NCBI GenBank assembly: GCA_000092065.1
Contig: CP000588.1
Source: Ostreococcus lucimarinus
Lineage: Eukaryota
DNA: 64,000 nt
Strand: one strand, 5' to 3'
Numbering within the stretch: the first letter of the stretch is position 1; each line of letters opens with the position of its first letter. Position numbers and translations under genes: made by a program. Of the stretch, positions 1-64,000 are shown piece after piece. The notes beneath the pieces were generated by a model. The model was not told where the DNA came from and ran no database searches. It saw only the letters and a program-made list of their open reading frames with translations.

Positions 1-1
1 C

Positions 2-1183
2 GAGGACGGCCGTCGCGGGCTTCGAGTGGCGATGGGCGGGAGGATGTGCTTACCGACGTTCGTGGACATACACACACATATAGATAAGGCACACACGTGT
101 GAGAGGAGCCGAAATTTAAACGGCACCCTCGCTGGCGCGGACGCCGCGTGCGCGAACGATTTCCAACACTGGACGCTCGAAGACGCCAAGCGGCGCATGG
201 GCTTTGCGATTCAGTGCGCGTACGCGTACGGGACCTCCGCCATGCGCACGCACTTGATGTCGGGTGAGGAGAGACAGAGCAAAATCGCCTGGGAAGCGTT
301 CGGGAAGTTACGCGAGGAATGGAGAGGGAAAGTTGAGTTGCAAGGCGTGTCACTCTCGGTGTTGAGCTTTTTCCGCGACGAGACCAAGGCGCGCGCGCTG
401 GCTCGCATGGTGAAATCTTATGGAGGTATACTTGGCGCCGCCGTGTCGTGTAGCGATGCAGGTGGTACACCACTGGATGTCCACACGACGTGCGGTGCCG
501 ATATGCCCAAGTTATTGGACGTCATTTTCTCTCTGGCGAAGGAATACAATTTGGATGTCGACTTTCATTGCGACGAGAACGGCAATGAATCCTCCAAAGG
601 CTTGCTCCACATTTCTGAGGCCGTCATTCGAAACAATTTCAAAGGATCTGTGGTGTGCGGTCACTGCTGCAGTCTCGCAGTTCAGCCAAACGAACAGGCA
701 AAGCGCATCATCGACGCCGCCCGCGAAGCGGGCGTCACCGTTGTTTCGCTTCCAATCGTTAACCAATGGCTTCAAAATCGTGATCCAACGAACGAAGCGA
801 CGCCAACGCGGCGAGGCGTTACTCGGGTGAAGGAGCTTGCCCGAGCTGGCGTGCCGGTGTGCCTTTCGAGTGATAATACGCGAGATCAATTTTTTCAATA
901 CGGTGACTGTGATATGCTCGAGGTATTTCGATCGAGCGTTTGCATCGCGCATCTCGATCGACCTTTTGGATCGTGGCCGTTGGCTTTAGCTGCGAACCCA
1001 TCGCGCGCGATGCGACTTGGCGAAAAGTCGGGAATGATTGCTCCAGGAGCGAAGGCAAACTTTGTCTTGTTTCGCGCTAGGAATTACAGCGAGCTGTTTT
1101 CTAGATCGCAACATGATCGAGTCGTCATTCGTGATGGTGTCCGCATCGCTACTGCTTTACCAGATTATGAAGAGCTAGACTAA
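2..1183 (+). CDS. CodA-type cytosine deaminase / metal-dependent amidohydrolase, 5' end cut by window edge
   Basis: The frame is open from nt 2; the track start at 26 is GTG, not ATG. The H-x-H metal motif FVDIHTHID is followed by DVDFHCDE and CLSSDNTRD, in the order expected for bacterial-type cytosine deaminases. Stop at 1181-1183. Confidence 0.75.
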   Translation, partial: EDGRRGLRVAMGGRMCLPTFVDIHTHIDKAHTCERSRNLNGTLAGADAACANDFQHWTLEDAKRRMGFAIQCAYAYGTSAMRTHLMSGEERQSKIAWEAFGKLREEWRGKVELQGVSLSVLSFFRDETKARALARMVKSYGGILGAAVSCSDAGGTPLDVHTTCGADMPKLLDVIFSLAKEYNLDVDFHCDENGNESSKGLLHISEAVIRNNFKGSVVCGHCCSLAVQPNEQAKRIIDAAREAGVTVVSLPIVNQWLQNRDPTNEATPTRRGVTRVKELARAGVPVCLSSDNTRDQFFQYGDCDMLEVFRSSVCIAHLDRPFGSWPLALAANPSRAMRLGEKSGMIAPGAKANFVLFRARNYSELFSRSQHDRVVIRDGVRIATALPDYEELD

Positions 1184-1267
1184 CTTGGCTAACATATTAC
1201 AATGATGAATCGTTCTTACTTTTGGCTATGTTGAATTGTAATCACTTGCTTTTTGTACCACACGTCG

Positions 1268-3559
1268 CTACACCAGCGCACTTAAAAGCTGAACCCTCGA
1301 TTTGCAACTCTTCGACAATGACTTGACTTGGACTAATGCCCAGCTTTTCAAAATTTTTGATGAACTGAGGATTTTTAAGCCGACTAACGCGCTTGACATG
1401 AGGAGCACCTCGCAAGAGTGACTCTCCGGAAATCTTGACGCGCAACTCAACGCATCAAGGATATTGCACACGCACATAAAAGCGCTTCGTACAATCACCT
1501 CGGAGTCCGTATCAGAGATGAACGTTTCTTTCGCATCGGATGTGAGCGTCGAGGTGAGTTGAGTAAAGTGACGGCAAATTGTAAACGCCCGTTGTGGAGA
1601 CTCACGAATGGCAAACACTGTAGCGTGTGATAAAACATCCAGTACCACAGCCGAGACTGGTATGCCAGCTGCGGTTATGCGTCGCATTTCGAGCAGTTTT
1701 GGCAAACCAATGCGTGATATGCGGTCAAACTCTGGTCCAGATGTGTTCGGCAAGACCGCTACGCATGCAACTAAGAGACTTTGACGAAATTTACTCAAAT
1801 CGCTTTCACAGTCTTGAAAGTCTTGAAACGTCCGCAGCAACTCGAGCAGCATCCTATCGTTTGCATTCGCATTCGAGCGATAAAGCTTCAAAATATCTAC
1901 AGTGATCGACGTCATGTCCTTTGAATCGAGCGAAGGGGGGCGCGGCGACGAGATTCTCTCCATGCGACCAAGACGCATGACGGGCTCTATCGCCAAGCGC
2001 GAGTCCCATTCTATAACGCTAGCGGCTACTTCGTCCGCAAGTCTGAGAGCAATTGCCATTTCTTTGCTAGGCGAAATTTTTGCAATAGATTCCAACAGCC
2101 CTTTGCTGATTTCACGAGCCAGCGATGTGGCTAAAATCTGAGTTGATGTCATTCGTTGCTTCCGTGACCATTCAATGACACGTGCCAATGCAAGGAGTAC
2201 ACCCTCGGGGAACGTGCGCTCAATGACCCTCACATCTACCTGTCCTTCGTTCATGGTTATTAGTTTCAAAATTCTCAGAGCAAAGTGGGCTCCATGAAAC
2301 GGACCAGTAGCAGGGGAACTAAGTTGTACCGCAGTCAACATTGGAAGCACGATGAAGAGTAAACCGTCTTGCAACTCTAAGAGATGCATTTTGCCAGAAT
2401 TGCTCCCAAAGAAGGCTTCACAGATATATTCGATGGAATCCATGGCTTTAATATTCGCAAAGTCATTCGGAAAATCCCGGAGCAAGTCGACGAATGCAAC
2501 AAGCAAGCACGCCGGCGAGTTGCCGCAACGCTTCACCTTGACAAAACTTGGTACCAAGCGGAAAGTTTCGATAATGATTGCACCCTGGGACGAGTGTGCA
2601 ACTGCTGTATGAATCAAACGACGATAAACGAGGTCTGGTGCGATGAGTATGGGCCACAGCAAATCATTCGCTAGATTCAACTTCATGCGATTGGTGACGC
2701 TTGTGCTTGCACTCGCTGTGATGCGGTTCAATGCGACAATGACATCGCGCTCTATGACTTTTGAATCAAAATCTTGTTGCGTGATGAGCATATTTCTGAA
2801 GAGATGAAACTCGTCGGAGCATAGCACTGTGGATATGATTTCTAAGACGTCATCTTTTGGAAAGCGAGATACCAATTTTTCTTTGGCTGTCTTTGGTTCT
2901 GTGCACGCCAACAGGTCTCGGAGAAACTTTTCCACCTGAGATGGTTCTGCAACCAGTGGCGATGAACATATCACGTCTACGCTGACGGTTGGTTCATCAT
3001 CCGTCGTTCGTGATTGAGTTTTCCTCGCGGTTGGAGTGTATCCGGACGTAGAGAAAATTACCGTCAGTTGCTCAATTACCTCTGTTCTGGTTTCACTCGT
3101 AAACAAAGCCTTCGTCATCGTCTCTTTCGCTCGATCAGAAGCATGTAGCATCGCATTGTAGAACAAATCCTTCATTTCTAGCACTGTGATCAACTCTGCG
3201 AACATCGGCGTGGGTAGCGACCACTTGGCTCTTCGGCAGAACGGGTCAATTGTTTCTTGAATTGGCTCCCCATCACCGCCTATGAGCTTGGCGCACCACA
3301 CACTGAACAACACCGCAAACACATGCTCTCGAGAGTCTTTTTCCCCTTTACTCGGGCGTCTGAGCACTCGACGTAAGCCTGGAACGACCACGGTGTCCAG
3401 CGCAGAGACGGCGTCCCCGAGTCCCTCACGTTGCTCGATGGCGTCAAACAGTGGGCCCATCGCCGCCTCGATCGCCACTCCTTCGTCATCATAGGATAAC
3501 GAACGCAACGATTGTAGCGCTACTATAGTTGTGGACGCGTGCACTCCCGAGATCATCAT
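1268..3559 (-). CDS. large hypothetical protein (helical, no assignable domain)
   Basis: Uninterrupted 785-codon ORF (1268-3625). The track start at 3625 is GTG; the first in-frame ATGs are 3559 and 3556. The 5' end is uncertain and an unrecognised upstream exon is possible. I cannot name any motif. Confidence 0.55.
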   Translation of the reverse strand: MMISGVHASTTIVALQSLRSLSYDDEGVAIEAAMGPLFDAIEQREGLGDAVSALDTVVVPGLRRVLRRPSKGEKDSREHVFAVLFSVWCAKLIGGDGEPIQETIDPFCRRAKWSLPTPMFAELITVLEMKDLFYNAMLHASDRAKETMTKALFTSETRTEVIEQLTVIFSTSGYTPTARKTQSRTTDDEPTVSVDVICSSPLVAEPSQVEKFLRDLLACTEPKTAKEKLVSRFPKDDVLEIISTVLCSDEFHLFRNMLITQQDFDSKVIERDVIVALNRITASASTSVTNRMKLNLANDLLWPILIAPDLVYRRLIHTAVAHSSQGAIIIETFRLVPSFVKVKRCGNSPACLLVAFVDLLRDFPNDFANIKAMDSIEYICEAFFGSNSGKMHLLELQDGLLFIVLPMLTAVQLSSPATGPFHGAHFALRILKLITMNEGQVDVRVIERTFPEGVLLALARVIEWSRKQRMTSTQILATSLAREISKGLLESIAKISPSKEMAIALRLADEVAASVIEWDSRLAIEPVMRLGRMERISSPRPPSLDSKDMTSITVDILKLYRSNANANDRMLLELLRTFQDFQDCESDLSKFRQSLLVACVAVLPNTSGPEFDRISRIGLPKLLEMRRITAAGIPVSAVVLDVLSHATVFAIRESPQRAFTICRHFTQLTSTLTSDAKETFISDTDSEVIVRSAFMCVCNILDALSCASRFPESHSCEVLLMSSALVGLKILSSSKILKSWALVQVKSLSKSCKSRVQLLSALV

Positions 3560-3803
3560 CCAGTGCCGCGATTGAGACGCTTCAACAACTTGAGTGGCAA
3601 AATGTAGAACACGAGAATGCAGCACAGCGATAGCAATACGAAATCGACTGGCTTTAAGGCGTAGATGATAATATCATCATCGTACATGTGCCTTCTTCTC
3701 TTGCGCTTGTGCGAGCGCACACTCGATGTGCGCGTGCGAGTTTGTGGCTTCTTGGGGAGGTCGGTTACCGTGTAAAGTGAACGCCCTGACCGTTCTAATT
3801 AAA

Positions 3804-5543
3804 TTACAACGCCGCCTTCTTAGCTGCTTTTGCTTTTTGATTGTGATGCTTGTGTGTAAAATCTTTTGCAGTCAGTCCTCTCGTTTGTCGTCCGCCAGAC
3901 CCTCTTCCTCCGCGACCGGCACCCCCGTTTGCCCTGGGTTGTTCTTTGGCCGAAGCACTTGTCGACAATCCCCTTGGCGTGAAAGGTACCGCGCTTGTGC
4001 TCGGGGTGAATGCTGAATCGAACCGTGACTTATTTCCACCCGCACCGAGTCCTTCTATCTCGTTTCTTTTCGTTTTTTCTTGGGCCAGGGCGATCGTTGA
4101 CGCTTCCTCTGCGCTATGCGCGAAGATTTTCTCGGCGCCGGCTTTGTGGGAGTGATAGACTTTGCCGTCGGCCACATAGAAGACACGCTTCGATGCGTTT
4201 GCACGTTCTTTGCGACCGTCTCCATCTTCTAATTCGTCCGTACCGAGCGTGACGTTCGCTACTTGCACTGGGAGATCGTCGAATGAATCATCGTATTCAT
4301 CCTCGTATTCCAAATTGCGCGCTGCCTTCAGCACTCGCTTCTTATCTTCCACTGAAAGTTCGAGGTCAGCTTCCTTGTTCAATCTCTTGCCAACGGGTAT
4401 ACTGGGCTGAGGACGACTCCGCCAGGTCAACTTTGACGCGGGTGGCGGCCATCCCAGCTGTCTATCAAGCGACCGCAAATCAGGCGGAAGCGACTCCTCA
4501 AACAAATGCTGCACAATTGACTCAGCGTTGGGACCAAAATGGTCTACGCATGCCTTAAGAAACCCAATGCCGACATCGGGTAGGATGATTCTAACAGATT
4601 CAATCGTGTTCACGACCACTGGAGCCAGTCCTACGTACTTATCGCGCTCTGCATCCACGGGTTCTCCATCTCCTCCTCCTCCTCCTCCTCCTCCTCCTCC
4701 TCCATCTGCACTTCTCAGAAAGGAAATTGCCGCGCCTAAAGAACCTCTCACCGTATCTAAACTATCACTATCGCAAGTTGCCATGGACTGGAAGCTAGAA
4801 AGTACCATACTTCGGATCTTTTCGAGCGCACCTGTCAGATTCCCATCACGACGCAACCATTCTGCGGCTTCTGGATACACGGTGACGAGTGAAACAAGTG
4901 AAATAGCAACGTCGTGAAAGTATGACAGCGATTCACTCAACCCGTCTGGTGGGAGCTCGTTAGCTTCAGCCGCAGGAGTCACTCGCGCTGCCATATCTTT
5001 CAAGTTCTTTTCGATCATCAATCCAGTGCGCCCAAAATCGTCTTCGAGAGTCGGCAACAGTTTCACAGCATTTTCTAGCACTTCGTGCACTAGATCCCTG
5101 TTATCGCTTCCATAAATCACCGTCAAGTCAATCAATTTCGGTACGTCGATCAGGTTATGCTTTAAAACCGCCTGCCTCCGCTCTTCGAGAGTTAAGCAGC
5201 TTCGCTCTCGAGCGCCGTCATTCACCAGTCTGAGCATCGTGAGGAAGACCTTCCTTCCCAACTCGTCCTCCGTAACTGAAGTCGACGGTTCGGCCCCCCG
5301 ACCTCGAGTTTCGAATGGCCGCGTTTTAAACTGCAAGTACGTGTCCAGACTCCTCCCGAGCCCTCGTCCGTTTCTCTGCACGTGCGCCCAAAACGCTTCA
5401 CTCGTCTTTCGCAGCGCACTATCGAGGGCGTCCACTAGCGCTTGACACGCCTCCGTAGCGCGCTCGTCCAAAGGATCGTCGTCGCCGGGCAGATAGGAGA
5501 TGTACGTCACCGTCGCTGGCGCGACGCGTGACGCGCGTGACAT
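3804..5543 (-). CDS. ASCC2: ASCC2-like protein with CUE domain
   Basis: The segment ILPDVGIGFLKACVDHFGPNAESIVQHLFEESLPPDLRSLDRQL matches the CUE region of activating signal cointegrator complex subunit 2, and the tail is basic. The ORF portion above ATG 5543 overlaps the divergent HGH1-like gene and looks non-coding, so the start is set to ATG 5543 (cat at 5541-5543). Confidence 0.7.
   Translation of the reverse strand: MSRASRVAPATVTYISYLPGDDDPLDERATEACQALVDALDSALRKTSEAFWAHVQRNGRGLGRSLDTYLQFKTRPFETRGRGAEPSTSVTEDELGRKVFLTMLRLVNDGARERSCLTLEERRQAVLKHNLIDVPKLIDLTVIYGSDNRDLVHEVLENAVKLLPTLEDDFGRTGLMIEKNLKDMAARVTPAAEANELPPDGLSESLSYFHDVAISLVSLVTVYPEAAEWLRRDGNLTGALEKIRSMVLSSFQSMATCDSDSLDTVRGSLGAAISFLRSADGGGGGGGGGGGDGEPVDAERDKYVGLAPVVVNTIESVRIILPDVGIGFLKACVDHFGPNAESIVQHLFEESLPPDLRSLDRQLGWPPPASKLTWRSRPQPSIPVGKRLNKEADLELSVEDKKRVLKAARNLEYEDEYDDSFDDLPVQVANVTLGTDELEDGDGRKERANASKRVFYVADGKVYHSHKAGAEKIFAHSAEEASTIALAQEKTKRNEIEGLGAGGNKSRFDSAFTPSTSAVPFTPRGLSTSASAKEQPRANGGAGRGGRGSGGRQTRGLTAKDFTHKHHNQKAKAAKKAAL
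4671..4703. repeat. (TCC)11 / (GGA)11 trinucleotide microsatellite inside the ASCC2-like CDS
   Basis: Eleven perfect TCC units on the + strand. They are read as GGA on the - strand, giving a run of 11 Gly in the protein. Confidence 0.95.
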
Positions 5544-5682
5544 CCCACGCGTCCGACGGCGCGCCTCGAAGTATCGACGGACGCGAGTGCGCGCTGTAGG
5601 CGCGCACGCGCTCGCGGGCGAAGGCGGCACAGTCAGACGTGCGCGCTGCGTCCCGTCGAGGACGACATCCGCGCTAGAATTC

Positions 5683-6732
5683 ATGGCCGACGAACTCGAC
5701 GAGGTGATCGGGTTTTTGTCCGATAAGAACCCGGCCGTGCGAGAGCAGGCGGCGCACATCATCCAAGGCTTGACTGGAACGGATGACGGCGCAAAGTTAC
5801 TGTGCGCTAAAGCCGACTCACTGGTGCCAAAACTGTTGCACGCGCTCGGCAAAGAAGGCGCAGAATCAAAGTATGCCGCGACAGCGCTGGTAAACTTGAC
5901 GCACGACCCGGAGGTGATCGTCAAGGCTGTGAACAAGGGTGTCGTGGAGCGAGCCATGGACGGGCTTCGCGATGGCGACGGTGCACCGGTAGACCTCTTG
6001 CTGTCTATTTTAGCGAACGTGACGACGGCGGAGAGCGGTGTACACGTGATAAGTCAAGAGGGTAAGCCACTAGAAGGATTTTACGTGTCAAAGTTGATCC
6101 AACTCTTGTCCACCGGAAAGCCGGAGGAAGACTACGACCATGCCGCGTCAGTCTTGACAAACATCTCGCGCGACCCGATCGGTCGACGAGTCTTCTTAGA
6201 TCCGAAGCGAGGATTGTTAGCATCAGTTGTTTCAATTATGAGTGAATCGAACGACCTCAGACGTGAGCGTGTCGCAGCGGCGTTGCGGAATTGCTGCATG
6301 GATGACATTCAGCGTAAAGCGCTTTTGGACTTTGTCAGCCCAGGTGCACAGGAGGCAGCAGGGGATGTCCTACGCGCGCTCCTTCGGCCGATCAGCGGGA
6401 AGCAGGTCGGAGCAGAATTATCTGATCATGTTCGTCAGGCCTGTGCGGAAGCGATCTACGCGTTGGCGAAAGACGAAGAAGGCCGGATGTGGCTTGGCAA
6501 GTTGGACGCTCCTCGGACTCTGCGAGACGGATACGAACTTGAGGAACACGCAGAAACTTGTGCTGCATTGGTTGCCGCCGGAGATTTGTTCCTGAAGCAC
6601 GGCATGGTGCCCGAAGACCTTCAAGAAGGCTTGAATCAGCCGCAAGCCGTCGAAGTGATTGACGATGACGAAGCCGTGGTCATGATGGGACCAGGCGTTG
6701 GTGGTGGTGGATTTATTAGTGGCGTGGATTGA
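5683..6732 (+). CDS. HGH1: HGH1-homolog-like armadillo-type protein
   Basis: The first ATG after the Arg-rich junk leader is at 5683. The N-terminus MADELDEVIGFLSDKNPAVREQAAHIIQGLTGTDDG resembles the HGH1/FAM203 family start, and the body is helical-repeat-like. Confidence 0.6.
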   Translation: MADELDEVIGFLSDKNPAVREQAAHIIQGLTGTDDGAKLLCAKADSLVPKLLHALGKEGAESKYAATALVNLTHDPEVIVKAVNKGVVERAMDGLRDGDGAPVDLLLSILANVTTAESGVHVISQEGKPLEGFYVSKLIQLLSTGKPEEDYDHAASVLTNISRDPIGRRVFLDPKRGLLASVVSIMSESNDLRRERVAAALRNCCMDDIQRKALLDFVSPGAQEAAGDVLRALLRPISGKQVGAELSDHVRQACAEAIYALAKDEEGRMWLGKLDAPRTLRDGYELEEHAETCAALVAAGDLFLKHGMVPEDLQEGLNQPQAVEVIDDDEAVVMMGPGVGGGGFISGVD

Positions 6733-7827
6733 TTTGTCAATTGAGTAAATCGTTCGCTCGCGTCGTTCGCAATTTTAAAGCGAGAATTCCGCGCAGATAA
6801 TAGTGTATTAAAATCATATCGTATTCGTTGAAGCTCGCGTGGGTTAGTGACAGTATTGTGCGCGCCCCGTTTCGTACGTTGCGATGTAAATAATTAAATC
6901 AACTGCATCAAAGATGACGGCTTGTCAAAGCTCACAATGAAGTGGACGCGTGCGGATCGCGTGCTCATTTAAACGTGGTGTCGCGAATATCGATTGTGTG
7001 ACGTTCGTGTGTTGTTTTGCATGCATCTAGCGCCTATCTAAGAGCGCACTCCTGGAGAGTATTTATTTAATAAATTAATTAATTTTGATCGTGACGTCGT
7101 TGTCGGCGTGTTTGTCTTGATTACTCAATAAAATTGCTCGCTTGGCCGTCCACTACATCGAGCGATCTGGACTGCCTGTTTGCGACACATGGATGTGCAA
7201 AACGGGTTACGGGTGAATTAATTTCAATTATTTTCTCCTTCTCGATAAAACACCGACAACGTCGTTGTCTATGGACGCTCTGGCCGGCCGTGCGCGAGCT
7301 CCATGCCTCTTGGATGCTCGTTGGTGCCGTACGTTTCGGAGTTTTGCGTCCCGGAAGCTTTGATTCGTTGCCACGCGTTACGTTGGCGAACGTTTGTATT
7401 AAATTTATTTATTACAAAGACGCACATTTCACTTTGTACGAAAATAACGAACGCGCTCGAGTAATTACCACGTAAGAACAATGAAAATGACCTTTCGGAC
7501 GTCTCGTGCGCTTACGCTGCGTTTACATCGACTTCGTCGTCTCACGAGGGCGTGTTTTGCCGTCATTCGCGATTATTCGATAATTAATTACTTTTGTAAT
7601 CTGTTGCATCGCGAAGCCAGAAACGATCAGTTCAATATCCCTTAACGAGCATCCCGCGAGATCGCAGTCGTGGTTGTGCGCGCGCTTACGAGTGATGGGT
7701 GATTAATGTCTGTATGCACACTTGAATTGAAAAGAACTACATAGCAACCAAGACACTGAGACAGGTTCGCAGGCACTTCTTCCTCAACGAACAATATTTC
7801 TCAATACATTATAGCCACACCATGAAC
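6733..7827. other. 1,095-bp AT-rich non-coding spacer between convergent genes
   Basis: No ORF has convincing composition. The region is visibly AT-richer than its flanks and contains TTAATTAA-type palindromes (about 7073-7086 and 7583-7592). All other convergent gaps in the window are 28-221 bp. Confidence 0.7.
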
Positions 7828-9064
7828 CTACGCAGCCAGCGGCTTCTTCATGACGATGAGATACATCGGAGAGAAGATGCCGAGATCACCGCCTTTCTCG
7901 AGGTTGACCGCAGCCTTCAACAACATGGTGTGCACGGCTTGCGTCCCCTTGGGCGCGAAGCCGATGAACTCGAGCACGCCGGTGAGGACGTGCGTCAAGT
8001 ACGCCGCCCGGCGAGCAGATTTCATGGCTTGTTGCCACGGAACGGCTCCAAGGGTGGCGCGATCAAAAGTAAACTGCACGTCGAAGCCCGCCGCCTTCGC
8101 GGCTTCAACGCAATCTTCGATGGTGCGCACTTCCGGCAGTGCGTTACCTTCAGCGATGCCATCGACGACGTCGACGTGAACCTTATTATTCGGGTCGTAT
8201 TGATCGGTGCGCAACCACTCGTAGGACGCAAAGAGGGCACCCGGTTTGAGGACTTGGAACACTTGCTTGTACAAAGCAGTGGTGTTCGACGCGTGGCACG
8301 CGGCTTCAATGGCATACGCGCCGTCAAAGGATCGACCCTTGAACACCTTCGCGAGGTCCATGAAGTTACCTTGAACGATCTCCGTCAAATCTTCCAGGCC
8401 AGCCTGCTGGTTCAAAGTGTTGCAGCGGCCAACTTGGTACTCATTGATAGTGATACCAGTCACCTTACCGCCCGTGGCCTTGACGATGTTGCGCATCGGA
8501 CCCCCAACGCCGCAGCCAAGGTCCAACACGTTCATCCCCGCCTTCAAACCAATGTTCTCCGCGATCGCTGTGCGTGTAAAACGGGTAAAGTCGCGTCAGT
8601 CGAATGCCTGCTTTTCACGGATATGCGTGTAGAACGCGTTCACGGATTCGAGACGAGTGATGCGCGCGAGACGAGCATGACGTACCGACTTCCTGGCGAA
8701 TGATGGAGTCTTCAAAGCTCTCCCCCTTTTCGCGTGCGGCGAAGTGGAAGCTTTCGCCCCAACCGTACTCGTAAAAGTCGGTGATGAGGGAGTAAAACTT
8801 GTTCACGAAGTCCGGGGTGGACAAGATGCGCGATCCGACCCCCTTACCGTCTTCTTGGTCGAAGAACTCGTTGTAAGATTTTATCCCTTTGTCCACCATC
8901 GTCTTCGCCATCGCCCCGGTCTTCCCGCCGAACGAGCGCAGCGGGTTCTTGCGGAACCAAGACAACTTCACCGCGACGTAGATACCACCAGTCAGCGTCA
9001 CCCCACCGACGATCATCTGGACTTTCTTGTCCTCGAGCGCGTCCATGACGCGCGCGGTAGCCAT
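7828..9064 (-). CDS. SMT1: sterol 24-C-methyltransferase, 2 exons (8686-9064, 7828-8567)
   Basis: Exon 1 ends ...FEDSIIRQEV. Exon 2 continues (A)IAENIGLKAGMNVLDLGCGVGGP, which is SAM-binding motif I. YEWLRTDQYD and the C-terminal sterol-MT region are present. Exon lengths are 379+740 = 1119 nt, 372 aa. Confidence 0.9.
8568..8685 (-). other. spliceosomal intron (118 nt) of SMT1
   Basis: GTACGT donor. An ACTGAC box ends 27 nt before the CAG acceptor. Removing the intron joins two track ORFs in frame and restores the conserved RQEVAIAENIGLK region. Confidence 0.85.
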
Positions 9065-9554
9065 CTCGAGAGACCTTTGGCGCGAAAAGTCGAGCGCGCA
9101 AGATGCGATCTCGCGCCGAACTCCGAAGCTTTACGAGCGCGGACGGCGCGTGGAGGGCGTGCGGACGTGCGAAGGGTGGCTATGGACTCCCTCGAGGACG
9201 GACGTTCGAACGAATCGAAGTCGTCGTGTGCGGCGGCGGTAATCTTTCGGAACGCCTCGTGACGTCTTCGCGGATACGAGCGCCGCCGCTGCGAATCCGA
9301 ACCCGCCGCGGGCGCGACGAAAGGCCAGACGTCGTCGGGGGACTCGCGACGAGTCGTGATTCGATCGCGTCGCACGTTTTTTATCGATCATCCGCGTCAA
9401 AGGTGAAAGATCTATCATGGCTTTGAATACGGTAAAATTGACATCGGGGGAGATGCAGAGCCTCCCGCGGACATATCGACCTAGCCCTAGATCGCCAAGT
9501 TTCGGCGCTGAGCCCTGCGCAATCAGTCGTTGTGACGCCTCACACGGACCCATA

Positions 9555-9580
9555 TCGACTTTCTCGACTTTCTCGACTTC
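9555..9580. repeat. 9-bp tandem repeat (TCGACTTTC x ~3)
   Basis: tcgactttc tcgactttc tcgacttc, read directly. It lies in the SMT1-upstream / GrpE-downstream spacer. Confidence 0.8.
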
Positions 9581-9741
9581 TACGACGCCGACCGTCGCGC
9601 GCGATTTCGCGAAAGGGCTTATGCGATCTAACGTGGATGCGGTTCAGATGATGAGATCGCTGGAGTGGTGGATTAATGGATGAATGAATTGAAATGAGTC
9701 CTAGTATATATAAAAGCGTCGCGACGGGCGTCGGTGAGCTT

Positions 9742-10736
9742 TTACGGCTTGGTCGAAACCTTCACCATCGAAGCACGGATGAGGCTACTACCGATCTTAT
9801 AGCCCTTTCTGAATTCTTCAATGATGGTATCTTCATCCATCTCGTCGTTCTCTTCCCGCATGATAGCCTCATGGTCGTTCGGGTCGAACGGTTCACCGAC
9901 GCCCGCGACGACTTGGAGGCCTTGCGATGAAAGAATTTCCATCAACTGCTTGTGCATGTTTTGATATCCCGTCAATATCTTCTCCTCACCTTCGGTCGAA
10001 CCCTTGATATTCTTCTCTGCGAGGTCAAAGTTATCGAGCACGGGCAAGAGAGCCTTGACAAAGTCCCCCTTGGCGCTGCTCGCGAGGTTCTCCTTTTCCT
10101 TGAGCGTTCGCTTGCGGAAGTTGTCGAAGTCTGCGTTCAAACGCAAGTATTGATCCTTCATCGCGGCCACTTGGTCTTCCATACCGACCATCTTTGCGTT
10201 TGCATCACCGATTTCTCCCTTGAGGGAGGCCACAAGCTCCGCTGCGTCGGCGTTATCGCCGACGACGACCTCGAGTCGACCGACGAGCGCGCTCAACGCG
10301 GTCTCCTCTTCTTCCGCACCTCCTGCGACTTCTTCGTCGTCCTCGACGACTTCAACTTCGGGCACTTCTTCTTCAGTCTCAACAGTTTCACCCTGCGCGG
10401 TGCGAGAACACGCGTTGTTTCGTCAGTCGTTCGTTCGTCCTCGTCGACCGATACCCTCGTCGCCCCGCTCCCTCGTCGCTCGCCCGTCTAATCCTCGATC
10501 CCTCGCGCGCCGTCGGCCTCGCGCGTCGCCCTCGAGTCTCGCCACGCGTCGTTCTATCGCACCTCTTCTTCCCCCGCGCGCGCGATGATCTTCATCGCTC
10601 GCGCCTCGCGCGTCGCCCCCGAAGGTGTCGAACACGCTCGAAGATTCATCTTCGCGCGCATCGTCGTCGTCGTCGTCGTCGCGCGGGCGCGCGCGCGCGC
10701 GGGCGCCGACGCGATCGAGATCGTGATCGCGGACAT
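9742..10736 (-). CDS. GRPE: GrpE nucleotide-exchange factor (organellar), 2 exons (10563-10736, 9742-10392)
   Basis: GrpE core: LRLNADFDNFRKRTLKEKE...LLPVLDNFDLA...GEPFDPNDHEAIM...RASMVKV. The track ORF starts at GTG. Exon 1 (ATG 10736, MSAITISIASAPARARA...) supplies a transit-peptide-like N-terminus. Total 274 aa. Confidence 0.8.
10393..10562 (-). other. spliceosomal intron (170 nt) of GrpE
   Basis: GAG|GTGCGA donor. An ACTGAC box ends 29 nt before the GCAG acceptor. The junction is phase 0 and in frame with the downstream ORF. Confidence 0.65.
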
Positions 10737-10888
10737 CCTCGGTGCGCCCGCGCGTCGGCTGCTCGACGGTTCGCGCGCGAACGAGTGGCGCGCGACGGGG
10801 TTTCCCTCGCCCTCGCGTCGTCGTCCACGCCGCACGCCGCGTCGCACCCTCGGTCGTCGTCGCCGAGACGACGCGACGACGACGGGCG

Positions 10889-11719
10889 ATGCTCGATGAC
10901 GGCGAACGACGCGCGATGACGCTCAGCACGCTCGCCGGACTCGCGACGACGCTCGGCGCGGTGGTGGCGGTGTGGAAGAAACCGGACGCGCGCGCGATGG
11001 CGTTCTTGCTCGGCGTCGCGATCGGAGTGATGACGTCGCTGTCGTTCGTGGAACTGTACGCGAAGAATGTCATCGAGCACGGGTTCTGGAGCGTCACCGC
11101 GGCGACGCTGGGGGGGGCGGGGACGTACGCGTGCGCGGCGCCGCTGTTGCCGAATCCAGAGACGCACCACGAGGCGAACGCGGGGACACCACCGAACGAA
11201 CGAACGACGATGAACGCGACGTCGAAGAGCGACGATGAAAAGGATGCCATCGCCGCTGGAAGAGTGAGCAGGGCGCGGTTGTTGCGATTGGGGATTTTGA
11301 TGGCGTTCGCGATGACGCTGCACAACTTGCCAGAGGGGTTCGCGGTGGCGTGCGCGTCGTATACGACGATTGGACCGACGATGGCGTTCGCGATCGGAAT
11401 GCATAACGTCCCAGAGGGTATCATCATCGCTGCCCCGGTGTATGCAGCGACTGGAAGCCGAAGTCGAGCCATTCTTCTCGCCACCGCGAGCGGGTTGTCG
11501 GAACCAGTCGGGGCGCTCATCGCTTTGAAATTCATGAAACCGTACCTCACTCCAACGCGTTTGGAACATCTCCTCGCCGGCACTGGTGGGATTATGGTTG
11601 CTGTGTGTGCGCTTGAATTGTGGCCCGAGGCGAGAAAATGTGGAAATAGTGACAATATGTACCGTGGGGTCATCTTTGGCGCCGCTCTGATGATGCTCAC
11701 GTTGTATCTCGGCGCGTAA
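10889..11719 (+). CDS. ZIP-family (ZupT/GufA-like) metal transporter
   Basis: Multi-pass membrane protein with the paired signature motifs HNLPEGFAV and HNVPEGIIIAAP. The track start at 10742 is GTG; the first ATG is 10889. Confidence 0.85.
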   Translation: MLDDGERRAMTLSTLAGLATTLGAVVAVWKKPDARAMAFLLGVAIGVMTSLSFVELYAKNVIEHGFWSVTAATLGGAGTYACAAPLLPNPETHHEANAGTPPNERTTMNATSKSDDEKDAIAAGRVSRARLLRLGILMAFAMTLHNLPEGFAVACASYTTIGPTMAFAIGMHNVPEGIIIAAPVYAATGSRSRAILLATASGLSEPVGALIALKFMKPYLTPTRLEHLLAGTGGIMVAVCALELWPEARKCGNSDNMYRGVIFGAALMMLTLYLGA

Positions 11720-11768
11720 AAAATCTGTTGTAGCTTTAGATTGCTCCAAACTCTATGTTGCTAGCGTT

Positions 11769-14579
11769 CTATAACAATCCTCGCAAGCTGATAACGTTAC
11801 GAGTGCTTGGCGATAGCATCGACTCGCACCGCCCGTTTGTATTCCCAGTTTCTGGAATCCCGTGCGAAACAGCTCGCATCTTCTTTTCCGTGCTCGTATT
11901 CGCTCGATAGTTTTGCCATGACGTTCCATTACTGTCTAGTAGCGTGCCTCCCCACGCAGCGTCTTCCGTAGCCGTAGATAGAAGCTCAGCCACGCGTGTC
12001 TTCACTTGCGCTTTGCCGCTGCGGTGATCCAACTCTATCGGGCCTTTACTCTCGCGCTTCAGCGTGGCGATCCCCTGAAAAAAGAGAAACTTTTGCTCCG
12101 CATCAACGCTGCTGATGAGTGAGATACTATGCATCGAACCGGGGAACCCGACTCGCATATCGCGGAGATCTTCCTCAACGAGCACCCCAGCTTCGAAGAG
12201 TTGTCTGACAAACCGTTTCAGTACGACGCAGTGCTCCTTGAAGCGCTCGTATTCCAGAAGTCCCGCACGGTTAGTGATGAATGTGTTAAACTTCTGCTGA
12301 AGATCGAGTTGACCAGTTTTCTTTTGCAACTTTTGGAACCTCACTGGTCCGAGGTTTCTGAGCAGCCTTCGACGCTGGGCTTCGTTTCGAGCAGCGAGCA
12401 TGCGCACTCCCAAATCCTCGATGGCGAACATGATAACTCGTCGAAAGCTCAGTGGGCTACAGCCAATACTGTACTTGCCCATGCTTTTGATCATATTTAC
12501 GTACACGCTACAAAGCTGCGGATTCAATAGCATCTCTTCAAATCCAGAACAGAAAATGTGAGCCAGTACGTTTTCATGGTACACGCCGTACATGACCATC
12601 TGTTTCACCAGATTTTGAAAGATGTGTTCGTCCACCTTCAAGTTTGCAAAAGTTGAACCCATCATTACCACCTGGTTCTCATTCCACTTTGACAAAGACT
12701 CTTTCATGAGTTCATCAACGTTGGTGCGGTGTTTGTTCACCGGATGACCAAATGCTCCACTTCCACATACGTACAAATTCTCGCTCCCTCGAGCAACGAC
12801 AAACGTGGATGATTTGGATGCGTAAACCTGCTCAGCTTTAACTTCATACATCGGATGTCGCTCGATCTCTTCTATTTCCGACTTCTTCAAGGCGAGACGA
12901 TCGGTGACTGATAACGCTGGCTGTAACTTTTTCGGCGTAGTCGCCGTGGCGATTGACCCGTCGCCGAGTTGACCAAAGTCGTTTGATCCACAGACAAAAA
13001 CGTCGCCAAGCGTTGTCAACATGACGGTGTGATTATCACCAGCTCCGATTTGAACGATGAAAACGTTCACCATAGTAGACACCAGTGTCACCAAACTTCG
13101 ATCTACCGTGTCGCTCAATCCCAACTGTCCATCGGAACCGCGTCCGCAGACGTATACTCGACCCTTCTCTGTTAGCATTACTGTGTGCTCCTCTCCCCCG
13201 ACGACCTGCACGACCTTGTGACGAACCTTTTCCAACGCCACACAGCTTTCGCTTACGTCTTTGAGAGCCGTCATCTCGTTGATGAACCTCTGTTCAAGCT
13301 GGACCGAGTCGAGATGGATTTCTTCCACGTCGACTCGTTCCGGAACACCGCCGACGAACTCGTCGTGCCCCATGCGTCTGGGAATGAAAATATTCGAAAA
13401 GTCACCGCATCCGAGCTGACCACAACTATTTGAGCCAAATCCATAAACGTAACCCGAATCGGTCACTACGAGTGTGTGATTGCTACCGCAAGCCACTGAA
13501 GACACGTTCATAAGAGTGACAGATTCCACGAGCTTTGGCTTGGCGTAGTTAACCCCATCTCCGTGACCGAGTTGACCGCAATCTCCAACGCCGAAAGTGT
13601 AAACTTGCCCTGAGCCCGTTGTTATGACCGTGTGTGCTGAGCCCGCGGCACAAGACACCACCTTCGTCGTGGCGTTGGTCATCCAGTACATCCACTTTGG
13701 TGTGTTGTGAATCCGATTCAAACCGCTCTCACCGTGGCCAGTGCAACCGCCTACATCTTCCCCCCACGTCAAGCACTCCTGTCCTGATGTCACCGCTACC
13801 GAGTATCGGCCGCCTGCGGCGACATCTACAGCCTTCGCTCCGTCAATGACGTCGAGCGCCACCGGAACGTCCTGAGACGTCGTCGTTCGAAGACCGAGTT
13901 GCGATGACTCATCGGATCCCATAACAAGTATCCGTCCGTCGTGATCAGTATACGTAGGAGCGATATGTTCCAGCGCCTCTGGGTTGGATTCAAGAAGAAT
14001 AAGCGCATGATCGTCCCCACCAGATATTTTCTTCACCCGCGACCCCAATGGTAGACTGAACACAACTGGCTTGACGAACCGGTGCAAATGAGACGGCACT
14101 CCACGTAAGTTCTTCAATCGAGTCTCCATGTAAGCCACTCTCTCTTCGGACGTCGCATTGGCCTTACTCCCGCGATTACGAAATAAAATATTCATATATC
14201 CACCGACCGCAGGTTCACCGTCCGCGTCTACATCGTCGTCGGCTGCGTCGGTTGTTGTCAACGTTAAAGACGTCGCTGGTTCGTCCAAACGCGAGGCGCC
14301 TTTCTCCGCGAGCATCGCAACCGCAAGTTCTTCTTTCTCCACTTCGCGATCGGATCGTAATATTTCTACATCTTCTTCGTCATCGGACTCGCTCCATCTT
14401 AGCTCATCCACATCATCCGGGTTGCGGAACGCCCCCGTCTCGCGCTCGCGCCACTCGACGCGATGAATCGTCTCTACAAACTTTTGCTTTACTCGGTCCT
14501 CTTCGGTGTAACGAAGGACTGGAATACCCCAAGCGTTGATATTGACATCATCCCCATTGTTTGCGCCCGAGGGTTCCAT
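11769..14579 (-). CDS. RCC1-repeat (beta-propeller) protein with long C-terminal extension
   Basis: Repeated RCC1 blades, e.g. GQVYTFGVGDCGQLGHGD, GYVYGFGSNSCGQLGCGD, GRVYVCGRGSDGQLGL and GDVFVCGSNDFGQLGDG. ATG at 14579. About 330 aa at the C-terminus have no recognisable domain. Confidence 0.85.
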   Translation of the reverse strand: MEPSGANNGDDVNINAWGIPVLRYTEEDRVKQKFVETIHRVEWRERETGAFRNPDDVDELRWSESDDEEDVEILRSDREVEKEELAVAMLAEKGASRLDEPATSLTLTTTDAADDDVDADGEPAVGGYMNILFRNRGSKANATSEERVAYMETRLKNLRGVPSHLHRFVKPVVFSLPLGSRVKKISGGDDHALILLESNPEALEHIAPTYTDHDGRILVMGSDESSQLGLRTTTSQDVPVALDVIDGAKAVDVAAGGRYSVAVTSGQECLTWGEDVGGCTGHGESGLNRIHNTPKWMYWMTNATTKVVSCAAGSAHTVITTGSGQVYTFGVGDCGQLGHGDGVNYAKPKLVESVTLMNVSSVACGSNHTLVVTDSGYVYGFGSNSCGQLGCGDFSNIFIPRRMGHDEFVGGVPERVDVEEIHLDSVQLEQRFINEMTALKDVSESCVALEKVRHKVVQVVGGEEHTVMLTEKGRVYVCGRGSDGQLGLSDTVDRSLVTLVSTMVNVFIVQIGAGDNHTVMLTTLGDVFVCGSNDFGQLGDGSIATATTPKKLQPALSVTDRLALKKSEIEEIERHPMYEVKAEQVYASKSSTFVVARGSENLYVCGSGAFGHPVNKHRTNVDELMKESLSKWNENQVVMMGSTFANLKVDEHIFQNLVKQMVMYGVYHENVLAHIFCSGFEEMLLNPQLCSVYVNMIKSMGKYSIGCSPLSFRRVIMFAIEDLGVRMLAARNEAQRRRLLRNLGPVRFQKLQKKTGQLDLQQKFNTFITNRAGLLEYERFKEHCVVLKRFVRQLFEAGVLVEEDLRDMRVGFPGSMHSISLISSVDAEQKFLFFQGIATLKRESKGPIELDHRSGKAQVKTRVAELLSTATEDAAWGGTLLDSNGTSWQNYRANTSTEKKMRAVSHGIPETGNTNGRCESMLSPSTRNVISLRGLL

Positions 14580-14840
14580 CGCGTGACGCTCGCGTGCGGG
14601 GGCACGCGAGCGTTCGCGCCGGTTCGTTGGATGTCCCGCGGCTCTTCGAGTCGCGTACGAATCCCTCGCGCGCCGTCTACGACGGCGTCGTCAATCGTCG
14701 AACGCACGCGCGGTCGGCGATAACACTCCCTACGCGTCGTTTCCCGCCCCGCGGTGGGTGGACGGTGGACGGCCTTCGTGCGCACTGCCGCGTAATGCCG
14801 CGCCCGACGCGACGGCAAGTCCCCCTGTCCCTCGACGCCC

Positions 14841-15148
14841 TCGACGGGGTCGATCGACGGGGTCGATCGATACGATCGACCGAATGCTTCGACGCGATCG
14901 ACGCGATCGATCGATCGGATACGATCGACGTCGATCGACGTGATCGATCGATCGAATGTTTGACGCGATCGACGTCGATCGATGCGATCGATCGATCGGA
15001 TACGATCGACGTCGAACGACGTGATCGATCGATCGAATGCTTCGACGGGATCGACGTCGATCGACGCGATCGATGCGATCGAACGATCGAACGCGATCGA
15101 ACGATCGGATGCGATCGACGGGATCGACCGAACTCGATCGATCGACGG
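14841..15148. repeat. CGATCG/GATCGA-rich palindromic repeat array with a 72-81-bp higher-order period
   Basis: Dozens of GATCGA(C/T)G units. The marker CGAATG(C/T)TT recurs at 14881, 14953 and 15034. An outlier copy sits at about 15201-15225. The array lies in the 771-bp divergent spacer between the RCC1 and iPGAM genes. Confidence 0.9.
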
Positions 15149-15350
15149 CGCACCGTTCCCCTCGCGACGTTCGCGAAAGCGCGGCCGTCCAACCTCAGAG
15201 CGTCGATCGATCGACCTCGCGATCCGGACAAAGGAAATCGGGTGTTTGCCCTAGCCCTCCGAAAAGTACCGAACGCGCCGCCCTCTCTCACGCGCGGGGC
15301 GCGTGGCGTCGCACTTCATCGCGCGCGCTCGAAGACGACGGGGAACGATC

Positions 15351-16994
15351 ATGGAGCTTCATCCGCACCCGACAATCCCGCAAAAGAAGCCCGTCTTGGT
15401 GTGCATCCTCGACGGTTGGGGAGAGAATGAATACGAGGACGAGCACAACGCCGTGCATGTGGCCAAGACGCCGACGATGGACGCGCTCAAGGCGAAAGGT
15501 CAATCGTTCTATCGCACCGTCCAGGCGCACGGTACGGCCGTTGGCCTGCCCACCGATGCGGACATGGGGAACTCCGAAGTCGGGCACAACGCCCTGGGCG
15601 CGGGGAAGGTGATCGCGCAGGGAGCGTCCCTGGTTGACATTGCGCTTGAGACAAAGAACATGTTTAGCGACGCCGGGTGGGGGTACATCAAGCCCGCGTT
15701 CGCGAACAATACGCTTCACGTGATTGGATTATTGAGTGATGGCGGTGTGCACTCGCGCACGGATCAAATATTTGGCTTGATGCGAGGCGCGCTCGCGGAT
15801 GGGTGCAAAAAGTTGCGCCTGCACGTGCTCACCGACGGACGAGACGTTCCGGATGGTACATCGCACGAGTACATGGCAAAACTCGTCGCTGAACTCGACT
15901 CGTACACCGCGCAGGGATGTGATGCGAAGGTTGCTTCCGGTGGTGGACGCATGGCGGTGACCATGGATCGTTACGAAGCCGACTGGGGTATGGTTGAGCG
16001 GGGCTGGCGCGCGCACGTTTTGGGTGACGCCCCGCATAAGTTCAAGTGCCCGAAAGAAGCTTTGACGGAGCTTAAGAAGGATGGAGCCACCGACCAGTAC
16101 GTTGCACCGTTTGTCATCGTTGGCGATGATGGCGAAGCGGTCGGTACGATCCAAGACGACGATGCCGTCGTCATCTGCAACTTCCGCGCAGATCGCGTTG
16201 TCGAAATTTCCAAGGCTTTCGAGTATGCAGACTTTGACTCGTTCGATCGCGTGCGATTTCCCAAGACAAAGTTTGTGGGACTGATGCAGTACGATGGCGA
16301 CTTGAAGCTACCGGCGAACTATCTCGTTCCACCCCCGCTCATCGAGCGGACTTCTGGCGAATGGCTCGCGAAGAATGGATTGAAAACCTTCGCGTGCTCC
16401 GAAACTCAAAAGTTTGGTCATGTCACCTTCTTTTGGAACGGTAACCGCTCTGGGTACTTCAACGAAAATCTTGAAACATATGTCGAGATTCCGAGCGACA
16501 ATGTGCCTTTTAACCAAGCGCCGTTGATGAAGGCTCGCGAAATCACCGCAGCCGGGAAGGAGGCGTTGCTCTCTGGGAAGTACGACGTCGTTCGGATCAA
16601 CTACGCTAACCCTGATATGGTTGGTCACACCGGTGACATGGCGGCCACCGTTGCGGCTTGCGAAGAGTGCGATGCGTGCGTGAAGGAACTTCTCGACCTC
16701 GTGGAAGAGTTGGGTGGTATGTTCCTGGTCACCGCCGATCACGGCAACGCCGACGACATGGTGCAGCGCGACAAAAAGGGTGGCGCGTTGAAGGACGACA
16801 GCGGCGCACTCTTGGCTCTCACTTCGCACACTCTCGCTCCAGTTCCGGTCGCAATCGGTGGTCCGGCGTTGCCCACGGGTGTCAAGTTTCGCGACGATCT
16901 CCCAAAGGCTGGTCTCGCCAACGTCACGGCGACGTACATCAACCTCATGGGATACGAGGCGCCGGCTGAGATGGAGCCCAGTCTCATCGCGTGA
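15351..16994 (+). CDS. 2,3-bisphosphoglycerate-independent phosphoglycerate mutase (plant/bacterial iPGAM type)
   Basis: N-terminus KKPVLVCILDGWGEN. The signature NSEVGHNALGAG, the ADHGNAD metal site and full length (547 aa from ATG 15351) all fit. The track start at 15303 is GTG. Confidence 0.92.
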   Translation: MELHPHPTIPQKKPVLVCILDGWGENEYEDEHNAVHVAKTPTMDALKAKGQSFYRTVQAHGTAVGLPTDADMGNSEVGHNALGAGKVIAQGASLVDIALETKNMFSDAGWGYIKPAFANNTLHVIGLLSDGGVHSRTDQIFGLMRGALADGCKKLRLHVLTDGRDVPDGTSHEYMAKLVAELDSYTAQGCDAKVASGGGRMAVTMDRYEADWGMVERGWRAHVLGDAPHKFKCPKEALTELKKDGATDQYVAPFVIVGDDGEAVGTIQDDDAVVICNFRADRVVEISKAFEYADFDSFDRVRFPKTKFVGLMQYDGDLKLPANYLVPPPLIERTSGEWLAKNGLKTFACSETQKFGHVTFFWNGNRSGYFNENLETYVEIPSDNVPFNQAPLMKAREITAAGKEALLSGKYDVVRINYANPDMVGHTGDMAATVAACEECDACVKELLDLVEELGGMFLVTADHGNADDMVQRDKKGGALKDDSGALLALTSHTLAPVPVAIGGPALPTGVKFRDDLPKAGLANVTATYINLMGYEAPAEMEPSLIA

Positions 16995-17139
16995 TCGCGA
17001 CCCGCGGAGCTCTTTGCGACGCGTCTCCACGCGCACTCAAGGTGCTTAATCTCGAATCACCATTAATCAGTCCTCATGTCAACATCAGATTTTTTCTTTA
17101 GACGCACCGTCCCGGCGACGCGTCTGTCCGCACTCTGCG

Positions 17140-18713
17140 ATGCGCGTCGACGGCGCTTCCTCGGCGTCCCTCGCGCGTGCGTCCGTCCCTCGCGTCGCGC
17201 GTGCGAGCACCGCTCGTTCGACAAGGCACCGCGCTCGTTCACATCGCGCGCGCGTCGTCGCCATGTCCACCACCGTCAAGTCTTGGGACGAACTTCGCGC
17301 GTCCCACACCGCGTCGACGTCGAGCTGCGTGAAACGGCTGACGGAAGACGCGCAGGCGCGCGCGCGCGGCGGTGGACCGGCGCATCAGGACAACGCGCTG
17401 CGATTGTTCGGCGCGCGCGAGGAGGACGTGCGGGTGACGTTTTATCGCGACCACGCGGGGGTGCGTGCTGAAGCGACGCGCCGTCGCGTCGGCGCCCCAG
17501 CGCGCCGCCCGAGCGCGCGGTTTGGATTTGGCGATTCGCGGCGAACGGAGAACGAAAGACTGACGCACGAACGCTCTCACTCGCGCAGTGGTGCCCGTAC
17601 TGTCAAAAGCTTTGGATCATGCTCGAAGAAAAACAAATCCCGTACCGAGTGGAGAAGATCAACATGCGATCGTACGGCGATAAACCAAAGGCGTTTCTGG
17701 ACAAGATTCCGAGCGGGCTGTTGCCGGTGGTGGAGATCGACGGGAATATGATCACGGAGAGTTTGGTCATCATGCAAATCCTCGAACGCGAGTTCCCGGA
17801 GCGACCGACGCTTCCCGAGGATAAGTTTGAGGCGGCGAACGTGCTTTTGAAGCTCGAACGTCAGTTGTTTTCGGATTGGTGCGGCCTCGTGTTTCGGCCC
17901 TCGATGCCGGGACCGCTGGGAGCGAGAGCGGGATTCGAAAAGACGTTGGACAAGGTCGACGAAGCGCTCGGCTCTACGGAAGGACCATGGTTTCTCGGGG
18001 GAGAAAGTCCAAGCATTGTGGACTTTCAGTACGTCTCGCACGTCGAGCGCATGAACGCGAGCGTTCTGTATTGGAAGGGACTGCAAATGCGCGGCACAAA
18101 GCGTTGGGCCAACATAGAAAGGTGGCTCCTCGCGTTTGAGGCGAGACCGACGTATCAGGCGACAAAGAGCGACTACTACACGCACATCATGGATATCCCA
18201 CCTCAATATGGACCGGGATACGCCGATAAAAACGCCGCGGTGGACGAAGCTGTGGCGGTCATCGGCGGCGAAAAGAGTTGGCGATTACCGGTTTCTCTAT
18301 CTGCTGACGGCTTGGAGCCGCTTCCGGAATCTATGAACCGAGGTGAAGAGGACGCAAAGCATGAAGCAGCGTATAAACTGATTGCAAACTCTGCAAATAT
18401 CGTCAAGTTTGCTTGCAGAGGTATGGGCGAGCCAGGTCGCAAGCAGTTCGGTGCTCCGCTCGCGGATCCTTATGCGGTCCCGAATTTAAACTACGAAAGT
18501 CGCGTCGATGAATGCTTGCGAAAGGTGGCGCAGGCTCTGATCGAGGGTACCGCCGAGCCATCGGAACCAAGTTCGAATACAAGCTCGGAGGCGAAATCCG
18601 TTCGTAAATGTCTAGCATACCTGCGCGATCGCGTCGGGGTCCCGCGAGATATGAGCTATCCCGCGGCGATGCAACTCAGAGCGCACTTAAACTGGTGCGC
18701 CGACTCGCTTTAG
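17140..18713 (+). CDS. GST-family protein with glutaredoxin-like CPYC thioredoxin fold, 2 exons (17140-17460, 17589-18713)
   Basis: Splicing yields ...VTFYRDHAG|WCPYCQKLWIMLEEKQIPYRVEKINM...LLPVVEIDGNMITESLVIM. The alternative start ATG 17263 (MSTTVKSW) would remove a transit-peptide-like 41 aa. Confidence 0.8.
17461..17588 (+). other. spliceosomal intron (128 nt) of the GST-like gene
   Basis: GGG|GTGCGT donor. An ACTGAC box ends 24 nt before the GCAG acceptor. Splicing restores the WCPYC active-site motif, which has no start codon of its own. Confidence 0.85.
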
Positions 18714-18757
18714 ATCGCTTGCTTAGTATTGATACAGAGATTTTTCTATGCGCTAAT

Positions 18758-19330
18758 TCATCTACCATCTAATCGCTTCTCTCGCTCGATAGTTTCTCGC
18801 TCGAACTTCATCAATATATTCGTCGTTCGTCGCCCCGACGCGTCCCCGGGGGCCTGTTCCGAGTAATAGCAGCTCACCTTGGATGGAAATCCCGCGCTTC
18901 GCAAGATTCCCCCCACCATCCCCGCCGCGAATGCTCCGCAATTCAGATCGCCGTAATCTTTTGGCACGCTCACGAATCGATTCACGAGCAAGTCCCGATC
19001 GGACAGCAGGTACTCGTCGTCGTCGTACACCTCCAACGAATCCGCCGCGCGCCCGAACGCGTTTTTCCAAAACGAGCTCTGAATGAATTGCAATAGCGGT
19101 AACAACCGATTCTCCCGCTTCCCCGGCCCGCGCTCACGGAAACTCTGCGCCTCGTACATTCGCCGTCCCACGTCCGCGCCCGCGTCCTCGAGCGCGCGTT
19201 CGAGTTCGCTCGTATCCTTGGCGCGACTCTTGTGGTACTGGACGAGTTCGGAAAATAACAGCGCGTAGGCGCTCAGCGCGACGTCACGCTTGCCTCGAGT
19301 GAGGGTTTTGGGCGTCGTCGACGCATTCAT
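18758..19330 (-). CDS. TRAPPC5: TRAPP complex subunit 5 (Trs31-like)
   Basis: VALSAYALLFSELVQY, LLPLLQFIQSSFWKNAFG and LNCGAFAAGMVGGILRSAGFPSKV are collinear with TRAPPC5/Trs31. ATG at 19330. Confidence 0.8.
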   Translation of the reverse strand: MNASTTPKTLTRGKRDVALSAYALLFSELVQYHKSRAKDTSELERALEDAGADVGRRMYEAQSFRERGPGKRENRLLPLLQFIQSSFWKNAFGRAADSLEVYDDDEYLLSDRDLLVNRFVSVPKDYGDLNCGAFAAGMVGGILRSAGFPSKVSCYYSEQAPGDASGRRTTNILMKFERETIEREKRLDGR

Positions 19331-19537
19331 CGTCGTCGACGCGCCTCGGTCGACGACGCGCGCGTCGAAGTCACGACACCACGCGTCGACGAGGACGCGG
19401 ATTCGGATTTCAGCAAAAGTCTAGGGTACAGCGCGCGCGGGACACTCCGACGCGTCGCGGGTCTGTCCGATCGAGCTCGCGCGGCCGAGCGACGCGCGCG
19501 CAATCGCACAGACCCGTGCACGCGCGTCGCCCGCATC

Positions 19538-20548
19538 ATGGGGGGCATACGAGGCAAGAGCGCGCGTAAGCGCGCCAAGATGGCGCAAAACTCGAAAACT
19601 TTCGACCGCATCTCGGGACGGTTTTACGACGAGAAAGTGGCCATGCCTTCGGGAAAGGTGAGCGAAGATGTGATGCTGAGCGCGCCGAAGTCGTTCAAGC
19701 GATTTCTCGCCGCCAAAGCCGCGGCAGAGTCGCGATCGAAGCGACGAGACCGCGTCGAAGACGACGATAGCGAAGAAGAAGAACCGGCGGCGGCCAAAGA
19801 GAGAGGCGAAGAAAAGGTCGATGACGTCGGCGAGGAGTCGTCGGAGGACGACAGGGGAGAGGCCACGAATAGAAATATCAGCGGAGAAGGAGCACTGACC
19901 TCAGTAGCGCCACTGGTGCGAGCACAACCCGATAAAGGGAACGCCACGCTGAGGGCGATGGATGAAAAAGCGGCGACGGCGGCGCGGGAGGCTGAGGCCG
20001 AGGCAAAGAAGAAAAAGAAGAAACATCTTTCTCTAAGAGAGCGGAAAAAACGGGATCGAGTGGCGTTGCGGGCGCAGAAAGAAGAAGAGGCAGAGTTCTT
20101 GCGAGGGGGTGGAAACACGGTGCGGTTTGGCGAAGTCGCCGAGGCGCCACCGACAATTACGCTCAAGCGAAAAAGCGGAGGAAAGGGGGAAAAGGAGGTT
20201 CCGATCGCGCAGAGTGGGCATAAAATAGTCGAAATTGCCGAAAATCAAACCGGAGGGAAGTCTAATAGGCAGTCGAAAATATTTGCCGACCTCTTGAGCG
20301 CTGCAAAAGGATCTTCGGCGAAGAGTAAGAAAAAGTCTGAGACACAAGGGCTCAAACGTACGGCGGATTTAGCGGCGTTGCGGGCGCAAGTGATCTCAGA
20401 TTATCGTTCGATGAAGGGTCGCCCCATGAATAACGGGCGCAACGTCAAGCTCGCGAGTAACCCGACGAAACTTTTCCAGTCTGGCGCCGGGTCTCTGCAA
20501 GGCGTCGGGGGTATCAGCGCCGCGCAACTTCGCAAGGATCGTCGATGA
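19538..20548 (+). CDS. Lys/Glu-rich hypothetical protein (nucleolar-type composition)
   Basis: 336-codon ORF from ATG 19538, with charged low-complexity stretches (EAEAKKKKKKHLSLRERKKRDR). I recognise no specific family. Confidence 0.55.
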   Translation: MGGIRGKSARKRAKMAQNSKTFDRISGRFYDEKVAMPSGKVSEDVMLSAPKSFKRFLAAKAAAESRSKRRDRVEDDDSEEEEPAAAKERGEEKVDDVGEESSEDDRGEATNRNISGEGALTSVAPLVRAQPDKGNATLRAMDEKAATAAREAEAEAKKKKKKHLSLRERKKRDRVALRAQKEEEAEFLRGGGNTVRFGEVAEAPPTITLKRKSGGKGEKEVPIAQSGHKIVEIAENQTGGKSNRQSKIFADLLSAAKGSSAKSKKKSETQGLKRTADLAALRAQVISDYRSMKGRPMNNGRNVKLASNPTKLFQSGAGSLQGVGGISAAQLRKDRR

Positions 20549-20619
20549 GCCAGTTTAGTGGTATGTAGTAATAAGATTAGCATGACAAACCGTAAATTTA
20601 GTCGCAATTTAGTGAAGCT

Positions 20620-23600
20620 CTAGAAGAAATCTTGCAAGGCATCCATCACCAAGTCATTCTGTTGCAAGACTCTGACGGCGCCAACAGTCGCCTTCGCGCC
20701 AGCGATCGTCGTCACCATAGGAACCTTGAGGCCAACCGCGGTGCGACGGATCTCGCGACCATCCACCAAATCTTGAGCGTCACCAGACGAGGTGACAACC
20801 ATCAAACCAATCTCACCGTTGCGGATCATGTCACCAATATGAGGGCGGCCCTCGTGGACCTTCTTCACCTTGGTAACGGGAACGCCCGCGTTTTCTAAGT
20901 GGCTCGCCGTACCGCCGGTCGAGAGGACCGTATATTTCATGGCGACGAGGTCACGCGCTATGTCAACTATGGCATCCTTATCACCATCACGGACGGAGAT
21001 GAACACATTGCCAGAAGTTGGCAAACGTTGTCCAGCAGCGAGCTGCGCCTTGCAGTAGGCACGGCTGAAGTCCTTGTCGATGCCCATCACTTCACCGGTA
21101 CTTCTCATCTCCGGACCGAGCAACGTGTCGGCGCCCGGGAACTTATCGAACGGAAGAACCGCTTCCTTGACGGCGACGTGGTTGAGCTTCACTTCTTCCG
21201 TGAAGCCGATTTCCTTCAACGTTTTTCCCGCCATCACCAAAGAGGCATACTTCGCCAATGGGTGACCGATCGCCTTAGCAACAAACGGCACCGTACGAGA
21301 CGCACGAGGGTTTGCCTCAATAATATAAGGAGTGCCGTCCGGAGTCACGGCGTACTGAATGTTTATGAGACCAACAACTCCAAGTCGACGAGCAAGCTTA
21401 GGAGTCCATTCGCGGATAGTCGCCAAGGCAGATTCAGGGATGGTTTGGGTCGGCAAAGAGCACGCAGAGTCACCGGAGTGCACACCTGCCTGTTCGATAT
21501 GTTCCATGATCCCACCAATGACAACGTTGCCTTCCATGTCGCACAGAGCATCGCAATCAATTTCCGTCGCGTTTTGGAGGTACTTGTCAACGAGGACGGG
21601 TCGTTCCGGATCAACTTCCACCGCAGTGTTGATGTATCGCTTCAAATCGGCAGTAGAACCAACGATTTCCATCGCACGACCACCAAGAACATAAGACGGG
21701 CGAACCATGACCGGGTAACCGAGTTTTTCAGCCACCTTCAGCGCCTCTTCCTCGGAGCGAGCGACGCCGCCCGGGGGTTGAAGGATTTCAAGTTCATCCA
21801 AAATATCGATCCAACGCTCACGATCTTCAGCCGCATCGATGGAGTCCGGAGGCGTACCCAAAATCTTCGTGAAGCCGTTACCGGACGCCGCCGGAATCGG
21901 GTTCGCGTTTAGCGCGGCCTCAAGCTTCGTGGCAAGGCTCAACGGAGTTTGGCCGCCGAACTGCACGATAATGCCTTCCGGACGCTCAGTCTCGCACACG
22001 TTCAAGACATCTTCCACCGTCAAAGGTTCAAAGTACAAGCGATCAGAAGTGTCGTAGTCCGTCGACACAGTTTCTGGGTTACTGTTGAGCATAATAGTCT
22101 CAAAGCCTGCATCGGCAAGCGCGAACGCGGCGTGGCAGCAGCAGTAATCGAACTCGATACCTTGGCCAATACGGTTCGGGCCACCACCCAAAATGAGAAT
22201 CTTACGGTTGTTCGTCGGTTCGGCTTCATCATTTCCATCGTAGGAAGAGTACATATAAGGCGTGTCCGCTTGGAACTCCGCCGCGCAAGTATCGACGCGC
22301 TTCATCGACGGGACGCAGCCCTTGCCGGTGCGGGCCTTGCGGATAGTCATCTCATCCGTGCCAGGGAAAGCGACAGAGATTTGAGCGTCGCTGAAACCAC
22401 GTCTCTTGACTTCAAGCCAATCGTTTTCGCTAAGTTCATCGATCGACTTGAGCGACTTTAACCAACACTCGGTTTCGTAAAGTTCACCGAGTTGGCGAAC
22501 AAACCATGGGTCCATCGTCGTGAGGTTGATGATCTCCTTCTCCGTAAATCCAGCCAGGAACGCTTCGTGGATGGTCACAATTCTTTCAGGGTTCGGAATA
22601 GTAAGACCATCGCGAATGGCGGAGACATCACCTTGCATGAAGCCATCCTTCTTGCTGAGACCCCAACCAGAGAAGCCCGTCTCGAGAGAGCGGAACGCCT
22701 TTTGGAAGGACTCTTGCCAGGTGCGACCCATGGCCATCGCTTCACCGACGGACTTCATTTGAGTCGTGAGCACCGCCTTAGCACCCGGAAACTTCTCGAA
22801 AGCGAATCGAGGAATCTTAGTGATGACGTAATCGATCGACGGCTCAAACGACGCCGGCGTCTTGAGCGTAATATCGTTCGGGATGCCGTCGAGGGTGCAA
22901 CCGACCGCAAGCTTTGCAGCCATCTTAGCGATCGGAAAACCAGTCGCCTTGGAAGCCAAAGCAGAAGATCTAGACACGCGCGGGTTCATCTCGATAATCA
23001 TGACTTGACCATCGACTGGGTTGACAGCCATCTGCACGTTCGAACCACCGCACTCTACGCCGATCTCACGAATAATAGCAACCGAGGCATCGCGAAGACG
23101 CTGGTATTCCTTATCCGTGAGCGTCTCAGCCGGGGCAACAGTGATGGAATCACCGGTGTGCACGCCCATGGGATCGAAGTTTTCGATCGAGCACACGATG
23201 ACGACGTTGTCGGCAAGATCACGCATCACCTCGAGCTCGTACTCCTTCCAGCCGAGCAAAGATTGCTCAATCAAAACTTGGCTCGTCGCAGACGCATCGA
23301 GACCACCCTTGACGATGTTTTCAAACTCAGCCATGTTATACGCGATACCACCCCCAGAACCGCCGAGAGTGAAAGCAGGACGGATGATGAGCGGCATGGT
23401 GCCGATGTCCGCCGCGATGGTTTGCGCCTGCGCCCACGTCTCGGCTGTGCCAGACTTGGGCGTGTTCAAGCCAATCTTGTCCATCGCATCCTTAAAAAGC
23501 TGACGATCTTCAGCCTTGTTGATAGCATCAAGCTTAGCACCGATCAACTCGACGTTGTACTTGGCCAAAATCCCGGACTCCGCGAGCGCCTTGGTCAAGT

Positions 23601-24347
23601 TGAGCGCGGTTTGCCCGCCCATCGTCGGCAACAAGGCGTCCGGCTTTTCGCGCGCGATGATTTGCTCAACGCTCTCCGGCGACATCGGCGTCACATACGT
23701 GCGACTCGCCGTCTCTGGATCCGTCATAATCGTCGCCGGGTTCGAGTTCACGAGCACGACTTCGTATCCTTCGGCGCGCAACGCCTTGCACGCCTGGGTC
23801 CCAGAGTAATCAAACTCGCACGCCTACCAAAGTTCAAACTCGCACCACCGTCAGTCTTTCCGCGCCCGTGTCGAGACGACGAACGAAACACAATTAATTC
23901 TCACTAAACCGTTCGCGCCAATCCCCCGAAGCGTCGCTACCCCGCGCGTCGCTCCCTCGCGATCGCCCCCGCCGCGGTTTGAATATTTAAAAACGCGCCC
24001 GCGCTCGCGTTCGCGATCACCCCCTCCCATCCCGCGCCGTTCGCCTCTCCTCCCTCCCCGAGCGCGTCATCGCGCGCGCGCACCTGTCCGATCACGATCG
24101 GTCCCGCGCCCAGGATCATGATCTTCTTCAAGTCGGTTCTCTTTTGGCTCTTCGTCGCCTGATCCCACGCTCGAAAAACCTCGCTCTCGCCACCCATCGC
24201 GCGCGCCGCGTTCGCGACGCCGCGTTTGAGCGCGTTCGGGCGCGCGTTTCCGCGACTCGCGCGTTTCTTCTCGCGCGTGATCGAGTTTTTCCGCGCGAAC
24301 TCGCGTCGGAGCGCGACGCGCGCGGGGGCGAGCGCCATCGTCGCCAT
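20620..24347 (-). CDS. carB: carbamoyl-phosphate synthase large subunit (plastid-type CarB), 2 exons (24084-24347, 20620-23823)
   Basis: Exon 1 is a transit peptide plus [20 protein letters not shown]. Exon 2 begins [36 protein letters not shown]. Both ATP-grasp halves and the MGS-like C-terminus are present. Total 1155 aa. Confidence 0.93.
23824..24083 (-). other. spliceosomal intron (260 nt) of carB
   Basis: CAG|GTGCGC donor. An ACTGAC box ends 26 nt before the TAG acceptor. The intron splits the invariant GPIVIGQ|ACEFDYSG motif. Confidence 0.9.
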
Positions 24348-24430
24348 CGACGCGGCGGCGCGCAGTGCGGCGCGGCGATCGCGGCGGGGCGATCGCGGGA
24401 CGCCTGGTGGCGTGCGCGACGATGGGGCAC

Positions 24431-24538
24431 ACCGTCGGCGAGTCACGAACCGTCGACGAGTCACGAACCGTCGACGAGTCACGAACCGTCGACGAGTCAC
24501 GAACCGTCGGCGAGTCACGAACCGTCGGCGAGTCGGCG
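24431..24538. repeat. 18-bp tandem repeat, GAGTCACGAACCGTCG(A/G)C x5 plus partial flanking copies
   Basis: Full copies at 24440, 24458, 24476, 24494 and 24512. The repeat lies 84-190 bp upstream of the carB ATG, in the 357-bp divergent spacer. Confidence 0.95.
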
Positions 24539-24704
24539 CGTCGTCCCCGCGGACGCCCGTCGCGCCGTCGGCCCGTCGCGCGCGGGGCGTCGCGCGCGCG
24601 CGACGCGCGCGCGATTCGTTCGCGGACGACGACGCGACGGCGCGACGCGCGACGCGCGAGGGGCGAACGTCGGACGCGTCGCCGGCGACGCGCGACGGAC
24701 GACG

Positions 24705-25367
24705 ATGGCGACGCGACGCGCGCGAGCGACGACGCGACAGCCGCGCGCGAAGGACGCCGCGGCGGACGCGGCGGACGCGCGCCGGGGGAAGGGCGCGGCG
24801 TCGACGCGGGAACCGCGACGGGCGGAGCTGCGCGCGGAGAAGGCGGCGCGATGGCCGATGTGCATGGCGATCGCGATCGAGAAGACGACGGTGGTGCGAG
24901 GGGTGGTCGTCGCGTGCGCGGCGGTGGCGCTGGCGGTGGCGCTGACGTTGATGGATTGGAGCGACGACGGGGCGGGGGCGTTTTTGAGAAAGATTCGATG
25001 GGCTCTGAACCCGTTGAGCGTGTTCGTGGCGTGCGAACTTAACGTTCTCATCACCGCGTTCGTGGTGTTGTTTCCGGTGACGTACGCGCAGGCGGCGATC
25101 GACGAGCGAGAGGGAGTGGAGGAGAGCGACACGCTGCGGTTGTTAAAACTGCCAGCCATCGTCGCGGAGTTCGCGGTCGGGAGCAAGGTGGCGATCGCGC
25201 GCTTGGGGGACGTCATCGTCAGAGATTTTTCGCTCTTCATGGTCGTTTACTTGTCGTTCGCTGGGTATTGGCTCGCGTTGGATGGCGATCCGATCGATAG
25301 CGGCGTCGGCGCGTCGAGCGTGCACGAAATGGAGGGCGGCGTCTCCGTGCACTCGTTGGTGCAATAG
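24705..25367 (+). CDS. hypothetical multi-pass membrane protein
   Basis: From ATG 24705 the ORF has a basic N-terminus followed by about four hydrophobic helices (VVVACAAVALAVALTLM, VFVACELNVLITAFVVLFPV, LFMVVYLSFAGYWLAL). The ORF part upstream of 24705 is antisense to carB exon 1 and to the repeat. Confidence 0.5.
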   Translation: MATRRARATTRQPRAKDAAADAADARRGKGAASTREPRRAELRAEKAARWPMCMAIAIEKTTVVRGVVVACAAVALAVALTLMDWSDDGAGAFLRKIRWALNPLSVFVACELNVLITAFVVLFPVTYAQAAIDEREGVEESDTLRLLKLPAIVAEFAVGSKVAIARLGDVIVRDFSLFMVVYLSFAGYWLALDGDPIDSGVGASSVHEMEGGVSVHSLVQ

Positions 25368-25523
25368 ATGGACGCCGAGCGTCGACGATGAGGATCTAGT
25401 CGTACCATTAGCGTTGTATGAGATGTAATTTTTCGCGCAAATCAGCACGCTCGATTAATCATCGGTCGATCGGGTCGGCGCCGTCGCCGCACAGCGCGAC
25501 GCGGCGGCGAGCCGGTCGCGCGC

Positions 25524-26181
25524 ATGCGCTGCGTCCTCGCATCGCAGCGCGCGAGTCAGACGGGGACATCAGTAACGCCATACCGCGTTCGTCGCACGCG
25601 CACCGCGTCTCGTATCCTCGCACGCTCGTCCTTCGGGTCCGTCGTCATGAGTTCTGGCGAACACGAAATCGTTCGCTCGGGGACGTGTTTTTGCGAACAC
25701 GCCAAAGTCACGGTCACTGGATCCCCAGTGGCGGTGAGCATATGTCACTGCACGATCTGCCGCAAGCTCTGTGGGGCGCCGTTCTCCGCACAAGCGCTGT
25801 GTAAGGCGGAGCAAGTGAAGATCGAGCACGAGGGCGAACCGACGGCGACGGCTTCGAGCGCAAACGTTGATCGATGCCGGTGCGCAAAGTGTGGAAGCCC
25901 GATATACGCATCGTTGATGAAGGTACGACCGTAGATTGAAAATTAGAATTCGCCACCGTCATCGCGACGAAGCCGACTGACGCGCGTCGTCGCTTGAAAA
26001 ACAGGGAAAAATGATCGCCGTACCGCTCTCCGTGCTCAATACGCGCGCGAGCGACGACTTGAAGCCGACGCATCACATGTACTACGGACAGAGAATCGTG
26101 GAATGCGCGGGGGATGGTTTGCCCAAATTTTTAAAATCCAAGGGCGAGCTCTGGACGCCCGAAAGCGACGCAATGATGTAA
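25524..26181 (+). CDS. GFA / CENP-V-family zinc protein (glutathione-dependent formaldehyde-activating-like), 2 exons (25524-25922, 26005-26181)
   Basis: CFCEH...ICHCTICRKLCGAPFS and RCRCAKCGSPIY give the two Cys clusters. Exon 2 adds ...HHMYYGQRIVECAGDGLPKF, the typical family C-terminus. Total 191 aa; the N-terminal 41 aa may be a targeting peptide. Confidence 0.75.
25923..26004 (+). other. spliceosomal intron (82 nt) of the GFA-like gene
   Basis: AAG|GTACGA donor. An ACTGAC box ends 23 nt before the ACAG acceptor. The junction is phase 0. Confidence 0.75.
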
Positions 26182-26322
26182 CAACAAAGCCCAAGCCCCC
26201 GAGCCCACCCAAGCCAGAGCGAAGCGAAGCACGAAGCGACGCACCGCCGCCGTCATTCGACGCCGCTCCGCGCGCGCGCCGTCGGGAATTCGCGCGACGC
26301 GCACGGACAGAGCGCGGTAATC

Positions 26323-27701
26323 ATGGGTGGGGGTTTAGGTACGTCGTTCGTCCGTCGTCGTTTCGTTCGTTCGTTCGCGTGCGGCCGCGTGGGTGCCGCT
26401 CGAAGACGTGAGAATCGTCTCAACTTTTGCGGCGACTGACCGCGCATTTTCGTTCGTTTGCGACAGCTTTTTTGCACAAGAAATCATGGCATACCGCGGG
26501 TATGGCGGTGCAGGAAGACGTGTGGAAGCGGGAGCAGCAGGCGGAGCACGAAAAACGACGGCTGGAGGAGATGAAGAAGGAAATTGAAGACGAGCGCAAG
26601 CAGGCGGAAATGAAAGCGGAGGCGGTTGCGTCGGGTCACGTGATGAAACCAACGCAAGAACGCTTGGAATTCATGTATAAAGGACGCGTTGGGGAAGCTG
26701 CTCCGGCTCCAGTATCTGTAGACGAGCGCGTGATTGGTAAGAAGCGGTTCGAGCTCGCGGTGGAGGAAGGGGCCAACTTGGCGGCGCAGGCAGAGGAGAG
26801 GCAGGAAGAGGCGCACTCGAAGAACGAAGCCTGGAACAGACTGAATGCCGATCCGTTGTTAGTGATGAAGCAGCGCGAGTTGCAGTCAAAGCAGTACATC
26901 ACGAATAATCCGGTGAAAATGGCACAATTGAAGGATGAAAGCCGGGCTGAGAAGGAGCGGAGGCGAGCAAAAAAGGAGGCAAGACGAGACAAAAAGCGTT
27001 CGAGCAAACGCGATAAACGCAGTAGAAAATGCGACTCAAGCTCGGAGTCGAGATCTCGCAGTAGAAGTCCGAAGAGAGAGCGTCGTAGACATCGTTCGCG
27101 CTCGCCACGTCACCGTAGTAGGCGCTCGCGATCCCGTTCTCGGTCTCGCAGCAGAAGCCCGAGGCGGTCAGACAGGCGAAGTAGAGACGATCGCGACCGA
27201 CGTGATCGACGCGATTTACGAGACAGCCGTGGCTATGACGACAAGTACGATCGTAAGAGGCACCGTGATGGAATTGCTCGCGACGATGCGCACGCACAAG
27301 ATGCGTCAAAAGGATTCGGGTTGACGTATGCCCATGAAACAGCCGAGGATGCGGCGGCTATTCGGCGAGGCAAACGATCAAAATGGCGCGAAGAAGAGGC
27401 AAAACGCGCGGCAGAGCGCGCACCAGAGCCGGAATGGCGAGGTGGAAACAACGCTGGTCATAGAACGGGAAGATTGACCGCTGAAGAAAAAGCCGCGCGA
27501 CTAGCCGCAATGTCGGCGGATGCTTCAGCGCACGACGAGGCGAGGATTTCAAAACTGCGCAAGAACGTCGGAGAATTAGGTGAAGAGATGAGTTTCGTGG
27601 AGGAAGCGGCGCGAGGACCCGATAGACACCATTCAGATGCGCCTGCGTTCATCGCGAAAGCGCGTTCATCCGTGTATGGCGAGCCGTCGTCAAGACGTTA
27701 G
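26323..27701 (+). CDS. CWC25: pre-mRNA splicing factor CWC25 / CIR-N-domain protein with RS tail, 2 exons (26323-26338, 26467-27701)
   Basis: The spliced N-terminus MGGGL|AFLHKKSWHTAGMAVQEDVWKREQ matches the MGGGDLNLKKSWHP...VWKAEQ start of CWC25. The C-terminal Arg/Ser repeats read SRSRSRSPKRERRRHRSRSPRHRSRRSRSRSRSRSRSP. The track start at 26427 is TTG. Confidence 0.8.
26339..26466 (+). other. spliceosomal intron (128 nt) after a 16-nt first coding exon of CWC25
   Basis: TTAG|GTACGT donor. An ACTGAC box ends 26 nt before the ACAG acceptor. The phase-1 junction gives the codon G|CT. Confidence 0.8.
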
Positions 27702-27922
27702 TGCGTTAGCGAGCGAGGAGCACTTGTAATTTTCATGGGATTTTAGGTTGTTATTGAGAGTTGCGTGGTGCGGTCCGCTGAAAAATGCACCCTAACTCGT
27801 TCTATGTTATTGATCTACGGTAGGTCTTGTGAATGAGACGTTCGATTTCCAAGCAGCAATCATTGTACACGTTCGATGTCTCAGGCATGCGAAACTCCGA
27901 GGGAAGAATCAGAGAAAAAATT

Positions 27923-29021
27923 TTAGTACATGGCGTTCGTCGGAACTTGTTGATCGAAATTCGGAACGGCCAGCTCATCGTCCATCATGCCGTCCATGGC
28001 AGCCCAATTCTCCGAGAATATGTCTCCCCAGAAATTGTTCTCATCCGCCGTGGATTTCTCCATGTGCTTGCGACCCTCCTCCTCGCCGAGCAAGCCTGTC
28101 ATGAAGTTCTCGAACACTCCCGGCGCCAAATCATCGATTGACGGCACGGTTGCGTCTTCAGAAGGCACAGATGCCTTCTGTTGTCTGTTGTACTTTCTCT
28201 GTGATGGTAAAAAACCGTAAAAAATAGTCAGTCTCTGAGTTCTCATTCGCCGCCTCATATGGACAAGTGAAGATAAACGACGCACCTTTCTCCCAACCTC
28301 CTCTTGCTCAAACTGCGGCACCGTGTGCTCGGCGGCGCTATCACTCGGAGACATTCTTGTCCCAGCTTCTTCACCCGCGCCCATCGCCTCGAGCTCGACT
28401 CTGGTGTTCGCGAACAAAAATCTCTGATGCTTCCTGGACGTCGCGTTCGCCTCGTGAATGCTCACGTCGCACACGCGGCACAAAAACGCCCGGTCCTCGT
28501 GACAAATCACGTACGCCGGATTCATTTGGCACACATCGCACGAAAGTTCGTCCGAGCCATTCCCACTCGCTTGTCTCAATCCGACGCGTTGCGTCGTCGA
28601 TCGTCCACTGCCGCGCTTCGCCGTTTGCCTGTTCGCTCGAAATAATCACCGCGGTCAGTCCAAGGCTCGTTGTGCGGCGGTAATCCAGCGCCACGCGCCG
28701 CGCTGATTATCCGCGCTTTTCCATCGCCGCGCATCGCCGTTCGCGTCGGATTCGCGCGCGGACGGTGGAGAGAATTTACGCGCATCGATCGCCCCGCGCG
28801 CGCGTCCACGCCCGCGCGCGCGCGCGCCGCGACGCGCGCGCCAACCCTCACCCAACCCATGGGTGCCTCGCGACCGCGGCGTTCGAATCCGCGACGCATC
28901 GCGCGCGTGCGCACCTCGTATCGCACCGCGCGCACGCGCACAGCGCGACGCCGGTTTGGGATTCCACGCGCACGACCGCCGCAGGGGCTTCCGCGCACGT
29001 TCCGCACATCACGTCCGGCAT
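27923..29021 (-). CDS. B-box zinc-finger protein (degenerate B-box 1 + canonical B-box 2), 3 exons; 5' exon tentative
   Basis: The canonical B-box is CDVCQMNPAYVICHEDRAFLCRVCDVSIHEANATSRKHQRFLF, but its ORF has no ATG. An ACTGAC...CAG acceptor at 28629 requires an upstream phase-2 exon. The frame from ATG 29021/29009 (MPDVMCGTCAEAPAAVV...ALCACARCD) supplies phase-2 donors at 28851 (GTGAGG), 28914 (GTGCGC) and 28926 (GTGCGA). Model used: 28852-29021, 28286-28628, 27923-28198 (262 aa). Confidence 0.6.
28199..28285 (-). other. spliceosomal intron (87 nt, in frame, no stop) of the B-box gene
   Basis: AAG|GTGCGT donor. An ACTGAC box ends 28 nt before the CACAG acceptor, with a T-rich tract between them. 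The track ORF reads through it as VRRLSSLVHMRRRMRTQRLTIFYGFLPSQ. Confidence 0.6.
28629..28851 (-). other. spliceosomal intron 1 of the B-box gene (5' boundary ambiguous: 28851, 28914 or 28926)
   Basis: The 3' end is well marked: an ACTGAC box at 28655-28660 ends 25 nt before the AACAG acceptor. Three GT donors are phase-compatible. Confidence 0.4.
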
Positions 29022-29418
29022 GACGCGCGAAAGATCGTTCGAAGTCGTCCGCGGACGGCTTTGCGTGTGCCGAAGTGCCGCGCGCGGTCGCGCGGCGTCG
29101 CGTCGCGTCCCGCGCGCGCTTCGTCGAGTCATGATCGGTCGATCGACCCACTCGAAAACCCACACTGAATCCGATCCCAAACGAGCGGCCGACGCGTTCC
29201 CGCGCGTTAGCGTTGATGGATAAGAATATACAGGGGGGACACGCGTTGAGTCACGATCGGCCGAACGACGCGCGGGAAAAAACTTTTTCCAAAAAAGGCG
29301 GCGCGAGGTCGTTAAATACGCGGGAAAAAGACGTTGGACTGTTGGAAAAGCGAAGCGCGACGGCGCGGTCGGTCGGTCGGTTGGGAGGGCGGCCGTCGTT
29401 GCAGAGACAAGGTTCTAT

Positions 29419-31659
29419 CTACGCCTCGAGCGCGCGCTCGAGGTCTTTGCTCGCGGCGTGGGCGATAACTTCGGGGAATAAGCTCACGATGAAGGCCTCC
29501 AAGGCGACGAAACCGATGTGACGACAGCACGTCGGGCTTTGGAGCAAGGAGTAGACGTCGAGCGCCGCTCTCGCGCTCGCGCGCGTTCCCATGATGGTTT
29601 GCACGGTTTCGTTCGTGAAGACGCCGAGCAAAGCTTGTCGAGCGGTTTCTGCTTCACGTGCCAAGCGAGCTGGGGTGTCTGGGGGATACGGCGACTCGGG
29701 CCAAACGACGCGACGAATCCACGAGAGCGCGCGCGCCATGGAACCGGCGCTGCGAAAGTCACGGAAACGCTTGCTAATCGATCGCTCGATGGAGAAAAAA
29801 AACTCAATTGTCTGACGCACCAAAGAAACGAGTGCGCGTCGCATCATCGGTTTCGAGCGCAACGTGAAGACGCACTCAAAGAGGTCGAGCACGGGTCCGT
29901 TCATGCAACTCTCAACCTCAGCCACGAAGGCGTCTTCGTCCTCGCCATCGCCGTTCGTCTCGGAAGCGCTCTCGCTTCGCGTCGTCTTCGACGTCGGCTC
30001 AATGGATGATGAGTTCACACTCGGTACCGTGGGTGTGGGTTCTTTGTACATGGACGACATCCGAGTGTGTCGCGGAGGCTTTTTTGAGCCAAGCGTCGGC
30101 GCTTCACCTGGCGCTCTATCTTCGTCAACAGTCTCCCCACCGCCCATTAAATCACTCGTTGAGTTCGAAACCATCGTTGCCATGCCCTCCATTGCTTCTG
30201 TCATGGTTTTCATGAGCTCGGGGGCGATGCTCCCACGGTCGGGATCGTAAATTCCTGGCCGCGCGTCTAAAAACGTAAACAGCTCGCTACTCTCCGCGAG
30301 ACTTTTGCTCGCCAGGATCGATTTCATGTACGTATCGAGTGCCTTTCTACGAGTTTCCATGAAAACACCGCTCAGAGATGTCCTTATCCACGATTTACTC
30401 GGGAACTCTAAACCGTTCGTGGCTTCTCTGTCGACGTCGCGAAGGCGTCGATGAAGCGTTTCAAAATTACGAAACCGCCGAGGGACAACCCAAGTTTGAT
30501 CTTCGTTCGTGTTCACAGTCACCAGATACACGGCATATGACGAACTTCCAGAACCCACGATCTCCGCACCCGTGATGCGAGCGGAGAGTTTGAAGTCTGA
30601 GTACAACCCTGTCAACGCTGCGTCGATGCTATCGCTCGCCGTTCGACTGTGAGTCGCCAACGCATTTGTCTCAGAACGTCGTTCAGAGACATTTGCCGAG
30701 TCATCAACAACCGTCGTGCCTTCAGATTCTATCGACAACATATCCTTGACTTCCTCTTCGTCGTAATCGACGTTTGTACCTGTCAAGTACAGAACACCTC
30801 GATTCGCCCATCTCGGCTCGGCGAATCGAAGAAGAGGCCTGAGCAATGAAACGACGATGAGTTCGCGCACGAGTGCGGTCGTGAGACCCGAAGCGAATTC
30901 ACCATCCATCAAAGCATCCGACATCACCAAAGATAGGGCTCGAAGCGCGCGTGTGGTCTCGATTTCGCCACTCACCGCCGGGTGAAGCTCTCCTTGCTTT
31001 CGCAAGACGCACGCCAATACGTCCTCCGCGTCTTCCGCGCAAAGCTTCCGGAATTCGGACTCACCCACCTCCTCGCGAGCACTACGATACGATTCTAAAC
31101 TCTGCGACAGCACGTCTGGAATTTCTCTCAACGCAAAAGACACCAGGTCCATCTCTCGCGCTCGTCGAGCTAGCTCTGCGAACGCACCATCGAGTATTAT
31201 TCGAATCGCATTCGGGACGTCCAAGTCATCCGTCATCGACTCGTACCACAACGAAACCACGTACTCCGTTATAATCTTTTCTCTCACTTCCCCCCACGCC
31301 GCAAAAACCTCCGGATAATCGCTCAAGAGTTCCTCCACCGACGCCTTAATATTCCTCGTCGCCGCCGCCTCGCGCGTCTCGTCGCCGCGCGTCGCCGCGC
31401 CCCAGCGCCTCTCCCTCCTGGATGACCGTCGTTCGCCACCCCTCGCGAGCGCGCTCGCGACCACGACGCACACCGCCGTCACGACGCTCGCCACGGGCGC
31501 GTTTCCCAGCGTCGATCGCGACGTTTTCGCCAGCGCGTGCGCGACCAGCGTCGTCATCGCGAGCGCGACGCCGAGCACCATCCTCAACTCGCGCGTCGTC
31601 TTCACGCCCAATCGCGCGCGCAGGACGCGCGCGACGCCATCGATCGCGTCGCGGGGCAT
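29419..31659 (-). CDS. PXA-PX-nexin_C sorting nexin (SNX13/14/Mdm1-like) with two N-terminal TM helices
   Basis: The PX core is YAVYLVTVNTNEDQTWVVPRRFRNFETLHRRL...FPSK...RRKALDTYM, with an upstream PXA-like region (VVSLWYESMTDDLD...). The start is set to ATG 31659, because the longer ORF (to 31992) would overlap Rab5 exon 1. Confidence 0.8.
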   Translation of the reverse strand: MPRDAIDGVARVLRARLGVKTTRELRMVLGVALAMTTLVAHALAKTSRSTLGNAPVASVVTAVCVVVASALARGGERRSSRRERRWGAATRGDETREAAATRNIKASVEELLSDYPEVFAAWGEVREKIITEYVVSLWYESMTDDLDVPNAIRIILDGAFAELARRAREMDLVSFALREIPDVLSQSLESYRSAREEVGESEFRKLCAEDAEDVLACVLRKQGELHPAVSGEIETTRALRALSLVMSDALMDGEFASGLTTALVRELIVVSLLRPLLRFAEPRWANRGVLYLTGTNVDYDEEEVKDMLSIESEGTTVVDDSANVSERRSETNALATHSRTASDSIDAALTGLYSDFKLSARITGAEIVGSGSSSYAVYLVTVNTNEDQTWVVPRRFRNFETLHRRLRDVDREATNGLEFPSKSWIRTSLSGVFMETRRKALDTYMKSILASKSLAESSELFTFLDARPGIYDPDRGSIAPELMKTMTEAMEGMATMVSNSTSDLMGGGETVDEDRAPGEAPTLGSKKPPRHTRMSSMYKEPTPTVPSVNSSSIEPTSKTTRSESASETNGDGEDEDAFVAEVESCMNGPVLDLFECVFTLRSKPMMRRALVSLVRQTIEFFFSIERSISKRFRDFRSAGSMARALSWIRRVVWPESPYPPDTPARLAREAETARQALLGVFTNETVQTIMGTRASARAALDVYSLLQSPTCCRHIGFVALEAFIVSLFPEVIAHAASKDLERALEA

Positions 31660-31780
31660 CGCGTCGTCGCGCGTCGCGCGTCGCGCGTCACCGCGTCGCG
31701 CGGTGACGACGCTCGTCGGCACAATCCGTCGCGTCGCGTCGTCCGCGTCGCGAGCGCGAACGAACACGACGGAGCGGAAC

Positions 31781-32516
31781 ATGGCGAGCGACGGCCGTGG
31801 GGCGGCGATCACGCAAGCGAAACTGGTGCGCGAGCGACGCGCGGGCGCGCTGACGCGACGACGCGCGCGCGTCGTCGGCGCGACGCGTTTTTCTCGACGT
31901 GAGATTCCGCCAACGACCTCGACTGACGACTGCTTGCGGCTCGCGACGACGCGCACAGGTGCTCCTGGGGGACATGGGGGCTGGGAAGTCATCGCTAGTG
32001 CTGAGATTCGTCAAAGGTCAGTTTCACGAGTACCAAGAGAGCACGATCGGGGCGGCGTTCTTGACTCAGACGGTGTGCGCGGACGATCGAACGATCAAGT
32101 TTGAAATCTGGGATACCGCCGGACAAGAGCGATATCACTCGCTCGCGCCGATGTATTACCGCGGTGCGGCGGCGGCGATCATCGTGTACGACATTCAAAG
32201 CCAGTCGAGCTTCGCGCGAGCGAAGAGTTGGGTGCGGGAATTGCAAAAGCAAGGAAACGCCGCGCTCGTCATGGCGCTGGCGGGGAATAAGTGTGACATG
32301 GAGGAGAAACGAGAGGTCGAGCGAGAGGAAGCGGAGGCGTACGCGTCGGAGAATGGGTTATTCTTCATGGAAACGTCCGCGAAGGAGGCGTTGAACGTCA
32401 CTGAATTGTTCCATGAAATCGCGGTGAAGTTGCCAAAGGCGCCCACGCCGACGAATGGGCCGGGGGTGGTGTTGACGAATCAGAATCGTACGCCGCAGAA
32501 GAGCCAGTGCTGTTGA
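31781..32516 (+). CDS. RAB5: Rab5-type small GTPase, 2 exons (31781-31825, 31959-32516)
   Basis: The spliced N-terminus is [15 protein letters not shown]|[46 protein letters not shown] and ETSAK are present, with C-terminal CC prenylation. Total 200 aa. Confidence 0.9.
31826..31958 (+). other. spliceosomal intron (133 nt) of Rab5
   Basis: CTG|GTGCGC donor. An ACTGAC box ends 31 nt before the CACAG acceptor. Splicing restores the KLVLLGD P-loop lead-in. Confidence 0.85.
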
Positions 32517-32650
32517 AAAAGAAAGCGACAGAAATTCTTTAGCGCTCGTTCGTCTCCGCGCGCGCGACGACGACGACAACGAGTCGCCAACTTTGTAAGA
32601 ACGTTGTGTACAAATTCATCTTCTATCGCTATCGTTCGAGCCCGAACGTT

Positions 32651-33140
32651 CTACTTTTTCCCTCTCTTCGCCCCTGCCTTCTTTTCTCCGCCGTCGAGCT
32701 TTCCCTTCAACGCCTCTGCGAATTCCCTATACACGTTCGCTTTTCCTTTCACCGTCTACGCGTGACGTTCGAACCGTCGCCGATGCCGTCAGTCGTTCGC
32801 GCTCGACAATCAAAAGCTCACAAAATCGTCCTACGATCGCGCTCGCGTTCGCGCGCACCTCGTTCACCGTCCCCGCGGCGAGTATCTGATTGATCATGAA
32901 CCCCATCGGTTTCTTTCCCTGATCCACGTCGCGCAAGAGCTCGACGGGGATCTCCACGTCGTCGCATTTTTCTGCCGCCTCGCGCAGCGCCGGGAGCGTC
33001 TGCGCAAAGTCTTCAATCTTCTCGATCACTCGCTCGTCGCTCGGCGCGCCGAGTTCGATGATTTTCTCGAGTTGGTGCAGTTCCCATATCGCTTTCTCCA
33101 GCGCTTGCCCGAGGGCGGACGGCGCGGGCGCGGCGGACAT
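32651..33140 (-). CDS. MED10: Mediator complex subunit 10, 2 exons (32859-33140, 32651-32755)
   Basis: VEIPVELLRDVDQGKKPMGFMINQI is the MED10 core. Splicing gives ...GTVNE|TVKGKANVYREFAEALKGKL, which parallels the conserved NEQVKGKIDTMKKFKSLL segment. Total 128 aa. The unspliced track ORF ends in unrelated sequence. Confidence 0.75.
32756..32858 (-). other. spliceosomal intron (103 nt) of MED10
   Basis: GAG|GTGCGC donor. An ACTGAC box ends 32 nt before the first downstream AG (GTAG). The junction is phase 0. Confidence 0.75.
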
Positions 33141-33215
33141 CGCTCGCGCGTCGCGAAGTGCGCACGGCACGCCGCGCCCGTCCGCAGTGCTCGACGCGCT
33201 CGACGCGCTCGACGC

Positions 33216-34268
33216 ATGGGCTCGAACGCGCAGCGCGGTGCGCTCTGGCGCGAACACCGCGCCGTGGAGGCGGCGACGATCGCGGCGATGCGCGCGCGCG
33301 GCGTGCGCGACGTGCCGTGGAGCTCCGCGAAGCGCATGCTCGCGGTGCTGTGCGTCAGCGCGATTTACACGTCGTGGATCCTGTCCCCGGTCGTGTCCGC
33401 GGTGGCGGTGATTTTGATACCGTCGTTGCGAGCGTACGTCGGGTGTTATCTCTTCGCGTCGTACGCGCTCGGGGTGCGTGTGCCCATGAATGGGCTTTAT
33501 AAATTCTTTTGCGGGCTCGAGTGCGGAGAAGAAAATGGATGGGAACTCGTCGTCGAGGACGCGACGGCGGGCGAGAAAGAGATTGATTGCTCTAAGCGCG
33601 CGTATTTGTTCGCCGCGCACCCGCACGGGTTATTCGCGTCTGGTTGCGTGGGGAATATCGTATTGAGCGACGCGGCGTTGAGGCGATTCCGAGCGCGGCA
33701 CGTTAGATTCTTCATCAACAACTTGCTCATAAGCGTGTTTCCGATCATCAAAGATGTGCTGTCGTCGCTTGGGTTCTTACCATGCACAGCAAAAATGATG
33801 CGACGGGTTTTAGGGCGTGGGGAGACTGGGATGATTGTTGTTGGCGGCGTTCAAGAGGTGGTGCTGACGGGCAACGTCGACGTCGAAGAGCTATACTTGA
33901 AGAATTGTTTCGGATTCGTCAAGGTAGCCATCCAAGTCGGAACGCCCTTAGTGCCAGTATACACGTTTGGCGAGTCTCTGGCTACTGGTCCGGATTGGGT
34001 GCCGTTTCGTGAGATACGAAAACGCCTGAGCTATAAATTTGTATTTCCGTTCCGCTCGCTCGGCATCGTCCATCGTTGGGGATTCTGCTTTCCGCGAGGC
34101 AAGCTCACGACAGTGGTGGGACCACCTATTGAAGTTAAGCAGAACGATAGACCGTCGCGCGAGGAAGTGGCTGCGGTGCATGCGCAGTATTGTAAGTCGC
34201 TTTTGGCACTCATTGAACGAAACAAAGCCGCCGCGGGATACCCAACCCAGGTGACAAGATTGGTATAG
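33216..34268 (+). CDS. DGAT2: DGAT2/MGAT-family diacylglycerol O-acyltransferase
   Basis: HPHG motif (YLFAAHPHGLFASG), N-terminal TM region, and GFVKVAIQVGTPLVPVYTFGE in the acyltransferase core. ATG at 33216; the upstream ORF part is Arg-rich junk. Confidence 0.85.
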   Translation: MGSNAQRGALWREHRAVEAATIAAMRARGVRDVPWSSAKRMLAVLCVSAIYTSWILSPVVSAVAVILIPSLRAYVGCYLFASYALGVRVPMNGLYKFFCGLECGEENGWELVVEDATAGEKEIDCSKRAYLFAAHPHGLFASGCVGNIVLSDAALRRFRARHVRFFINNLLISVFPIIKDVLSSLGFLPCTAKMMRRVLGRGETGMIVVGGVQEVVLTGNVDVEELYLKNCFGFVKVAIQVGTPLVPVYTFGESLATGPDWVPFREIRKRLSYKFVFPFRSLGIVHRWGFCFPRGKLTTVVGPPIEVKQNDRPSREEVAAVHAQYCKSLLALIERNKAAAGYPTQVTRLV

Positions 34269-34370
34269 CTCGCGCGTAGACGAGAATTAGACTGTATCGT
34301 AGAACTATTCATTACAAGCAACACGCCCGTTCCTCGGCGCACACCGCTCTCTTTGTCTCATCTAAATTGT

Positions 34371-35963
34371 CTATTCTCGCTGACGCGGCGTGCATTTTAT
34401 GATGTCGTCGACGCGAATGATCATTTCAGCCGCTTCGGTGGCCGAAAGAAGGACTTGCTGCTTGACACGGAAGCACTCGACCACGCCACACTGTTGCATG
34501 TCACCGACTTCGCCCGTCAAGATGTTGATACCGGTGTTCTTCTTCCCCGCAGCGTGCGCGGCGCGCATTTGCGATACGAGCTCAGAACTATCCAAGCCGC
34601 CGTTGTCGCAGATGATGGTCGGGATAGCGCGCAAAGCCTTGGCAAAGCACTCCATCGCTAACGATCTCTTCCCTGGCGTTTTCGCTGCGAGCTCTTCCAC
34701 GGCTTTGGACATGATCATCTCCGAGCAACCGCCGCCGTAAATGACTCTGCTGTCCTTCACCGTCGACGTCAAGACGCACAGGGCGTCGTGCAACGAGCGT
34801 TCAGCCTCACCTAAGATATGCTCTGACGCCCCTCGAAGAACGATCGTACACGCCTCACCCTTGGCAACGCCGCTGAATCGAATCAAGCGATCCTCACCGA
34901 TCATTACCTCCTCAATCAAGTCGCAGGAGCCGAGCTGAACGTCCTCTGGGTTGTCAAACGTCGAGCAAATATCGCCACCCGTGACCAAGGCCAGGCGTTC
35001 GATGCCGTCAAAGTCGGCGTGTTCGATCGCAGCCACGCCCGCTTCGGTGAAGATTTGTTCGGGGTAGTTGTAAATCAATTGACGGTTGATGAAGCAGTTG
35101 ATGCCGTAGCCGATGATTTTTTCGCACTTGCGCTTCATCTTCTCGCGCTCCGCCTGTTCAATCTCCGCAACCTTGGTCATGGAGTCCACTCGCACGCGCG
35201 CACCGTAAATTTTAATTTTATCCGTATCCATGGGCGTGTTGGCGATCAAAATCTTCGCGTTTTCGATTCTCTTCGGTTGTCCGACGCCAAAACGCTTGTC
35301 CAAGATGAATCCTTCGTCTAAAAACGAATCCTTCAAGCTTCCACCCGGTTTCTGAATGATTTGAATCATCTCTAGGTCTCCTGACCCTTTCAATCGCAGC
35401 ACCGCATCCACAGCGAGCTTGGCGAAGTGTTCCTTGTCGTTCGTCAAGATTTTCGAACTCAGCGTAGTCTTCGCGATGTTGGTCAAGTCTTGCCTGAATC
35501 TCGCCTCGTCCCCGGCGTTATCGCTCGCCGCGCGCTCCAGCGCCGCCTTCGCCGCCTCGCACGCCTCTCTAAACCCTTGAATAATCGTCATCGGGTGCAC
35601 GTGTTGATTCACCAACTGTTCCGCCTGTCTCAAAAGTTCGCTCGCGAACACCACCACCGACGTCGTCCCGTCCCCGACCTCGTCGTCTTGCGCCTTTGAG
35701 ATGTCCACCAGCACCTTCGCCGCCGGGTTATCGACGTATATCGACTTCAAGATCGTCGCTCCATCGTTCGTCACCGTCACGTTCCGTCCTCTCTGCACGC
35801 TCTGCAGGATCTTATCCATCCCCTTCGGCCCGAGCGTTGACTTCACCAAGTCCCCGATCGCCATCGCGCCGACGAAGGATGCCAGGCGCGCGTGTTCGCC
35901 CTTTTCCTCGCTCGCGCCCTCGCGCAGGACCGACGCGTCGGCGTTTCCCGCCGCGGTCGCCAT
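34371..35963 (-). CDS. CCT2: T-complex protein 1 subunit beta (CCT2)
   Basis: [29 protein letters not shown]...[10 protein letters not shown]...NPAAKVLVD...[12 protein letters not shown] is near-identical in pattern to CCT-beta. Full length 530 aa; ATG at 35963. Confidence 0.95.
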
Positions 35964-36130
35964 CGCGTCTTCGTCTTCGTCGCCGTCTCGGTCTCGCGCG
36001 CGTCCCGTCCGTCGTCGTCTGCCGCGTCGCGCGCGGGGCGCGTCGTCAATCGAATCAATCGCGCAAAGCGACCGCGTCGACGACCGCGCGCGGGTTGACC
36101 CGACCGGCGAGTCGCCGCTCTATTCGTACT

Positions 36131-36156
36131 AGGGTTTAGGGTTTAGGTTATTTAGG
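36131..36156. promoter_or_regulatory. interstitial plant-type telomere repeat / telo-box-like element
   Basis: AGGGTTTAGGGTTTAGG is followed by the degenerate TTATTTAGG. This is AAACCCTAAACCCT on the CCT2 strand, about 170 bp upstream of the CCT2 ATG and about 350 bp upstream of the recombinase ATG. Confidence 0.6.
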
Positions 36157-36160
36157 TGAG

Positions 36161-36195
36161 ACGATCGAGCCGCATTCATTCATAGGCTCGATCGT
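36161..36195. other. perfect 11-bp inverted repeat (hairpin) with 13-nt loop
   Basis: ACGATCGAGCC (36161-36171) pairs with GGCTCGATCGT (36185-36195) around the loop gcattcattcata. It sits 4 nt downstream of the telomere-like repeat. Confidence 0.85.
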
Positions 36196-36506
36196 GGCCC
36201 GAAATACGACGCCCCCCGCGGGCGTCGTCGCGCGCGCGCGACGGCCGCGCGCGCGACGCGCCGACGCGTCGCCCGCGGGCGCGACATCGAACGACGCGAC
36301 GGGACGCGACCGGGCGCGACGGGACGACCGGCGAGCGCGTAAAGGCGAGCGAGATCGTCGACGCGTCGAGCGCGGACGTCGACGTCGGAAGACGCGACGC
36401 GACGCGACGCGAACGAAGCGATCGAGCGAACGATTCGCGTCGCGACGCATTTGACGATTCTTGTTCCCCCGGGACGCGCGAGGGGGGCGCGCAAGGGGAG
36501 AAAATC

Positions 36507-38195
36507 ATGAAGGAGGCGGCGAAGCGCGCGAAAACGACGGCGATGAAGGCGGCGAGACGACCGAGGAGCGCGGCGCGGGCGATGGCGGTGGCGGCGACGA
36601 TGGGGGGGGAGGGAGGGGGGGGGACGGAGCTGCGGGCGTTCGTGGCGGCGTGCGCGAACGCGCTGGGGCGAAGGGACGAGGACGTGGGGGCGAGGATCGC
36701 GGCGACGCTGGAGGCGAATTGGTTCACGACGCCGATGGATTTGGCGAGATTGAGCGTGGAGGAGGCGCGAGCGATGGCGGTGCCGATGAAACTGGTGGAT
36801 GAGTTTAAGCGCGCGCTGGACGGCGCGCGCGGGTTCGCGGCGAGCGGCGCGAGCGCGACGACGACGACGACGGAGAAAAACGACGAGGGAGAAACGGCGC
36901 TCGATTTAGGACTCGAGCCGTTGGCGTCGGAGACGGCGGCGACTACGATGAAGACGATGGTGTCGTCGAGCGGACGCATGGCGTTGAAGATGCGCACCGG
37001 TTTATCCGCCGAGTCGACGCGAGTGACGAGTCGACCTGTCGGATTACCGAATTATCGCATACCGTTGGAGGAATGCGGAAGCGATTTGAAGAAACAGTTC
37101 AAGGCTTTGCGCAAATTCCTTACCGTCCGTAGGCTTGGGCCTCAAGAATGCATTCTCGCTGGGGTGACGGCGGAAAAGTACGAAGACGTTTTGCGAGGCG
37201 CCTTGGGATGGTTGTGCGCGGAGAAAAACATGAAACCTTCGAAAGTCACGCTCCTCGACTTATTCCCGAGTATTGACGCGGAGAGTGCCAATGGAGCTTT
37301 TGAATACGTCACTTGGCTGAACGATGAGCGACAGACGTCGGCAAATTACGAGCTTCTCGTCACTCGCTCGTGCATCGCGGCGGTGAAATTCTTGTACGGC
37401 AATTTGAGCAAGGCGCAACCGGGCGAGGGCGAAGCGAAACCGTACCATGACTTGCCGGTGATGAAAGAATTACGTCGTATGGCGAAAGACGCTAAAGCTC
37501 GATCAGCCAAGGCGCCTAGCGTGAGCGATGAGCGTCTGAAATGGCTCGAATGGGATGAGTACTTGACGCTCGTGCAACGATTGAAGAGCGAGTGCACGGC
37601 GAAGAATTGTCTGGGACAATCTCGCTCGGCGAGCGCCGTGGCGTGGAGTGTGCAGAAGTATTTAATTTTTGGCGTTCTGTCGTGTGTGCCCGATCGTCAG
37701 CGAACTCTACGCGAGCTACGAGTCGGGAAGACGCTGTTCAAAGAGGGCGATAAGTGGGTCATTCGCCACAAAGAAACCGATTATAAAACGGGCAAGGACT
37801 ACGGGGTGCGACCACCGCTCGTAATCGCTCCGCATCTATATCCGACGCTCGAGACATTCATCGAAACGCACCGCAAAGAGCTCAATCCGAACCACGATTT
37901 CCTTTTCACTCGCAAGAATGGTGAGCAGTTTGACGGACAGGGGATTTATCGGCTCTTTACGACGACGGCGATGCGTCTCACCGGCAAGCGGACGAACCCG
38001 CACTTGATTCGAGACATGGTGGTGACGCACTTACGAGGGACGGACGCGTCCGAGCGACAGTTAGAGGCGCTAGCAATCTATATGGGTCACTCACTTCAGA
38101 TGCAAAAGTCGACGTACGACAGACGATCTGTCGAGCAAAAAGTTGCGCCGGCGGTGGATCTGTTAGATTCGCTCAACGCAAAGATGAGACTCTAG
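36507..38195 (+). CDS. tyrosine recombinase / integrase-family protein (Crypton-like), intronless, catalytic residues intact
   Basis: The C-terminal part is collinear with XerC/D-type catalytic domains. The matching segments are VPDRQRTLRELRVG (R397/R399), DYKTGKDYGVRPPLVI (K427/K430), NPHLIRDMVVTHL (H499, R502) and YMGHSLQMQKSTYD (H528, Y537). The upstream region resembles a SAM-like core-binding domain (ANYELLVTRSCIAAVKFLY). ATG at 36507. Confidence 0.75.
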   Translation: MKEAAKRAKTTAMKAARRPRSAARAMAVAATMGGEGGGGTELRAFVAACANALGRRDEDVGARIAATLEANWFTTPMDLARLSVEEARAMAVPMKLVDEFKRALDGARGFAASGASATTTTTEKNDEGETALDLGLEPLASETAATTMKTMVSSSGRMALKMRTGLSAESTRVTSRPVGLPNYRIPLEECGSDLKKQFKALRKFLTVRRLGPQECILAGVTAEKYEDVLRGALGWLCAEKNMKPSKVTLLDLFPSIDAESANGAFEYVTWLNDERQTSANYELLVTRSCIAAVKFLYGNLSKAQPGEGEAKPYHDLPVMKELRRMAKDAKARSAKAPSVSDERLKWLEWDEYLTLVQRLKSECTAKNCLGQSRSASAVAWSVQKYLIFGVLSCVPDRQRTLRELRVGKTLFKEGDKWVIRHKETDYKTGKDYGVRPPLVIAPHLYPTLETFIETHRKELNPNHDFLFTRKNGEQFDGQGIYRLFTTTAMRLTGKRTNPHLIRDMVVTHLRGTDASERQLEALAIYMGHSLQMQKSTYDRRSVEQKVAPAVDLLDSLNAKMRL

Positions 38196-38223
38196 ACTAT
38201 ACCTCGCTAATTCTACTCTTCTA

Positions 38224-39129
38224 CTAGCTACATGTGATTCCTAGGTTCCAAAAACGCAATTCTCCTGGCTGCTCCTGTTCTTCTTCGTCTTCGGACTCGT
38301 ACAAACACAACAGTTCGTGTAAATCATCACGCCAAGTGTACGCGCTCGAATACCACGAGTGCTTATCGGAACGACACCGCTTCCGAGGAAGCCGTCTCCG
38401 AGTCGATGAACGGTCATCACATCTACCGTCAGTATCGACTGGTCGATCGCTCGGGAGTTCGCGCGTCCACGCGTAGTCGCCGCAATTTTTGCACGTGCTT
38501 CGACAAAACGAGCGCAATGCGCGTTGTGTTTTCGTCGCATCCGACGCCATGAACGTGCGATACGCGGCGTTGAAACTCTTCGACACGCACGCGAGCGCGC
38601 ATCGAGTTCTATGATCATCGCACTTCCCCAAAATTTCAATGAGCAAGTCTTCGTGGAACACGTCCAAACTCCCGTTCCCGTCGCTCGGCTCCCGTCGCTT
38701 CCGCTGCGCGCGCGTCCACTCGATTTCGCACCGCTTCCAATCGCTCCTCAATTGTTTGTACTTCGTCCCAACCGACGCCCGCGCGCACAACGGCGACAAC
38801 TGCTCCAGAATATCCCTCACCAGCTTCACGCACAACGAGGACGCGAGCACGCTCCGCTCCGCCACCGCGAGCGCGTCCTCGACCATCGCCACCGCGCGCC
38901 TCACCGCCGCGAGCGCGCTCTCGAGCGCTTTTCCACTCGGTTTCCACGGCGTGCGCTTCACCCCTCGCGTCGTCGTCGTCGTCGTGCGCCGGTGACGATT
39001 TCCCACGAGCAACGCGCGCAACTCTGCGAGCGCCTGCACGCGCTCGCGCGGCGTCATCGACGGCGCGATCGCGGCGAGCACGCGCGCATCGATCACCTTC
39101 GCCCGTTCGTCGCCGTGCGCGGTCGTCAT
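38224..39129 (-). CDS. F-box-like protein
   Basis: The F-box-like segment is LDVFHEDLLIEILGKCDDHRTRCALACVSKSFNAAY, and the C-terminal part is Cys-rich. ATG at 39129. The stop is only 28 bp from the recombinase stop. Confidence 0.6.
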   Translation of the reverse strand: MTTAHGDERAKVIDARVLAAIAPSMTPRERVQALAELRALLVGNRHRRTTTTTTRGVKRTPWKPSGKALESALAAVRRAVAMVEDALAVAERSVLASSLCVKLVRDILEQLSPLCARASVGTKYKQLRSDWKRCEIEWTRAQRKRREPSDGNGSLDVFHEDLLIEILGKCDDHRTRCALACVSKSFNAAYRTFMASDATKTQRALRSFCRSTCKNCGDYAWTRELPSDRPVDTDGRCDDRSSTRRRLPRKRCRSDKHSWYSSAYTWRDDLHELLCLYESEDEEEQEQPGELRFWNLGITCS

Positions 39130-39193
39130 CGCGCCGCGCGACGCGACAGAGTGTCGTCACTCTGCGGCGCGTCCGTCCCGTCGCGCGTTCGCC

Positions 39194-40300
39194 ATGCGAC
39201 TCTCCGACGGCGTCGTCGACGCGCGGAGCGACACGGTGACGAAACCGACGGCGCGCATGAGGGAAGCGATGGCGCGCGCCGAGGTCGGGGACGACGTCCT
39301 CGGCGACGATCGCACGGTGAAGGCGCTCGAACGTAAAATGGCGGAGATGTTTGGATTCGAGGCGGCGGTGTTCACGCCGAGCGGAACCATGGCGAATTTG
39401 CTCGCCATCGCCACGTGGTGCGACGAGCGAGGGAGCGAAGCGATCATCGGAGATAAGTCGCACGTGCACCTGTACGAACAGGGCGGGATGTCGTCGCTGA
39501 TGGGGGTGCATTCGAGAACGCTCAAGAATCGCGAAGACGGGACGCTCGCGCTGGAGGATATACGAGCCGCGATACGCACCGTGAGCGACGATCACTTCCC
39601 AGTGACGAAGGTTGTGACGCTGGAGAACACGCAGAATAAGTGTGGGGGGAAGGTACTGCCGGTGGAGTACGTTCGGGAGGTTGGGGCGTTGTGCGCGGCG
39701 CACGGGGTGAAGTTGCACATGGACGGGGCGAGAATTTGGAACGCGTTGGCGGCGAGCATCGATCACGTTCGCATCGATCACATCTTACAAGGGTGTGATT
39801 CGGCGAGTATCTGCTTGAGCAAAGCCATCGGCGCCCCCGTTGGGAGCGTGTTACTCGGCGATGAGGCGTTTGTTCGAAAGGCGAAGCGGTTGCGCAAAGC
39901 GTTGGGCGGTTCGATGCGACAAGTCGGCGTCTTAGCCGCTGCGGCTTTAGAGGCGATCGATGAAGTATTCCCGAAGATAGCAGAAGATCACGAGCGCGCG
40001 AGGGCTTTCGCGAACGCGCTACAAGGCGCGACTGGTCTCGAATGCGCAACGCCGGAGTCGAACCTCGTTCTCGTGCGAAGCACCATTCCCGGCATCACTT
40101 CCGAGATGTTGATGCGGGAATTGGAGATGAGCCACGGTGTGTTGGTTTTACCAACGAATCAAGACACCATTCGCGTCGCTTTTCACCATCAAATCACGGA
40201 TGCGGGCGTTGAACGTCTGGTCAGTGGCTTTCGTGAAAGCGTGCTCGAACTCGCTCGCGACCCAAAGCTGAACGAAATTATGATGTCTGACGGTATGTAA
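39194..40300 (+). CDS. low-specificity L-threonine aldolase (PLP-dependent)
   Basis: VDARSDTVTKPT..MREAM..AEVGDDVLGDD.TV..LE, FTPSGTMANL, HMDGARIWNA and SICLSKAIGAPVGS (PLP Lys) are all present. Total 368 aa. Confidence 0.9.
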   Translation: MRLSDGVVDARSDTVTKPTARMREAMARAEVGDDVLGDDRTVKALERKMAEMFGFEAAVFTPSGTMANLLAIATWCDERGSEAIIGDKSHVHLYEQGGMSSLMGVHSRTLKNREDGTLALEDIRAAIRTVSDDHFPVTKVVTLENTQNKCGGKVLPVEYVREVGALCAAHGVKLHMDGARIWNALAASIDHVRIDHILQGCDSASICLSKAIGAPVGSVLLGDEAFVRKAKRLRKALGGSMRQVGVLAAAALEAIDEVFPKIAEDHERARAFANALQGATGLECATPESNLVLVRSTIPGITSEMLMRELEMSHGVLVLPTNQDTIRVAFHHQITDAGVERLVSGFRESVLELARDPKLNEIMMSDGM

Positions 40301-40342
40301 TGAATAGTTAGAGATCTGTATTACGAATCTGCAAAGAATTTT

Positions 40343-42568
40343 CTATGGGAAGTATCGCGTCGGCGTGGGTTTGGGTTTGGCCGGCGCTTGTTTGCTCTTC
40401 GGCGTCCACTCGCATGCGCTCGGCTCTGCCGCGTGCGCCTTCTTCTTTCCACCGGGCTTCCACTCGCACGCGGATCCCTGTGCGACGGCTCCATGCGCCG
40501 CCTTATGCTCGGCACGGTGCTTGATCTGCGTCTCGAGTGCCACACGGACGTTTTCATCCAAAACATGAGCCATTTTGCACATCTTCAGGAGCTCGTACGG
40601 TTCATCTTCAATCGGTCGATCGCGGTCCGCCGCAACCACGCATATGAAACCAAAAGGCTCCGTCGTGCCTGCCTTGCACCGAAGCTGGTGCGTATCACCC
40701 GGTGCGGTATACCCGACGTCACCCACCCCAAGATGGTAAGACTCCAGACCGAGCTGGATTTCGCCTTCCCCTCGAAGCACTACGACGACGTGTTCGTGTT
40801 GGTGGTGCTCGAGCGTCGTCCATCCACCCGGGGCAACTTCAAAGTAACGCACGTGGAAAACTGGACTCTCTCCTCGCTTTCCGATGAGTTCGATGCGTGA
40901 ACACTCCTTGAAACTCGCCCCATCCATCTTGTACATTTCCTGCGGTACGCGCTCCCACTGAAACTCTCCCTTCTTTCTATTGAGTACCTTGCTATGATTT
41001 CCGTCTAGCGGCCCCTCAGACGCGTGTTTAGTTCCATTTCTCTTCGCCTCGGCGTCCATCAGGCTCTTCACGAGCGTCGTCAGCTCGTCAACCTTAGACT
41101 CGAGCGCATAATTCTTCTCTTTAAGCGCGCTCATTTGAGCAACGGCTTCAGGGTCAAGGCCCACCGTCCACGGCGTCGACGGCGGCGCAGCCGGATACGT
41201 GCCGTGCGGAGTCAGAGGGTATGGGCTATGTGCACTCGAACTCTCGTCTACGAGTTTCAATCTGGGTCGCATGCCGCTTCCCGGGGTGAAAAGTCCGTTG
41301 CTGTAGTGCGTTGGCACGTGATAGCTGCCAGGTTGTGATTCTCGAGGCCCGTAGATGTCGGTGCGACCCGCCATAGTCAGGATGTGCCTCGCATTCGCCG
41401 TCAAGTCCGAGCTATGGCTGTATAGTGATCCACCGACGAGGAGTAAAACATCTTGACCGTACGTCTCCATCATCACTTTAACCTTGTCGAGCGTCATGCC
41501 GCCGCCCGGACTCGGTAAGATTGACGGGTGGTGCGCCAAGACTCGCCTGGCACCGTGAACAATGTCTTTGCACTCTTCAACACTGAAGCCAAACCGCCCG
41601 CCAAAGTTTGGGAAAATAGTCGCATCTGCACCAGCCAATCGCGGTAGCAACCCGAGCAGGACGCCATGAGCAAATCCGCGAATGGTGTTTTGGCTTCCGC
41701 CGCCGAGCATGGCGCCGAGAATAGCGGGGTGCGCGATGATGGGAAGCCCAAAATCGGGATCTTCTGCCAGCGCTCGCATGCTATCCAAACCCGTGATTCC
41801 TGGAATCATCAACACCGCCCCAGCACCCGCGGCCTTGGCGAACTTGGCGCGCTGTACGACCAAGTGCGCCGGAGCGTTGATGCACGGCGCGTAGATGCAC
41901 CGCCGTCCCGTCTCCGCGTTCGCCCGTTTCACCGCCGCCGCACACGCCCGCACGCGCTCCTCATACGGGGCGTACCGTTGATTCGCCAATCCATGATCAT
42001 CCTTTATGATGTCAATTCCCCCCTTCGCGAACGCGTACGCCATTTCCGCAAGTTTCTCGCTCGGCGTCCCCATCGGCTTGAGCGCCGTCATCACAATGGG
42101 TCCGCGTTCGACCCCGAGCAATTTCCTCAGCCCCTTCGCCCCGAACCTCGCTCCCGCGAACTTCCCTAGCATCGCATCCGAAAGTTCCACGTCTCGCACC
42201 ATCACCCGTTCCTTTATGCTCGTGTTCCCGAAGATGACGTTCACCAGCTGCGGCAACTCGCCGCCCGCGCAGTCGTCGGCGTACCGCACCTTGGCCCTGT
42301 ACACGTCCCCACTCGCGCCTTTCCCGCGCGCGTCCACCCCCGAAGCGCACCGCTCGATCGACACGCATTTTCCCACGACGTGCTCGTTGATCCACGTCCC
42401 CGGCGGGACGAGCGCTTCGGGTAACTCGACGGTTTGCTCGAGACACAGCGCGTCGACGATCTGTCGCGCCTCCGCGTTCGACGTCGCGTCGACGTCGTAC
42501 GTGACGTGAAAGCACGACGACGCGCCGTCGCGCGTTAACGAAGGCGTCGCCGGGGCGTCGCGTGGCAT
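40343..42568 (-). CDS. form IV RuBisCO-like protein fused to a coiled-coil linker, a cupin domain and a Lys-rich tail
   Basis: RLP motifs: ALKPMGTPSEKLAEMAYAFAKGGIDIIKDDHGL, IIAHPAILG, PSPGGGMTL and LLVGGSLYSH. Cupin: YFEVAPGGWTTLEHHQHEHVVVVLRGEG...GDVGYTAPGDTHQL. The ORF is a single uninterrupted run of 741 codons from ATG 42568. Confidence 0.85.
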   Translation of the reverse strand: MPRDAPATPSLTRDGASSCFHVTYDVDATSNAEARQIVDALCLEQTVELPEALVPPGTWINEHVVGKCVSIERCASGVDARGKGASGDVYRAKVRYADDCAGGELPQLVNVIFGNTSIKERVMVRDVELSDAMLGKFAGARFGAKGLRKLLGVERGPIVMTALKPMGTPSEKLAEMAYAFAKGGIDIIKDDHGLANQRYAPYEERVRACAAAVKRANAETGRRCIYAPCINAPAHLVVQRAKFAKAAGAGAVLMIPGITGLDSMRALAEDPDFGLPIIAHPAILGAMLGGGSQNTIRGFAHGVLLGLLPRLAGADATIFPNFGGRFGFSVEECKDIVHGARRVLAHHPSILPSPGGGMTLDKVKVMMETYGQDVLLLVGGSLYSHSSDLTANARHILTMAGRTDIYGPRESQPGSYHVPTHYSNGLFTPGSGMRPRLKLVDESSSAHSPYPLTPHGTYPAAPPSTPWTVGLDPEAVAQMSALKEKNYALESKVDELTTLVKSLMDAEAKRNGTKHASEGPLDGNHSKVLNRKKGEFQWERVPQEMYKMDGASFKECSRIELIGKRGESPVFHVRYFEVAPGGWTTLEHHQHEHVVVVLRGEGEIQLGLESYHLGVGDVGYTAPGDTHQLRCKAGTTEPFGFICVVAADRDRPIEDEPYELLKMCKMAHVLDENVRVALETQIKHRAEHKAAHGAVAQGSACEWKPGGKKKAHAAEPSACEWTPKSKQAPAKPKPTPTRYFP

Positions 42569-42668
42569 GACGCGCGTCGTGCGCGTCGCGCGACGCGCAG
42601 TGACGATCGCGGCGAGGTTTCCCGCAGAACGCGACGACGACGTTCAGCGCGCGTCCATCGAGCGCGGC

Positions 42669-43814
42669 ATGCCGACGCGCGCGAAGAAGAAGCGCGCGAT
42701 CGACGACGACGACGACGCGTCGTCGTCCGCGATCGACGACGACGCGACGGGGGCGAACGAGGAAGAGGAGGCGGTGGTGGCGATGATGATGAATTCGCTG
42801 CAGCCGAATCCGAAGACGAAAACGACAGTCGCGCCGACGCCGAACGCGAGCGGAGGGAAGAAGAGCGATGATAAAATGACGGAGATTTACCTGGAGCTCG
42901 CCGCGCGGTTCGTGTTGAACGCGCCGCCGAGCGAAATCGAGGATTTCAATCGATTGATGTTTCTCATAGAGCAGGCGCACTGGTATTACATCGACTTTAC
43001 GTGCGAACAAGACGCGTCTTTGAGCGCGAGCATGGGTTTAAACGAGTTCGCCAAGGGGATGATCAGCAGCGTGGAGACGCTGAAGTCGCGAATCCCTGGA
43101 TTTAAGAATAATTTCGAGAAGTTTAAGTCGTATAAGTTTGCAATCCCGACGTGCGGCGCGGTGCTGTTGAATCCGACTATGGATAAATGTTTGATGGTTA
43201 GAGGGTGGGGCAGTCAGAATAAGTCGTTAGGATTTCCCAAAGGGAAGATGGATGCTAATGAGACCGAGGCAGAGTGCGCGGCGAGAGAGGTTGAGGAGGA
43301 GATCGGGGTGGACATTCGACAGTTCATAGTGGAGGAGGACAAGGTGGTGTTTATGCGAAAGCGGAAACCATCCGACAAGTTGGGTCAAAAGAACACGCTG
43401 TACTTGATTCAGGGGATCTCCGAAGAGACAAAATTCTTGACGCACACGCGAAAAGAAATATCGGACATCGTGTGGAACCCTCTCTGGATCTTTGATCAGC
43501 CCGAAGAAGCGTTGAAAAAGTTCAAAAACAAGTATGGGCAAATCTACCCGGCTTTACGGGACATCATGGCGTGGGTGAAGCAGAACAAGAAAAAGCACCC
43601 GAAGCCGCGAACGAATCAAGTAGCGGCGCCGCAATCGCCCGCCGCGGGACGCGCGGCGCCGATGTCTCTAGAAGATCTCGAAAACGAGCTCATGTCTGGA
43701 TACGACGACGAACCCGAGGACGACGAGCCCGCCAAGCCGCACAAGGCGTTCGAGGCGTTGACGAATTTCAAGTTCAACAAAGCACGTATCCTTCAGCCTT
43801 TCGTGCGTGGATGA
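42669..43814 (+). CDS. DCP2: mRNA-decapping enzyme subunit 2 (Box A + Nudix)
   Basis: Box A: LELAARFVLNAPPSEIEDFNRLMFLIEQAHWYYIDF. Nudix box: GFPKGKMDANETEAECAAREVEEEIGVDI. The start is set to ATG 42669; an in-frame ATG at 42567 abuts the RLP start. Confidence 0.85.
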   Translation: MPTRAKKKRAIDDDDDASSSAIDDDATGANEEEEAVVAMMMNSLQPNPKTKTTVAPTPNASGGKKSDDKMTEIYLELAARFVLNAPPSEIEDFNRLMFLIEQAHWYYIDFTCEQDASLSASMGLNEFAKGMISSVETLKSRIPGFKNNFEKFKSYKFAIPTCGAVLLNPTMDKCLMVRGWGSQNKSLGFPKGKMDANETEAECAAREVEEEIGVDIRQFIVEEDKVVFMRKRKPSDKLGQKNTLYLIQGISEETKFLTHTRKEISDIVWNPLWIFDQPEEALKKFKNKYGQIYPALRDIMAWVKQNKKKHPKPRTNQVAAPQSPAAGRAAPMSLEDLENELMSGYDDEPEDDEPAKPHKAFEALTNFKFNKARILQPFVRG

Positions 43815-43931
43815 GGAGGGATTCGCGTTGCTTTTGTACAGTACGCTGTAATTGATTCAAAACCTTCACCACACGTCGTCTCGTTGAGCGTCGCGCGCAC
43901 AGCCTCAGACGCCGGTGCGCTGGCGTCAAAC

Positions 43932-45356
43932 ATGTCCGACTTTGGGACGGAAGAGCTAAGTGCCCGCGGCGTTTGCGCGCAAGCTCGGCCGTTCTCGTAC
44001 TTCGACGCGTTCGTGAAGACGTTCAGCGACGCGTACGACCGCGAAAGTAACCCAGACGGTTACATAAACCTTGCCGTGGCACAAAACAACTTGACGGTTG
44101 ATTTGTTGCACGACAGATTTAATGACGCCCTCAAAGAGCTTTCACCGTCGACGACGGCGCAGTACGACGACATGAAAGGTAGCCACGCGATGCGATGCGC
44201 GATGGCGAGACACATGACCCGCAGGGTCGTCGCGGACGACTCCGTGGAAGCAGTGCGCGCGGAAGATTTGGTGCTGTCGAGCGGTGCGGGGGCGGTCATT
44301 GAAAATTTGGTGTTTTGCGTGTGCAATGAGGGCGATGGCGTGTTCATTCCGTCACCGTACTACCCCGCGTTTCCGAACGATTTGCGGGCACGATTAGGGG
44401 TGCAAACGGTGCCTGTGAGCTCGACTCGGTCGAGTGCGTCGCGCGGACAAGTTTGCTTGCCACAGGTTGGCGCGGATTATGACCAGGCCGCGCGCGGACA
44501 AGTTTGCTTGCCACAGGTTGGCGCGGATTATGACCAGGCCGCGCGCCGGCGAAATATCGAGGAGCGAAAGGATCTACATATGAAGATGATTTTGTTGTCG
44601 AATCCGAGCAATCCGCAGGGGATTATTTACTCGAGAGAGGACATGGAAGAGACCATTGTGTGGGCGGTGTCGCAGAAACTCCACGTCATTTCCGATGAAA
44701 TTTATGCGTGTTCAATCTTTGGCGAAGGAGGGCACGCCTTTGTGAGCGCGATCAGCATCGTGGAAAAACTGATCAAGGACGCACTCGATCGCGGTGACGC
44801 AGAATTCGCGCAAAATTGCAGGGATTACGTGCATGTTGTATACGGAATGTCCAAAGATTTCTGCGCAAGTGGTTACCGAGTCGGCGCGCTTTGGACTCAA
44901 AACGCCGGCATCCACAGAGCTTTGGATAATGTATCTTATTTTTGCGCAATTCCTGGACCAATGCAGCACGCTCTTGCGATCGTGCTCAATGACGACGAAT
45001 TTCTCGACGGTTTCTTTGAGGAGAATCGTAAGAGGCTGCGCAAGCAATACGCCACGGTGGCGGAGAGGATCGATGCCTCAGTCATCGAAATCGTCCCTAC
45101 TAGCGGCATGTTCGTGTACTTTAACCTTCGAAAATACTTACCAGAGATACAGCCCACGTACGAGGACGAGCACAGGCTCTGGAATCATATATATACCGAG
45201 GCCAAAGTGGTGCTCACTCCTGGCAAAGACTGCGCGAGCGATGAGCCGGGATGGTTCCGAATGTGCTTCGCCGCCGTCCCCGAACACACCTTGCGTCAGG
45301 CCATCGAACGCATCCGCGCTGCATTTGAGACCATACGCGATTCTTCTAGATGTTAA
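43932..45356 (+). CDS. ACC-synthase-like class I/II aminotransferase
   Basis: NPDGYINLAVAQNNL, LLSNPSNPQG and GMSKDFCASGYRVG (PLP Lys) are present. The track start is TTG; the first ATG is 43932. The CDS contains the 51-bp tandem duplication listed separately. Confidence 0.85.
   Translation: MSDFGTEELSARGVCAQARPFSYFDAFVKTFSDAYDRESNPDGYINLAVAQNNLTVDLLHDRFNDALKELSPSTTAQYDDMKGSHAMRCAMARHMTRRVVADDSVEAVRAEDLVLSSGAGAVIENLVFCVCNEGDGVFIPSPYYPAFPNDLRARLGVQTVPVSSTRSSASRGQVCLPQVGADYDQAARGQVCLPQVGADYDQAARRRNIEERKDLHMKMILLSNPSNPQGIIYSREDMEETIVWAVSQKLHVISDEIYACSIFGEGGHAFVSAISIVEKLIKDALDRGDAEFAQNCRDYVHVVYGMSKDFCASGYRVGALWTQNAGIHRALDNVSYFCAIPGPMQHALAIVLNDDEFLDGFFEENRKRLRKQYATVAERIDASVIEIVPTSGMFVYFNLRKYLPEIQPTYEDEHRLWNHIYTEAKVVLTPGKDCASDEPGWFRMCFAAVPEHTLRQAIERIRAAFETIRDSSRC
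44441..44542 (+). repeat. perfect 2 x 51-bp tandem duplication inside the aminotransferase CDS
   Basis: gcgcggacaagtttgcttgccacaggttggcgcggattatgaccaggccgc occurs at 44441 and again at 44492 with no mismatch. It duplicates RGQVCLPQVGADYDQAA in frame. Confidence 0.95.
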
Positions 45357-45467
45357 TAGGTTTTGTGGTAAATTTGAGTTGCATCGCTAGCTTGAAAGTT
45401 GACGCCAACGCTCCTTTGTAGATGTCCCAATTGCCCTGCGGCGCGAACGCCACAGCATCGCGCGTCG

Positions 45468-48400
45468 ATGTTAGTAACCGATCTCGCGTTCGCTCGTACG
45501 TCTCAAACGATGCATCACAACCGTCATCGCGCGCGATCCGGACGCTCGACGCGCTCAACGACGACGAATCGCGCGCGAACGCGCACGACGGTCCGGTCGG
45601 CGGCTCGAGCGCATTATCAAGACGGCGACGCGCACGCGGCGTCGCAGGAGGGTTACTACAGGTTCCCGGTGATCCGTGGTAACGAGTTGTTCTTCGTGTG
45701 CGAAGACGACGTGTACGCGACCACGATCTCGGGGCTCGATAAACGCGAGAGCGGCGCGGAGACGACGCCGCCGCGACGGCTGACGCAGGCGCACGGCGCG
45801 GTGCAGCGGTTAGTCGTCTCTCCCGATGGATCACGCGTCGCGTTCGCGTGCGCAGAGGATGGATACACCGAAATATACGTCGTGGACGCGCGTGGAGGTC
45901 CTATGAAACAGTTGACACACATGGGGGCTTCGTACGCGCGGGCGTGCTGCTTTTCAGAGGATGGTCGACGGGTGTACTTTACGTCGAGCGGGGCGACGGC
46001 GGAACCGAATGGAGACGAGCTTTGGGTGGTGGACTGCGATGGTGGAGCGCCAATGAGAATGAACCTCGGTCCAGTGCATGATTTCGACGTGCGCAACGTG
46101 AACGGGAAAGAATTGGTTGTCCTCGGTCGTAATACTGAAGACACGGCGACGAAACACTGGGACGGATACGCGGGCGGCGCCGGTGGAGAGATTTGGTATG
46201 GGACCTTAGATAATTTGCTGCGACTTGACTTGCGTCTTCCAAACGAGCGTTTGTTGCGAAATGTTGGCAACGTGTCGTGGTTTGACGACGAGCACGTCGC
46301 GTTCACGGAAGCGGGCGGGCGTTCGACAGCGTTCAAGGCTAAAATTGATACCAATGAATTCAACACTCGCATCGTAGATTGTCAAGGATTCAGTGACTCC
46401 ACAGCAGACAACGAAGACATTAAGTACTTTCCCGTGCGTCATCTGAGCATTGATGTCAGTAGGCAAAGAATCGTGTACACCAGAGGCGGGGATGTATTCG
46501 TGGCAGAAGTTGTAGGTGGCGAACATAAGTCACCTATAAGGTTGCCTATTGAGTGGCGTGGACCTCGTACACAGCTTGCAAAACGATTTGTTCACGCGGA
46601 TGATTGGATCGAAGACTGGGATTTACACCCAGAAGGCTTGACGATGATGGTTCTTGTTCGCGGCCAACCGTTCACGATGGGCATCTGGGATGGACCGGTG
46701 TTGAGTTATCCGCCAGCGACGAAACTGCGATCACCCCAAAGCTCAGTGATAGCACCACTGGCGTCTCTTGCACAAAAGAGTCAAGCGCGTGTCCGGCATG
46801 GGGCTTACTTGTACGACGGTGAACGTCTCGTTTTTGTATCGGACGCCAGTGGTGAGGAGGACATTGAAGTGCATTGGGAAGAAGCTGAGCGACCGGCAAA
46901 ACGATTAGGATTGCATCACGAGTTGCTTGGAAGAGTAGAACGCCTGATACCTAGTCCAGAGGCGCCATTGGTGGCGATCGTGAACCACAGAAACTCACTG
47001 TTGATAGTCAACGTTGAAACTGGGGAAATGCGAACGGCTGACACGTCGAGTGAAGTGGACGGAATCGACGATTTGACGTGGAGTCCTTGCGGGAATTGGC
47101 TCGCTTACACGTACTACTTAAACAACGAAAGATCCTGTATTCGCATTCTCGATGTTCGGAACGGAAAGGTGTTCGATGCCACAAACCCTGTGCTCGGAGA
47201 TCACTCACCTGCGTGGGATCCCGACGGCAAATATCTGTACTTTTTAGGATCTCGAGAACTCGAACCGGTGTACGATGCCGCCACGTTTGGCTTAAATTTT
47301 CCAACTGTTGAACGCCCTCATTTGATCATACTGCAAAAGGATTTACGTAATCCACTTCTCAAGGAGCTCAGACCGCCGTACGATACGGAATCGTCGTCTG
47401 GCTCTGACTATGACTCTGAAACAGATAGTGATGTGGGAAGAAAGATGGATAAACGAGGCAATGGAAGGGACTACATGCCTCGCAAGAAGCCAGTTGTGGA
47501 TAAGGATGATGATGGCAGCGACTGGTCAACTGTGGATGGAGACAGTGATGACCAAATCTTGTCGAGCGGCGACGAGGATGACGATTACGAATCAGACGCG
47601 TCATATTACCATGAAGACGCGCCCCCTGCGATTGAGATTCACATCGATGGCTTGACAGAAAGGGTAGTTGCGCTCCCAATGCCGATATCACGTTATGATT
47701 GCCTTTGCGGTCTTGAAGACGGACGATTTATGGTTGTTGAATACCCTCCGAGTCGCGGCTCTCCCGGAAGCGTTGGTTTGGACTACTCGTCCGATGAAGA
47801 TGATGACGGTTTGGGTTCCCTTATTTCTTACAGTATCCGAGATTTGCGTCGAAGTATCTTAATACACGGTGGCGTGAGCGAAGTGTCACTGTCGATGGAT
47901 CGCAAATGCATGGTTGTGGAAAAAGAGTCGGATGGATTCCTAGAGCTTCGCGTTTACAAAGCTGGCGTGCGGCCGGAGGAAGAAGGGAGCGACAGCGAAG
48001 AATTGGATCAAATGCGGTGCGATCGTAGGACTGGCTTGGTGAATCTAGATGGTCGCATTCGTGTACTAGTTGATCCTGCGAGAGAGTGGGCACAGATGCT
48101 CGGGGAAGTGTATCGTCGTCTTCGCGACGACCTCTGGACTGAGAAAATTTGGAATGAAACGATTGGCGATGACTGGGAAGTCATGTTTGAGGAGTATGTG
48201 AAAGTGCTTCCAAAAGTGAGTACGCGGACCGAGTTTGGGGATTTATTGCGTGAAATTGCCGCTGGCGTTTGTTACTCGCACGTGGCTATCACGTCTGGTG
48301 ATCCTGGACGCTCCCATCGCAGACACTCTGCTGGGTATCTCGGCGCTGACTTCACTTGGGACGGCAAAGTCGGCGGTTATCGCATCTTGAACATCGTGAA

Positions 48401-49574
48401 GGGTGACATATGGGACGACATGCGAGGTGGTGTGCTCAGCAAACCGGGCGTCAATATCCACGAGGGTGACATACTTCTCTCGATCGATAGAGTACCGCTC
48501 ACCGAAGATGTTCCGCCGGCTGCGTTGTTGATTGAGAAGGGTGGCGTTGAAGTTCTGTTGACGGTCAAAATTGATAGCGACGGCAAAGGTGGTATTGACG
48601 AAGCGCTCGACAGACTCATGCTGAAAAAACAAAAGAACAAGAAAAAGGACAAGAGAGATGACAACGCACCGAAGAAAGGTGATGTCATCCCGGTGCGTGT
48701 CCGAGCCATGCACTCTGAAATCGATGCGAGGTATCGCGATATGATTCAGAAGCGCACGGAGCGAGTCCACAGCCTGAGCGATGGCGTCGTCGGCTACTTG
48801 CACATTCCAGACATGGAAAGCACAGGGTACTCCGAATTTTGGCGTCACTATGCGTCTGAAGTTCGCAAGGGAAGCTTGATTCTCGACTTGCGAGGTAACA
48901 CAGGCGGACACATTAGTGAATTGTTGCTCGCTAAGCTCTCGCAGCGCGCATTGGCTTGGGACATCCCGCGACGCGGCGAGGTGCAAGTTTATCCATCCAA
49001 CACGCCTGGCCCGCTCGTGATGCTGGTCGATCAACGCACAGGCTCTGATGCTGAGCTCATGGCGGAATCTTTCAGAAAACTAGGTTTAGGACGAGTCGTT
49101 GGGATGCGCACTTGGGGTGGTTTGCTCGCCATCAACGGCGTCGCCGAACTCATCGATGGGTCCGAGTTGAGTTTGCCTTCACAAAATGTGCTCCTTGTCG
49201 ACGAGGCGAAGGGCGTAGACGCGAGATCCGACGCGACACAAGCGTACACGAACGCGGTGGAAAACCGCGGCGTCATTCCGGACGTCACAGTTGACATATC
49301 TCCCGCTGAATATTCTCGCCGCGAGGACCCGCAGCTCGACACCGCCGTGCGCGAGGCGTTGCAGTTACTCAAAGACACCGGCGCCGCCGGCGTCGCGACC
49401 TACCTTCGCAAGATCCGCGAGGACGAGACAACGGCCGCTGAATTAGAACGCAAACTGACGCGCAAACCTTGGTCGTTTTCCACGTGGGCGCCGCTTCCGC
49501 CGACCAAGGAGGAAGAAGAGAAGCAACTTCGAGCCAAGCGCCGCGCCGGGCGAAATAATATCCCGCGCCCGTGA
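45468..49574 (+). CDS. tricorn-protease-like protein (beta-propellers + PDZ-like + S41-type C-terminal peptidase domain)
   Basis: N-terminus YYRFPVIRGNELFFVCEDDVYAT. Repeated propeller blades are present. The C-terminal part carries LDLRGNTGGHISELL and VDQRTGSDAELMAESF, with Ser at the S41 nucleophile position. A roughly 90-aa Asp/Ser-rich insert is present. The track start is TTG; the first ATG is 45468. Confidence 0.8.
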   Translation: MLVTDLAFARTSQTMHHNRHRARSGRSTRSTTTNRARTRTTVRSAARAHYQDGDAHAASQEGYYRFPVIRGNELFFVCEDDVYATTISGLDKRESGAETTPPRRLTQAHGAVQRLVVSPDGSRVAFACAEDGYTEIYVVDARGGPMKQLTHMGASYARACCFSEDGRRVYFTSSGATAEPNGDELWVVDCDGGAPMRMNLGPVHDFDVRNVNGKELVVLGRNTEDTATKHWDGYAGGAGGEIWYGTLDNLLRLDLRLPNERLLRNVGNVSWFDDEHVAFTEAGGRSTAFKAKIDTNEFNTRIVDCQGFSDSTADNEDIKYFPVRHLSIDVSRQRIVYTRGGDVFVAEVVGGEHKSPIRLPIEWRGPRTQLAKRFVHADDWIEDWDLHPEGLTMMVLVRGQPFTMGIWDGPVLSYPPATKLRSPQSSVIAPLASLAQKSQARVRHGAYLYDGERLVFVSDASGEEDIEVHWEEAERPAKRLGLHHELLGRVERLIPSPEAPLVAIVNHRNSLLIVNVETGEMRTADTSSEVDGIDDLTWSPCGNWLAYTYYLNNERSCIRILDVRNGKVFDATNPVLGDHSPAWDPDGKYLYFLGSRELEPVYDAATFGLNFPTVERPHLIILQKDLRNPLLKELRPPYDTESSSGSDYDSETDSDVGRKMDKRGNGRDYMPRKKPVVDKDDDGSDWSTVDGDSDDQILSSGDEDDDYESDASYYHEDAPPAIEIHIDGLTERVVALPMPISRYDCLCGLEDGRFMVVEYPPSRGSPGSVGLDYSSDEDDDGLGSLISYSIRDLRRSILIHGGVSEVSLSMDRKCMVVEKESDGFLELRVYKAGVRPEEEGSDSEELDQMRCDRRTGLVNLDGRIRVLVDPAREWAQMLGEVYRRLRDDLWTEKIWNETIGDDWEVMFEEYVKVLPKVSTRTEFGDLLREIAAGVCYSHVAITSGDPGRSHRRHSAGYLGADFTWDGKVGGYRILNIVKGDIWDDMRGGVLSKPGVNIHEGDILLSIDRVPLTEDVPPAALLIEKGGVEVLLTVKIDSDGKGGIDEALDRLMLKKQKNKKKDKRDDNAPKKGDVIPVRVRAMHSEIDARYRDMIQKRTERVHSLSDGVVGYLHIPDMESTGYSEFWRHYASEVRKGSLILDLRGNTGGHISELLLAKLSQRALAWDIPRRGEVQVYPSNTPGPLVMLVDQRTGSDAELMAESFRKLGLGRVVGMRTWGGLLAINGVAELIDGSELSLPSQNVLLVDEAKGVDARSDATQAYTNAVENRGVIPDVTVDISPAEYSRREDPQLDTAVREALQLLKDTGAAGVATYLRKIREDETTAAELERKLTRKPWSFSTWAPLPPTKEEEEKQLRAKRRAGRNNIPRP

Positions 49575-49720
49575 CACCCTTGTAAAAATCATCGCTCACG
49601 CGCGCGCGCGCACGATTTCATTCTATTTATTATTCGCATTAAAACACTCGCGCCCGCGACTCTCCGTCTCTCTCTAGCTCTGAACCCAATAATCCCGTCC
49701 CGCGTTTGTCCCGCGCGCAA

Positions 49721-50023
49721 TCAAATCGCCCCCCCGTCCTCCGCCAAGAACGGGTTCGCGATCTCCTCCATCGAGTCCAGCGCCGACACCACCATCACGC
49801 TCGTCCCTCTGCACACCAACAGCCCGAGCGCCCTGGTCTCGTCCGAGATCTTCAGCGCGTCCTCCGCGTCCCTGAGATGTTCGATCGCCTCGTCGAGGAC
49901 GAGATTCAGCAGCTGATCGTACCCTTTGAGCGTCCCCGTGACCTCGCGACCGCCGCTGAGCTTGACGCGCACGCCGCGATCGATGAACCGCGCGAGGTCC
50001 AGCACCGTCTCCTTCGGCGGCAT
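49721..50023 (-). CDS. LSM7: Sm-like protein LSm7
   Basis: KETVLDLARFIDRGVRVKLSGGREVTGTLKGYDQLLNLVLDEAIE...TRALGLLVCRGTSV matches LSm7 over the full 100 aa. ATG at 50023. Confidence 0.85.
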   Translation of the reverse strand: MPPKETVLDLARFIDRGVRVKLSGGREVTGTLKGYDQLLNLVLDEAIEHLRDAEDALKISDETRALGLLVCRGTSVMVVSALDSMEEIANPFLAEDGGAI

Positions 50024-50421
50024 CGCGACGCGTCGTCGAGTGCCGCGCCGCGCCCGCGCGGGCGTTCGGAAAAGGCGCGCCCGCGCGTCCGCCGACGGCA
50101 CACCGCGCCGGTCGACGGCGCGCGCGCATGTCCATCGCGTTTCGAGCGCGAACGTCGAGCGCGGTCGTCGGCGTCGCCTGCGCGCTGTGCGCGGCGTCGC
50201 ACGTGCGAGTCGTCGACGCGCGGACGGCGCGGGACGTGTTCGGGACGGCGCGAGACGCCTCGACGTCGAGCGAGACGCCGGGCGAGCGCGGGGAGGCGAT
50301 CCTCGGCCGGGCGGCGCGAAGGGAGATCGGGCGCGCGTGGAACGCGGCGATCGACGGCGCGTTCGGGGCGGGCGTGAGAGCGCTGAGCGAGCGAAAGTTG
50401 TGAGGGACGCGTTTTCGGACG

Positions 50422-51864
50422 ATGGCGCTCGCGGCGCGCGCGACGATCGGCGCGACGCGGTGGACGAACGAGCGGACGATGACGAGTCGCGGACGCGCGC
50501 GCGCGAGCGATCGTCGCGCGCGGGGCGCGGTGGTGGCTTCGGGGAAGATTGATTTCACGGACGCTGGGTGTTTCGAGCTGCCGTACGCGCCGGTGGCGGA
50601 GGCGTTGCTTCCGGAGGGGCCGTGGAAGGTTGTCGAAGGCGGCGTGTGCGCGGCGAAGGGATTTAAAGTCGCGGGATATAAGGCGGGATTGCGCGCCAAG
50701 GGCACGCGCGCCGACTGCGCGCTCATCGTCGCGGACGAAGACGCGACGTGCGCGGGGATTTTTACGACAAACATCATGTGCGCCGCGCCGGTGACGTACT
50801 GTAAGAAACAGTTGGCGGGGAAACCGACGGCGCGAGCGCTGTTGATCAACGCTGCACAAGCGAACGCCGCAACAGGTGATCAGGGCGCTGCGGACGCGCA
50901 AGCGACCGCGGAGGAGTTGTCGAAATCCCTCGGCGTCGCCGAGGAGGACATTTTACTCATGTCCACGGGCGTCATTGGCAAGCGAATTAAGCTGGACAAA
51001 CTCATGCCAGCGATTCCGATTTTGTCCGCGAACGTGGAAAGTAGTACTGCGGCGGCAAACGCGGCGGCGACCGCGATATGCACCACCGATCTCGTGCGAA
51101 AGACGGTCGCGATTGAAGTGCAAATTGGCGGTAAAACCGTTTGCATGGGCGGCATGGCCAAGGGGAGCGGGATGATTCATCCAAATATGGCGACCATGCT
51201 CGGCGTAGTGACGTGCGATGCGGACGTGACGCCCGAAGTTTGGCGTAACATCACCTCCCGCGCCGGGGCGGCGTCTTTCAATCAAATCTCCGTCGATGGC
51301 GATACGAGCACGAACGATTCTTTGGTGTGTTTCGCCAGTGGCAAAGCCGGCAACGCCAAAATCACGAGCGTCGATTCTGCCGAAGGCAAGCTTCTCGAAC
51401 AAGCACTCACCGCGGTCTGCCGCGGTCTCGCCAAAGCCATCGCTTGGGACGGTGAAGGTGCGACGTGTTTGATCGAGTGCAACGTCTCTGGAGCCGCAGA
51501 CGACGAAGACGCGCGCGTCATTGCGCGTTCCGTCGTCTGTTCCTCGCTCGCTAAGGCAGCCATCTTCGGACACGATCCAAACTGGGGGCGATTGGCTTGC
51601 GCTGCGGGGTACGCCGCGCCGGTGAAGAACAGATTCGATCAAAATGATCTCAAGCTCTCACTCGGCCCGCACCAGCTCATGGATAAAGGTCAACCGCTCG
51701 ATTTCGACGCCGTCGCCGCCAGCCGATACCTCAAGGAAGTCACCGGCGTTCACGGCACGTGCGTCGTCGACATCTCCGTCGGCAACGGATCTGGCCGAGG
51801 CCAAGCCTGGGGCTGCGACTTATCGTACGATTACGTCAAAATCAACGCCGAATACACGACGTAG
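50422..51864 (+). CDS. ARGJ: bifunctional glutamate N-acetyltransferase / amino-acid acetyltransferase (ArgJ), plastid-type
   Basis: GVCAAKGFKVAGYKAGL is present. The autoprocessing site is HPNMATMLGVVTCDA. The C-terminus reads LSYDYVKINAEYTT. The N-terminus looks like a transit peptide. Confidence 0.92.
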   Translation: MALAARATIGATRWTNERTMTSRGRARASDRRARGAVVASGKIDFTDAGCFELPYAPVAEALLPEGPWKVVEGGVCAAKGFKVAGYKAGLRAKGTRADCALIVADEDATCAGIFTTNIMCAAPVTYCKKQLAGKPTARALLINAAQANAATGDQGAADAQATAEELSKSLGVAEEDILLMSTGVIGKRIKLDKLMPAIPILSANVESSTAAANAAATAICTTDLVRKTVAIEVQIGGKTVCMGGMAKGSGMIHPNMATMLGVVTCDADVTPEVWRNITSRAGAASFNQISVDGDTSTNDSLVCFASGKAGNAKITSVDSAEGKLLEQALTAVCRGLAKAIAWDGEGATCLIECNVSGAADDEDARVIARSVVCSSLAKAAIFGHDPNWGRLACAAGYAAPVKNRFDQNDLKLSLGPHQLMDKGQPLDFDAVAASRYLKEVTGVHGTCVVDISVGNGSGRGQAWGCDLSYDYVKINAEYTT

Positions 51865-52007
51865 GTAGCATCGTTCGTTCACGACTCGCTCGTGACAGTT
51901 TTTAATCCAAAGCCGAAACGATTTTTGAGCTCGTCGCTCTCGCACTGCACGCGTCCGAGCCGCTCGCGACCGCACCATTACGCGTCGCGATCGCGTTCGC
52001 GCGCGCG

Positions 52008-53648
52008 ATGGCGCCTAGGCCGCGGGCGACGATCACTTTCTACAACGAGCGATGCCAAATCGCGTCCGCGAGCGACGTCGGCGACGCGTCGTCGTCTAAA
52101 CGTGGCGCTTCGCGCGGCGGCTCGCTCATCCCGCTGCCACTGCTCGAACGACGTCCGGGCGCTTCCAGAGCGACGCTGCGGTACGCATGCGTGGACGGCA
52201 AGCTGCGCGTGATGCGATTGAACGAGTACGACGACGCCGAACGCGGGAACGGAGGGCAAAGGATGGACAAGGCGCTGCGGGACGCCGCGCGACGGTGCGT
52301 CGAACGCGCGCAGCACGCGTTGCTTCCGGAACCGTCGAGCGTGACGAACGATTACTGGGAGTACGCCAAGTTTAGGTTCGCGCAACGCATCGCGTCAAGC
52401 TGTATTTCGGTGTTCGCGACGCAGCAAATGCTCACGGCGGTCGGATTGGGGGCGAGTCGCACGCTGCCGGCGGCGGCGGCGGTGAACTGGGTATTGAAGG
52501 ATGGTTTAGGACGTTTGGGGAAACTCTCGGTGGCGGCAAACTTTGGGAGAACGTTCGATAGTGACGTGAAACGGTTCCGATTCACATCGAGCGTCGTATA
52601 CGACGCGAGCTCGTTCATAGAGATTATCACTCCGTACTTTCCGCAGCACTTCTTACCCTTGGCGACGGTGGCAAACATTGGAAAGTCAGTCGGTATCACC
52701 ACGGCGAACGTCGTTCGCGCGCCCATACAGAGAACATTCATTCTGGAGGAAAACTTGGCCGAAGTCGCGGCGAAGACGAGCGCACAGCAAGTATTGGCGG
52801 ATAACATCGGCTTGGCTCTTGCTGTCGGCGCCGCCAAGGCGGTTTCCAAAGTCGCCACAGTGAGACCCGAGATTCGACGCGCGTTGCCCGTCTTCGCGTT
52901 CGGGCCTCTTGCCGCGCTCGACTTGATTTGCATCTACAAGGAACTCAAAGCGGTCCAGCTGCGAACCATCAATAAGGAGCGCGCTGAGATCATCGCCGAG
53001 GCTTTCGTGAAGGAACGCGAAATTCCGAGCAGAGCACACGTCGCTGACGCCGAAAGGTTATTTATACCGGCTCGCTTGGATAAATCCAACCTGCCATTAT
53101 CCGTAACTTCTATTGGCGAGGCGTGCCCCACGCCAAAGTCGCTCATCAACGCTCTGTCGAGTAAAAAAGGACGCGGCGCGGCGCGACCATACATCTTAGC
53201 GTATGAACCTGGTGCGTCAAAAAAGCGCGTCATCCTGAACGGGCGAAGGATCAGCGCTCCGAAGCAGCGAGCGAACGGAAGGCAAAAGAATGGAAGGAAG
53301 TTCAGATTCCCTTGGCACCGCAAGCGAACGGGTCTGAAAGGTCGTGCTTTACTCGCTTTGAGTGACAAAGCTTCAAGTAAGGATGTCTTGTGTGCAATTC
53401 TTCAGGTCGCGCACATGCGTTCGTTGCCTTATCGACCAGACTTGACCGCCGATGAGGCTTACGTGTGGGCTCTACAGGAATCCGAAACCTTAGCCAGGCG
53501 CGACATTGACGGATTCACCGCTGATTTGAGCAAACAAGGCTGGAATCACGAGCGCATACTTCTCAGTTCAGCCGAGCGTGCGCCGTACTCTGTCAACAAT
53601 GTGCCAGCGCTTCTCGACGCACTCCGCGCGAGCGAGCGCGATTCTTAG
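52008..53648 (+). CDS. RUS-family (DUF647, root UVB sensitive-like) protein
   Basis: DUF647 core: YWEYAKFRFAQRIASSCISVFATQQML...NWVLKDGLGRLGKL. ATG at 52008. Confidence 0.75.
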   Translation: MAPRPRATITFYNERCQIASASDVGDASSSKRGASRGGSLIPLPLLERRPGASRATLRYACVDGKLRVMRLNEYDDAERGNGGQRMDKALRDAARRCVERAQHALLPEPSSVTNDYWEYAKFRFAQRIASSCISVFATQQMLTAVGLGASRTLPAAAAVNWVLKDGLGRLGKLSVAANFGRTFDSDVKRFRFTSSVVYDASSFIEIITPYFPQHFLPLATVANIGKSVGITTANVVRAPIQRTFILEENLAEVAAKTSAQQVLADNIGLALAVGAAKAVSKVATVRPEIRRALPVFAFGPLAALDLICIYKELKAVQLRTINKERAEIIAEAFVKEREIPSRAHVADAERLFIPARLDKSNLPLSVTSIGEACPTPKSLINALSSKKGRGAARPYILAYEPGASKKRVILNGRRISAPKQRANGRQKNGRKFRFPWHRKRTGLKGRALLALSDKASSKDVLCAILQVAHMRSLPYRPDLTADEAYVWALQESETLARRDIDGFTADLSKQGWNHERILLSSAERAPYSVNNVPALLDALRASERDS

Positions 53649-53787
53649 CAATAGAGTTGTAGTAAACTTTTGAAACGATTCGAAACGCGTTGGATTCGAA
53701 GCGCAGTAACGTGCATCTACTTCGCTTCCTGTCCGCGAGTTTGCGTGTGGTTCGATTCGCGCCGTTCGCCTCGGCCGACACCAGACC

Positions 53788-54057
53788 ATGGCGCCAAATG
53801 ACGAAGCCGTGCGCGAGGCTGCGAAAGCCGAGTGTCTCGACGCCGCCTTCTGGGGTGGCGTGCGCGGTGCGACGTACGGTCTCGCCGCGTCTGTTCCGAC
53901 CGTATTCGCGTTGAACCATCAGTTTCTCACCATCCGTCGCTTGACGGTTTCGGCGAAGACGGCGCTCATCGTCAGCCCGTTCTTCCTCGGGTTCTTTTTG
54001 AACAGTGAGTTAGAGCTTCATAGATGCGTGTTGAAACAGCGCGGGATCGAGCACTGA
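53788..54057 (+). CDS. small (89 aa) two-helix membrane protein, family uncertain
   Basis: ATG-initiated ORF in an otherwise empty gap, with two hydrophobic segments (GATYGLAASVPTVFAL and TALIVSPFFLGFFL). I cannot make a confident family assignment. Confidence 0.45.
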   Translation: MAPNDEAVREAAKAECLDAAFWGGVRGATYGLAASVPTVFALNHQFLTIRRLTVSAKTALIVSPFFLGFFLNSELELHRCVLKQRGIEH

Positions 54058-54186
54058 TCTGTTCGGGGCTCGCTTGAAGGTGATGTCGCAGATGACGAGT
54101 GAGACGCCTGGGACGTCGAGCGTTGTAGAGTTTTATAGAGTGGGATATGACCTTAGAATGTGTAACAAAAACTACTAATTCGTGAT

Positions 54187-55497
54187 TTAATTCGGCACCA
54201 AGTCGAGACCAGGTCTAGCGCACCCGCCGAGGAACGGATCGTCGAACGTAAAGTCGAACGCCGGGTGGTGGAATCGAACGCCACCGAGTTTCGGGCTCGG
54301 TTCGATGTCGTCGAGAAGTACTTTTTGCTTGTTCGTTAATCTGAACGTGCGAGCCTTCAAACATTCCGCGAGTGCGACCGGTGAAGTGGCATTAATGATG
54401 CACGGCACACCGCGCTGAATGGACCAACGCGTGAGCAGAGCTTCGGCGCTCTGAGGGTTCTTGGCGTCGGCGCACGCTTCGACGAGCTTGGCGTGCTTGG
54501 TGAGTTGCTCGTCACCGTTTGCGAGCGAAGTATGGGCGACGACCGTGAGACCATATCGTCGACAGACGCCGACAAGCTTGCGCTGCGCCAAAAGTGGGTG
54601 TAACTCGACCTCATTGACCGCAGGTTTTACGGTACAGTGCTTCATCAAACGCTCCACCGCGGGCACCGAAAAGTTGGCGACGCCGAGCGCTTTCACTTTG
54701 CCAGCCGCCACGCAATTCTCCATCGCGGTCCACGTCGCTTCCAAACTTCCTTCGGAGTCCACTTCGGTGGTTCCAGCCTTGTGCTGCACCGGCCACTCGA
54801 TGGAGAACAAATCCAAATAATCCGTTCCCAACGCGGCGAGAATCGTCGCGAGCGCGCCTTCAACGTTAGCGTGCTCGTCGGGGCGCAACTTGGCACTGAC
54901 GAACACGCTCTCGCGCGCGCCGTGCGCAGCAATCGCCTTACCAGCTTCAGTGAGCGCCGCATCGTTCGAAGATCCGCATCGAACGTGCTTGACCCCATTC
55001 TCCAATCCAAATTTCGCCGCGCTCGAATCGCACCCCACCGTCGGCAGTCGTCCGCCGCCGACTACCGGCACATCCTTCGCCTCTTTCGCCGCATCGAACA
55101 CATCCTCCTCGGGTTCCTTGACGTAATACGGCGTTCCAGGCGCAGGCTTATTCGGATCACCTCTCGGCGCCGGTCCATCCCACACCGCCGTCGGGCGTCG
55201 CTGCGCGCCCCAGTTTTGCCCCGGCGGCGCCGACGCCCCTCCGCCTCGTCCCATCGCTTCCATCTGCGCTCGCGTCGGCGGATACGCCGGCAGCGTGGGA
55301 TTATATCCATTCACGTATCCGCTCACGCTGTACCCACCGTACGCGGGCGCTCGCGCGTTCGCGTTCGCGTCGTGTCCCGAGTTTGCGTTTCGGGACGATG
55401 GACAAAAAGCCCACGACTTTTGCGCGCTTCCCGCGCCGTGGCCGGCGAATTCCTTCTTCATGAACCGCTCCAGCGGTTGACATCCATCGCTCGCCAT
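54187..55497 (-). CDS. aldo-keto-reductase-fold protein with degenerate catalytic tetrad and Pro/Tyr/Gly-rich N-terminal extension
   Basis: AKR-collinear segments are GVKHVRCGSSNDAALTEAG, VFVSAKLR, YLDLFSIEWP, NEVELHP and LTRWSIQRGVPCI. The N-terminal roughly 140 aa are low complexity (YGGYSVSGYVNGYNPTLPAYPP...). Confidence 0.8.
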   Translation of the reverse strand: MASDGCQPLERFMKKEFAGHGAGSAQKSWAFCPSSRNANSGHDANANARAPAYGGYSVSGYVNGYNPTLPAYPPTRAQMEAMGRGGGASAPPGQNWGAQRRPTAVWDGPAPRGDPNKPAPGTPYYVKEPEEDVFDAAKEAKDVPVVGGGRLPTVGCDSSAAKFGLENGVKHVRCGSSNDAALTEAGKAIAAHGARESVFVSAKLRPDEHANVEGALATILAALGTDYLDLFSIEWPVQHKAGTTEVDSEGSLEATWTAMENCVAAGKVKALGVANFSVPAVERLMKHCTVKPAVNEVELHPLLAQRKLVGVCRRYGLTVVAHTSLANGDEQLTKHAKLVEACADAKNPQSAEALLTRWSIQRGVPCIINATSPVALAECLKARTFRLTNKQKVLLDDIEPSPKLGGVRFHHPAFDFTFDDPFLGGCARPGLDLVPN

Positions 55498-55710
55498 CGC
55501 GCGCGTCGTCGCTCGCGGTGTCGAGCGCGAGATTCGGCGAAAGTCGTCGAGTGACGCGCCGGTCGCGTCGTGACGTCGGGAGTGACGTCAGATTTAGAGA
55601 GGAGGCGGCGCGCGCGGTCCGACGAAGAGATCTCGCGCGATGCGCGCGAGCGACGGACGGTAAAGGATGCGAGTGATGGTGGATGATTAAAATCGTCACG
55701 GTTACGATGA

Positions 55711-56781
55711 CTAGTCCTCGATTTCGACGGTTTCGTCGTTGATTTGGTTGAGGTACAAATCGTAGTAGCGACCGGCGTTTTCTAAGTCGCCGAGCTCGGT
55801 GTAGAGATCCGCGATGGCGCCGAGGGCATCCATGTCCCCAGTGTTGTCGTCTAACTGCTGCGAAATGTTTAACACTTCCTTTAAGTCGGCGATGGCGCCG
55901 ACGCGGTCGCCGAGCTGACGCTTGGCGGCACCGAGACCTCGCGTAGCGCGGCGCACAGAGACCAAGTCACCGGTGACGCGCGCCAACATCAAAGACTTCT
56001 TAAATGCATTCAATGCGGCCGCGAATTCGTCGGCCCGCAAAAGCTTACGTCCCTCACGAAGAGCAAGCTTGAGCTCTTTCATGTCTTCCGACAGCGTGTC
56101 CCAGTCGTCTACGCTGGACATCGTGGCCGCGGCGGCTTTTGCCGCGCCCCCCCTGGCAGCTTCCAAAACCGACGCGTCGGTGCCCATGGAAGCTCTCGAC
56201 GTCGACATCAAACTCGCGTTAATCTTACGCAGCTTATCGTTCAACATCGTAATCTCCTCCTTCTTCTGATTCGCGGAAATCCCGCTCGCCACCGCACCCG
56301 CTAAAGCAACAAACTCTGTGATGCCGACGATGTCGATGCCAAACGGCGTCACGCACAGCGTCTTCCCCGCCAGCACTTGTTGTCTCGACTGCGCCTCACT
56401 CTCCTCCCGGAACTTGTTCAACTCTTCTTGCGCTTCACCTTCCTTCTCCCGTCTCAATTCCAACGCCTTCGCCTCCTCCGCTCGCAATTCACGATACAAC
56501 GCGTCGATGCGTTCGCGCGACTTCGCCTCCTCCTCCAGGCGTTTGGCCAAGAGTTCCTCCCCTGGTCCTTTCACCGCGCGCGCCGCGTCCGCGCCGAGCG
56601 TCATCGCCCCGAGCGTCACCGACGCGCTCAGGAGCGCCATCCGTCGTCCGCGTCGAGTTTCGTCGACGTTCGCGTCGTCTCTCGCCGTCGCCGTCGTCGT
56701 CGTCGTTTGGATCTTTTGCGTCTTTTGCGTCGTCGACGCGCGCACGACGGCGCTCAGCGACGCGCGCGAGGTGGCGAACAT
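55711..56781 (-). CDS. FLU: FLU-like (FLUORESCENT IN BLUE LIGHT / FLP) TPR protein, plastid
   Basis: The N-terminus looks like a transit peptide and is followed by a coiled coil. The TM segment is CVTPFGIDIVGITEFVALAGAVASGI. C-terminal TPR-like repeats include ALGAIADLYTELGDLENAGRYYDLY. Confidence 0.65.
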   Translation of the reverse strand: MFATSRASLSAVVRASTTQKTQKIQTTTTTATARDDANVDETRRGRRMALLSASVTLGAMTLGADAARAVKGPGEELLAKRLEEEAKSRERIDALYRELRAEEAKALELRREKEGEAQEELNKFREESEAQSRQQVLAGKTLCVTPFGIDIVGITEFVALAGAVASGISANQKKEEITMLNDKLRKINASLMSTSRASMGTDASVLEAARGGAAKAAAATMSSVDDWDTLSEDMKELKLALREGRKLLRADEFAAALNAFKKSLMLARVTGDLVSVRRATRGLGAAKRQLGDRVGAIADLKEVLNISQQLDDNTGDMDALGAIADLYTELGDLENAGRYYDLYLNQINDETVEIED

Positions 56782-57026
56782 GGCGATGCGCGCGCGTTAG
56801 TTGACGGACGTCGTCGTCGCGCGCGGCGGACGCGCGTGCGCTCTGAAGTCGCGCGCGTGCGCGATAAAGTGACGTACGCGGGCGGCGCCTTTGGATAAAG
56901 CTCGGCGCGCGCGGGACGGGACGACGGGACGGGTCGCGTTTGGTCGCTTGTGTTGTATTCATGAATTGGTGGGGAGCGCGCGAAGGCACACGCGCGATGC
57001 CGCGATTAAATGCTACCGGGCTCGGC

Positions 57027-57926
57027 TCAGGCGTCGTCGCGAGACTTGCGAAGAGCCTCGAGCTCGCTCTCGATGGCCTCGCTCACGGGACGGCCCTCGG
57101 GGAGGGCACCCTTGGAGCTGGCGCCGGGGAGGGATTTCTTCAAAGCTGCGAGTTCGTCGTCGACGCCGCCAGCCTCCAAAGCCTTGAACTGGGCCTCGAG
57201 GTTGTCGGGAGCGGCGAACACGCCCATGGCTTCGGCCTCAGCCTCCATGCCGAGCACCTTTTCTTCCATGCGCTCGAACGCGCCGAGCGCGGACGACGTC
57301 GACACTCCGCTCACCATATCGCTCACCGCTTTGTTCGTCTTCGCGCTCGCCGCGCGCGCCTTCAACGTATCCTTCTTACTCTTCGCCTCCGCCATCTTGC
57401 CCTCGAGCAAGCGCGTATTCGCGATCAATTTATCCACCGCTTCGCTCTGCGCGTCCAGGTTCGCCTTCATCGATTCGGCGTTCTCCGCGTACGACTTTCG
57501 TCTCGTCAGCGCTTCTCTCGCCAGGTCCTCGTCGCCTTTCTCCATCGCCAACTGCGCGCGCTTATACCAATCATCAGCCGCCTTCGTCGCCGCGTTATAC
57601 TTCGTCTCAAGCTGTTTCTGCGACGCCATCACCTGCGCCGTCGCCTGCCGCATCTTGATCAAATCCCCCTGCATCTCATTCACCGTCTGATCGAGAATCT
57701 TCTCCGGGTCTTCCGCCGCCGTGATCAGCGAGTTGGCGTACGACGAGATCACGCGCGTGAACCGGCTGAACAGGTTCGCGCGCGTCACCACGGCGCCTCG
57801 CGCGCGACGCGGCGCGCGCGCGGCGCACGAGATCGCACGATCTCGACGACGAAGCGTCGACGCGCCGTCTCGAAACGACGACGCCGTCAGCGCGGACGCG
57901 CGCGGCGCGGCGCGCGCGAGCGACAT
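57027..57926 (-). CDS. VIPP1: VIPP1 / IM30 (PspA-family, plastid)
   Basis: The core reads [50 protein letters not shown]... A VIPP1-type C-terminal extension is present. A transit peptide runs from ATG 57926; the track start at 58028 is GTG. Confidence 0.9.
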
Positions 57927-57930
57927 GGCG

Positions 57931-57950
57931 CGATGCGATGCGATGCGATG
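57931..57950. repeat. (CGATG)4 pentanucleotide repeat
   Basis: cgatgcgatgcgatgcgatg lies immediately upstream of the VIPP1 ATG, in the 120-bp divergent spacer. It adds several ATGs to any TCF25 5' leader that crosses it. Confidence 0.9.
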
Positions 57951-58046
57951 CGATGCGCGCCGTCGCGTGCGCGCGGTGCGTCGCGCTCGGATTCGCGCGC
58001 GGCGGAGTGCGGGCGCGGACGACGGCACAGCGCGGCGCGCGCGGCG

Positions 58047-58189
58047 ATGAGCGCGCGACAGCTTCGCGCGGCGCGGCGTCGCGAGGACGCGATCGCGGGC
58101 GTCGACGACGACGCGTCGGGGGCGGAGAGCGAGGACGCGGGCGCGGGCGCGGCGACGCGGGCGGGGAATCCGTTCGCCGCGCTGTTGGG

Positions 58190-58228
<39 letters not shown>

Positions 58229-59792
58229 GACGCGGGCGGCGGCGGAACCGACGCGGGAACCGACGCGGGAACCGACGAAGAAGGCGCGGAGGCGCGGAGG
58301 GAAGAAACGGGCGGGCAAGAGGGACGGCGGGGGGAGCGATGATGAATTTGACGCGCTCGTGCGAGAGGTGACGGGGCTGGACGTGTCGTCGGCGGCGGCG
58401 GAGAACGCGACGGTGAGTCGAGGGAAGAGCGGCGCGAAGGCGGCGTCGAGTTTGCTGTGCGTCGATATGCGCAATATGAAGGCGGAGGATGAGCTTAAAC
58501 GCATATTCGGTGGTAAAGTCATCAGCGCCGTGGAGGCGGAGGAGGTCGGTAGGCTAGGAGGGAGGACGGCGGCGTTTCGAGCAAAGCTGCAGCGGCGGTG
58601 CACGTTTAGCGCGTATCGCGACCAGTGGTCGACGTATCGAAGTGGGGGGTTGTATATGGTGACTTCTGGCGTCGTCGATGCCGAATCTGGGATGTCTGAC
58701 TTCTCTTTCGCTTGGAAAGATGACTACGCGCAGGCAAACTTTGACTTTGAAATCGCCGTCGGTTCGCACGACCCCAACCGGTTATTTAGTTTGTTGAACC
58801 ACTATCCGTGGCACTTAGAAACGCTGTTGCGGATATCCGAGCTCTATCATTACAGCGGACAAGCGCAAGAAAGCTCGGAAATTCTCGAAAGATGTTTGTA
58901 CGCGTGCGAAAGAGCTTGGCATCCGAATTTCACCGCCGCGGCTTCGAGTGGGCTTGCGCACTTGGATGCGTCGCAACCTGAAAACAAACCGATGTTCGAG
59001 GCACTGTTTCGGCACGTCATCGCGCTCACTCGTCGTGGATGTCACAAAACTGCGTTGGAATGCGCGAAACTATGCCTCGGATTGGACCACACTGACCCGA
59101 AAGGCATGCTACACATGATTTCGTACTTTGCACTCCGAAGCGGGGAAGAAGAGTGGTTGCTCAGATTTGTCGAAGATTTCGGGCACAAGCGTTGGGTCGG
59201 TGGGAAATGGGAATTGCATGGTAGCTTGCTCAACTTCCCAGACTTTGCATACAGCAAAGCCATGGCTCTGTACACCATCGCCGACGACATCAAAGTCGCT
59301 GATGCCGAGCTGTTGAAGGCGATGCTTACATATCCGTATGCCCTCACCGCGACACTCATGCGTCTCGAAGCCGCCGTCTCGAGCGACAAAGATTGGAAAG
59401 AAATCCTCGCGCATGAGCATTTCGATTTTTCCAACTGCGCGCTCGACTCCAGAAGTCTCGAACACGTGAGCGACATTTTCGCCACCCGCCACCATCTACT
59501 TTGGCGTCCAGATCCCATCTTACATTGGGCCAAGCGCGTCGCTCGCAGCGCTATCCAGCTCGTGGATTCCATGAAGCCCTCAGACATGATTGACGGACTG
59601 ACGGCTGCCGAATTCGTGACGATTTCCCTTCAAAACTGGCCCGCGAGTGAAGAAAATGATTTCACCCATCTCGTAGACGACGATTTCACCGACGTCGTCA
59701 AGCGCGCCCTTCCCGAGGACGATCCCTTGGCTGCGCGCGGACCAAACGACCCGGATCATTTCTCCGACGACGACGACGGGGACGAATTTTAG
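58047..59792 (+). CDS. TCF25: TCF25 / Rqc1-family protein
   Basis: [23 protein letters not shown] is followed by the conserved helical body (...[19 protein letters not shown]...). The ORF part upstream of ATG 58047 is antisense to VIPP1. Acidic (DE)n and EPTR repeats lie near the N-terminus. Confidence 0.8.
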
Positions 59793-59902
59793 CTTTTAGC
59801 CTAGCGTTCATTCATTCGTGCTGCAAACCGTCGCGTCGATATTTCAACCGAGTCGACGTTGAAACCCTCAAGTGGTCCGCCGCATTCGCCGACGCCCGCG
59901 AC

Positions 59903-62900
59903 ATGTTCGCCGCCGCGAACGTCACCGCGGTCGCCGCGATGCGAAGCGCGCTCCCTGCGTCGTCTTCCGCGTCGTCGTGCGCCCGCATCGCGCGCGCGCA
60001 CCCCGCGCTGGGTTCGTCGTCGAGCGCCTTCGCGTCGCCGATGCCAATCGGCGCGACGCCGCGCCCCGCGCGCGCGACCGCGGGACGCGTGCGCGTCACC
60101 GTGCGCGCGAAAGCATCGGATGGTGATCGACGCGCGAAGACCGGAGATGAGAAAGGGAAGAAGACGAAGACGAAGACGAAGACGAAGTCGACGACGGGGA
60201 AGAGGGAAGGTTCGAGCGGGACGAAGAAGAAGTCATCGAAGGCTCGAACGCCCAAGGGAACGCCGTTCGTCGAAAAGAAGAGGATAGCGGTGAAAGACAC
60301 GTATGTGAGCCCGATCGGGGAGCTGGAGAGAAAGCTTCCGGGGCGCGGGGTGTGGTTTCGTAAGGGGAACGCCACGACGCAGGATGCGCGCCCGGACGGA
60401 TTGGGAGCGAGCTCGAAGCCTTTGCTCACGCCGGGGACACAAGCGTGGTACAAGGAGTGGAAGAGACAGAGAAAGATTGACATTCAAAATAAAGCTAGCA
60501 GAGAGTTGCGAAAGACGGCGCGGAAACCGGTGGAGGATTATGCGAAACCCGGGCAAGCGGCGGGCAAACCCTTGAGCATCGACGAGCTCAAGTACACAGC
60601 GCTGGGGCGGGCGAAGATACAATCGGCACGCCAGCATATTGCGTACAACCGTTTTGTCCACAGCATCTTGAATGAAGAAATCAAGGAGCTTTACGTGAGC
60701 GTGGATGCAGTGGCGAGGTACGCTATCGTGTACAAGGATGGGCGAATAGCGTATTGTCAAGTGGCGCCGCACAACACTGAGGTTTACAATCTGACGCAAA
60801 GCGTCGGATTAGAAATCAACCCAACGATGGCAGAAGCATCGAGCCATACGTTGGCAGCCGTTGGCGATCGCGGGGCGCAGATTCGGACGTTTATTGCTGG
60901 TTACGGTGTTCCTTCGTTAGGCGTTTTCTTCATATGGGCCATCGTCTTTTACATGCAACGTTTCAGAGGTGACTGGGAAGATCGTCAAAAGATTCTCGAG
61001 CTCGAGCGCGCTGAAGAGGCGCAGAGGCAAGCCGAAAAGGGCGATCCGCGTATCAACGCTTTGGTGGAAATGTTACAGAAGATGGATGAGAATGATCCGC
61101 GACGCGACCAAGTCAAGCGCGAGATTCGCAACCGCAAGTCTGCTATCGCGCGTGCGAACGGCGATAAGAAGGATGCGGCGGCGAAGGCGGCCGATGGAGA
61201 CCAAATGGGTGCCGCGAATGCGTTCATGCGAGTTGGCGTCAAGGTAGTTAAGAAGAAGGAAGTTGAGGAGGAAGAGTTGAGTTCGGACGAAGAAGACGAA
61301 GTTGAGGCTTTGATAGACCCAGCCAAAGCTAAGGCTAAGAACAAAGGCCCGAAGAAAGGTCGTGTGAACACCAAGATGAAACTTCGCGACGAAAGCGAAG
61401 TCGTGAAGTTTGACGACGTCGCGGGTATCGGCACGGCGAAGGTTGAACTTCAAGAAGTTGTCGATTTCTTCTTGCAGCCGGAAAAATTCAAAGAGAGCGG
61501 TAGCAAGGTTCCGAAGGGTGTCTTATTGACGGGTCCGCCGGGCTGTGGTAAAACGCTTCTTGCGCGAGCCGTCGCAGGCGAAGCAGGTGCTACTTTCTTC
61601 TCCTTGGCGGCTTCTGAATTCGTGGAGATGTTTGTCGGTGTTGGTGCGGCTCGCGTGCGCGATTTGTTCCAACAAGCCAAAAAGCAATCGCCCTCGATCA
61701 TTTTCATCGATGAGCTAGATGCAGTCGGTCGACCTAGAGGCGGCGGTGGCTCGGGTAACGATGAACGCGACCAGACGTTAAACCAGCTGCTCGTGGAGCT
61801 GGATGGTTTTGGTAGTGACACGCAAATTGTGTGCATTGCAGCGACGAACAGAGTTGACGTTCTCGACAAGGCGCTCATTCGCCCGGGACGTTTCGACCGC
61901 AAAATCGTCATCCCGAAGCCCGATTACACCGGCCGTAAAGAAATTTTACAAGTTCACTGCAAAGGTAAACCGGTCGATTCGAATATTGATTGGAATGCGC
62001 TCTCTGGAGAAACGGAGGGCTTCAGCGGAGCAGCCCTCGCATCGGTCGTGAATCTCGCCGCTCTTCAGGCGGCGAAAAGTTCGCGGGAGTTGGTGACAAT
62101 GGACGATTTTCAAACTGCGCTTGAGATGGAGACGTTAGGCAAGGTTTTACCACAAGGTCTCGGTGAGGAAAACGAGAAGCGTTTGGCGCTCATCCATTCC
62201 GCGGCGGCGGTTGCGTATCGTTGTTTGTGCAATGACATGGGTGACATTTCTTTTGTCACGATCGTGGCTCGAGAAAGCAACGCCGAAGGTCAATTGGCTC
62301 TCGCTGAAAACCCCGTAGCACTGCGTCCTGGAGCGTTTACCAAGGGTTTCATGAGACGTCACTTGCGCGCGTGTTTCGTCCCATCCATCGCTGAGGAGGT
62401 CTTCTACGGTTTCGACAACTGCACGAAGGTTACTGCGCCTTACACCGGTCGTGCGCGAGAAATCGCGAACTTCTTCGTTCACAATGCAGCGATGAGTGAT
62501 GAAAATAGCGAGTTTATGTACTATCCTACTGGCAACGTCATTGAAGTGACTGACTTCTTGCGTGCTGAACGCGAAGAATACCGACTTCCATCGACAACGG
62601 ATGATCGTTACGCCCGAGCAGATGAAGAGGTGCGCCGTTTGATGGAGAGACAATACGCCGCGGCGAGGCGTTTCGTCGAAAAACAAAAAGACGCCATCGA
62701 TGCTCTAGCGAAGGTAGTTATGGAGAAGAAGACTGTGCAGGCGGAAGAGGTTAAGGCGATCATCGACAAGCACGCTATCATGCCTTACGACGACGAAGAA
62801 TTTCCGAGCGCGTTTGCGACGGACCGCAAGCTTCTTAAAGATTGGAACGGTACGAAGCCGGCCGATTACATGGTCGGTGGCTTAGCTCCCACTAGTGATT

Positions 62901-62908
62901 CTGATTAA
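59903..62908 (+). CDS. FtsH-like AAA+ protein with inactivated protease motif (FtsHi type)
   Basis: The ATPase motifs are intact: Walker A GPPGCGKT, Walker B IIFIDELDA and SRH TNRVDVLDKALIRPGRFDR. The Zn-protease HEXXH position reads HSAAA (about 62195-62209). The long N-terminal extension has a KTKTKTKTK repeat and one TM helix. ATG at 59903. Confidence 0.85.
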   Translation: MFAAANVTAVAAMRSALPASSSASSCARIARAHPALGSSSSAFASPMPIGATPRPARATAGRVRVTVRAKASDGDRRAKTGDEKGKKTKTKTKTKSTTGKREGSSGTKKKSSKARTPKGTPFVEKKRIAVKDTYVSPIGELERKLPGRGVWFRKGNATTQDARPDGLGASSKPLLTPGTQAWYKEWKRQRKIDIQNKASRELRKTARKPVEDYAKPGQAAGKPLSIDELKYTALGRAKIQSARQHIAYNRFVHSILNEEIKELYVSVDAVARYAIVYKDGRIAYCQVAPHNTEVYNLTQSVGLEINPTMAEASSHTLAAVGDRGAQIRTFIAGYGVPSLGVFFIWAIVFYMQRFRGDWEDRQKILELERAEEAQRQAEKGDPRINALVEMLQKMDENDPRRDQVKREIRNRKSAIARANGDKKDAAAKAADGDQMGAANAFMRVGVKVVKKKEVEEEELSSDEEDEVEALIDPAKAKAKNKGPKKGRVNTKMKLRDESEVVKFDDVAGIGTAKVELQEVVDFFLQPEKFKESGSKVPKGVLLTGPPGCGKTLLARAVAGEAGATFFSLAASEFVEMFVGVGAARVRDLFQQAKKQSPSIIFIDELDAVGRPRGGGGSGNDERDQTLNQLLVELDGFGSDTQIVCIAATNRVDVLDKALIRPGRFDRKIVIPKPDYTGRKEILQVHCKGKPVDSNIDWNALSGETEGFSGAALASVVNLAALQAAKSSRELVTMDDFQTALEMETLGKVLPQGLGEENEKRLALIHSAAAVAYRCLCNDMGDISFVTIVARESNAEGQLALAENPVALRPGAFTKGFMRRHLRACFVPSIAEEVFYGFDNCTKVTAPYTGRAREIANFFVHNAAMSDENSEFMYYPTGNVIEVTDFLRAEREEYRLPSTTDDRYARADEEVRRLMERQYAAARRFVEKQKDAIDALAKVVMEKKTVQAEEVKAIIDKHAIMPYDDEEFPSAFATDRKLLKDWNGTKPADYMVGGLAPTSDSD

Positions 62909-62951
62909 TACAATCCTATTGATTGATTCAAGACTTACACATAACTAATAA

Positions 62952-64000
62952 CTAATAATCCGACGTGGAAAGCCCAAGCGCGTCGCACACGCTTCGCATG
63001 TCGCTCGGCATCTTTGCCTGAAACGTAAGCGATTCACCTGTTTCTGGATGCTTGAGCTCGAGATTGAACGCGTGAAGAGCTTGTCTTCGAATACTCAAAG
63101 CCCCACCCCAATCGTCGTACGGTTCTCGCGCGTCTCGACTGTCCGGAGGCGTCAGTTGGTGCATCTGCGTCGGATTTTCAGAGTTGCACGCGGCGAGTTG
63201 CGCCGCACTCCAAACCATTTTCGGTTTTTCTTCATCGCTTTGCGCACTCCATCGCAAGTGCGGCCCATACAGCGCATCGGATACAATAGGCAAGCCTGCA
63301 TGCGCCAAGTGCACGCGAATCTGATGCGTTCGACCTGTCAGCGGCGTCACGCGAACGAGCGCGGCGACGGCGGCCGGCGGAGCTCGCGGCGACGCTGTCA
63401 TAGGCGACACCCCTTTTGGCGTCGTCATCGCGGCCACGCTTTCGTCCTTGATATCGAACAGCGAAGTACTCGCACGAGCGATGATTTCGCACGTCGTTCT
63501 CGCGTCTTTTCCTTCTCCGCTGAAATCAACCGTGCGCGCTTCCTGCACGATTCCGTGGTCACCGATGGGCGCGTCTACGATGAAGCTGTCGCCGCAATCA
63601 GGCGGCACGACACCCACAGACACGGCCAGGTACGTCTTCTTCGCCGTCTTCTCTTGAAACTGTCCCGCTACATTCGCCACCAAGTGCTGCTTCTTCACGA
63701 ACACGGCCACGCCCGAGGTGTCCATATCGAGTCTATGCACGATGTACGGCGTCGCCCCGTCCATATGGTGCAACGCCCGCGACAACAACGAATTCCCCTC
63801 AAATCTATGATTCGGATGAAACCTCAGATTCGGCGGTTTATTCACCACCAAAAACTCATCATTCTCAAACACCACGTCCAACGGCGTCTCGTCTCGCACC
63901 AATTCAATCGCTAAACTCGCCCTCCGCAGCGTCGTCTTCACTCGCGCCGTCGGCACCCCCAGCGCCTCCGCGCACGCCTCCGCCGTCATTCGCTCCCCAT
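62952..64000 (-). CDS. RluA-family pseudouridine synthase, 5' end beyond window
   Basis: HRLDMDTSGVAVF (catalytic Asp motif), KTYLAVSVG and GRTHQIRVHLAHAGLPIVSD are present. The frame stays open upstream of the ATG at 63989 to the window edge, so the true start may lie outside. Confidence 0.85.
   Translation of the reverse strand, partial: GERMTAEACAEALGVPTARVKTTLRRASLAIELVRDETPLDVVFENDEFLVVNKPPNLRFHPNHRFEGNSLLSRALHHMDGATPYIVHRLDMDTSGVAVFVKKQHLVANVAGQFQEKTAKKTYLAVSVGVVPPDCGDSFIVDAPIGDHGIVQEARTVDFSGEGKDARTTCEIIARASTSLFDIKDESVAAMTTPKGVSPMTASPRAPPAAVAALVRVTPLTGRTHQIRVHLAHAGLPIVSDALYGPHLRWSAQSDEEKPKMVWSAAQLAACNSENPTQMHQLTPPDSRDAREPYDDWGGALSIRRQALHAFNLELKHPETGESLTFQAKMPSDMRSVCDALGLSTSDY

What the first reader, a model, noticed from the sequence alone, without database searches (positions are those of the whole stretch)
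36507..38195. Intronless tyrosine-recombinase (integrase/Crypton-like) gene with a complete catalytic set, wedged between housekeeping genes
Seen in sequence:
- The last ~170 aa of this 562-aa ORF align collinearly with XerC/D/phage-integrase catalytic domains.
- Arg I lies in VPDRQRTLRELRVG (R397/R399).
- The beta-hairpin Lys lies in DYKTGKDYGVRPPLVI (K427/K430).
- H-x-x-R is in NPHLIRD (H499, R502).
- The second His and the nucleophile are in YMGHSLQMQKSTY (H528, Y537), with the same 9-residue His-to-Tyr spacing as XerD.
- Every catalytic position is occupied. This argues for an active enzyme rather than a decayed relic.

Established knowledge:
- In eukaryotic nuclei, tyrosine recombinases are known mainly from Cryptons, from DIRS/Ngaro/PAT-type retroelements and from giant fungal elements.
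- Domesticated Crypton derivatives usually lose catalytic residues.

Local context:
- There is no RT/RNaseH ORF.
- I could not find terminal repeats.
- The stop is 28 bp from the convergent F-box gene.
- The 5' flank carries a telomere-type repeat and a hairpin.

Inference: this is either a solo Crypton-like element sitting in the CCT2 promoter region or a host-recruited site-specific recombinase of unknown role.
Basis: partly seen in the sequence, partly recalled or inferred. Interest (0 to 1): 0.8.

Follow-up and report, generated by a model that had tools for sequence, protein, structure and literature searches.

The report
Conserved host tyrosine recombinase gene
This Ostreococcus gene is not a jumping element but a single-copy host gene, inherited vertically across green algae, diatoms, water moulds, amoebae and a choanoflagellate, that encodes an apparently active DNA-cutting-and-rejoining enzyme of unknown role, possibly working on organelle DNA.

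Summary

The Crypton reading fails. There is one copy in the window and no terminal repeats. The DAGAT-CCT2-recombinase-F-box-aldolase order is identical in four Ostreococcus lineages. Purifying selection equals that of neighbouring enzyme genes (dN/dS 0.03-0.08 in the enzyme domains).

Orthologues at 37-55% identity occur, apparently once per genome, in chlorophytes, diatoms, saprolegnian oomycetes, amoebozoans and a choanoflagellate. The gene tree follows the species tree (eukaryote clade 100% bootstrap). The only prokaryotic relatives found are ~580-aa integrases of filamentous cyanobacteria, several on plasmids.

Best reading: an ancient host-encoded active site-specific recombinase. Organelle import and a multimer-resolution or inversion role are inferred, not shown. 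No paper describing the family was found.

The parts
36507..38195 (+). Complete intronless ORF, 562 aa plus stop codon: SAM-domain tyrosine recombinase, a host gene.
   Evidence: A cluster member is UniRef100_A0A7R9T5V2 'Tyr recombinase domain-containing protein', Ostreococcus sp. 'lucimarinus'.
36507..36617 (+). N-terminal extension, aa 1-37: basic, with 1 acidic and 9 Arg/Lys residues, and fast-evolving. Possible organelle-targeting peptide (inferred).
   Evidence: Composition. dN/dS is above 1 against the 74-77% identity orthologues, compared with 0.03-0.08 in the enzyme domains. pLDDT is below 65. The true start codon is not verified.
36618..36842 (+). SAM (sterile alpha motif)-fold domain, aa 38-112, specific to the eukaryotic members.
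36843..37001 (+). Low-complexity, disordered linker, aa 113-165.
   Evidence: pLDDT is 31-37. Length is variable and the region is unalignable across orthologues. dN/dS is 0.4-0.67.
37002..37622 (+). Conserved pre-core segment (RVT...Y.L..E) plus helical core-binding domain, aa 166-372. Shared with the cyanobacterial relatives.
37623..38192 (+). Tyrosine-recombinase catalytic domain, aa 373-562.
37695..37703 (+). R397-Q-R399: candidate Arg-I in the motif PDRQRT. Both arginines are invariant.
   Evidence: Invariant columns in A1 and A2, including the cyanobacterial proteins. No residue-level alignment to a solved enzyme reaches this segment, so the assignment is inferred.
37785..37787 (+). K427: candidate beta-hairpin catalytic lysine in the motif D[YF]KTG.
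   Evidence: Invariant in A1 and A2, whereas K430 varies. It lies in the loop after the predicted strands 410-413 and 416-419. Inferred.
38001..38012 (+). H499-L-I-R502: the HxxR catalytic motif.
   Evidence: Aligned to XerD H244/R247 and to the HxxR of 4a8e and XerH. H499 and R502 are invariant in A2 and at least 90% conserved in A1, whose one truncated sequence lacks this region.
38088..38117 (+). H528 ... Y537: second histidine and the tyrosine nucleophile, in GHSLQMQKSTY followed by DRR.
   Evidence: Aligned to XerD H270/Y279 and to 4a8e GHS...QIY. H528 and Y537 are invariant in A2 and at least 90% conserved in A1.

Best explanation
The ORF is a vertically inherited, single-copy nuclear host gene. 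It encodes a catalytically competent site-specific tyrosine recombinase of a distinct family, apparently not yet described.

Architecture, from the N-terminus:
- a short basic extension;
- a SAM-fold domain;
- a disordered linker;
- a core-binding domain;
- a catalytic domain.

Shown here:
- the fold and the placement of the HxxR, His and Tyr residues;
- invariance of the full catalytic set across three eukaryotic supergroups;
- conserved synteny, purifying selection and a gene tree congruent with the species tree;
- a sister clade of ~580-aa integrases confined to filamentous cyanobacteria, several on plasmids.

Inferred mechanism:
- Like Cre or Xer, two to four protomers bind inverted half-sites of a specific DNA site. 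The SAM domain may help them assemble.
- Y537 forms a 3'-phosphotyrosyl link.
- Strands are exchanged through a Holliday-junction intermediate.

Inferred substrate (weaker): organelle DNA.
- Many orthologues carry acid-poor, Arg/Ser/Thr-rich N-terminal extensions. In all five oomycetes these look like classical mitochondrial presequences.
- The gene occurs in plastid-lacking lineages, so the mitochondrion is the only DNA-containing organelle shared by all of them.
- The job would be resolution of genome multimers or inversion/isomerisation at a fixed site. This would be analogous to Cre/loxP on the P1 plasmid or XerCD/dif on bacterial chromosomes.

The stated confidence applies to the core claim (active host recombinase, not a transposon). 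Organelle import is about 0.5. A multimer-resolution role is about 0.25.
For: Enzyme:
- HxxR, His and Tyr lie on XerD's catalytic columns.
- R397, R399 and K427 are invariant in every alignment. H499, R502, H528 and Y537 are invariant in A2 and at least 90% conserved in A1, whose one truncated sequence lacks them. The alignments cover chlorophytes, diatoms, oomycetes, amoebozoans, a choanoflagellate and cyanobacteria.

Host gene:
- DAGAT-CCT2-recombinase-F-box-aldolase-RuBisCO-like-DCP2 order is identical in L001, L002, L012 and L013.
- Nexin-Arf-Med10-CCT remain nearby in a 61%-identity relative. Adjacency to an Hpt gene is shared by two distant Mamiellales-like contigs.
- dN/dS is 0.135 overall and 0.03-0.08 in the core-binding and catalytic regions.
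- pN/pS is 0.24-0.27, the same as threonine aldolase and DAGAT.
- No second copy in the window.
- The NJ tree has the eukaryote clade at 100%, Chlorophyta 77%, stramenopiles 92%, Mamiellales, oomycetes and diatoms 100% each, and Amoebozoa 83%.
- Transcript-derived sequences exist from Tetraselmis, Dermamoeba and Salpingoeca.

Relatives:
- Prokaryotic relatives were found only in filamentous cyanobacteria.
- Several are on plasmids, next to ParA, helicase or primase genes.
- A conserved palindrome lies upstream of the cyanobacterial gene.

Targeting:
- In the 13 gene models with an extension of at least 15 aa, the extension is 1.1% acidic against 12.4% in the rest of the protein. It is 19% Ser+Thr.
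- All five Saprolegniales N-termini end in R-x-[FL]-S.
Against: - No localisation data and no predictor could be run.
- About 8 of 23 gene models, including Acanthamoeba's, start at or near the SAM domain with no extension. These could be truncated models, or the extension may be genuinely absent.
- Diatom N-termini look like signal peptides rather than mitochondrial presequences. A single common compartment is therefore not established.
- In Ostreococcus the extension is short and poorly conserved, and the start codon is unverified.
- No target site is known in any eukaryote.
- The Arg-I and Lys assignments rest on invariance, not on residue-level superposition.
- The window protein scores 0.6 bits below Pfam's gathering cut-off.
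- The NJ tree is a simple distance method, and Amorphea is not recovered (6-14%).
- Patchy distribution means many losses must be assumed. No land plants, animals, fungi, Phytophthora, Phaeodactylum or Thalassiosira appear among the named hits.
Confidence: 0.62

Rival explanations
1. An active recombinase that works in the nucleus on nuclear DNA. Possible roles are a programmed inversion or excision, a mating-type or life-cycle switch, rDNA or extrachromosomal-circle handling, or excision and control of integrated viral or mobile DNA.
For: - The catalytic set is intact.
- SAM domains are common in nuclear chromatin and signalling proteins.
- Several gene models lack any presequence-like extension.
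- The basic N-terminus of the window protein could equally be a nuclear localisation signal.
Against: - All five oomycete N-termini are textbook mitochondrial presequences.
- Extensions are 1.1% acidic in 13 lineages.
- No conserved candidate site or repeat lies near the gene in any eukaryotic locus.
- No relatives were found in viral contigs.
Confidence: 0.2
2. A domesticated recombinase-fold protein that no longer recombines DNA. It would act as a sequence-specific DNA-binding or scaffolding factor, like the Crypton-derived DUF3504 proteins (ZMYM, QRICH1, KCTD1) or yeast Ndc10.
For: - It is a host gene under purifying selection.
- Domestication of tyrosine recombinases is documented (PMC3212892).
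Against: - Known domesticated derivatives have lost catalytic residues (PMC3212892).
- Here R, K, HxxR, H and Y are retained by every complete sequence in the alignments, from cyanobacteria to choanoflagellates. This is hard to explain without selection for catalysis.
- There is no Pfam DUF3504 match.
Confidence: 0.1
3. A solo Crypton-like or other tyrosine-recombinase mobile element inserted between CCT2 and the F-box gene.
For: - The gene is intronless.
- It encodes a recombinase with no other recognisable cellular domain by Pfam.
- Cryptons can be low-copy and lack obvious termini (PMC3212892).
Against: - The position is identical in four Ostreococcus lineages down to 74% protein identity, with saturated synonymous divergence.
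- No terminal or target-site repeats.
- No other copy or fragment in 64 kb.
- The phylogeny tracks the host phylogeny.
- The evolutionary rate equals that of neighbouring enzymes.
- No GCR1_C, DUF3504 or DUF3435 domains.
Confidence: 0.04
4. A recent horizontal transfer from cyanobacteria, or assembly contamination, rather than an old eukaryotic gene.
For: The only prokaryotic relatives found are cyanobacterial, several on plasmids.
Against: - Identity to the cyanobacterial proteins is only 32-37%.
- Eukaryotes form one clade at 100% bootstrap with internal species-tree structure.
- The gene sits on long eukaryotic contigs between eukaryotic genes, with host-like GC content.
Confidence: 0.02

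Closest known systems
~570-583-aa 'site-specific integrases' of filamentous cyanobacteria (Microcoleus, Kamptonema, Nostoc, Calothrix, Hassallia, Coleofasciculus, Aulosira, Tolypothrix), several on plasmids. Examples: BBD63617.1 on Nostoc sp. HK-01 plasmid6 and BAZ78649.1 on Aulosira laxa plasmid4. None is characterised.
   Same: - 32-37% identity over about 400 aa, covering the pre-core segment, core-binding domain and catalytic domain.
- Shared signature motifs PDR.RT, D[YF]KTG, PH[LM][IV]RD and [GA]HS..Q...YDRR.
- They form the sister clade in the tree.
   Different: - The cyanobacterial N-terminal ~150 aa are unrelated: there is no SAM domain and no targeting-like extension.
- The genes lie near partition and replication genes.
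- A conserved palindrome sits just upstream of the gene.
- The window gene is a nuclear chromosomal gene.
Xer-type and Cre recombinases (archaeal XerA / 4a8e, XerH, XerD, Cre)
   Same: - HxxR, His and Tyr are on the same columns, with the same His-to-Tyr spacing as XerD.
- They supply the likely mechanistic model.
   Different: - The window protein is not an orthologue. NCBIfam XerC, XerD and XerA equivalogs score 12-32 bits against cut-offs of 220-335.
- It is twice as long and has an extra SAM domain and linker.
- It is eukaryotic and nuclear-encoded.
- No dif-like site or FtsK partner is known.
Crypton DNA transposons (CryptonF, S, A, I) and their domesticated derivatives (DUF3504 genes; Ndc10, Gcr1)
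   Same: They are eukaryotic nuclear genes with a tyrosine-recombinase fold. Domesticated forms are also syntenic host genes (PMC3212892).
   Different: - Cryptons are repeated, often have 5-6-bp terminal direct repeats, carry GCR1_C or other domains, and show host-incongruent patchy phylogeny.
- Their domesticated derivatives have lost catalytic residues (PMC3212892).
- Here there is a single copy, no repeats, no such domains and an intact catalytic set.
Organelle-encoded algal tyrosine recombinases: plastid tyrC of Heterosigma akashiwo, and mitochondrial-genome-encoded recombinases of Prototheca wickerhamii and Chaetosphaeridium globosum (PMC2410131)
   Same: They are a precedent for tyrosine recombinases associated with algal organelle genomes. 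They keep the R-H-R-Y residues and were proposed to act Xer-like on organelle DNA.
   Different: They are about 300-aa Xer-sized proteins, encoded in the organelle genome itself, sporadic, and attributed to lateral transfer. The window protein is 562 aa, nuclear-encoded, has a SAM domain and is broadly conserved. Sequence relationship to them was not tested here.

Membership tests
Tyrosine recombinase / phage-integrase superfamily (Pfam PF00589; Cre/XerD fold) | Catalytic-domain fold shared with Cre, XerD and lambda Int | tested here: met
   [not shown]
Tyrosine recombinase / phage-integrase superfamily (Pfam PF00589; Cre/XerD fold) | HxxR, second His (or Trp) and the Tyr nucleophile on the catalytic alignment columns | tested here: met
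   H499/R502, H528 and Y537 align to XerD H244/R247, H270 and Y279, and to the same motifs of 4a8e and XerH.
Tyrosine recombinase / phage-integrase superfamily (Pfam PF00589; Cre/XerD fold) | Arg-I (box I) and the beta-hairpin Lys | tested here: inconclusive
R397, R399 and K427 are invariant and sit in the expected elements: a short helix after the long helix, and the loop after two strands. No residue-level alignment to a solved enzyme covers them. R397 versus R399 is unresolved.
Tyrosine recombinase / phage-integrase superfamily (Pfam PF00589; Cre/XerD fold) | Score above Pfam's curated gathering threshold | tested here: inconclusive
   The window protein scores 26.5 bits against a 27.1 cut-off. 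Thirteen of 19 family members match at E<=0.1. Cyanobacterial member P0354 scores 40.5 bits.
Tyrosine recombinase / phage-integrase superfamily (Pfam PF00589; Cre/XerD fold) | Helical core-binding domain N-terminal to the catalytic domain | tested here: met
   [not shown]
Tyrosine recombinase / phage-integrase superfamily (Pfam PF00589; Cre/XerD fold) | Site-specific DNA cleavage and strand exchange through a 3'-phosphotyrosine intermediate | not testable with these tools
   Needs biochemistry.
Crypton DNA transposons | Repeated, mobile copies with insertion polymorphism | tested here: not met
   There is one copy in the window. The position is the same in four Ostreococcus lineages. There is one protein per named genome in the hit lists. 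Whole-genome copy number of the source genome could not be checked.
Crypton DNA transposons | Short terminal direct repeats or defined element ends | tested here: not met
   Only low-complexity GC-rich chance repeats were found in 35500-39500. The flanks are the CCT2 promoter and a 28-bp gap to the next gene.
Crypton DNA transposons | Crypton-type domains or sequence affinity (GCR1_C in CryptonF; DUF3504 for CryptonA; DUF3435 for fungal Crypton-like and Starship captains) | tested here: not met
   Pfam scans of the window protein and 18 relatives returned only PF00589, plus three isolated chance-level hits. Repbase Crypton sequences themselves were not available.
DIRS / Ngaro / PAT retroelements | Reverse transcriptase and RNase H ORFs and terminal repeats accompanying the recombinase | tested here: not met
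   The neighbours are CCT2, an F-box protein, threonine aldolase and DAGAT. There are no terminal repeats.
XerC/XerD/XerA chromosome-dimer resolvases | Orthology: score above the NCBIfam equivalog cut-offs | tested here: not met
   XerA scores 17.6 bits against 220. For relatives, XerC scores 23-32 bits against 335 and XerD 15 against 330.
XerC/XerD/XerA chromosome-dimer resolvases | A dif-like target site on the replicon served, and control by a translocase | not tested
   No organelle genome sequences of the host were available and no eukaryotic target is known. Only the cyanobacterial relatives show an adjacent palindrome.
Domesticated, catalytically dead recombinase-fold proteins (DUF3504 genes, Ndc10/Cbf2) | Loss of catalytic residues, with retention as a DNA- or protein-binding module | tested here: not met
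   [not shown]

The most novel reading that the evidence does not exclude
This is the nuclear-encoded, organelle-imported site-specific recombinase of an ancient system for maintaining mitochondrial, and in some algae plastid, genomes. It would be a functional counterpart of Xer/dif or Cre/lox that resolves multimers or flips segments of organelle chromosomes. [quoted passage not shown]
Probability: 0.25. Interest if true: 0.88.

Novelty: new variant of a known kind. Interest (0 to 1): 0.72.

Why it matters
In eukaryotic nuclear genomes, tyrosine recombinases are known as parts of mobile or selfish DNA (Cryptons, DIRS/Ngaro, Starships, the 2-micron Flp) or as catalytically dead domesticated remnants.

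A single-copy, syntenic, strongly constrained gene that keeps every catalytic residue across green algae, stramenopiles, amoebozoans and a choanoflagellate implies a conserved cellular DNA-rearrangement reaction that has not been described.

If the enzyme is imported into mitochondria or plastids, it would answer how circular-mapping organelle genomes in many protists deal with multimers or inversion isomers. It would also add a plasmid-derived component to the organelle DNA-maintenance toolkit.

The family is experimentally tractable. Ostreococcus tauri, Chlamydomonas, diatoms and Acanthamoeba can all be transformed. A eukaryote-adapted recombinase with an unknown target site could also be of interest as a genome-engineering tool.

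Tried and rejected
- Crypton/mobile-element reading. Rejected on repeat searches, tblastn and blastn of the gene plus 600-bp flanks against the window, synteny look-ups and Pfam domain scans.
- Giant-virus or virophage origin. A scan of IMG/VR with family patterns gave 224 pattern matches, none confirmed as a relative.
- Regulatory or recombination role for the telomere-like repeat and hairpin in the 5' flank. The intergenic region is alignable only with the 98%-identity relative, and the motifs decay there. This looks like an ordinary promoter feature.
- Looking for the cyanobacterial palindrome in eukaryotic loci. It was absent from all ten.
- Xer orthology. Rejected on NCBIfam cut-offs.
- Single-sequence search against PDB sequences. 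It gave only a chance hit. Profiles were needed.
- Pfam on the isolated N-terminal domain. Nothing was found. The SAM assignment came from structure and from homologue P0291.
- AlphaFold-database fold search. The library was unavailable.
- Literature. Ten searches for the family, its locus tags, and combinations of tyrosine recombinase with mitochondria, organelle or algae found no description.
- The Acanthamoeba mitochondrial proteome paper (PMC13632651). It does not mention a recombinase in its text, and its tables are not held.
- A first Biopython bootstrap run timed out and was replaced by a numpy implementation.
- Residue-level structural superposition, to settle Arg-I and Lys, was not possible because model coordinates are not exposed.
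Full report
**1. The observation**

The window carries an uninterrupted 562-aa ORF at 36507-38195 on the + strand.

Sequence and structure agree that it is a tyrosine recombinase:
- Pfam's Phage_integrase model matches aa 398-529 at E=6.5e-6. The score of 26.5 bits is just under the 27.1-bit gathering cut-off.
- A PHROG integrase family matches aa 417-557.
- An AlphaFold2 model built on 19 homologues has mean pLDDT 79.7, with values above 90 through most of aa 180-520.
- Foldseek ranks XerA, Cre and XerH first, at probability 1.0 and E down to 2.8e-6. Alignments span 370-400 columns, so both the core-binding and the catalytic domain are covered.

The catalytic residues were checked at residue level:
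- The same alignments put H528 on H270 and Y537 on Y279, with the same 9-residue spacing.
- R397, R399 and K427 are invariant in all alignments, but the sequence alignments do not reach them.

The local context is as described:
- The stop codon lies 28 bp from the end of a convergent weak F-box ORF.
- The divergent upstream gene is CCT2 (899 bits on TIGR02341).

**2. Host gene, not a mobile element**

Four independent Ostreococcus-type contigs carry the orthologue. Over the aligned 562 residues, protein identities to the window are about 100% (L012, the same species), 98%, 78% and 76%.

In all four it sits in exactly the same place: DAGAT, CCT2 (divergent), recombinase, F-box gene (convergent), threonine aldolase, RuBisCO-like/cupin fusion, DCP2.

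More distant relatives keep part of this context:
- A 61%-identity relative on low-GC Mamiellales-like contigs still lies a few genes from the same Nexin-Arf-Med10-CCT block.
- That relative and a 44%-identity, high-GC relative both have an Hpt gene next door.

Selection was measured with the Nei-Gojobori method:
- dN/dS is 0.135 against the 98% relative overall.
- In the core-binding and catalytic regions it is 0.04-0.08 against the 98% relative and 0.03-0.07 against the 78% relative.
- It is above 1 in the first 37 codons.
- Over the same species pairs the gene's pN/pS is 0.24-0.27. That equals threonine aldolase (0.25-0.29) and DAGAT (0.26). CCT2 is at 0.07-0.08 and the F-box gene at 0.72-0.75.

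Searches for element features were negative:
- No terminal or target-site repeats beyond GC-rich low-complexity matches.
- No second copy or fragment in the 64-kb window.
- No reverse transcriptase or RNase H ORF.

**3. A broad, conserved eukaryotic family**

A search of 5.8 billion proteins returned 164 hits. A profile search of 1.84 billion cluster representatives returned 427 at E<=1e-30.

Named members, apparently one per genome, come from these groups:
- Many chlorophytes: Ostreococcus, Cymbomonas, Tetraselmis, Coccomyxa, Trebouxia, Elliptochloris, Botryococcus, Chlorella, Micractinium, Parachlorella, Nannochloris, Chlamydomonas, Volvox, Tetradesmus, Raphidocelis, Monoraphidium and Chromochloris.
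- Raphid pennate diatoms: Fistulifera, Seminavis, Mayamaea and Cylindrotheca.
- Saprolegnian oomycetes: Saprolegnia, Achlya, Thraustotheca and two Aphanomyces species.
- Amoebozoans: Acanthamoeba, Balamuthia and Dermamoeba.
- The choanoflagellate Salpingoeca urceolata.

Other points on distribution:
- Identity to the window protein in multiple alignments is 37-55% outside Ostreococcus.
- Several sequences are transcript-derived, so the gene is expressed in those species.
- No land plant, animal or fungus appeared among the named hits. Neither did Phytophthora, Phaeodactylum or Thalassiosira. This suggests repeated loss. It is an inference from top-120 hit lists, not an exhaustive test.

I built a neighbour-joining tree on 464 well-occupied columns. 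Bootstrap support was:

| Clade | Support |
|---|---|
| All eukaryotes | 100% |
| Mamiellales | 100% |
| Oomycetes | 100% |
| Diatoms | 100% |
| Stramenopiles | 92% |
| Core chlorophytes | 87% |
| Amoebozoa | 83% |
| Chlorophyta | 77% |

- Amoebozoa plus the choanoflagellate were not recovered as a clade (6-14%).
- The gene tree therefore tracks the organismal tree. This is the signature of old vertical inheritance rather than of a horizontally moving element.

**4. Prokaryotic relatives**

The only prokaryotic relatives found are 570-583-aa 'site-specific integrases' of filamentous cyanobacteria. Genera are Microcoleus, Kamptonema, Nostoc, Calothrix, Hassallia, Coleofasciculus, Aulosira and Tolypothrix.
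- This holds in the protein search.
- It also holds in a pattern-plus-tblastn scan of one genome for each of 185,579 bacterial and archaeal species (sensitivity is limited by the patterns used).

What these proteins share with the eukaryotic ones:
- 32-37% identity over about 400 aa.
- That stretch includes an unusual conserved segment before the core-binding domain, and all catalytic motifs.
- The N-terminal ~150 aa are unrelated.

Their genomic context:
- Several lie on completely sequenced plasmids, such as Nostoc sp. HK-01 plasmid6, Aulosira laxa plasmid4 and Nostoc sp. C057.
- Others lie on contigs with plasmid-type genes: an AAA_25 helicase, an actin-like partition protein, ParA and a D5-type primase.
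- Between 170 and 330 bp upstream of the gene, all four loci examined carry one copy of a palindrome, GT[C/G]ATAA[A/G]TA-N10-11-TATTTAT[G/C]AC.
- Between Microcoleus and Nostoc/Aulosira the palindrome shows a C-to-G change mirrored in both arms.
- A third half-site lies near the start codon.
- This looks like a recombination core site or operator. It is absent from the ten eukaryotic loci.
- No relatives were found in IMG/VR viral contigs.

**5. Eukaryote-specific N-terminus**

Residues 38-112 form a confident five-helix bundle.
- A separate model of the domain (pLDDT 83.7) gives a Foldseek list dominated by SAM domains, though none is individually significant.
- Homologue P0291 carries Pfam SAM_1 and SAM_2 above threshold at the aligned position.

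Before this domain, 13 of 23 gene models have extensions of 15-68 aa.
- These are 1.1% acidic, against 12.4% in the rest of the proteins. They are 14.7% Arg/Lys and 19% Ser/Thr.
- All five Saprolegniales begin with sequences such as MLRTASRLARRRSPWQPTRFLS. These are acid-free, Arg-rich and end in R-x-[FL]-S. By established knowledge of matrix-processing-peptidase R-3 motifs, this is a classical mitochondrial presequence.
- Chlorophyte extensions look like transit peptides or presequences.
- Diatom N-termini look like signal peptides. Cylindrotheca has ...STAAFLTP, reminiscent of the ASAFAP plastid motif.
- About eight models start at or near the SAM domain.
- The window's own extension (aa 1-37, with 9 basic and 1 acidic residue) evolves fast, and its start codon is unverified.
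- No targeting predictor or localisation data were available. Organelle import is therefore an inference.

**6. Mechanism**

Shown: a complete Cre/Xer-like two-domain enzyme with a conserved active site.

Inferred from the superfamily's established chemistry:
- Protomers bind inverted half-sites.
- Y537 attacks the scissile phosphate to form a 3'-phosphotyrosyl intermediate.
- Pairs of strands are exchanged through a Holliday junction.
- The SAM domain plausibly promotes oligomerisation or synapsis.

The substrate is unknown.
- The protein is present in plastid-lacking amoebae, oomycetes and a choanoflagellate, and carries presequence-like N-termini. The mitochondrial genome is therefore the most economical common substrate, with plastid use possible in diatoms or algae.
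- The plasmid context of the bacterial sister group suggests multimer resolution or site-specific inversion, as with Cre/loxP on P1 or XerCD/dif.
- Organelle-encoded recombinases in Heterosigma plastids and in Prototheca and Chaetosphaeridium mitochondria are precedents for such a role (PMC2410131).
- I put about 0.9 on 'active-site-intact host gene, not a transposon'.
- I put about 0.5 on organelle import.
- I put about 0.25 on multimer resolution specifically.

**7. Comparison with known systems, and novelty**

| Family considered | Outcome |
|---|---|
| XerC/D/A orthologue | No. Scores are 12-32 bits against cut-offs of 220-335. |
| Crypton | No. No copies, termini or Crypton domains, and the phylogeny is host-congruent (PMC3212892 for the criteria). 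|
| DIRS/Ngaro-type element | No. |
| Catalytically dead domesticated derivative | No. |

It works like Cre or Xer, and belongs to a distinct clade shared with the cyanobacterial integrases. Ten full-text literature searches, including searches for locus tags, found no description of the family. Database names are only 'hypothetical protein', 'integrase' or 'Tyr recombinase domain-containing protein'. I rate it a new variant of a known kind: a conserved cellular eukaryotic tyrosine recombinase with a SAM domain.

**8. Limits**

- The tree uses a distance method.
- Taxon naming covers only part of the hits.
- Genome-wide copy number in the source genome was not checkable.
- Arg-I and Lys are assigned by invariance, not by superposition.
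- Localisation and substrate are untested.

Noticed in passing
L008 5088-5111; L009 9829-9852; L010 7668-7692; L011 7675-7699 (cyanobacterial loci): A conserved palindrome, GT[C/G]ATAA[A/G]TA-N10-11-TATTTAT[G/C]AC, occurs once per locus, 170-330 bp upstream of the cyanobacterial recombinase gene. A C-to-G change is mirrored in both arms between Microcoleus and Nostoc/Aulosira. A third half-site (TGT[G/C]ATAAAT) lies near the start codon. An invariant terminator-like hairpin (GCCGGGG...CCCCGGCTTTTTT) lies just upstream. This is a candidate recombination site or operator.
   Followed up: partly
window 36130-36158 and 36161-36195: A telomere-like TAGGGTTTAGGGTTTAGG repeat is followed by a perfect 11-bp-stem, 13-nt-loop hairpin (ACGATCGAGCC...GGCTCGATCGT). 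Both lie in the 543-bp divergent CCT2/recombinase intergenic region. They are only partly retained in the 98%-identity relative and not alignable in more distant Ostreococcus. The repeat may be a telo-box-type promoter element.
   Followed up: partly
window 40343-42568 (-): A 741-aa fusion of a RuBisCO-large-subunit-like protein with a C-terminal Cupin_2 domain. The best match is MtnW-type diketo-methylthiopentyl-phosphate enolase, at 202 bits against a 409 cut-off. The same fusion is present in L002, L012 and L013. It may be a fused methionine-salvage enzyme.
   Followed up: partly
window 38224-39129 (-): The convergent neighbour is only a weak F-box match (18.8 bits against 20.5). It evolves very fast: 31-34% protein identity and pN/pS 0.72-0.75 between Ostreococcus lineages in which the recombinase keeps 76-78% identity.
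   Followed up: partly
P0100 (WP_348760869.1, 'uncultured Salinisphaera sp.', 25-kb contig): A protein filed under a gammaproteobacterial MAG is 59% identical to the window recombinase and carries a eukaryotic Sec20 Pfam domain. This is most likely a Mamiellales-like eukaryotic contig mis-binned into a bacterial genome.
   Followed up: no
P0292 (Chlorella sorokiniana, 1058 aa) and P0297 (Micractinium conductrix, 812 aa): These gene models join the recombinase to a saccharopine dehydrogenase domain in two Chlorellaceae genera. They are probably merged neighbouring genes, which would indicate conserved synteny there too. A real fusion is not excluded.
   Followed up: no
L012 8001-9911 and L013 8001-9869: Metagenome gene callers extend the orthologues 60-75 codons upstream into the GC-rich intergenic region, giving 636- and 622-aa products with Arg-rich N-termini. 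In L013 the nearest in-frame ATG to the SAM domain leaves an extension of only about 12 aa. The true N-terminus, and therefore any targeting peptide, needs transcript evidence in Ostreococcus.
   Followed up: partly
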